A DNA stretch of 32,000 nucleotides from Candidatus Saccharimonadota bacterium (GTDB lineage: Bacteria > Patescibacteriota > Saccharimonadia > Saccharimonadales > Saccharimonadaceae): positions 300,001 through 332,000 of the forward strand of contig CP060232.1 in assembly GCA_023898645.1 (NCBI GenBank), read 5' to 3'. This document shows, piece by piece, positions 1 through 32,000 of the stretch. Each line of letters opens with the position of its first letter. Within the stretch, counting starts at the first letter, position 1. The translations under genes were made by a program, and so were the position numbers. The notes beneath the pieces were generated by a model. The model saw only the letters and a program-made list of their open reading frames with translations. It had not been told where the DNA came from and did no database searches.

Positions 1-149
1 GACTGCCCGTGGATGGCGACGAATTCACCTTGTCGGATGTTCAGAGTGATGTCGTCGAGCAAAGTTTCGCCCGCAGTTGTCGTTACTGATAGGTTTTTGG
101 CATGTATGCCTAGTTTGTGAGTATTAGGGCTGTAGTCGGGATTTGTCAT
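1..149 (-). CDS. ABC transporter ATP-binding protein, N-terminal fragment (continues beyond window edge)
   Basis: Minus-strand translation from ATG 149-147 gives MTNPDYSPNTHKLGIHAKNLSVTTTAGETLLDDITLNIRQGEFVAIHGQS. This is a typical ABC NBD N-terminus running into the Walker A loop. The start overlaps the stop of the upstream permease (ATGA). Confidence 0.7.
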   Translation of the reverse strand, partial: MTNPDYSPNTHKLGIHAKNLSVTTTAGETLLDDITLNIRQGEFVAIHGQ

Positions 150-1606
150 ACGCCACTCCTCAGTTCTGCGGCACGGTCAATCTTGTCAATCATGCGATTT
201 CTAAACACCGACGTTGCGGCAGTAGAAAGTGCAAGTGCGAAATAGCCGGCACCGACCGCCGAAACGTTGACCGCTTCAGCGATGCCAAACTGTGACGAGT
301 TGTACACTTCTGCCAAAACGGCAGCGGCCGCGAGCGAAGGACCTGTTGCTACGAGAGTGTCTTTGTGAGCGGCGATGTTGTAGGATCGCTTGATTTGCTT
401 TTTATCTACACCCTGACTTAGGAGCATGCCTATGTTTTTACGTCGCATCAAAATTTCAGACGTCTGCATGCCGGCGATTGCCGATGAGCCAAGTGCGAGA
501 CTGGATAGGATGAGAATCATTTGAGGCGGCTTTACGCTATGATCCCAGAAATCTTTATAACGTTGCTCAAAACCAGCAAATGAATCGGCTTTGTAGACGG
601 GGCTAATCTGCTCACGAACTTGAGCTTGTAGCTCAGCTTGCTTGCCGTCTAGACCGAGGGCCAACGCGCCAGAAATAGGTAGGCCAGGGTATAGGCATTT
701 TTCAACCTGTTCGAGCGAACTGATTACCCCGACGCGATCAAGTCCTGGCTTTTGGTTAACCGTGCCAACGACGGTTGCTGAACGGTCATTTATTAGTGCT
801 TTGTTTCCAACTTTGACGCCAAGCTGATCACCAACGATGATCGACATGTCGTCGCAGTTTTCAATTGCTGGCATAGAGACGCCAAGACTTTTCTCTATGA
901 CTGCGTTCGGAACGGCGATAATTGGTGCGCTTGATGGATTGCTTTTTGCGTCAGGATTCTTAATGTCGCCAAGCGCAGCGATGAAAGGAACTGGAGTGCC
1001 ACCGTCTTTTATGATGATGTCACTTACGGCTGCGTAATCGATAGTTGTCGTATTAAGAGGAAGAACTTCCGAACCCATTATTAATGGCGTGTTGTTCATG
1101 TCGGCGCCCATCATTTCGGCCATACCTTTAATAGGCTCATTTGCGCCTTCGCTGGCCGCAAAGCCCAGCCCAGAAGCGCCCACGACGAGGCCCATTACAC
1201 CGGCAGTAAAGAGTCTTCGTCCGCGGCGACTTGTCTGATGAGTGATGTCGTGCATGGCTGCCAGTTGGCCGTCAGGATTGCGACGACGATTTAACCAAAG
1301 TGCACCACCGCCTACTAGACCGAGAGCGAGAACTGACGGACCATAATCACGTAGATCATCGGTCGCCGTAATAAGGGCTTCGGTGCCAGCTGAACTGACA
1401 CTTGGAGTCGGCGTGAAACCGGTGTCATTAAAGAAATCATGCGCTTGATGCGTATTTGCGCCTGCTAATACTCCTCCAGCTATCGCTACTCCGGCCATGA
1501 TTTTGGCCGTACGCGAAAAGCGGTGCTTTTCATTATTACGAGACTGCGTAGAATTTGCTTCAACTTTCGGAGCACGCTTCTCGGTAGATATTACTGCTTT
1601 TGACAT
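146..1606 (-). CDS. ABC transporter permease, FtsX/MacB-like
   Basis: 486-aa ORF with an N-terminal TM helix and a large external domain. The C-terminal TM bundle carries an FtsX-type loop (MRRKNIGMLLSQGVDKKQIKRSY). It is translationally coupled to the ABC ATPase downstream. Confidence 0.75.
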   Translation of the reverse strand: MSKAVISTEKRAPKVEANSTQSRNNEKHRFSRTAKIMAGVAIAGGVLAGANTHQAHDFFNDTGFTPTPSVSSAGTEALITATDDLRDYGPSVLALGLVGGGALWLNRRRNPDGQLAAMHDITHQTSRRGRRLFTAGVMGLVVGASGLGFAASEGANEPIKGMAEMMGADMNNTPLIMGSEVLPLNTTTIDYAAVSDIIIKDGGTPVPFIAALGDIKNPDAKSNPSSAPIIAVPNAVIEKSLGVSMPAIENCDDMSIIVGDQLGVKVGNKALINDRSATVVGTVNQKPGLDRVGVISSLEQVEKCLYPGLPISGALALGLDGKQAELQAQVREQISPVYKADSFAGFEQRYKDFWDHSVKPPQMILILSSLALGSSAIAGMQTSEILMRRKNIGMLLSQGVDKKQIKRSYNIAAHKDTLVATGPSLAAAAVLAEVYNSSQFGIAEAVNVSAVGAGYFALALSTAATSVFRNRMIDKIDRAAELRSGV

Positions 1607-1682
1607 AATTAATAAGCTCCTAATTAAAGTAAATTATAATACTATATACACAAAAAAGCAAGCACTTTAAATACATATAACT

Positions 1683-1710
1683 ATTGATTTTGTAAGTAAA
1701 AGTTGTATAA
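1683..1710 (+). promoter_or_regulatory. sigma70-like promoter (TTGATT-16 nt-TATAAT)
   Basis: TTGATT at 1683-1688 and TATAAT at 1705-1710, in an AT-rich gap. The predicted TSS is near 1717. Confidence 0.5.
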
Positions 1711-1717
1711 TAATTAA

Positions 1718-1945
1718 AGTAAGCCTTTGCTTGCAAAGCAGATTGGGCGGTTTGCCCATGTACTTTGAAAGGACTCCACCTATGGTACCGCATGTAGGTC
1801 TAGAAGCGTACCTCGTAGAGCGCTATATGGCGTTTTTGCGAATCGTTGGCAATGTCAGCGAAGCGATTACGACCGTTCAGATTCGAATGGATGAGCGACC
1901 ACGTGCAGCGAAGTCACTGATGAAGCGAATCACAAGGAGGAACAA
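1718..1945 (+). promoter_or_regulatory. ~228-nt leader upstream of a 50-aa peptide gene (alternatively a 56-63 aa ORF ending at 1949)
   Basis: Composition is like coding or structured sequence (about 50% GC), unlike the flanking AT-rich DNA. It contains local hairpins at 1744-1756 and 1783-1811. An in-frame ORF (ATG 1758 or 1781) stops at TGA 1947-1949, which overlaps ATG 1946. Confidence 0.3.
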
Positions 1946-2098
1946 ATGAGAAAGTGTGCAGGATTCATGTTCAATGGCGTGATGATCATCGGGTCGATTA
2001 CGACACTTGTTGCCCGAGGCTTCGTCGAGCACCCTGTCGAAGAGTACAGGCATCAGCGTAAGCACGGCTTCCTGAACGCCAGCTTCTGGAAATCCTAA
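1946..2098 (+). CDS. small membrane peptide (50 aa), hypothetical
   Basis: A consensus SD (AAGGAGG, 1934-1940) lies 5 nt upstream of the ATG. The product is MRKCAGFMFNGVMIIGSITTLVARGFVEHPVEEYRHQRKHGFLNASFWKS, with one hydrophobic helix. Two intrinsic terminators follow directly. Confidence 0.5.
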   Translation: MRKCAGFMFNGVMIIGSITTLVARGFVEHPVEEYRHQRKHGFLNASFWKS

Positions 2099-2108
2099 CC
2101 ACCTCGAC

Positions 2109-2154
2109 GGCGGGGAAGTGTAAATTTATTTTGCACCTCCCCGCCACTTTTTTT
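2109..2154 (+). terminator. rho-independent terminator
   Basis: GGCGGGGAAGTG (2109-2120) pairs with CACCTCCCCGCC (2134-2145). A T-run follows at 2148-2154. Confidence 0.8.
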
Positions 2155-2157
2155 AAT

Positions 2158-2175
2158 GACCCGGAAGGGTCTTTT
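2158..2175 (+). terminator. second tandem terminator hairpin
   Basis: GACCC-GGAA-GGGTC followed by TTTT (2172-2175). Confidence 0.55.
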
Positions 2176-2266
2176 ATATTGCAATTTTTTATTATTTATG
2201 TTAAAATAAATAAAAGTGATAAACAAATGATATTTGAAAGAGAATATAATAATAACTAGGTGAGAT

Positions 2267-3706
2267 ATGGCTGAAATTACGACGAATAACAGCGGAAACG
2301 AATACAGGACCTCTGAAGAGAGGGATGCTGTTAATGGGCGCCTAAAGGCAGAAGGTGGTGAATGGACGTCGATGCCGCCGGACTACACTACGTTTTCTCG
2401 TGATCTGATGTTTCGTAAGCTCGATGAAGTTCATAAAGTTGTCAACGAAGAGACCGATGCCGACAAGGCAGAGATTGACGAAGCCTACGAACAAAGCGCT
2501 CGCTTTTTAGATAAATCATTTGACATGTATCTCGGTGAAAAGGCGCTCGATCTTTCAATAGCGCGAGCGTTTGTTGTGCCTATGCGGTCAGATCGAGCGA
2601 ATGAAAGTTATGCTAGCGAATCGATCCCATTCATGCCGTTATTGGATCCGAACAGGTTTGCAGTTGGCTCAGAGATTCGCATGCGAGCCATCTACGGGCT
2701 ACCTCCAACCGTACTAGACACGTATACCAAGAGTGATCGTAAAGGTGAGGCAGGTGCGCTGGTACTTGCGCCACTGTACAACGACATGGAGCATGACATC
2801 CGACAGGATAAATATAATTATGAGCAACGGATACGTCTACTAGAAGTTGGCGGTCATGTTTTGCGTCATACGGTTGATTTCGCACACAAGCAGCTAGGCG
2901 CACGAGTAATCGGACTTGGCGCAACCTTACCTAAGATTACAGGTTTTGGCAATGTGCTACGTAGCATGGAAGGTATGGGCAATTTGATTACGACGACAGG
3001 GCACGGCGGAACCGTCTATATGATCGTAGAAACTGCTCGCAAAATCATGGAGGAGACATCGATTGTCTCTGAAGGCAAGATCGGCGTCATCGGCGGCGCG
3101 GGTTCTATAGGCTGGGCAAGTACTATAGCCACTTTGGAAATGATTAAAGATCACAAAATTTATAGTTTCGATACAAGAGACACGCGGCTACACGGCATGG
3201 TGGCAAAATCACATAAGGAAAATGAAATTAGCGTCCTTGGCAGCATAGCTGATGTTTTGTGCGATACGAATATCATCATAACTGCTGTGACGGGCCGTAT
3301 TGACTTGGATGACCCGCAATTCGACGGTATTGATTTGACTGGCAAAGTCATCATTGACGACAGTCAGCCTGGTTGTTTTGACATGGCTCAAGTTGAGGCG
3401 CGAGGTGGCAAGTTAGTATGGGTCGTTGGAGAAGATGGCAGCGACACTGGTTTCATGACTCGCGATGGTTATCATACTAACGGCATACCATACAATTACG
3501 GAGATCGATCTGGTCTTTGGGGCTCGGCATCTGAGTTTGCATGTGGGCAGGAAGCGGCTGTCATCGCAAAGTATGCCGCGTACGACAGGGCAATACACGA
3601 CCCCGTCACGCCAAACAATGTACGTGAGGTTGGTAAGTACCTTCAAAGGTCAGGTGCACGCGTAGCGCCGTTCCAGGCTTTCGGACAACGTGTACATATC
3701 GACTAG
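2267..3706 (+). CDS. NAD(P)-dependent oxidoreductase, acyl-ACP reductase (AAR)-like / shikimate-DH-like fold, with ~200-aa N-terminal extension
   Basis: 479-aa ORF with SD AGGTGAG. It has a Rossmann motif GVIGGAGSIGWA. TTTGHGGTVYMIVETA, IIDDSQPG and EFACGQEA resemble AAR motifs recalled from memory (TTGNTHTAYVICRQVE, LIDGGYP, MFACFAEA with the catalytic Cys). Confidence 0.55.
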   Translation: MAEITTNNSGNEYRTSEERDAVNGRLKAEGGEWTSMPPDYTTFSRDLMFRKLDEVHKVVNEETDADKAEIDEAYEQSARFLDKSFDMYLGEKALDLSIARAFVVPMRSDRANESYASESIPFMPLLDPNRFAVGSEIRMRAIYGLPPTVLDTYTKSDRKGEAGALVLAPLYNDMEHDIRQDKYNYEQRIRLLEVGGHVLRHTVDFAHKQLGARVIGLGATLPKITGFGNVLRSMEGMGNLITTTGHGGTVYMIVETARKIMEETSIVSEGKIGVIGGAGSIGWASTIATLEMIKDHKIYSFDTRDTRLHGMVAKSHKENEISVLGSIADVLCDTNIIITAVTGRIDLDDPQFDGIDLTGKVIIDDSQPGCFDMAQVEARGGKLVWVVGEDGSDTGFMTRDGYHTNGIPYNYGDRSGLWGSASEFACGQEAAVIAKYAAYDRAIHDPVTPNNVREVGKYLQRSGARVAPFQAFGQRVHID

Positions 3707-3719
3707 AATCTGATTAAAT

Positions 3720-3746
3720 GGTCATAAGCGTAAGCGGCTTATGATC
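3720..3746 (+). promoter_or_regulatory. 10-bp hairpin ending 3 nt before the kinase start codon
   Basis: GGTCATAAGC (3720-3729) pairs with GCTTATGATC (3737-3746). One G.U pair is valid only on the plus strand. There is no U-run, so this is more likely a translation or processing element than a terminator. Confidence 0.35.
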
Positions 3747-3748
3747 AT

Positions 3749-5986
3749 ATGTATTCACTGCGTATAGCTATCCTCTCAATTGTAGTCATCATTAACTTGG
3801 TGGTGGTTTGGATTGTCGCGTCACAAAGTTGGCGCTTAAAGATTAATCGCTACTTTGTATTCGGTGTTGTATGTGTCATATTATGGGCTCTTGGGGCGAT
3901 ATTACTGATAGCCGGCACGACGACAGATTTAGTTTCCATAGGTCGAGTGCTGTTTTTAATCGCACCGATGTATACGATATTTTTCTTATCGATGTTCGCG
4001 GCGGTCTTTCCCGCCGACAAGGGCGTGTCGCTTACGGTAGTTAATCTATTTCTGGGTATTTTGACCGCCGTATTTTCCATCTATATTCTGATAGATCCAA
4101 CGCAATTAGTCCCTACGTCGTTGCTCCGCGCTGGTAATAATCATTTTGTTGTTAACCCGTACTGGTATACGGTCTATACGGTTTATTTTAATCTCGCGTT
4201 TCTTATAACATTCGGTGAATTTTTCCGTAATATGCGGAGATCGAAGCGACATTATCTGCGACAACAGGCGCTCTACGTATTTACAGGTACGTTCGTGTCT
4301 GCGGTTCTTGCGCTTGTGACAAACTTGATGCTGCCAGTATTTGGTATTGGCGACTTCATATGGCTAGGTCCATCGTGGACATTGTTTTACGTTTTGACCG
4401 TTAGTATTTCTATAGTCAAGCATCAATTGTTTGACATTAAGTTAGCGGCTGTTCGCAGTATTGCGTACGTTAGCGTCTTGCTAACGCTGTCGTTGGTGTA
4501 TTACGTTATCGCGTATGTCACCTCAGTTTTTGTCATTGGTGCTCAAACGACAAACGCCATTAGTTTGAGCCCTGTCAATATCATGCTGGCATTAGTACTG
4601 GCCTTTTTGTTCCAGCCCGTTAAGCACTTTTTTGACAAGCTGACAGACAACATATTTTATCGTGACAACTATAGGAGCGAGGAGTTTTTTGCATCGCTGA
4701 GCTTGCTGCTAACGTCGACGACCGAGTTGAGAGGTCTACTTGAGAGAGCGTCAAGGCAATTGGTGACGACATTTAAGGCCGATCAGGCGTTGTTTTCCCT
4801 CACTTACAAAAATGAGATTGAGCATCACATGTCTGCCGGTACGCACGGTCACGCACAACTGCCCGTACATGACACTAAATTGCTTGACGAGTACGTAAGC
4901 ACGACCAATGAAAGCATCTTTTTGACTGGATTGCTCGATGACGAGTCGAAACTAAGACGCATGCTTGTGAGCCACAAGGTTGCGCTTGTCATGCCGCTGC
5001 GTCAGGCGGAAAAAATTATTGGGTATGTTTTGCTTGGCGAACGTTTAAGCGGTAACTACACTCGGCGAGACCTGAACGTGCTATTGGCGATTAGTAATGA
5101 ATTAGTCATTGCTATCCAAAACGCCCTGTCGCTTCACGAAGTGAAGGAGCTAAACGCGACATTGCAACAGCGTATTAATGTGGCAACCAAGGAGCTTCGC
5201 TCGAGCAACGCACAGTTGAAGCACATAGATGAAGTAAAAGATGAATTCATGAGCATGGCATCGCATCAGCTGCGAACGCCACTTACTAGCGTTAAGGGCT
5301 ACTTGAGTATGGTGATTGAAGGTGACGCTGGTAATATAACTTTGCAGCAACAAAAATTGCTCATGGAGGCGTTTAAAAGTAGTGAACGTATGGTGGGGTT
5401 GATTAATGACTTTTTGAACGTGTCTCGTCTGCAGACTGGTCGATTTATCATCGATAAAGTTGGCTTTGACTTAGGCACGGTCGTTAAGCAAGAAGTATTC
5501 GACCTGAATCTGATTGCAAGAACTCATGGTATAAAGCTACGACTTAACTCAACGAAACAGCCGTTGCCGATCGTGGCCGACGAGTCGAAGGTTCGTCAGG
5601 TTATCATGAACTATATCGACAATGCAATCTATTATTCACATATAAATAGCACAGTGGTCATTAACCTGGAAAAGGTGGGTGAAACTGCAGCGTTGACGGT
5701 TGTCGACACGGGAATTGGTGTACCAAAGGACGAGCAGGAGCGATTGTTTAACAAGTTTTTCCGCGCCAAAAATGCCCGCAAGGCACGCCCGGATGGTACG
5801 GGAGTAGGTCTCTACCTTGCTAGGCGTGTCATATCTGCACATGGCGGTGAGATTATCTTTAGCTCTCAAGAAGGCAAGGGGAGTACGTTTGGCTTCCGTA
5901 TACCTTTAAGCAAAACGCCTATAAAGAACGCGCAAACTGAAACCAAGCTCGAAACGGAGCAGGCGGCTCTTACCGAGGCCAAATAA
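3749..5986 (+). CDS. sensor histidine kinase (N-terminal multi-TM HisKA_7TM-like region, GAF-like domain, HisKA, HATPase_c)
   Basis: 745 aa. About 9 TM helices are followed by IVKHQLFDIKL. The H-box is MASHQLRTPLTSVKGY. The N, G1 and G2 boxes are NYIDNAIYYS, DTGIGVP and GTGVGLYLA. Confidence 0.9.
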   Translation: MYSLRIAILSIVVIINLVVVWIVASQSWRLKINRYFVFGVVCVILWALGAILLIAGTTTDLVSIGRVLFLIAPMYTIFFLSMFAAVFPADKGVSLTVVNLFLGILTAVFSIYILIDPTQLVPTSLLRAGNNHFVVNPYWYTVYTVYFNLAFLITFGEFFRNMRRSKRHYLRQQALYVFTGTFVSAVLALVTNLMLPVFGIGDFIWLGPSWTLFYVLTVSISIVKHQLFDIKLAAVRSIAYVSVLLTLSLVYYVIAYVTSVFVIGAQTTNAISLSPVNIMLALVLAFLFQPVKHFFDKLTDNIFYRDNYRSEEFFASLSLLLTSTTELRGLLERASRQLVTTFKADQALFSLTYKNEIEHHMSAGTHGHAQLPVHDTKLLDEYVSTTNESIFLTGLLDDESKLRRMLVSHKVALVMPLRQAEKIIGYVLLGERLSGNYTRRDLNVLLAISNELVIAIQNALSLHEVKELNATLQQRINVATKELRSSNAQLKHIDEVKDEFMSMASHQLRTPLTSVKGYLSMVIEGDAGNITLQQQKLLMEAFKSSERMVGLINDFLNVSRLQTGRFIIDKVGFDLGTVVKQEVFDLNLIARTHGIKLRLNSTKQPLPIVADESKVRQVIMNYIDNAIYYSHINSTVVINLEKVGETAALTVVDTGIGVPKDEQERLFNKFFRAKNARKARPDGTGVGLYLARRVISAHGGEIIFSSQEGKGSTFGFRIPLSKTPIKNAQTETKLETEQAALTEAK

Positions 5987-6185
5987 TACTGATAAGTCCG
6001 ATAACAACGAGTAGGGCGGCAAGCACTATACCGATAATTGGTAATAGTGGCTTGATTGATTGGCGATGATCAACCCACCACTGGTGAGCGGGATGTCGTT
6101 TAACGGCGCTAACTTTTAAAATCGTTGGACGAGTTTCAGCAGTACTACCTTTGTATTTCTTGTTGCGTTTCTTTTTATTGCTCAT
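5970..6185 (-). CDS. small tail-anchored membrane protein (71 aa), hypothetical
   Basis: Lys-rich N-terminus (MSNKKKRNKKYK) and a single C-terminal TM helix (LLPIIGIVLAALLVVIGLISIIW). TATTATACT lies just upstream. Its end overlaps the kinase stop convergently by 17 nt. Confidence 0.45.
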   Translation of the reverse strand: MSNKKKRNKKYKGSTAETRPTILKVSAVKRHPAHQWWVDHRQSIKPLLPIIGIVLAALLVVIGLISIIWPR

Positions 6186-6225
6186 ATCTTACTTTAGTAT
6201 AATACGAATAATTCATTACAAACAA

Positions 6226-6253
6226 ATAACCCCCGTATTAATACGGGGGTTAT
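6226..6253 (-). terminator. terminator hairpin downstream of the LPXTG gene
   Basis: ATAACCCCCGTA-TTAA-TACGGGGGTTAT is a perfect 12-bp stem. On the minus strand a T-rich tract (TTGTTTGTAAT) follows. Confidence 0.7.
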
Positions 6254-6306
6254 TTGGGAGATTTTCGAGAGCCCACACTACTCGATTGGGAGCGGTCAGG
6301 CTTGTA

Positions 6307-7521
6307 CTAGCGTCGTAGCAGATTTCGTACACGCGCGCTGGTAGCGGCGTATGCGAGGCCGGCAGTCGTGGCGCCAAGACCGATAAAGGTCATGATGCCA
6401 GCGCTTGGGCCGGTTTGTGGTAGTACGGTTGGAACGTCTTGGCAAGGTTTAGTAACTACTACGTCAGCAGTTGCTTCCTTGTACAAGTCGTTGTTTACCG
6501 TTACGCGAACCTTGTTGGTATACGTTTTTGTACCACAGACGAGTGAGCCGCTATCGACTTTCGCCTTGAATTTAACATATGCGTTAGCATTGTCAGCATA
6601 GTTGCCAACATTTACGCCAGTGCCGTTTGTCAGGTTATTTGACAGAGTCAACGGGCTTGTGTTTGCAGCATTTGTCAACTGAGTCGAACCTGGTACGTAG
6701 GTGATGCCTTTTGGCAACGTATCTTGGAACCAGACGTTGTCTTGCTCTTCACCGCTAGTATTTTGGTATCCGAGCAAATAGTCGACTGTGTCGCCAGGTT
6801 TAACATTAACTGAACTGTGCCAGCCAGTTGTGCCATCTTTGCGGACTTGCTTGGTAACGTTGAAGTTCGCAGCGAACTGTGGCGTTACGTTGAAGCTCAG
6901 ATAGCCGGCATATTGCATACAACCAGGGATGTTGCCATCAAGTTTGTCATAGCCGAGCAGGGCGCCAGCACTAGTGAAGACGCTTTCTGAAATTGGTGTA
7001 CCGTTGGCGCCGAAGTAGTTGTTTTCATACTTTAGCGAGTTTGGTACGTATGCCAAGTTGAAGTTCTGGCTATTGCTAAAAGTAGCGTCATCATAAACTT
7101 CGGTTGGCGTAGCGTTGCTTGAATCAATGAAACCATCGACTCGAATTGATTTGCCGGTGGTAGTTGGCAAGTTGAACTTTGCGGTTACGTTCTGGGCAAC
7201 CAAGTTGAGGTTGCTTGCTGCGTTGTTGTGGACATACATACGAACTGTGTATGTTTTGCCCGGCTGAACTGTCATGTTGTCAGTCCAGGTGTTGGTAGTA
7301 CCCGCTTCGCGGATACCAACGAAATCTCGCTCGTCACCGATATTTGGGTTGTCGGTGATAGAGTTGAACGTCACGTGGTCAGAAGGGTTCTGAATTGTGA
7401 ACGTTGGGCGGCTTGGCCCCCATGCTAAAAGCACGGCAGGTACCAAAACGACACCAGCAACTGTTGCTACAAGAGCGACGAGTCGTGGTGAACGCTTAAT
7501 GGCGTTAAAAACTGCTTTCAT
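6307..7521 (-). CDS. LPXTG cell-wall-anchored surface protein
   Basis: 404 aa with an N-terminal signal/TM segment. The C-terminal sorting signal is LPQTG, a hydrophobic stretch and RVRNLLRR. The Asn/Thr-rich beta-type domains are typical of Gram-positive surface proteins. SD AGGAGA. Confidence 0.85.
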   Translation of the reverse strand: MKAVFNAIKRSPRLVALVATVAGVVLVPAVLLAWGPSRPTFTIQNPSDHVTFNSITDNPNIGDERDFVGIREAGTTNTWTDNMTVQPGKTYTVRMYVHNNAASNLNLVAQNVTAKFNLPTTTGKSIRVDGFIDSSNATPTEVYDDATFSNSQNFNLAYVPNSLKYENNYFGANGTPISESVFTSAGALLGYDKLDGNIPGCMQYAGYLSFNVTPQFAANFNVTKQVRKDGTTGWHSSVNVKPGDTVDYLLGYQNTSGEEQDNVWFQDTLPKGITYVPGSTQLTNAANTSPLTLSNNLTNGTGVNVGNYADNANAYVKFKAKVDSGSLVCGTKTYTNKVRVTVNNDLYKEATADVVVTKPCQDVPTVLPQTGPSAGIMTFIGLGATTAGLAYAATSARVRNLLRR

Positions 7522-7568
7522 ACATTCTCCTATCTAGCACCCACCTGCCAGAATTAATAATTAAAAAA

Positions 7569-7596
7569 ATTGTAATGCTACGAAGCTAATTGTTAA
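7569..7596 (-). promoter_or_regulatory. sigma70-like promoter for the LPXTG gene (TTAACA-16 nt-TACAAT)
   Basis: On the minus strand, TTAACA is at 7596-7591 and TACAAT at 7574-7569. This leaves a roughly 40-nt leader containing the SD. Confidence 0.5.
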
Positions 7597-7604
7597 GGCG
7601 CTAC

Positions 7605-7772
7605 AGAGCTACCTTGATATCTATCAGTCGAAGCGAATTTCAAGCAGCTGCCATGATTTGTTGTATGTTTTTTCGTGACAAGGTGGATCTGAATGATCCA
7701 TCGCGAAGCGAAAAACAGACAACAAGTGGCAGACCTTGGGATTGAGCCGATTGATAGATGTTAAGTAGCTCT
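7605..7772. ncRNA. 168-nt rod-like imperfect hairpin (candidate structured ncRNA or MITE/ERIC-like palindrome); strand unresolved
   Basis: Nested helices are 7605-7612/7765-7772, 7614-7630/7748-7764, 7636-7644/7735-7743, 7648-7653/7727-7732, 7658-7664/7719-7725, 7667-7675/7709-7716 and an apical 7685-7689/7695-7699. No credible ORF is present. Confidence 0.4.
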
Positions 7773-7773
7773 A

Positions 7774-7797
7774 AAATCAGATCATTACAAACTATGT
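7774..7797. repeat. inverted repeat copy A (AAATCAGATCATTACA-nnn-TATGT)
   Basis: 16/16 identity, and 21/24 overall, to the reverse complement of 9364-9387. Confidence 0.8.
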
Positions 7798-7812
7798 AGG
7801 GGATAACTCCGA

Positions 7813-7858
7813 GGAGCTATCTGTCACCGTGAGCAAAGCTCGAACAGGAGATAGCTCC
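7813..7858. other. stem-loop with nested GAGC-AAA-GCTC hairpin
   Basis: GGAGCTATCTGT (7813-7824) pairs with ACAG(GAG)ATAGCTCC (7844-7858), leaving a 3-nt bulge. Confidence 0.4.
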
Positions 7859-7891
7859 CCGGTGAAGTATGAAAAAAGTGAGTGACCCAGC

Positions 7892-7931
7892 CCAGGCGGG
7901 CGCATTGACCGAAGTCGTTGCGCCCGCCTGG
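7892..7931 (-). terminator. GC-rich terminator hairpin after the Pro/Thr-rich gene
   Basis: CCAGGCGGGCGC (7892-7903) pairs with GCGCCCGCCTGG (7920-7931), 7 nt past the stop codon. On the minus strand a T6 run (7877-7872) follows 14 nt later, so the geometry is not ideal. Confidence 0.6.
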
Positions 7932-7938
7932 ACATGGG

Positions 7939-9132
7939 TTAACTGGGCGGGGCTACTGTGCCGGTTATCACTGTTGAAGTGGTAACCGTACCTGACGAAT
8001 TAACGTGAGGAACAGTAGTTGTTCCCGCTCCCGTACCATTGACGCCCGGTTCCGGCGGCGGTGCCTGTACCGGAGTACTGACATGTGTCGGCGCGGAAGG
8101 ACCTGGCGCTACCGTTGGTGGCGGCGGGTTTACCCGTGGTGTTGACGGCGGATGAGTCATCTGCTCGGGTGGCACATACGTGCCGGGCCCGGGCTGATCA
8201 TTCGGACCGCCGCCTTGGGGCGCGTTGCCTTGCGGGTACGGATCCAGTGATGGAACCTTTGGTGCGAGCGTCGGAGGCGGTGTCGTCGTCGGCGGCGGTG
8301 TCGTCGTCGGAGGCGGTGTCGTCGTCGGCGGCGGCGTTGTCTCCGTTGTCGGAGGCGGTGTCGTCGGTGGTACCGTCGTCGGCGGCGGTGCCACAGGCGG
8401 TGGAACCGTCGTTACCGGCGGCATGCTTGGAATCGGTGCTCCGGGTGTGACGATGTTGCCACATTCCAGACGAACCCAATGCTCTCCGATGGGATTACCA
8501 GCTGCGTCTTGGTAGGTAACGCGCACGCCCGTGCCCGCCGGAATAGCGCCGTTTTGTGTAAACGCCGCACCGTTTGCAACGGCTCCGGTGTTTACGCCGC
8601 TTGCCGGAAGGCTGTCATGCGTGAGCGTTGTCACGTTCCACAGCACAATCCACTTGTTGTACGCTGCCACTCCGTCGGGCGTGAAGCACTTCCCATTTTC
8701 GATTGGCGCAATTTGCGTCACGTCATCGATGGGTGTTGCTTTGCCTAACGGCGAGGCGTTGTAGTACAGCTGGAAAATGCGAGGATCCTGCTTTGCTCCT
8801 TGTGCCACTTGCTGGCGCATCTCCTCCGTTTTAGGCGAAAGGCCATTGGAAAAGACGTTGTTGGAGAAGTTCGGATCCAGTTGCACGGTAAAACCACCGC
8901 ACGCGGCATCTTGCACGACCGTTGTGGGGCCGGTGTTTGTCGACGTGGATAGATTATCGTTGTTGCTTCGAACGAGTACGCTGATTGCGAACACAAACAG
9001 CAACACAGCGACAAGCGCTGCGACTGCAGGCCACATCCAGCTTCGTTGCTGGACTTCAGGCGTCTCGTCATCGAGGAAATTAGGCTCGACGCCATCGTTT
9101 TCGACGACTTCGTCGCTTTCGTTTTCACTCAT
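7939..9132 (-). CDS. N-terminally membrane-anchored protein with globular external domain and C-terminal Pro/Thr-rich repeat tail, hypothetical
   Basis: 397 aa with an acidic N-terminus. The TM helix is WPAVAALVAVLLFVFAISVLV. A Cys-containing domain of about 200 aa follows, then TTPPPTTTPPPTTTPPPT repeats. SD GGAGG. Confidence 0.85.
   Translation of the reverse strand: MSENESDEVVENDGVEPNFLDDETPEVQQRSWMWPAVAALVAVLLFVFAISVLVRSNNDNLSTSTNTGPTTVVQDAACGGFTVQLDPNFSNNVFSNGLSPKTEEMRQQVAQGAKQDPRIFQLYYNASPLGKATPIDDVTQIAPIENGKCFTPDGVAAYNKWIVLWNVTTLTHDSLPASGVNTGAVANGAAFTQNGAIPAGTGVRVTYQDAAGNPIGEHWVRLECGNIVTPGAPIPSMPPVTTVPPPVAPPPTTVPPTTPPPTTETTPPPTTTPPPTTTPPPTTTPPPTLAPKVPSLDPYPQGNAPQGGGPNDQPGPGTYVPPEQMTHPPSTPRVNPPPPTVAPGPSAPTHVSTPVQAPPPEPGVNGTGAGTTTVPHVNSSGTVTTSTVITGTVAPPS
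8271..8392. repeat. 18-nt tandem repeat (TCGG[A/C]GGCGGTGTCGTCG) inside the CDS
   Basis: There are three perfect units at 8271-8324, followed by degenerate units. On the minus strand they encode the PPPTTT repeats. Confidence 0.8.
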
Positions 9133-9202
9133 GTTCTTGCTCCTACCTCCCTCTCCGAGGGCTCAGAGTGGCGGAATTGCCAGTTGTGATACCCCCGGGT
9201 TT

Positions 9203-9246
9203 GGGACACCGTTTTGATGACGATAATTATCATCAAAACGGTGCCC
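9203..9246. other. long hairpin / palindrome (14 perfect bp plus 3 GC pairs)
   Basis: CACCGTTTTGATGA (9207-9220) pairs with TCATCAAAACGGTG (9230-9243), flanked by GGG/CCC. It lies 70-115 nt upstream of the Pro/Thr-rich gene ATG. No U-run is present on either strand. Confidence 0.6.
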
Positions 9247-9278
9247 CAAAAGGTAAGTGAGCAAGATTCATACTTCAT

Positions 9279-9360
9279 GCTGCCGTGGCAGCGCTACCGA
9301 TACAACGCATTGCGTCGGTGGCGCTGCCAAGCAGCACCCTACCCCTGTTAGAGGTAGGTG
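9279..9360. other. two adjacent stable hairpins
   Basis: The first hairpin pairs GCTGC..GGCAGCGCTACCGA (9279-9300) with TCGGTGGCGCTGCC..GCAGC (9315-9335) and has one G.U on the plus strand. The second pairs CCTACC with GGTAGG (9338-9358). Confidence 0.5.
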
Positions 9361-9363
9361 TAA

Positions 9364-9387
9364 ACATAAACTGTAATGATCTGATTT
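9364..9387. repeat. inverted repeat copy B (ACATA-nnn-TGTAATGATCTGATTT)
   Basis: This is the reverse complement of 7774-7797, with 16/16 identity in the core and 21/24 overall. Confidence 0.8.
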
Positions 9388-9444
9388 GTTAAGCGTCCAC
9401 CTCTGCAGAGTGAGTCTCCAGCTCATCGCAGTTGTCTCTGTTAG

Positions 9445-9471
9445 ATTATCACAAAACTTAAAAAAAGTCAA
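9445..9471 (-). promoter_or_regulatory. candidate promoter for the Pro/Thr-rich gene (TTGACT ... TGtGATAAT)
   Basis: On the minus strand, TTGACT is at 9471-9466 and an extended -10 TGtGATAAT ends at 9445 (15-nt spacer). The alternative -10 TAATCT gives a 17-nt spacer. Either choice implies a leader of about 305 nt. Confidence 0.4.
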
Positions 9472-9545
9472 TGTCTATGAAATAAAATTGCCATAAACAC
9501 AATTATAAAATACAGAGATTAAATTGAGAGATTGCATAACAGGGG

Positions 9546-9574
9546 TGGACAAAACGTTTTAGCTCTGGTATAGT
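9546..9574 (+). promoter_or_regulatory. sigma70-like promoter upstream of tRNA-Glu (TGGACA-17 nt-TATAGT)
   Basis: The hexamers are at 9546-9551 and 9569-9574, preceded by an AT-rich UP-like tract. The tRNA lies about 185 nt downstream. Confidence 0.5.
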
Positions 9575-9765
9575 GGGCGAAGTTGAGGTTTTAAAAAGCC
9601 ATAATAGGTGTTAAAAATCTCACAAGACGAGAGAAGTCGGATATCCGATGTACTTTACAAGAAAAGAATATGGTCTCCATTTGATCTAAAGATCAAATTG
9701 CGCCCAAATTCCTCGGGAAATGGTCGAAAATGCAAGTCATTTTCGCTTCATTTCACTCAGAATTT

Positions 9766-9840
9766 GGTCTCATCGTCTAACGGTTAGGACACCAGGTTTT
9801 CATCCTGGCAATCCGGGTTCGATTCCCGGTGAGATCACCA
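9766..9840 (+). tRNA. tRNA-Glu (anticodon UUC), CCA encoded
   Basis: A cloverleaf was built by hand. The acceptor stem is GGTCTCA/TGAGATC and the D arm is GTCT-AACGGTTA-GGAC. The anticodon arm is CCAGG-TTTTCAT-CCTGG and the T arm is CCGGG-TTCGATT-CCCGG. The discriminator is A, followed by CCA. Confidence 0.95.
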
Positions 9841-9874
9841 GAGAAAATACCCCACTTCGGTGGGGTATTTTCTC
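9841..9874. terminator. bidirectional terminator hairpin
   Basis: GAGAAAATACCCCAC-TTCG-GTGGGGTATTTTCTC. The palindrome extends to ACCA/TGGT (9837-9878). U-rich 3' arms are present on both strands. Confidence 0.8.
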
Positions 9875-9875
9875 T

Positions 9876-9940
9876 GGTGCCTCCCGCGGGGCCGAACCCG
9901 GATTGGAAGCCGTGTAACGGCGCAATCCGGAGTTCGACCA
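9876..9940. other. tRNA-Glu 3'-half echoes / 50-nt hairpin with GTAA (GNRA) loop
   Basis: 9893-9905 is the exact reverse complement of tRNA positions 9809-9821 (CAATCCGGGTTCG). 9923-9937 is a direct near-copy (CAATCCGGaGTTCGA). These two segments pair with each other around GCCGT-GTAA-ACGGC. The region does not fold into a cloverleaf. Confidence 0.35.
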
Positions 9941-10194
9941 CTGTCACAATCTATTGATTTGACAGGGGTTAGCCGATGTTCGCCGCTAGAATAGTGAGAA
10001 CATCGAAGCGTCGTCCCGGTGAGATTATTAAAGCGCGAAGCATTTTCTTGAGCGAATGAACGAAGGAGCGGAGTGAAACGGAGCGATGTCCCGGCATACG
10101 TTAAAAACCACACTGTATTCCACTTATGCTTTTTATACCACCTCACTACGGTTATACTCCTCATATCCGACTCCAACAACATAAAAGGTGGAAT

Positions 10195-10917
10195 ATGACA
10201 AGGAAAAGGATGTACTTTGCAGGTTTTGGTGCGCTATCGCTGCTTCTCGTTGGATGCGGCGGCGGCGCCAGTACCCCGCCCATGGGAACGATTGGTGCGC
10301 CGACTCTTACATCGATAGCACCGACGACACCAACAATAACCGTGCTGGTCCCGAAGCCACCTCCGTTTGTACCAAAGTTTTATCCGCCAGCCACCACTGC
10401 TAACACGATGGTTCCACGGCCGACACACTGCGTACAAGACGGCGTGGGCACGCAAGGCTGGAATACTGAACCCGATGACAGTGGCGATATACATCCGACG
10501 TTTCTCGGTCCGTTGGCTCCGCCGTCGGCAAGCACTGGTTCTTGTTTCGACAAGCTGGCATTTACTGTTAGCACGGGCGCTGGCGTTGAGTTTAGTGCCG
10601 AATACGTGCCCGTCGTGCATGCTGATGGATCAGGTTTACCTGTAACGGACATCAAGGGCGTTGTGTTTATCCAGTTGGTCATCAAGGCACATATGCTAAG
10701 GGACGAGCAGGGTAATCCGCTGTATGATTCGGCCGACTATAACATGCCGAATGTCCAAGGTTATGGGAATCTTCGGGAATTGAGATTGGTAACGCCAGAC
10801 TACGAAGGCTACACCACTTTTGGTATCGGTTTAGACGCCAAAACGCCCTTCGCAGTCGAGTCGCACACAGTCGGAGGTGAAAAGACCGAAATCGACGCGT
10901 ATATCACCCGCCCGTAG
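10195..10917 (+). CDS. lipoprotein, hypothetical
   Basis: SD AAGGTGG lies 5 nt upstream of ATG 10195. The signal peptide MTRKRMYFAGFGALSLLLVGCGGG carries an LVGC lipobox. A Pro-rich linker is followed by a beta-rich domain. The 10126 start in the track is rejected. Confidence 0.85.
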   Translation: MTRKRMYFAGFGALSLLLVGCGGGASTPPMGTIGAPTLTSIAPTTPTITVLVPKPPPFVPKFYPPATTANTMVPRPTHCVQDGVGTQGWNTEPDDSGDIHPTFLGPLAPPSASTGSCFDKLAFTVSTGAGVEFSAEYVPVVHADGSGLPVTDIKGVVFIQLVIKAHMLRDEQGNPLYDSADYNMPNVQGYGNLRELRLVTPDYEGYTTFGIGLDAKTPFAVESHTVGGEKTEIDAYITRP

Positions 10918-10939
10918 TGGTAGCGGAGTAATACACGAA

Positions 10940-10978
10940 GGCCCCTGTCTGAACGGTAGCATCGTTCAGACAGGGGCC
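10940..10978 (+). terminator. rho-independent terminator
   Basis: GGCCCCTGTCTGAACG pairs with CGTTCAGACAGGGGCC in a 16-bp stem. GCTTCTATTT follows. Confidence 0.8.
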
Positions 10979-11002
10979 GCTTCTATTTAACAGATAAGAT
11001 TA

Positions 11003-11011
11003 TGGTATAAT
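11003..11011 (+). promoter_or_regulatory. extended -10 promoter (TGgTATAAT) 8 nt upstream of the pyk ATG
   Basis: TGGTATAAT is followed by GGCCCCAT and then ATG 11020, with no SD. This is consistent with a leaderless mRNA. Confidence 0.5.
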
Positions 11012-11019
11012 GGCCCCAT

Positions 11020-12441
11020 ATGACAGTACAGTTTAAAAGAACAAAAATATTAGCATCGGTCGGTCCACCGATTAATAGCCCAGAAATGATAGAAAAAATG
11101 ATATCTGCCGGCGTGAACGGTTTCCGATTGAATTTTAGTCACGCCAAATATGAAGAGTGTGACACGATCATCCCTACCATAAGAGAAGTAAGTGCAAGAA
11201 AAGGTAAGCCTGTTGCTATTTTGCAGGATCTTCAGGGACCAAAAATTCGCTTGGGTAATTTACAGCAGAATGTAGAAGTAAAAACAGGCGACGAACTGAC
11301 GTTGCGACATGGCGCCGAGCACGACGGCGACCACTTGATACCAGTTCAATATAACTTGGCCGAAAAGGTAAAAGAAGGTGAGCCGCTCTATATTTTTGAC
11401 GGCAAGATCCGAACTACTGTAACGAGCGTAGCGGATGAAAATACGATTGTAGTGAGAGTCGAGAACGACGGCGTGTTGATGAGTCGTAAAGGCATCAATT
11501 TACCCGACACTGACTTTGCCGGAGACATTTTGACTCACAAAGACTTAGAAGATATCGAATACGGTGCCGCCAAAGACATTGATTACGTGGCATTGAGCTT
11601 CGTGCAGTCGGCAGAAGATATACATAATTTGCGTCAAATATTATTAAGTCACGGCTCGACGGCACAAATCATTGCCAAGATTGAGACTAAGGCGGCCGTT
11701 CGAGAAGGCGTGCTCGAAGATATAGTCAAAGCAAGTGATGGCGTTATGGTCGCACGTGGTGATTTAGCCGTAGAAGCGGGTACGGAAGTAGTGCCAATCG
11801 TTCAGCGTCGAATCATTGCCCTCTGCCGCAAGTATGACAAATTATCAATCGTCGCGACGCAGATGCTTGCTAGCATGGTTGACTCCCCTGAGCCAACCCG
11901 CGCCGAAGTGAGCGACGTGGCAACCGCGGTTATATTGGGTGCCGACACGGTGATGCTCAGCGATGAAACTGCCAATGGCCGCTACCCTGTTGAATCCGTA
12001 GCAGCTATGAAAAAAGTGATTCTGTACACCCAAGACAATGCCTTGGTGGCGCCTATTGTAGACGTACTGAAGGGTAAAAAGTCTGCCCGTGATGCAATCA
12101 GTGTGGCCGCAGTAAGTTTGGCAGATCAGCTTGGTGCGTCTGTGATTGTTGCTGAAACAAAATCTGGAGCGACAGCGGCACACATCGCGGCAAATCGTCC
12201 AAATTTGCCGATTTTTAGCGTTACGAGTGAGCCTCGAGCCGCTCAGCAATTGGCACTGAGTTATGCAAACAAATCTTTTATTCGTCCTGACGGCGAAAGG
12301 GCCGGTTTTAAGCTAGTCAAAGAACTGAAAGATGAAGGCTTTTTCGGTGACGAATCACCAATAACGGTCGTTATCGTGAGTGGGCGACAGCCAGGACTTA
12401 TTGGTGGAACGGACACAATTAGAGTTCGTGTGCTAGAATAG
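11020..12441 (+). CDS. pyk: pyruvate kinase
   Basis: 473 aa. Motifs seen are NFSHA, DLQGPKIR and MVARGDL, plus a C-terminal regulatory domain. Confidence 0.95.
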   Translation: MTVQFKRTKILASVGPPINSPEMIEKMISAGVNGFRLNFSHAKYEECDTIIPTIREVSARKGKPVAILQDLQGPKIRLGNLQQNVEVKTGDELTLRHGAEHDGDHLIPVQYNLAEKVKEGEPLYIFDGKIRTTVTSVADENTIVVRVENDGVLMSRKGINLPDTDFAGDILTHKDLEDIEYGAAKDIDYVALSFVQSAEDIHNLRQILLSHGSTAQIIAKIETKAAVREGVLEDIVKASDGVMVARGDLAVEAGTEVVPIVQRRIIALCRKYDKLSIVATQMLASMVDSPEPTRAEVSDVATAVILGADTVMLSDETANGRYPVESVAAMKKVILYTQDNALVAPIVDVLKGKKSARDAISVAAVSLADQLGASVIVAETKSGATAAHIAANRPNLPIFSVTSEPRAAQQLALSYANKSFIRPDGERAGFKLVKELKDEGFFGDESPITVVIVSGRQPGLIGGTDTIRVRVLE

Positions 12442-12459
12442 ACCTAATTAATAGAAAGG

Positions 12460-13683
12460 GTGGCGAAGGTGGGATTCTTCAAAAAGACGATTCGTGACGT
12501 ACCGCTGGAGGGTAAGCGGGTGTTGGTGCGTGTAGACTATAATGTTCCTCTTAAAGACGGCAAGGTGAGTGATGACTTGCGAATCCGAGCCAGCCTACCC
12601 ACGCTGCAATATTTGTTAGACCAAGGCTGCTCTTTGGTTCTGATGAGTCATCTAGGCCGACCCGAGGGGCACGATATGCAGTTTAGTATGGAGCCAGCAG
12701 CGGTACGACTAAGCGAACTTATAGGGCAAGAAGTGTTGTTTGTCGACGATATCGTCGGCGACGCCGCCTACCAGAAGGTGAATAAGGCGCCGGCTAAGAG
12801 CATTGTCATGTTGCAAAATCTTCGTTTTGACCCCCGAGAAGAGGAAGACGACGACGACTTTGCAAAGGGGATTGCTCATGTGGCACAGGCGGATTATTTT
12901 GTGCAAGATGGTTTTGGCGTTGTTCACAGGGCGCACGCTAGTACGCATGCGATCACATTGCAGCTTCCGAGCGTGTCCGGACTGCTACTCGAAAGGGAAT
13001 ACGTCACAATTACTCAGGCTATGGAAAATCCTAAACGACCGTTTGTATCCGTTCTTGGTGGCGCCAAGGTAAGCGACAAGGTTCAAGTAGTTGAACGATT
13101 TGTTAAACTTGCCGATTCTGTGCTGATCGGCGGGGCGATGGCGAATACTTTTTTGGCGTATAAAGGCGTTGATATGGGAGCTAGCAAAGTTGAGGCCGAC
13201 CAAAAGGAAACTCTTGACGGCGTGTATACTGCCGTACGCGAAAAAGCCGGTGAAAAAGCAGACGACTTTCTGATATTGCCAACTGATGTTGCCGTGGCAA
13301 CAGAGATAAATGACACAGTTCCTCGAAAGGAGTGTGAAGTTAGTCAGATAAAGCCAGAAGAAAAAGCGTTTGACATCGGACCACAGACAATCGAGAGATT
13401 CTGTAGCGTAGTAGAAAACGCTGGTACGGTAATTTGGAACGGACCGCTCGGTATGTCAGAGTTTTCTAATTTTGCACATGGTTCAGCCCGGCTTGCTTTG
13501 TCGCTAGCGACGCACCCTAACGTCACTTCAATCGTTGGAGGTGGAGATACGGCCGATTTCGTATTGAAGTGGGATAGCAAAAAAGGCGGTAGTTTTACCC
13601 ACGTTTCAACCGGTGGAGGCGCGAGCCTTGATCTGATGGCTGGCAAAAAATTACCTGGCGTCGAATGCCTACTCGACGCATAA
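12460..13683 (+). CDS. pgk: phosphoglycerate kinase
   Basis: 407 aa with a GTG start (alternative GTG at 12469). Motifs seen are RVDYNVP, SHLGRP and GGGDT. Confidence 0.93.
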   Translation: MAKVGFFKKTIRDVPLEGKRVLVRVDYNVPLKDGKVSDDLRIRASLPTLQYLLDQGCSLVLMSHLGRPEGHDMQFSMEPAAVRLSELIGQEVLFVDDIVGDAAYQKVNKAPAKSIVMLQNLRFDPREEEDDDDFAKGIAHVAQADYFVQDGFGVVHRAHASTHAITLQLPSVSGLLLEREYVTITQAMENPKRPFVSVLGGAKVSDKVQVVERFVKLADSVLIGGAMANTFLAYKGVDMGASKVEADQKETLDGVYTAVREKAGEKADDFLILPTDVAVATEINDTVPRKECEVSQIKPEEKAFDIGPQTIERFCSVVENAGTVIWNGPLGMSEFSNFAHGSARLALSLATHPNVTSIVGGGDTADFVLKWDSKKGGSFTHVSTGGGASLDLMAGKKLPGVECLLDA

Positions 13684-13723
13684 AAGAAAATAGAGTAAAC
13701 TAATTGCAGAAAGCGTAAGCGGT

Positions 13724-14500
13724 ATGTCAACCACCAAAAAACTTATCGTCGGTAACTGGAAAATGAACATGAACGTTCATGATGCCAGCATGTTCGTACA
13801 CAAGCTCTCGCAGAGAGTATCTGTTCATCGTGACGTAGAAGTGGTCATAGCTCCTACGTTCCTTGCTTTGCAGCCGCTTAGCCTACAGGTTGATCGTCGG
13901 CAGTTCAAACTGGCGGCTCAGAATTTTTATTGGCGCGATAGTGGAGCGTTTACAGGTGAAGTGTCTGCGGTGCAGCTTCGAGGGCTAGTCGACTACGCTA
14001 TCGTCGGTCACAGTGAGCGTCGCCATATATTTCATGAACACGACAAAGATATTCGCAGCAAGGTTCAATCTGCAATTAGAAACGGCATCAAGCCGATCCT
14101 TTGTGTCGGTGAAACTGCGCATCAAAGAACTGTTGGCGAAACGGCCGATGTCATCCACGACCAATTACTGGGCGGCTTGGCAAATGTTACCAGTGAGGAA
14201 TTTAGTCACATTACAGTCGCATACGAACCAGTCTGGGCCATTGGCACAGGAGTTAATGCTTTGCCTGAAGATGCTAAAAAAGCCGCGCGTGCCATACGAC
14301 GTCAAATTACTCATCTGTACGGTGAAAAGGCGGCAAGCGAATTGCGTGTACTTTATGGCGGTAGTGTGAAATCAAATAATGCGTCGGCATACCTCAAAAC
14401 AGACGGTGTGGACGGATTACTTGTGGGCGGCGCTAGTTTGTTGGTAGAGGAATTTGAAGCAATCGTCGCTGCTGCGCACGGAATAGAGGACGAGCAATGA
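13724..14500 (+). CDS. tpiA: triosephosphate isomerase
   Basis: 258 aa. Motifs seen are GNWKMN, VGHSERR, AYEPVWAIGTG and YGGSV. Confidence 0.95.
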   Translation: MSTTKKLIVGNWKMNMNVHDASMFVHKLSQRVSVHRDVEVVIAPTFLALQPLSLQVDRRQFKLAAQNFYWRDSGAFTGEVSAVQLRGLVDYAIVGHSERRHIFHEHDKDIRSKVQSAIRNGIKPILCVGETAHQRTVGETADVIHDQLLGGLANVTSEEFSHITVAYEPVWAIGTGVNALPEDAKKAARAIRRQITHLYGEKAASELRVLYGGSVKSNNASAYLKTDGVDGLLVGGASLLVEEFEAIVAAAHGIEDEQ

Positions 14501-15495
14501 GCGATATTGATTTTGACGAGCTAGACAAAGCTGTTAATTCTTTGATGGGTAAAGCACCTGTACAAAAGGACGACGTAAATCCGCAAAATACGTTGTCTAT
14601 CAGTTCTACGCTGCAGTCAGATCAAAAGCCAGCATACGACGCTCTTAATAAAGTAGTCGAAGAAATCGGCAGTGAATCGCTTGAAACTAATAGCGGACAA
14701 TCCGCTGCTGGTAATTTGAGTGTTGATGGCGATACGGCACGCGTCATTAAGCTAGACCAAGAGAAGCTAGATGCGGCCGAAAAAGCAGGTGTGATTCCTT
14801 CTATAATGGACAAACCCGCGGCGCCTGTTGCTAAACGACCTAGCAGTGGACGATTCATGGATGTTGTGCATCCGTCTGCAGATATGCGATCAGCTCCACC
14901 GACATCAGAGTCTACACCGCCGCGACTTGTTGGTCCGGTACCGCCAGCACCGACTACCCCGGCTACACCAGCACCGACCGCTCCAGTAACCACTGTGCCA
15001 TCGGCAGCCCAAGAACTTGTATCGGCATCTCCTTTTCTGACGGACGCGAAAGTAGAAAAGCGTCCACTTGGTGGTGAACCACCGACGGGCGGCCCAGTCG
15101 TTGCTGATAGCGCTACTACTAGTGAACAGGGTGGTTTGGTTGATGCTGGAGACGAAAATTCTCCTGAGAATACAGGCGCAGATCAGCAACAGACGCTAAA
15201 CGCCGAGGATTTTAGTTCCGAGACTGATAATCAAGATCTGCAACTACAGAATATTGAGTCAGCTTTTGATACATCATCACATCAAGCACTTCAGTCTTTG
15301 GAGTCTGGAGATGCTGGAGACGTACCGGACGATACACTTACTTCGACTAAAGCTGCGCCAGTAGCTGCAACTCAGTCACTTTCACATCCGCCGAAACAGA
15401 AATCAGGCTGGGGCATTGTCATTATCATTGCAGTCATTATTGTTCTCTCAATAGCAGTTGCCGGTGCTGCTTACTTTTTCGTCATCAAGCCTTAG
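14497..15495 (+). CDS. low-complexity acidic/Pro-rich protein with C-terminal TM anchor, hypothetical
   Basis: 332 aa. Its ATGA start overlaps the tpiA stop. The sequence looks mostly disordered and ends in GWGIVIIIAVIIVLSIAVAGAAYFFVI. Confidence 0.75.
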   Translation: MSDIDFDELDKAVNSLMGKAPVQKDDVNPQNTLSISSTLQSDQKPAYDALNKVVEEIGSESLETNSGQSAAGNLSVDGDTARVIKLDQEKLDAAEKAGVIPSIMDKPAAPVAKRPSSGRFMDVVHPSADMRSAPPTSESTPPRLVGPVPPAPTTPATPAPTAPVTTVPSAAQELVSASPFLTDAKVEKRPLGGEPPTGGPVVADSATTSEQGGLVDAGDENSPENTGADQQQTLNAEDFSSETDNQDLQLQNIESAFDTSSHQALQSLESGDAGDVPDDTLTSTKAAPVAATQSLSHPPKQKSGWGIVIIIAVIIVLSIAVAGAAYFFVIKP

Positions 15496-15519
15496 CGGCA
15501 TCCTGTATACTAGATAGGA

Positions 15520-17643
15520 ATGAAAAATATCCTTGAGGGTCTTAATGAGGCACAGACTGCCGCTGTGCGTCAAACGTCTGGACCGTTGTTGATTTTGGCA
15601 GGCGCTGGCAGTGGCAAGACAAAGACCGTGGCACATAGGATTGCGTATCTTATGCAGCATGAGTCGGTTTGGCAAAATGAAATTTTGGCGGTTACGTTTA
15701 CCAACAAGGCGGCTCGTGAGTTGCGCGAGAGGGTATGGAAGTTAACTGATGGCAAAAGCGGAGAAGTTCCACGTTCCTATATGCCATGGATGGGGACGTT
15801 CCATGGTATATGTGTACGGTTATTGCGGCAGGATGGCGCGGCAATTAAGGTTGCGCCGAATTATGTTATATATGACGAAGATGATCGCCAGGGTTTGATT
15901 AAACAAGCCATGAAACAGCTGTCTATAGATGCACAACAAATCAAGCCGAGAGCAGTTAGTAGTATCATCTCAAACGCAAAGAATGAGCTCAAGACTCCCG
16001 AAGACATGGAGTCGTCGGCAAATTATCCGAATGCCCGTAATATAGCTAAGATATATGCAAGTTACGAACGGTTGCGAAAAGCTGCCGGAGCACTCGATTT
16101 TGATGATTTACTTATAGAAACAGTTCGACTTTTGCGTGATTACCCAGACATTCGCAAGAAATGGCAGCAGCAATTCAAATACATTTTTATCGACGAATAT
16201 CAGGATACAAATGCTGCGCAGTACGCCATCGTTAAATATTTAGTGGGTAAAGACCAAAATATTTGTGTCGTAGGTGACGACTGGCAATCAATCTACAGTT
16301 GGCGTGGTGCTGATTTTACAAATATTTTGAATTTTGAGCGAGATTATCCATCGACGACGGTTATTAAACTAGAACAAAACTATCGTTCAACTAGCGCGAT
16401 ACTCAGTGCCGCTCAAACTGTCATTAGTAAAAACAAGGTTCGAACCGACAAGGAGCTATGGACGGACAAGGGCGAAGGTGCGCCGGTTGAGGTGCACGCG
16501 ACGTACGATGAAACCGAGGAGGCGAGTCTAGTTGCTGGACGGATTGCGACGCATGTGAGCATGGGTGCGCGCCGATACAACGACTTCGCAGTACTGTATC
16601 GCATGAACGCACAATCAGCGGCGCTAGAAAGGGCGTTTCGCTTGCAACGTATTCCCTATCAACTGATAGGCGGCGTGCGATTTTATGACCGCAAAGAGAT
16701 TAAAGATATCATCGCTTATCTACGTATCATTTATCAGTCAAATGATCGTTTGAGTTTCAGTAGGATCGTCAATGTACCGACACGTGGCATCGGTGCGACG
16801 AGTCTCGAGCGGTTTCTGATATGGCAGAGCAAGACAGGTATGGACATCATTGATGCGCTTTATCACGTCCATGAGGCCGACGGGCTGACGCCAAGAGCCA
16901 AGACTGCGCTTGGAGTACTTGGTTCACGCCTGCGTGAATTGCAGTTGATGGTACAGGAAGAAGCGGCGCCAGCCGACATCATCGAGCGTCTTATCAAGGT
17001 CACAAACTATCGTGATTATTTGCAAGATGGTACTCCGCAGGCCGAGGAACGCGAAGAAAACATAGGTTCATTAATCTCGGACGTAAAAGTGTTTGCAAGT
17101 TTGTCTGAATTTCTAGAAGAAGCAGCGTTGATTTCAAGTGCAGATAGTGCCGCAGATGGAGATAAAGTAACACTAATGACACTTCACGCGGCTAAGGGTT
17201 TGGAATTTCCAGTCGTGTTTATGGTGGGCATGGAGGAAGGAATCTTTCCTCATAGCAGAGTTTACGATGCTGGTCCTGCCGAGCTCGAAGAAGAGCGCCG
17301 ATTGTGTTACGTGGGTATGACGCGAGCTCGCGAGGAATTGCATTTAACGTATGCTCGTGCGCGACTACAGTTTGGTCAACGTACTTATAATGATGTCTCG
17401 CGTTTTATAGGTGATATGGGCGACCAAGTGGCAGCGATTGAACAACCAGTGTTTGGCATAGACCGCGAGTACGACGAATTTATGAGTGACGCACTACCGT
17501 TTGAAGTTGGCGATCGTGTACGTGCAGCGGCGTTCGGAGACGGTGAGATCATTGATGTTGACGGCTTGGCGGTGACGATTCGTTTTGATCGCGGCGGCAC
17601 AAAAAAGCTAAATGCCGAGTATGCACGGTTAGAAAAGTTGTGA
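15520..17643 (+). CDS. pcrA: ATP-dependent DNA helicase, UvrD/PcrA family
   Basis: 707 aa. Walker A is AGAGSGKT, motif II is DEYQDTN, and later motifs include QNYRST and TLHAAKGLEF. Confidence 0.93.
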   Translation: MKNILEGLNEAQTAAVRQTSGPLLILAGAGSGKTKTVAHRIAYLMQHESVWQNEILAVTFTNKAARELRERVWKLTDGKSGEVPRSYMPWMGTFHGICVRLLRQDGAAIKVAPNYVIYDEDDRQGLIKQAMKQLSIDAQQIKPRAVSSIISNAKNELKTPEDMESSANYPNARNIAKIYASYERLRKAAGALDFDDLLIETVRLLRDYPDIRKKWQQQFKYIFIDEYQDTNAAQYAIVKYLVGKDQNICVVGDDWQSIYSWRGADFTNILNFERDYPSTTVIKLEQNYRSTSAILSAAQTVISKNKVRTDKELWTDKGEGAPVEVHATYDETEEASLVAGRIATHVSMGARRYNDFAVLYRMNAQSAALERAFRLQRIPYQLIGGVRFYDRKEIKDIIAYLRIIYQSNDRLSFSRIVNVPTRGIGATSLERFLIWQSKTGMDIIDALYHVHEADGLTPRAKTALGVLGSRLRELQLMVQEEAAPADIIERLIKVTNYRDYLQDGTPQAEEREENIGSLISDVKVFASLSEFLEEAALISSADSAADGDKVTLMTLHAAKGLEFPVVFMVGMEEGIFPHSRVYDAGPAELEEERRLCYVGMTRAREELHLTYARARLQFGQRTYNDVSRFIGDMGDQVAAIEQPVFGIDREYDEFMSDALPFEVGDRVRAAAFGDGEIIDVDGLAVTIRFDRGGTKKLNAEYARLEKL

Positions 17644-18122
17644 AGCATCGACGTCGCGTATATTTGATGGCCGGTCTAGTTGTTAGTCCGTTTGCAGTTA
17701 TCGGTTTACGGCTTTACACCAAAGTGACAAGACGCCCGCGCGTTCGTGTGTTGGTGACGAATGAAAAAGACGAAGTTTTGTTGCTTCGTGGTGTCATCGC
17801 GAAGGGGAGACGGTGGAGCCTTCCGGGTGGTGGAGTGAATCGCAGGGAGTCATTGCCGGCTGCGGCTCAGCGTGAATTATACGAAGAGACAGGTATAGAC
17901 GTAGCGACGTCTAAGTTGCGTCACCTCAGGACGGTGCCTAGGGCTGAGCTCAATCTTCCGTTTGACGCGCCAGTTTTTCATGTAAAGGTTAAACGAGCTG
18001 ATTTACCCGACACACCCCATAACCCAAGAGAAATAGCACATGTTGCGTGGTTTCGCACAGACGACCTGCCTAAACACGTGTCTGCTCTTGCCCTTGAGAT
18101 TATTGCTAAATATCATACATAA
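17640..18122 (+). CDS. Nudix hydrolase with N-terminal hydrophobic segment
   Basis: 160 aa with a GTGA overlap onto the helicase stop. The Nudix box is GGGVNRRESLPAAAQRELYEETGI. Confidence 0.85.
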   Translation: MKHRRRVYLMAGLVVSPFAVIGLRLYTKVTRRPRVRVLVTNEKDEVLLLRGVIAKGRRWSLPGGGVNRRESLPAAAQRELYEETGIDVATSKLRHLRTVPRAELNLPFDAPVFHVKVKRADLPDTPHNPREIAHVAWFRTDDLPKHVSALALEIIAKYHT

Positions 18123-18194
18123 CTAGTGTAAAAAATTGCTCATTTTTGCCTGCTCCAGTACAATGGAGTGAGCCCGTTGCGTGGGTTTTTATAC

Positions 18195-19400
18195 ATGAAC
18201 ATGCATTTAATCACTCTAAAACGCCGGCTCTTCTTGGTAGGGGCATGCTTTATTGTAGCTGGAGGATTTTTTGCCAGCCACGCAAACGCAGCGACAACTG
18301 ATTCTGCTCAGAACGGTCGTTTGATTACTATCCATGATCGCGGTGAAACGAGAGTTATTTTGACGCATGCGCAAACTGTTCGTGATGCACTTGCCGACGC
18401 GCATATACCGGTTGTTAGCCAAGACACCGTTGAGCCGAATCTTGGTGATCGGCTTGTCGCGACTGACTATACGGTCAATATCTATCGTGCTCGACCGGTC
18501 ATCGTCGTCGATGGAGCAGTTCGCGCAAAAATTATGACAGCCGCACAGACACCTGAGGGAATTACGGGTGCGGCCGGTATTATCCTTAACGACGAAGATC
18601 GTACTACGCTAACTTCAAGTAACGACATTGTTTCTGACGGCGCTGGTGATGTACTGACAATAGATCGTGCTACCATGTTTACTCTAAAGCTCTACGGCAC
18701 TGAAATTACAGCGTATAGCCACGAGGCGACCGTAGGAGAGATGCTAAAGCAAAAAGGAATTGAGCTAGCGCCAAGTGATGATATGTCTGTGCCTCAAGAT
18801 GCACCTTTGGTCAGTGGAATGAAAATAGAAATTTGGCGAGATGGTATACAGACAGCTACAGCTAAAGAGGTGATTGCTTTCCCTGTGCGAGAGGTGCAAG
18901 ATTTTGATCATCCATTGGGCTATCACCAAGTCAAGACTCAAGGGGTCGACGGCCTAAGAAACGTGACATACGAAATCAACATGCGTGATGGAAAAGAGAT
19001 AGGTCGTAAAGAAATTCAAAGCATCATATTAAAGCAGCCAAAAGAACAAATTGAGATTGTCGGTGCAGCTCCGCCTCCTGGTTCTCACCAAGATTGGATG
19101 GCTGCTGCCGGTATAGCTTCGAGTGATTATGGATTTGTTAGCTATATCGTTGATCACGAAAATCGCAGCTGGAACCCATGCAAGATACAGGGCGGAGCGG
19201 TCGACTGCTCATTTAGCGGTGAGATTATGGTAGGGTACGGGTTAGTACAAGCAACACCTGGCAATAAAATGTCGAGTGCTGGAAGTGATTGGCAAACCAA
19301 CCCTGTAACGCAGTTAAAGTGGGCATCGAGTTATGCGGTCGGACGATATGGTAGTTGGAAGAATGCATATATATTCTGGCTTGAGAACAACCACTGGTAA
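18195..19400 (+). CDS. secreted DUF348/G5-domain cell-wall protein (YabE/RpfB-like architecture) with APF-type C-terminal domain
   Basis: The signal peptide is MNMHLITLKRRLFLVGACFIVAGGFFASHANA. DUF348-like repeats and a G5-like segment follow. The C-terminus VGRYGSWKNAYIFWLENNHW resembles C-termini of aggregation-promoting-factor and transglycosylase-like proteins. The GTG 18168 start is disfavoured because it sits only 4 nt after a TACAAT box (18159-18164). Confidence 0.8.
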   Translation: MNMHLITLKRRLFLVGACFIVAGGFFASHANAATTDSAQNGRLITIHDRGETRVILTHAQTVRDALADAHIPVVSQDTVEPNLGDRLVATDYTVNIYRARPVIVVDGAVRAKIMTAAQTPEGITGAAGIILNDEDRTTLTSSNDIVSDGAGDVLTIDRATMFTLKLYGTEITAYSHEATVGEMLKQKGIELAPSDDMSVPQDAPLVSGMKIEIWRDGIQTATAKEVIAFPVREVQDFDHPLGYHQVKTQGVDGLRNVTYEINMRDGKEIGRKEIQSIILKQPKEQIEIVGAAPPPGSHQDWMAAAGIASSDYGFVSYIVDHENRSWNPCKIQGGAVDCSFSGEIMVGYGLVQATPGNKMSSAGSDWQTNPVTQLKWASSYAVGRYGSWKNAYIFWLENNHW

Positions 19401-19410
19401 AATAATAATT

Positions 19411-20172
19411 ATGACAGCTCCGAATAAATCTCTTGGGCAGCATTGGCTACATGATCGCGATGTACTCGCGCATATTGCTGATTGCGCAAACCTGACTCCT
19501 GATGATACCGTGCTCGAAATCGGTCCCGGCTTAGGTACGTTGACATCTGAACTGTTGCGACGAGCTGGCAAAGTCATTGCCGTTGAATTTGATGCGGAGT
19601 TGGCACGTAAACTCCCCGGCCAGTTTCCAGGCAAGAACTTAGAGGTCGTTCATTCCGACATCTTGTCATTTGATCTGAGCAAGCTACCTGCCGGATACAA
19701 GGTAGTGGCTAACGTGCCCTATTACATTACGAGCAAAATCGTACAGCTACTTATGACGGCAGACAATAAGCCTGCCAATGCGGTGTTGCTCGTACAAAAA
19801 GAAGTCGCCGAGCGGCTGGCGGCCAAGCAGGGAGATATGAGTATTCTGGCAATTAGCGCACAGGTTTTTGCCGAGGTGAGTTTGGGTGATGTCGTTCCAG
19901 CGGCGCTGTTCACCCCGCCGCCGAAAGTCGACAGCCGAGTCGTGGTACTGGAGACGCACTCGCAGCCACTCGTTAATTCCGAAGATGAAAAAGCGTTTTT
20001 CCGCGTGGTTAAAGCTGGCTTTTCCGCAAAGCGCAAAAAACTTCGCTCGTCGCTGTCCGGTGGGCTTGGTATTTCAAAGCAAGAAGTCGAGGAGATGCTT
20101 ACAAAAGCTGACATATCGCCTGATGCTCGTGCCGAAGATTTATCAATTAGTGACTGGCTCAAGCTTTTGTAA
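19411..20172 (+). CDS. rsmA: 16S rRNA (adenine1518/1519-N6)-dimethyltransferase
   Basis: Motifs seen are LGQHWL and the SAM-binding EIGPGLGTLT. The start was moved to ATG 19411, which lies 7 nt after TGgTAAAAT. The upstream part of the track ORF overlaps the preceding gene. Confidence 0.9.
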   Translation: MTAPNKSLGQHWLHDRDVLAHIADCANLTPDDTVLEIGPGLGTLTSELLRRAGKVIAVEFDAELARKLPGQFPGKNLEVVHSDILSFDLSKLPAGYKVVANVPYYITSKIVQLLMTADNKPANAVLLVQKEVAERLAAKQGDMSILAISAQVFAEVSLGDVVPAALFTPPPKVDSRVVVLETHSQPLVNSEDEKAFFRVVKAGFSAKRKKLRSSLSGGLGISKQEVEEMLTKADISPDARAEDLSISDWLKLL

Positions 20173-20195
20173 GTCTATCTGTTATAATTACCCCA

Positions 20196-21683
20196 ATGGG
20201 AAAAAACTTATACATCACCACAGCTATACCGTACGTCAATGCAAAGCCGCATATTGGCAATGCACTTGATTATCTGATTGCCGACATCTGGGCAAGATAC
20301 CAGACGCAAAACGGCAAAAAAGTTCGATTTCAGGTGGGCACCGATGAGCATGGTAATAAAATTGCCGCTAAGGCAGCGGAAGCTGGGCTCGAGCCAAAAG
20401 CCTACACCGATCAAATGGTCGTGAACTTCCAGGCGCTCATGCAAAAGGTTGGAGCACAGTATACCGACTTTGTTCGCACGACCGACGACCACCATGTGGC
20501 CGCCGTGCAGTGGATCTGGCAAAAGCTCGCACCATACATCTACAAAGGTAAGTACGAAGGCTGGTATTGCGTTGGCCACGAAGCCTTTTTTACGGACAAA
20601 GAAGTTCAGGCAAACAGCGGTACTTGCCCAGACCACCAGAAGCCGTACGAACGAGTAAGCGAAGAAAATTACTATCTAAAAACGAGTGCATTTACTGATA
20701 AGATTCGTGAAGCCATTGAAAAGGATAAATTGAAAATCGTTCCTGAATTTCGCAAACGAGAATTTTTGGAATTGATGAAAGACGGTCTGAAAGACGTAAG
20801 TATTAGTCGACCAAAAGGTAACCTGACATGGGGAATACCCGTACCGAACGATCCTAACCAAGTAATGTACGTATGGCTTGATGCGCTTGCAAATTACATC
20901 ACGGTGCTTGGGTACCCCGACCAAGCAGAATGGGCAGAATACTGGCCAGCTGACGTACAAGTAATCGGCAAAGACATCTTGCGTTTCCATGCGGGTATTT
21001 GGCCGGCGATGTTGCTTGGTCTTGAAGTGCCGCTGCCAAAGTCACTGCTAGTGCACGGTTTCGTCAATGTTGGCGGAGCCAAGATGAGCAAGACGGTAGG
21101 CAACGTCGTAGATCCGATTGAAATTATCGATGGTTACGGTGTCGATGCTTTCCGCTACTTCTTTGCTCGTCACATACCTACGCAGGACGATGGCGATTTC
21201 ACCTGGGAGAAATTTGAAACGGCTTATAATACAGAGCTTGGCAACGACCTCGGTAATTTAGTTCAACGTGTGGCAGCTATGATTACGCGTTATCAGGCTG
21301 GTGTCATCGGTGACGCGCCACAGGCTGAGCACGACATGTTGCCATACCGTGATGCTATGGACAGCTTGAATTTCAACGTAGCGCTCGATCACGTGTGGGA
21401 GAATGTCCGCAATCTTAATCAGTACCTTGAGAGAGTTAAGCCTTGGGAAGTTGCAAAAGACCGCGAAAAAGACAAGGATGTTGCAGAGCATCTTAGCGAA
21501 ATTCTCTCTACTGCCGTCGGTACGTTGCTACAGATTGCCGATTTACTCGTGCCATTTATGCCGAACACTGCTAACTACATACACAAAACGTTTGAAACTG
21601 GCGTTGTTGTGCAACAAGAGGGTGTGCTTTATCCGAAAATCTACAAACACACACCAGATCCACACGCCCCAAAAGGAGCTTAA
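20196..21683 (+). CDS. metG: methionyl-tRNA synthetase (short form)
   Basis: 495 aa. The HIGH-type motif is PHIGNALDY and the KMSKS motif is KMSKT. TGtTATAAT lies 7 nt upstream of the ATG. Confidence 0.95.
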   Translation: MGKNLYITTAIPYVNAKPHIGNALDYLIADIWARYQTQNGKKVRFQVGTDEHGNKIAAKAAEAGLEPKAYTDQMVVNFQALMQKVGAQYTDFVRTTDDHHVAAVQWIWQKLAPYIYKGKYEGWYCVGHEAFFTDKEVQANSGTCPDHQKPYERVSEENYYLKTSAFTDKIREAIEKDKLKIVPEFRKREFLELMKDGLKDVSISRPKGNLTWGIPVPNDPNQVMYVWLDALANYITVLGYPDQAEWAEYWPADVQVIGKDILRFHAGIWPAMLLGLEVPLPKSLLVHGFVNVGGAKMSKTVGNVVDPIEIIDGYGVDAFRYFFARHIPTQDDGDFTWEKFETAYNTELGNDLGNLVQRVAAMITRYQAGVIGDAPQAEHDMLPYRDAMDSLNFNVALDHVWENVRNLNQYLERVKPWEVAKDREKDKDVAEHLSEILSTAVGTLLQIADLLVPFMPNTANYIHKTFETGVVVQQEGVLYPKIYKHTPDPHAPKGA

Positions 21684-22427
21684 GTGTTGATTGATACTCA
21701 TTGCCATATTCATGAGGCGGATTATCCACTTTCGGTTGACGATGTTTTAAAACGCGCAGCAGCGCAAGGCGTCGAAAAGATGATTTGCGTCGGTACGAGC
21801 GAGCAAAGTTCCGAGGACGCAATAAAGTTTGCCGCCGAACACGATAGTGTTTATGCGGCAGTCGGCGTGCACCCTCACGACTCCAAGGATGGTTGTACCA
21901 AAATTTCTGAGTTTGCCAAGCAAGGAGTTGTTGCTGTCGGTGAAATAGGTCTAGATTATTTTTATAATCATAGTTCGCGCGATGTTCAGATTGCGGCGCT
22001 TGAATCGCAGATACAGACAGCACTCGATAACAATCTACCAATCATTTTCCATGTGCGTGAAGCGTTTGATGATTTCTGGCCTGTATTTGACAATTTCCAT
22101 GGTATTCGTGGCGAACTACACAGTTTTACTGACATACAGACCAATCTAGACAAGGCATTTGAACGTGGTCTTTTCGTTGGTGTTAACGGCATCAGTACGT
22201 TCACAAAAGACCCGGCGCAGCAAAAACTCTATGCAACCGTTCCTCTCGACAAAATGCTGCTCGAAACGGATGCGCCGTTCTTGACGCCTACCCCTTATCG
22301 TGGTACTATAAACGAGCCTGCATATGTGAGTGAAGTGGCGAAACACCATTCTGCGATTCGCGGAATTTCTGTCGAAGACGTGGCTGCCGCAACAACCGCA
22401 AATGCGACCGCGCTGTTTAAACTATAG
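21684..22427 (+). CDS. tatD: TatD-family metal-dependent hydrolase
   Basis: 247 aa with a GTG start directly after the metG stop and SD AAGGAG. Motifs seen are IDTHCHI, GEIGLDY and ETDAPFL. Confidence 0.9.
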   Translation: MLIDTHCHIHEADYPLSVDDVLKRAAAQGVEKMICVGTSEQSSEDAIKFAAEHDSVYAAVGVHPHDSKDGCTKISEFAKQGVVAVGEIGLDYFYNHSSRDVQIAALESQIQTALDNNLPIIFHVREAFDDFWPVFDNFHGIRGELHSFTDIQTNLDKAFERGLFVGVNGISTFTKDPAQQKLYATVPLDKMLLETDAPFLTPTPYRGTINEPAYVSEVAKHHSAIRGISVEDVAAATTANATALFKL

Positions 22428-22484
22428 CGTTTCTAAAAAAATCCAATACAAACACGCGAAACATCACATTAATTGGATTTATCG

Positions 22485-22817
22485 ATGCAATCATCACCAA
22501 ACGACGTCTACCGACCACCAGCTACGAACGAAACTCCTGCCACTCAGCCTATTGAAGGTAGGAGCTATGACCCATTGGAAGCAGCGCGTCAAAAAAGAAT
22601 TAACGAAGCCAAAGCTGATTTGGAACGATATTATTTTGCAAAAACAGCACTTGCTGACGGAGCGGAGACTAGTCAAGCCTCGCGACAGGTGGCCGGACGT
22701 ACTCAGACTGAACAGCAAGTTGACTATGCGCATGAGATTCTGCCGTACGTTAAGCATTTAGGCGAGTTTATTGAATATCAACGCGAGGAGGTAATCAAAA
22801 ATGGCTGGTCTGTTTAA
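22485..22817 (+). CDS. hypothetical protein (110 aa)
   Basis: The ORF uses the ATG at 22485. No motif was recognised. Its 3' end overlaps the next ORF by 17 nt. Confidence 0.55.
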   Translation: MQSSPNDVYRPPATNETPATQPIEGRSYDPLEAARQKRINEAKADLERYYFAKTALADGAETSQASRQVAGRTQTEQQVDYAHEILPYVKHLGEFIEYQREEVIKNGWSV

Positions 22818-23226
22818 AAAATCTCTGAAGTTACTTACCGGTAGTGACGACGTGAAGTTTACTGGTTTTACGCGTCGTACCAAACCGACGCGTCGCGAGC
22901 TCATTCAGCGCGAGAGCGAAATTGGTGGTCACTTATTTGGCCCGATTCCAGTCGGGCATCATCGGCAGTTCTTCAATATTGATCCGACGACATGGGTATG
23001 GTACGAGGAGTGGGTGGACTCAAAAGGTCAACAGCAGCAGGCGACAACTCGTTATGAGATTCATGAAAACGGCATACTGAAAGTGCAAGAGGGTGCTCGA
23101 TACTATTACATTGAAGGCAGCGAGCTGACTAACTTAGTAACTGCGATGCGACTCTACTTCGAGAAAGTCACCCGTGATGTTTATCACCGCGACCCAGTGT
23201 CCGGTAAACGACTCGCCTCGGCATAA
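22801..23226 (+). CDS. hypothetical protein (141 aa)
   Basis: The ORF overlaps the upstream ORF, which suggests coupling. It is rich in Trp/Tyr and no motif was recognised. Confidence 0.65.
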   Translation: MAGLFKKSLKLLTGSDDVKFTGFTRRTKPTRRELIQRESEIGGHLFGPIPVGHHRQFFNIDPTTWVWYEEWVDSKGQQQQATTRYEIHENGILKVQEGARYYYIEGSELTNLVTAMRLYFEKVTRDVYHRDPVSGKRLASA

Positions 23227-23256
23227 CCGCATTGGCGATACGTTATAATGGATACG

Positions 23257-24405
23257 ATGACTGTCTATCTTGATCACGCGGCCGCAACGCCACTCGACTC
23301 AGATGTACTGGCTGCCATGCAGCCTTATTTTGCTGAAAAGTTTTACAATCCGTCTAGCCCCTACGCGCCAGCCGTTGCCGTACGGCGTGAATACGAGGCT
23401 GCCAAAGCGACGATAGCGTCTATCATTGGTGCACGTTCTGGTGAATTGACTATGACAGCCGGCGCGACCGAGTCAATCAATTTGGCGTTTGGCTCTGGTA
23501 GCGGCCACGTGGTGACGACTATAGCCGAGCATCAAGCGGTTTTAGCAGCAGCGAAGCAACATGACTGCACGCTAGTTCCCGTCGACCATAACGGACGTGT
23601 TGACGTTAACGAAATTATAAAAGCAATCCGAGAGGATACGTGGTTAGTGAGCGTAGGTTTGGCTAATAGCGAAATCGGTACGATTCAGCCCATAAGTAAA
23701 ATTGCCGAGGGCGTAGCTCGTGTGCGTAACGACAGGCTTTCCCAGGGCAGCACGACTCCGCTGTATTTGCATTGCGACGCGTCACAGGGCGCAGGCCAGC
23801 TTGACCTACATGTTGCGCGGCTAGGAGTAGACATGTTGACGCTTAACGCGGCGAAAATTTACGGTCCGAAGCAAGTCGGACTGCTTTATGCGGCACGTTC
23901 GGTAAAACTGCAGCCACAGATTGTTGGCGGCGGCCAAGAACAAGGTCTCCGAAGCGGTACCGAAAATGTCGCTGGAACCATTGGTATGGCGGTTGCCATG
24001 CGACAGGCCGACAAGCGTCGTCACCAGGAAGTTTTTCGGTTATCTGGACTACGAAATGAACTTCAAAAAAAATTATGCGATGCATTTCCCGAAGCCGCAG
24101 TATCTGGTCACCAAAAGCACCGTTTGGCCGGGCACTTGCATATTTCATTTCCAGGACTCGATGCCGAACGATTAGTGTTCGGGCTTGAGTCGCGAGACGT
24201 TTTGGTAGCGACGGGTAGTGCTTGCGCTGCTAACAAAGGTACGCGGTCGCATGTATTGACTGCTATCGGGCTGGACGACGCGACAGCGGACGGTAGCCTG
24301 CGGCTGACCTTGGGTAAGGACACTGATCAAGTCGCAATTGATTTTGCGGCGGAAGCAATTATAGCCGAGGTTAATCGTGAAAAGGCGAGGATTAACCGTG
24401 TTTAA
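23257..24405 (+). CDS. cysteine desulfurase (NifS/IscS-like, class V aminotransferase)
   Basis: The PLP-Lys region is NAAKIYGPKQVG and the catalytic Cys loop is ATGSACAANKGTRSHVL. The ATG at 23248 lies inside a TATAAT box (23244-23249), so ATG 23257, 7 nt downstream, is preferred. Confidence 0.88.
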   Translation: MTVYLDHAAATPLDSDVLAAMQPYFAEKFYNPSSPYAPAVAVRREYEAAKATIASIIGARSGELTMTAGATESINLAFGSGSGHVVTTIAEHQAVLAAAKQHDCTLVPVDHNGRVDVNEIIKAIREDTWLVSVGLANSEIGTIQPISKIAEGVARVRNDRLSQGSTTPLYLHCDASQGAGQLDLHVARLGVDMLTLNAAKIYGPKQVGLLYAARSVKLQPQIVGGGQEQGLRSGTENVAGTIGMAVAMRQADKRRHQEVFRLSGLRNELQKKLCDAFPEAAVSGHQKHRLAGHLHISFPGLDAERLVFGLESRDVLVATGSACAANKGTRSHVLTAIGLDDATADGSLRLTLGKDTDQVAIDFAAEAIIAEVNREKARINRV

Positions 24406-25015
24406 ATTACCAGTTACTTTCGTGGCATTTATTATCATGGCATTAGTTGTGGTGAACGGCGTTAGTGCCTACTTAGGCCCCGATGGTCTGAGCAAATGTA
24501 AAGATTATCCGACACCTGCACCTGTTGATTGTCAGACTGTCGACGCAGTCGTGGCAATTAGCGGTGGCGACACTCGCGCTCGTACGGCGCAGGCAATTGA
24601 TATGTACAAACTCGGATGGGCGCCACTGTTAGTATTTTCGGGCGCAGCCGCGGACAAGTCGGGCCCGAGCAATGCTGAGGCTATGAGAACTCAAGCGTTG
24701 GCGGCGGGTGTTCCAGCAGGTAGAATATTGCTCGACGAAACCAGTGAGACGACCAAGCAAAATGCTGACCATGCCATTAATATATTCGAGCAACATCATA
24801 TCAATTCGGTGATTTTAGTGACGTCTGCGTATCACCAACGACGAGCCGGTTTGGAGTTTGGTAAGCGAGCGGGTATGGCAATTAAAATAGTAAACCACCC
24901 GGTTAAGACTGACGATCAGTGGTCACAATGGTGGTGGCTTTCGGCAACTGGTTGGTATTTGGCTGTTAGTGAAATGGTTAAAATTATTGTGTTCTTTGCT
25001 GGGGGCAGCTACTGA
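24377..25015 (+). CDS. DUF218 (YdcF/ElyC-like) membrane-anchored protein
   Basis: It has an N-terminal TM helix. ISGGDTRARTAQAIDMYKLGWAPLLVFSGA and VTSAYHQRRA are typical DUF218 motifs. The start is uncertain (GTG 24377 or GTG 24398), and both overlap the upstream gene. Confidence 0.78.
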   Translation: MKRRGLTVFKLPVTFVAFIIMALVVVNGVSAYLGPDGLSKCKDYPTPAPVDCQTVDAVVAISGGDTRARTAQAIDMYKLGWAPLLVFSGAAADKSGPSNAEAMRTQALAAGVPAGRILLDETSETTKQNADHAINIFEQHHINSVILVTSAYHQRRAGLEFGKRAGMAIKIVNHPVKTDDQWSQWWWLSATGWYLAVSEMVKIIVFFAGGSY

Positions 25016-26040
25016 TGACGAAAGTATTCGTCGGTATGAGCGGTGGCGTTGATAGTAGTCTTACTGCCGCACTTTTGGTCGAGCAGGGCTACGACGTAAC
25101 TGGTGTTTACATGAAAAACTGGACGCAAGACCTACCGGGGCTTAGGTGTCCGTGGGCTGACGATTTGGCGGACGCTAAGCGAGTCGCGGTGCACTTAGGT
25201 ATTGATTTTGAAGTGTTTGATTTTGAAAACGAATACAAACACAAGGTTGTCGACTATATGATTGAAGAATATAAAATTGGTCGTACTCCAAACCCAGATA
25301 TCATGTGCAATCAAGAGGTAAAATTTCGCTTGTTTTTGGATGCAGCGCTGGAACGTGGTGCCGATATGATAGCAACTGGTCATTATGCGAGCGTTGAAGA
25401 TGGTGTACTCAAGCTTGCTAAAGACAGCAATAAGGATCAGACGTATTTTCTTTATCGAGTCACAGGCGAAGCGCTAAAAAAGACATTGTTTCCTCTTGGT
25501 GAATTTACGAAACCAGAAGTTCGTAAGATGGCCGAAGAGCGCGGACTGACAACGGCTGCAAAACCCGATAGTCAGGGAATTTGTTTTGTAGGGCAAATAG
25601 GAATTCGCGATTTTTTGAGCCAATACGTAGAGCAAAAACCAGGTGCGATTGTAGATAAGCAAACCGGTGAAAAGGTTGGCGTACATGACGGCGCGATTTT
25701 TTACACGCTTGGCCAGCGCCATGGTTTAGACGTCGGCGGCGGTTTGCCGTACTATGTCGTCGGAAAAGACATGGATAAAAATGAAGTCTATGTGTCGCGT
25801 GATTTGAGCAATGAATCTTTGTGGCGTCACGACATACGACTTGATAGTGTTCATTGGATTAACAACACGCCGGCAGATGGCGAATACCAAATACGCGTGC
25901 GTCATCGTGCGCCGCTAGTCACCGCACACTTAAAGGGCGACATGCTATATATCGATGAACCGCAGCGCGCCGTAGCGACAGGTCAGTCCATTGTCATATA
26001 TGACGACAGTCGCTGTCTTGGCGGCGGTATCGTCGCGTAG
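25015..26040 (+). CDS. mnmA: tRNA-specific 2-thiouridylase
   Basis: 341 aa. The PP-loop is GMSGGVDSS. NPDIMCN and GICFVG carry the catalytic cysteines. The start overlaps the upstream stop (TGATG). Confidence 0.95.
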   Translation: MTKVFVGMSGGVDSSLTAALLVEQGYDVTGVYMKNWTQDLPGLRCPWADDLADAKRVAVHLGIDFEVFDFENEYKHKVVDYMIEEYKIGRTPNPDIMCNQEVKFRLFLDAALERGADMIATGHYASVEDGVLKLAKDSNKDQTYFLYRVTGEALKKTLFPLGEFTKPEVRKMAEERGLTTAAKPDSQGICFVGQIGIRDFLSQYVEQKPGAIVDKQTGEKVGVHDGAIFYTLGQRHGLDVGGGLPYYVVGKDMDKNEVYVSRDLSNESLWRHDIRLDSVHWINNTPADGEYQIRVRHRAPLVTAHLKGDMLYIDEPQRAVATGQSIVIYDDSRCLGGGIVA

Positions 26041-26045
26041 AGTAA

Positions 26046-27341
26046 TTACGTCGGTATTAAAACTGACGGCACTCGTCCGCTGTGTACTTCTTTGACCATT
26101 GAACTAATGACAAAAGTCTCATCGACATAGCGCGCTAATTCACCGGTATTATCTAGCCGCTCAAGTATGGCTACGGCAAGATTTTTTTGCTTTGTCATCC
26201 TTGCGGGAAAATCTAAATACCCTACGCCACGTTGATAATCGATGATAATTTGATCGAAAAATGATAAAAAGATGTCGCTAAGTGTGTTTTTAATTAGATT
26301 TTTTGCCCGTGCCGGAGTGATGTCGCCTGGTAGATTTTCAGTGCGGCAGTCATCGTTGGCGCCAAAAGTTTCGTTACTCCATACTGAATTGACAGCTACG
26401 GAAGGAAGGCGCGATGTGAATCGTCGAGCCGATGTTTTGTGGTGAGTTCCCGGAATTTTTGCAGCAAGCCCCCGTGCTGTCATGGTGCGAGTTTCATACG
26501 TTTGCGACTCTTCCGCAAAGCCATTATTTTTTGCATAAGTGCTAAATGGTACGACGAGGCCGGCTTCATATGTAGAGTAGGGAGTCCGGTGTTTATGTAT
26601 ATAGTCATACCAAAAAACAACCTTTGAAATGTTTGGTCGTTCTGAGTCGTAGGCGTGACTTAGTTGGGTGCCGGCAGGTTTTAAATAATTATTTAGTCCA
26701 GCTGCGTTATTTTGTGAGCGATATGACGCATAGTATTTCTGTACATTGTGCATGAAGTTGCGCCGCATCCATTCCGTATCGATGTCGTGATTCAATCCAA
26801 CGACATCGCCTGATTCCTCGAATAGCCCTTCGCAATGACTAAGTAACATGGTTGCGTCCCATAGTCTCTTGCGGATGGCGCCTATAACGGGATTTTTGTA
26901 TTCATGTGTTTTAGACGCGCGTAAATCAAGGTGTGGGAATTCTCGTTTCGCACGAGCAACGGCAAGTTCGGCTTTCCGAATTTCGGCATAGCTAGCGGTC
27001 GTCGGGGCGTTTAAGTAGAGTACTACGCTAAAGGGGTCATCTGTTTCTTGTTTGGCATATTCTGCCATAGTGGGCACTATGCGTTCGCTTTCCTGATGGG
27101 CGGCGACAGGAATCAATACGCATGTTGGCGCGAGCGGCGTATCTTCGCGTTTAAATTCTGACGCAAGGTAAGATATGTTTTCTTGATGAGCTGTACCCTG
27201 GTCACCAAGATACGTCTCGATATATTTGCTAGGATCAGGACTTAGCTCTTTCTGCCAATACGAATTACTTACCAGCTGTTTAGGTGGTAAGTGTACGATA
27301 AACTCGCCAGAGTCATTTGAAATCTCTTTCTTTTCTCCCAT
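26046..27341 (-). CDS. hypothetical protein, possible GT-A-fold nucleotide-sugar transferase-like
   Basis: 431-aa ORF on the opposite strand. It has no TM helix or signal peptide. VLIPVAAHQESERI and LNHDIDTEW weakly resemble the N-terminal strand and DxD motifs of a glycosyltransferase. Confidence 0.75.
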   Translation of the reverse strand: MGEKKEISNDSGEFIVHLPPKQLVSNSYWQKELSPDPSKYIETYLGDQGTAHQENISYLASEFKREDTPLAPTCVLIPVAAHQESERIVPTMAEYAKQETDDPFSVVLYLNAPTTASYAEIRKAELAVARAKREFPHLDLRASKTHEYKNPVIGAIRKRLWDATMLLSHCEGLFEESGDVVGLNHDIDTEWMRRNFMHNVQKYYASYRSQNNAAGLNNYLKPAGTQLSHAYDSERPNISKVVFWYDYIHKHRTPYSTYEAGLVVPFSTYAKNNGFAEESQTYETRTMTARGLAAKIPGTHHKTSARRFTSRLPSVAVNSVWSNETFGANDDCRTENLPGDITPARAKNLIKNTLSDIFLSFFDQIIIDYQRGVGYLDFPARMTKQKNLAVAILERLDNTGELARYVDETFVISSMVKEVHSGRVPSVLIPT

Positions 27342-27387
27342 TTTGCTCCGTTATATCATTTGCTTGCTCTTATATCAAATACACGGG

Positions 27388-27416
27388 TGGACGCGCATGC
27401 CGAGGATTGGTACAAT
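27388..27416 (+). promoter_or_regulatory. promoter TGGACG-17 nt-TACAAT, 7 nt upstream of the alaS ATG
   Basis: The hexamers are at 27388-27393 and 27411-27416, and the ATG is at 27424. There is no SD. Confidence 0.5.
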
Positions 27417-27423
27417 AACAGGG

Positions 27424-29304
27424 ATGAATACCGAGACAATCCGAAACGAATATTTGAAATTCTTTGAAGAGCGCGGGCACAAAGTAATTCGCCGCGCGCC
27501 GTTGGTCCTACATGATGACCCTACGACGCTCTTTACTGGTAGCGGCATGCAGCCGATTATTCCGTATTTGCTGGGCGAGCCACACCCAGACGGCGTGCGC
27601 GTTGCAGACAGCCAGACGTGCCTTCGTGCACAAGACATAGATGACATTGGCGACAACCGTCATACGACGTTTTTCGAGATGCTTGGCAACTGGAGCTTTG
27701 GCGACTACTTTAAGGAGCAGCAGGTCGAATGGATGTTCGAATTTCTAGACACTGTCGTAGAGCTCGATATGAGCAAGCTGTATGTGACGTGTTTCATCGG
27801 CGCGCCAGAGTATGGCATTGTCAAAGATACTGAGGCTGCGCAGGTTTGGAAGAAGTTGTTTGAATCAAAAGGGCTGAGTAGTGGCGAAGCTGACATCGGT
27901 AGCGAGGAGGATGGTTACCGACGCGGCATTCACGAAGGTGAACGCATATTTTACTACGACGGCAGCAAGAACTGGTGGAGCCGCAATGGCGATCCAGAGC
28001 ATACGCCAGTTGGCGATCCGTGCGGTCCAGACAGCGAGATGTTCTACGATTTCGGCACTCCGCACAATCCAGAGTATGGCGAATTTTGTCACCCGAACTG
28101 TGACTGTGGCCGTTTTATGGAAATCGGCAACAACGTATTTATGGCGTATCGCAAGGTTGCCGAAGGTACGTTTGAGCCACTCGAACATCCGAACATCGAC
28201 CACGGCTCAGGTCTTGAGCGAATTGCCGCCGCTAAGCTGAACGACCCAGACGTGTATAAGATCAGCCTCATGTGGCCGATCATCGAGAAGCTCGAAAAAC
28301 TGAGCGGTAAAAAGTACGATAGTCATCAGGAAAGCATGCGAGTGATTGCTGATCATCTACGTGCCGCGACATTTTTGGCGGTTGACGGCTGCGTACCGAG
28401 CAACAAGCAGCAGGGCTATGTGATGCGCCGACTTGTTCGACGTGCTGTACGCTTCGCATTTGATTTGGGCGTCGAGCAAAACTTTATGCAAGAAGTCGTG
28501 CCGGTCATTGCAGACTTGTACCACAATGACTTCCCTGAAGTTGCCGAAAATCGCGAAAACGTCATCGCTGTTCTTATCAAGGAAGAGAAAGCATTTCGCC
28601 AGACACTTCGCAAAGGATTGCAGCAATTACAAAAATTCGCTGGTGACGGCCTGACGGGTGCGGAATTATTCACACTTTATGATACGTACGGTTTTCCTGT
28701 TGAACTGTCGATGGAAGAAGTCTACAAGCAAGAGATCAAAGTTTCAGACACCTGGCGCCAAGAATTCGACGCCAAGATGGAAGAACAGCGCCAGCGTTCG
28801 CAGACAGCCGCAAAAGGCGACTTCAAGGGCGGCCTGGGCGGACACACGATGCAACACAAAAAATACCACACCGCGACTCACCTGCTTCAGTCTGCACTTC
28901 GCGAAATTTTTGGCACTGAGCTTCGCCAACACGGTAGCAACATTACCGAAGAGCGTTTACGATTTGATTTTAATCTCGACCGTAAAATGACTGACGAAGA
29001 AAAAACAAGAGCCGAAGAACTAGTGAATGGTTGGATTGCCGAAGATCTGCCAGTTAGTTTCAAGCTTTATCCAACGCAAGAGGCGCTAGACATGGGAGCC
29101 ATCGGTCCGTTTGGCGAGCGCTACGATGCTCAGGTGAAGGTTTATCAAATGGGAGAAGGCGACAAGGTCGCAAGTCTTGAAATTTGCGGTGGTCCGCATG
29201 TTGATCATACCGGCCAGTTGGCAGAAGGTGGCAAGAAGTTCAAGATTACCAAAGAAGAAGCGTCTTCCGCTGGTATTCGTCGTATTAAAGCCGTCCTAGT
29301 CTAA
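27424..29304 (+). CDS. alaS: alanyl-tRNA synthetase, short form (626 aa) lacking the C-Ala domain
   Basis: Motifs seen are RHTTFFEMLGNWSFGDYFK, the editing-domain HTATHLL, and CGGPHV. The protein ends at GIRRIKAVLV. The track ORF start (27226) runs through the divergent promoter region and is rejected. Confidence 0.9.
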   Translation: MNTETIRNEYLKFFEERGHKVIRRAPLVLHDDPTTLFTGSGMQPIIPYLLGEPHPDGVRVADSQTCLRAQDIDDIGDNRHTTFFEMLGNWSFGDYFKEQQVEWMFEFLDTVVELDMSKLYVTCFIGAPEYGIVKDTEAAQVWKKLFESKGLSSGEADIGSEEDGYRRGIHEGERIFYYDGSKNWWSRNGDPEHTPVGDPCGPDSEMFYDFGTPHNPEYGEFCHPNCDCGRFMEIGNNVFMAYRKVAEGTFEPLEHPNIDHGSGLERIAAAKLNDPDVYKISLMWPIIEKLEKLSGKKYDSHQESMRVIADHLRAATFLAVDGCVPSNKQQGYVMRRLVRRAVRFAFDLGVEQNFMQEVVPVIADLYHNDFPEVAENRENVIAVLIKEEKAFRQTLRKGLQQLQKFAGDGLTGAELFTLYDTYGFPVELSMEEVYKQEIKVSDTWRQEFDAKMEEQRQRSQTAAKGDFKGGLGGHTMQHKKYHTATHLLQSALREIFGTELRQHGSNITEERLRFDFNLDRKMTDEEKTRAEELVNGWIAEDLPVSFKLYPTQEALDMGAIGPFGERYDAQVKVYQMGEGDKVASLEICGGPHVDHTGQLAEGGKKFKITKEEASSAGIRRIKAVLV

Positions 29305-30284
29305 TCTTCTGGTGGTTGCGTACTGTCGTCGTCAAATGCTTCAATCTGGGTTGGTTCGACTGCTTGAATTTGCTTATCAATAAAATCAAACATTGCCACA
29401 AAGTCGGATGCGTTCGGATTGAACATTTCTTGCGAATACTGTTCGTTTACACGGCTGTGCTTACAAAAAGTCATTCTATGTGAATTAATCGGTGCGATTG
29501 TCGTTTCAATGGCATCTTCAAATAAGCGAATGTCATCAGGTCCTGCGTCTATATGCTGTCGGTCGAGCCTATAAAGTTGCAGACTTGCCATAGTGTCGTT
29601 GAATGTTTCGTAGCTAAATGAACCCGCTAGACCACCTTGCTCGTCGTCGAGCAGGTATTCATAGCTACTTGTCGTATAGTCGGCAACACTCATGAAGTTA
29701 TCGGCCATGGTGTCGAAATCTTCGTTGTGCCAGTCGAAACTGTCAAACAGTGACAGCTTAATGTTCGGGCCGCTGTATACCAGGCTCGCAAGGCATCGGT
29801 TGAACTGTTTAAAGTTGAAAGGGCGAATAGTATCCGTCTCTATGGGCCTTCCATTTTCGTCTTCCAGAGTGGTAGAAACGATATCTTGATGCTCTGATTG
29901 TGTCAGATTGTAATTGTAGGGTCGTTCCACGGTGATTCGAGTTATATTGTTTTGATCATCGCAAAATTCAAACTGCAAACTAAACGTCGTGCCACCACTT
30001 CCTTTTAGGAAGGAGCATTCTAAATCGACAGAGTCGAGTCGGCCGAATTGCTTAGCGGCTTTCCGGATATGGGGTGGAACAAAAATTTTGTATGGCAATT
30101 CTGCATTGCGGAAATTAAAGGTATGGAGGATGACATCGGCTTGCCTGTCTGAGTCGAGTGTTTGTTTGAACAGTTCTAATTTATCGGCAAGATCAACTTC
30201 ATAGGCCGCTAGTAAGTTCTCTGGAGTAGTAGTTTCTGCTTCAGTTGGGCTTGTATTGAAATCGGGAATCTCCGAGCCGCTCAT
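29301..30284 (-). CDS. acidic cytoplasmic protein, hypothetical (327 aa)
   Basis: This long ORF on the opposite strand is rich in Asp/Glu/Phe. It has no TM helix, signal peptide or recognised motif. Its stop overlaps the alaS stop by 4 nt. Confidence 0.75.
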   Translation of the reverse strand: MSGSEIPDFNTSPTEAETTTPENLLAAYEVDLADKLELFKQTLDSDRQADVILHTFNFRNAELPYKIFVPPHIRKAAKQFGRLDSVDLECSFLKGSGGTTFSLQFEFCDDQNNITRITVERPYNYNLTQSEHQDIVSTTLEDENGRPIETDTIRPFNFKQFNRCLASLVYSGPNIKLSLFDSFDWHNEDFDTMADNFMSVADYTTSSYEYLLDDEQGGLAGSFSYETFNDTMASLQLYRLDRQHIDAGPDDIRLFEDAIETTIAPINSHRMTFCKHSRVNEQYSQEMFNPNASDFVAMFDFIDKQIQAVEPTQIEAFDDDSTQPPED

Positions 30285-30380
30285 ATTAGCCGCATGTTAC
30301 CATGTTTTTTACATTAAAGAAACCATAGGTGTTATTAGACTAGCCACCATAAGCGCGACTAGTATATAATAGGTGCAATC

Positions 30381-31649
30381 ATGGTTCTCAATAAATTACG
30401 TACCGTGCGACAACATATGTCTTCTGACCAAGACTATATAGTTGGTCTTGATATTGGTACCGAGTTCGTCAAGGCACTGATTGCTAAGGTCAAGGGTGAA
30501 GAACTTGAGATTGTTGGCGTTGGGCGTGCTCGTCAGAATGTTAGCGACATGCATAGTGGCGCAATCGCTGATATCGCCGGCGTTGTTCGCAATTGCGAAG
30601 ACGCACTTGCACAGGCAGAAGACCAAGCTGGCATGCAGGCTAAAAAGGCGGTTATAGGTATAGCAGGCGAGTTGGTTAAAGGTTTAACTAATACAATTAA
30701 GTATCGCAGGCCACAGCCCGACAAGCCACTCGACGTCAATGAAATGCAGTTCATCATAGAAAAGGTACAAGAGCGGTCGCAGGTAAAGGCGCAGCGGCAG
30801 ATTGCCCTCGAAACAGGCAATGAAGACGTCGAAGTTAAGTTGGTCAACAGTGCGCTCGTTAGTATCCATATAGATGGCTACAAGGTGTCTAATCCAATCG
30901 GATTTCAAGGCAAGGACGTTTCGGTGCAGATTTACACGGCCTTTGCGCCAATGGTGCACATTGGAGCGCTCGAACGAGTAGCGGAAGATTTGGCGTTGGA
31001 GCTGGTCGCGGTGGCAGCCGAGCCGTTTGCAGTCAGTCGTAGTGTGCTCGGTACAGATGCCAACAGTACGTTTACGGCAATTCTGGCCGACGTCGGCGGT
31101 GGTACTACAGACATAGCTGTAGTAAACGATGGCGGAGTTGAAGGCACCGAAATGTTTGGTATAGGGGGCCGCAGCTTTACGCGGACAATCATGACCGACA
31201 TGGATCTTAGTTATAATGACGCCGAAAAATTAAAAATACACCTAGGCAACGAACAAGTGAAAGAAAGTGTCAAAAAGCAGGCAATGGCCGCTGTCGACAA
31301 AACGTTGGACGTTTGGCTTTCCGGCGTTGAACTAGCGCTCAGCGAATTTGACTCCGTTGATCATTTGCCGAGTCGCATTTTACTCTGCGGCGGTGGCGCT
31401 AGCCTGGAACCACTCATGGAAGCCCTGAGTAAGCGCGATTGGTACAAAGATTTACCATTTACCAAGCGACCGACAGTTCATCGCATTAAGCCGTCGGAAG
31501 TCGTAGGCATTACCGACACGACGGGTACTGTAACTGATCATACATTCATAACCGCAATGGGGCTTTTGCGGGTTGGCTATGATACAATTATGGGCAGCAG
31601 CGACGGCGATAGCCTCAAGGAAAAAGTTAATCGCATACTGAGAATTTAA
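30381..31649 (+). CDS. ftsA: actin-like ATPase, FtsA-like cell division protein
   Basis: Motifs seen are VGLDIGTEFVKA, ADVGGGTTDIAVV and LLCGGGASL. The C-terminus is amphipathic (LKEKVNRILRI). ATG 30417 is an alternative start. Confidence 0.78.
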   Translation: MVLNKLRTVRQHMSSDQDYIVGLDIGTEFVKALIAKVKGEELEIVGVGRARQNVSDMHSGAIADIAGVVRNCEDALAQAEDQAGMQAKKAVIGIAGELVKGLTNTIKYRRPQPDKPLDVNEMQFIIEKVQERSQVKAQRQIALETGNEDVEVKLVNSALVSIHIDGYKVSNPIGFQGKDVSVQIYTAFAPMVHIGALERVAEDLALELVAVAAEPFAVSRSVLGTDANSTFTAILADVGGGTTDIAVVNDGGVEGTEMFGIGGRSFTRTIMTDMDLSYNDAEKLKIHLGNEQVKESVKKQAMAAVDKTLDVWLSGVELALSEFDSVDHLPSRILLCGGGASLEPLMEALSKRDWYKDLPFTKRPTVHRIKPSEVVGITDTTGTVTDHTFITAMGLLRVGYDTIMGSSDGDSLKEKVNRILRI

Positions 31650-31652
31650 ATT

Positions 31653-32000
31653 ATGCAAAAGAAGGCAGTCATATACATCGATGTCGAAGACGACATCACG
31701 GCAATTATCGGCAAAGTTAAAGATGCCAAGGAAAAAATTGTTGCTCTCGTACCGCCGAAACGGACGGGCATGCTTCAGAGTGCCGTCAACTTACGGCTGC
31801 TTGCGCGGACTGCCGACAATGCAGGTAAGCGCCTAGTACTCATAACAAGTAGCAGCGCTCTCGCTAGTTTGGCTGCAAGTGCTAAAATACCTGTCGCTAA
31901 AACCTTACAGTCTCCACCCAGGCTTGCAGATGCGCAAGACTCAAGCAGCAGCAAAAGCGATAGCGATGACGACGTAATTGACGGCGGCGATTTGCCAGTT
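31653..32000 (+). CDS. hypothetical protein, N-terminal fragment (runs off window)
   Basis: The frame is open for 116 codons from ATG 31653 (MQKKAVIYIDVEDDITAIIGKVKDAKEKIVALVPP...), 3 nt after the ftsA-like stop. It is not FtsZ-like. Confidence 0.6.
   Translation, partial: MQKKAVIYIDVEDDITAIIGKVKDAKEKIVALVPPKRTGMLQSAVNLRLLARTADNAGKRLVLITSSSALASLAASAKIPVAKTLQSPPRLADAQDSSSSKSDSDDDVIDGGDLPV

Follow-up and report, generated by a model that had tools for sequence, protein, structure and literature searches.

A 168-nt palindromic insertion between two conserved blocks upstream of a DUF11/LPXTG surface-protein gene in Saccharibacteria

Several bacterial MITEs are palindromic over their whole length, among them ERIC, YPAL of Yersinia, the Correia/NEMIS elements of Neisseria, RUP of pneumococci and Nezha of cyanobacteria. 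MITEs of the ERIC/YPAL type are 100-170 bp long, have no coding capacity and have arms that pair over nearly their full length. They are intergenic, lying near promoters or in leaders, are present in one lineage with empty sites elsewhere, and form hairpins whose stability depends on orientation (G.U versus A.C). A target duplication is absent in some element classes. The IS200/IS605-derived PATEs and the REP/BIME elements with their RAYT move as single strands; they have short subterminal hairpins (20-40 nt), are multi-copy and go together with a TnpA or RAYT gene. Hairpins of greater length are known from myxobacterial retrons, whose msDNA stems measure 162-163 nt, and integron attC sites are recognised by their R''/R' core sites (RYYYAAC ... 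GTTRRRY), a cassette array and a nearby intI.

Here we describe a 168-nt near-complete palindrome, hereafter called the rod, found in a 32-kb stretch of DNA that was analysed as a whole and is referred to as the window. The rod encodes nothing recognisable and its arms differ by strand-asymmetric mismatches. It shares with ERIC/YPAL-type MITEs the properties given above for that type, but has no sequence similarity to them (Rfam, BLAST), is seen as a single copy and has no clear TA duplication, and its host is a member of the Saccharibacteria (CPR) with a genome of ~1.1 Mb. A literature search found no paper combining 'Saccharibacteria' with 'miniature inverted-repeat'. With the PATEs and REP/BIME elements the rod has in common the lack of a target-site duplication, the intergenic position and a strand-specific hairpin quality, G.T being tolerated on one strand only; it differs from them in being a whole-length structure and in having no TnpA/RAYT gene in the window.

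Other structured DNA elements were considered and rejected. A retron msd is likewise a long imperfect hairpin of ~160 nt of which one strand matters, but the rod has no adjacent reverse transcriptase, msr region or a1/a2 repeats, and its neighbours are surface-protein genes. As to an integron attC site, GTTAAGT is present near the 3' end of the rod, but the partner ACCTTGAT agrees at 5/7 positions, the site is single, and there is neither a cassette array nor an integrase. No transposase, reverse transcriptase, integrase or Tas-like gene was found anywhere in the window. In TIGR-Tas systems, repeats or stem-loops that carry box C/D motifs are arrayed in tandem beside the gene of a Nop-domain Tas protein (PMC12045711); the rod is single rather than an array, and the window encodes no such protein.

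The window is chromosomal DNA of Saccharibacteria (TM7), containing glycolysis genes, tRNA synthetases, uvrD and ksgA, and the best matches of its histidine kinase, all with 66% identity or less, are in Saccharibacteria MAGs. The rod sits in a 417-nt gap (7522-7938, as delimited in the first-pass annotation) between two minus-strand genes (Table 1). The gene that lies downstream on this strand encodes the DUF11 surface protein, and the one upstream a Pro/Thr-rich protein without a Pfam match. When the gap is read on the minus strand, the GC-rich hairpin is followed by hairpin 2, block A, the rod and block B, and block B is followed in turn by A/T-rich sequence, GGAG and the DUF11 start codon ATG. 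The consensus fold of hairpin 2, calculated from seven genomes, has 22 pairs, four of which show compensatory changes, and its G.U pairs are on the minus strand. It matches no Rfam family and is a candidate cis-regulatory or terminator structure.

Table 1. Features in and around the intergenic gap, with positions counted from the first nucleotide of the window.
Feature	Position	Strand	Basis
DUF11 surface-protein gene, 404 aa, signal peptide, LPQTG anchor motif	6307..7521	-	ORF; Pfam DUF11; homologues named LPXTG/DUF11
Block B, CCTTAACAATTAGCTTCGTAGCA on the minus strand, on the far side of the insertion from block A	7576..7598	-	nearly invariant across nine sequences
Rod, 168-nt whole-length palindrome	7605..7772	+ (strand with all transitions G.U/G.T)	folds; arm alignment; empty in eight relatives
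Block A, ACATAGTTTGTAATGATCTGATTT on the minus strand (TGTAATGATCTGATTT), abutting the insertion	7774..7797	-	kept in relatives
Hairpin 2, between the GC-rich terminator-like hairpin and block A, outside the insertion	7795..7863	-	consensus fold
GC-rich terminator-like hairpin, just downstream of the 397-aa gene	7892..7931	-	folds; kept in close relatives
Gene of the 397-aa Pro/Thr-rich protein, upstream of the rod	7939..9132	-	ORF

Folded as plus-strand RNA, the rod formed a single hairpin of 68 pairs with a minimum free energy (MFE) of -84.3 kcal/mol. Dinucleotide shuffles had a mean of -39.4 +/- 3.9 (z -11.5), and none of the 200 folded as well. The minus-strand RNA gave a weaker fold (-60.6 kcal/mol, z -7.9), the plus-strand RNA thus being 24 kcal/mol more stable, and with DNA parameters the values were -42.9 (plus) versus -33.8 (minus) kcal/mol. 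The ends of the rod read AGAGCTACYTTRAYATC. The outer 8 + 17 pairs are unbroken but for one bulge, the 17 consecutive pairs joining 7614-7630 with 7748-7764; the apex is a GGATC-TGAAT-GATCC hairpin, and there is no central bubble on the plus strand. The first-pass annotation had reported a rod of more than 60 pairs with this same 17-pair run and apical hairpin, and both are found in the MFE structure. It had also named five G.U wobbles on the plus strand (7616/7762, 7618/7760, 7627/7751, 7639/7740 and 7640/7739), which are correct; three further ones are present in the MFE fold (7654/7726, 7676/7708 and 7683/7701).

The strand asymmetry of the wobbles, already remarked upon in that annotation, was re-examined by aligning one arm with the reverse complement of the other. 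All seven transition mismatches are G.T on the plus strand and none is A.C, and the remaining differences comprise two transversion mismatches and ~8 small indels. This one-sidedness (two-sided binomial p = 0.016, a modest value from seven sites) is suggestive but not overwhelming. The 417-nt intergenic region including the rod is identical in three independent short-read assemblies (Logan contigs L001-L003), and the rod is therefore not an assembly artefact.

The corresponding site was compared in eight relatives. Four of them (L084, L085, L086 and L089) were chosen as carrying the closest DUF11 homologues, their adjacent DUF11/LPXTG protein being 81-84% identical to that of the window; the other four (L004, L006, L007 and L015) are GTDB Saccharibacteria representatives found via the window histidine kinase. 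In the alignment, block A, block B, the ribosome-binding region and the gene start are kept in 8/8 relatives, and hairpin 2 is kept in all six that align over it. The spacer between blocks A and B is 4-27 nt long in the eight relatives, whereas in the window the 168-nt rod is added to these few bases. The whole intergenic region accordingly measures 243-247 nt in L084 and L086 versus 417 nt in the window. A single insertion is far likelier than eight independent precise deletions, so the rod was inserted in the lineage of the window. Judged from these alignments, it entered after the split from the relatives with an 81-84% identical DUF11 protein and its target was the short spacer that separates two conserved regulatory blocks in front of the DUF11/LPXTG gene.

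The minus-strand TGTAATGAT box (7789-7781) that had been proposed as promoter-like is a real motif: it belongs to block A, is kept in the relatives and recurs in the inverted copy of this block at 9364-9387, around which the sequence is also conserved. The two copies form a 24-nt inverted repeat, ACATAnnnTGTAATGATCTGATTT (7774-7797 / 9364-9387), which points outward and flanks the 397-aa gene, and both are kept in L084, L086-L088 and L006. The block A pair looks like a promoter or operator motif shared by two surface-protein loci. Block B is an imperfect, diverged copy of block A in inverted orientation, and a consensus scan placed in it the TTAACA of a sigma-70-like site, TTAACA-16-TACAAT (7596-7569, minus strand). 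The similar plus-strand box TGTAATGCT, correctly located at 7571-7579 but also taken for a promoter-like signal, was not conserved in the relatives.

Two observations concern the surroundings of these blocks. A perfect 8-bp inverted repeat, TTGTAATG / CATTACAA (7570-7577 / 7783-7790), encloses the rod together with block B; its left arm (7570-7577) is specific to this genome and not conserved in the relatives, and the repeat could be due to chance or have been adjusted secondarily, once the rod was in place. The minus-strand region 9335-9488, which precedes the 397-aa gene, is strongly conserved in the alignment of the relatives and gave a sub-threshold match to the AdoCbl riboswitch (RF01482, 31.7 bits versus a gathering score of 50). 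The corresponding region of L084 gave no such match, and the one in the window may be due to chance.

Further copies and homologues of the rod were then searched for. There is no second copy in the 32-kb window and no homologue in 1.3 Mb of related loci. Two patterns, consisting of the 17-bp stem of either arm and of both termini with a free interior, were used for scans of larger collections: neither had a match in the JGI metagenomes, and in IMG/VR the only one, L090, was a chance match inside a phage coding sequence. BLAST of the rod against phage and plasmid records gave nothing. Near-identical extra copies in that genome are made less likely by the Logan contigs, whose assembly runs through the rod without a break. 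A 51-aa reading frame with a TTG start is the only one that spans the rod; no gene is predicted for it in the Logan contigs, and its sole match among 1.84 billion protein representatives was spurious (a translated eukaryotic satellite repeat). The Rfam search that had been called for was run on the whole window at gathering thresholds and on 7400-8000 at E <= 10 with lax filters; it returned only tRNA-Glu and chance miRNA-precursor matches, and no family for the rod.

Because its G.T mismatches and indels break the alignment, self-BLAST missed the rod of the window, and the ~1.3 Mb of related loci were scanned for long rods by a pairing-aware local alignment. One other was found, a rod hairpin of 164 nt that lies in the pgk-tpiA spacer of a further Saccharibacteria MAG (L025, 14337-14500), without sequence similarity to the first. 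The pgk-tpiA spacer is 206 nt long in L025 versus 19-52 nt in nine other loci and the window; since it is short elsewhere, the L025 rod is also a lineage-specific insertion, again without evident duplication. Here too, 7/7 transition mismatches favour one strand (-99.2 versus -72.0 kcal/mol). In both rods the better-pairing strand is antisense to the flanking genes, a coincidence of orientation that with two cases is not significant (p = 0.25).

GC skew is positive on the plus strand at both loci, which are syntenic and have the same orientation, and a replication-linked C-to-T bias therefore cannot explain both rods. A local control is provided by hairpin 2, which lies beside the window rod and has its G.U pairs on the minus strand. 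Three sources of the asymmetry may be envisaged. The rods may derive from, or move as, a single strand (ssDNA or RNA); selection may act against an over-stable hairpin in the host mRNA and favour A.C in the sense strand; or the better-pairing strand, the plus strand in the window, may produce a functional antisense RNA. As the two unrelated rods are of near-equal length and each has 7/7 G.U on the strand opposite the flanking genes, they might even represent an undescribed class of ~165-nt strand-specific rod elements of Saccharibacteria, with a single-stranded intermediate and no target duplication, which enter short spacers and are kept only antisense to host transcription. We put this forward as a distinctly improbable, speculative extension.

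The reading that we prefer, and to which we give about an even chance, takes the rod of the window for a foldback- or MITE-type DNA insertion, non-coding and palindromic over its whole length, which would have come in as a mobile or foldback element and not have evolved on the spot as an RNA gene. A MITE/ERIC-like element had been the alternative in the first-pass annotation, and it fits best in several respects. The entire rod is an inverted repeat, its 168 bp fall within the ~50-500 bp of elements without coding capacity, and it shows presence/absence polymorphism, eight relatives with conserved flanks having 4-27 nt in its place. Its two decisive features, dispersed copies and a target-site duplication, did not come to light: one copy is present in the 32 kb and none in the related loci, JGI metagenomes or IMG/VR, which leaves room for a low-copy family elsewhere in the genome, and the plus-strand flanks, GCGCTAC/AGAGC...GCTCT/AAAATC, contain no direct repeat, offering at most CA...TA, a degenerate TA.

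These same two points, the single copy in all searches and the lack of a clear target-site duplication, favour a one-off origin, which we hold to be unlikely overall but nevertheless a serious rival. The rod would then be a local palindrome produced when ~80 nt of foreign or unrecognised DNA were captured, for example in fold-back or template-switch repair, and it would never have been mobile but would have decayed since. GTAGC occurs both at the end of the rod and in its flank (GTAGCTCT/GTAGCG, minus strand), as microhomology template switching would leave it, and in some relatives the site is a short GC-rich palindrome or mini-hairpin (GGCGCC in L084 and L085, GCCCT-GATT-AGGGC in L015). However, neither in the window nor in the relatives could the arm sequence be traced to a source, one-sided mismatches are unexpected under neutral decay, and the L025 rod, unrelated but nearly as long, speaks for a process that recurs or for a class of elements.

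Another rival is that the rod is a recently acquired plus-strand sRNA gene, cis-antisense to the DUF11 leader and promoter region, whose nearly perfect hairpin RNA of ~170 nt is kept by selection on pairing. We consider this possible but doubtful. A 7:0 asymmetry is unexpected for a neutrally decaying double-stranded palindrome and fits an RNA under selection, as does the greater stability of the plus-strand RNA; the opposite strand preference of the adjacent hairpin 2 indicates that a local mutational bias is not the whole story; and on the plus strand the rod is preceded, at a distance of 25-35 nt, by a TGTAAT box that is specific to the window and follows an A/T-rich tract. Against it stand the lack of conservation of this box, the consensus scan, which detected no plus-strand promoter at the rod and no terminator after it, the small number of sites behind the p value, and the positive GC skew of the plus strand, where a C-to-T bias would push the pattern in the same direction. 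There is also no Rfam similarity, and as the rod occurs in no relative, it has neither conservation nor covariation in its favour.

The first-pass annotation had offered a new structured ncRNA as one of its two readings, to be checked by conservation and covariation of the pairing in related genomes. A conserved RNA gene is not supported by the comparison: the syntenic site is empty in all eight relatives although the surrounding blocks are conserved, and no homologue with compensatory changes was found, which leaves nothing to examine for covariation. To call an RNA gene, it does not suffice that a single sequence has a striking z-score and a G.U bias, and the empty sites are decisive here. 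A divergent housekeeping RNA, such as 6S, SRP or another rod-shaped ncRNA, is hardly credible. It is recommended only by the rod shape and the size of ~170 nt, both of which are also those of 6S RNA, and a housekeeping RNA would be conserved at a conserved locus, from which the rod is missing in all relatives. 6S RNA is rejected for lack of an open-promoter-like central bubble, of an Rfam 6S match and of conservation, and SRP RNA for want of an Rfam match and of conservation; the annotation had been right to dismiss both, along with RNase P and tmRNA.

The effect of the insertion would depend on which promoter serves the DUF11 gene. Should the TGTAAT of block A be the promoter, the rod would be transcribed on the minus strand as the first part of the DUF11 leader, where its weaker hairpin of about -60 kcal/mol with A.C mismatches could be a processing site or a roadblock. 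Should TTAACA-16-TACAAT be the promoter, the rod would lie just upstream of it and displace block A, a probable operator half-site, by 168 bp. With either promoter, an effect on DUF11 gene expression would be likely, via the leader structure, an RNase III-type target or the altered operator spacing; the rod may also be near-neutral and without effect on expression.

If the rod is only a palindromic insertion, its value is local: it marks a surface gene (DUF11/LPXTG) whose regulatory region has changed recently in an episymbiont with a very small genome, and would rank among the early cases of MITE-like DNA in Saccharibacteria. A general occurrence of the pattern seen in the two rods, with one-sided G.U and antisense orientation, would be a sign of either a strand-specific hairpin element or a selective filter on hairpin insertions in these reduced genomes.

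The window contains further repeats. Eight tandem 18-nt repeats, Thr/Pro-rich on the minus strand, occupy 8234-8422 within the 397-aa gene, and the 1-kb stretch around them has 61% G+C versus ~47% elsewhere in the window. A perfect 34-nt palindrome (6223-6256) is found between the DUF11 gene and a 71-aa ORF, both on the minus strand, and the Logan contig L001 ends at about position 6227, near this palindrome. At 9809-9905, a palindrome of ~100 nt is made up of the 3' part of tRNA-Glu, its terminator hairpin and a partial T-arm/acceptor copy in inverted orientation; ARAGORN predicts one tRNA only here. The palindrome recurs in many Saccharibacteria genomes, among them L011 (7271-7365), L023 (7786-7883), L012 (13213-13313), L022 (6140-6238), L027 (16447-16542) and L025 (12443-12540), and in another Saccharibacteria MAG (L031, 15550-16000) a tandem duplication of ~200 nt includes the tRNA-Glu 3' end and the terminator.
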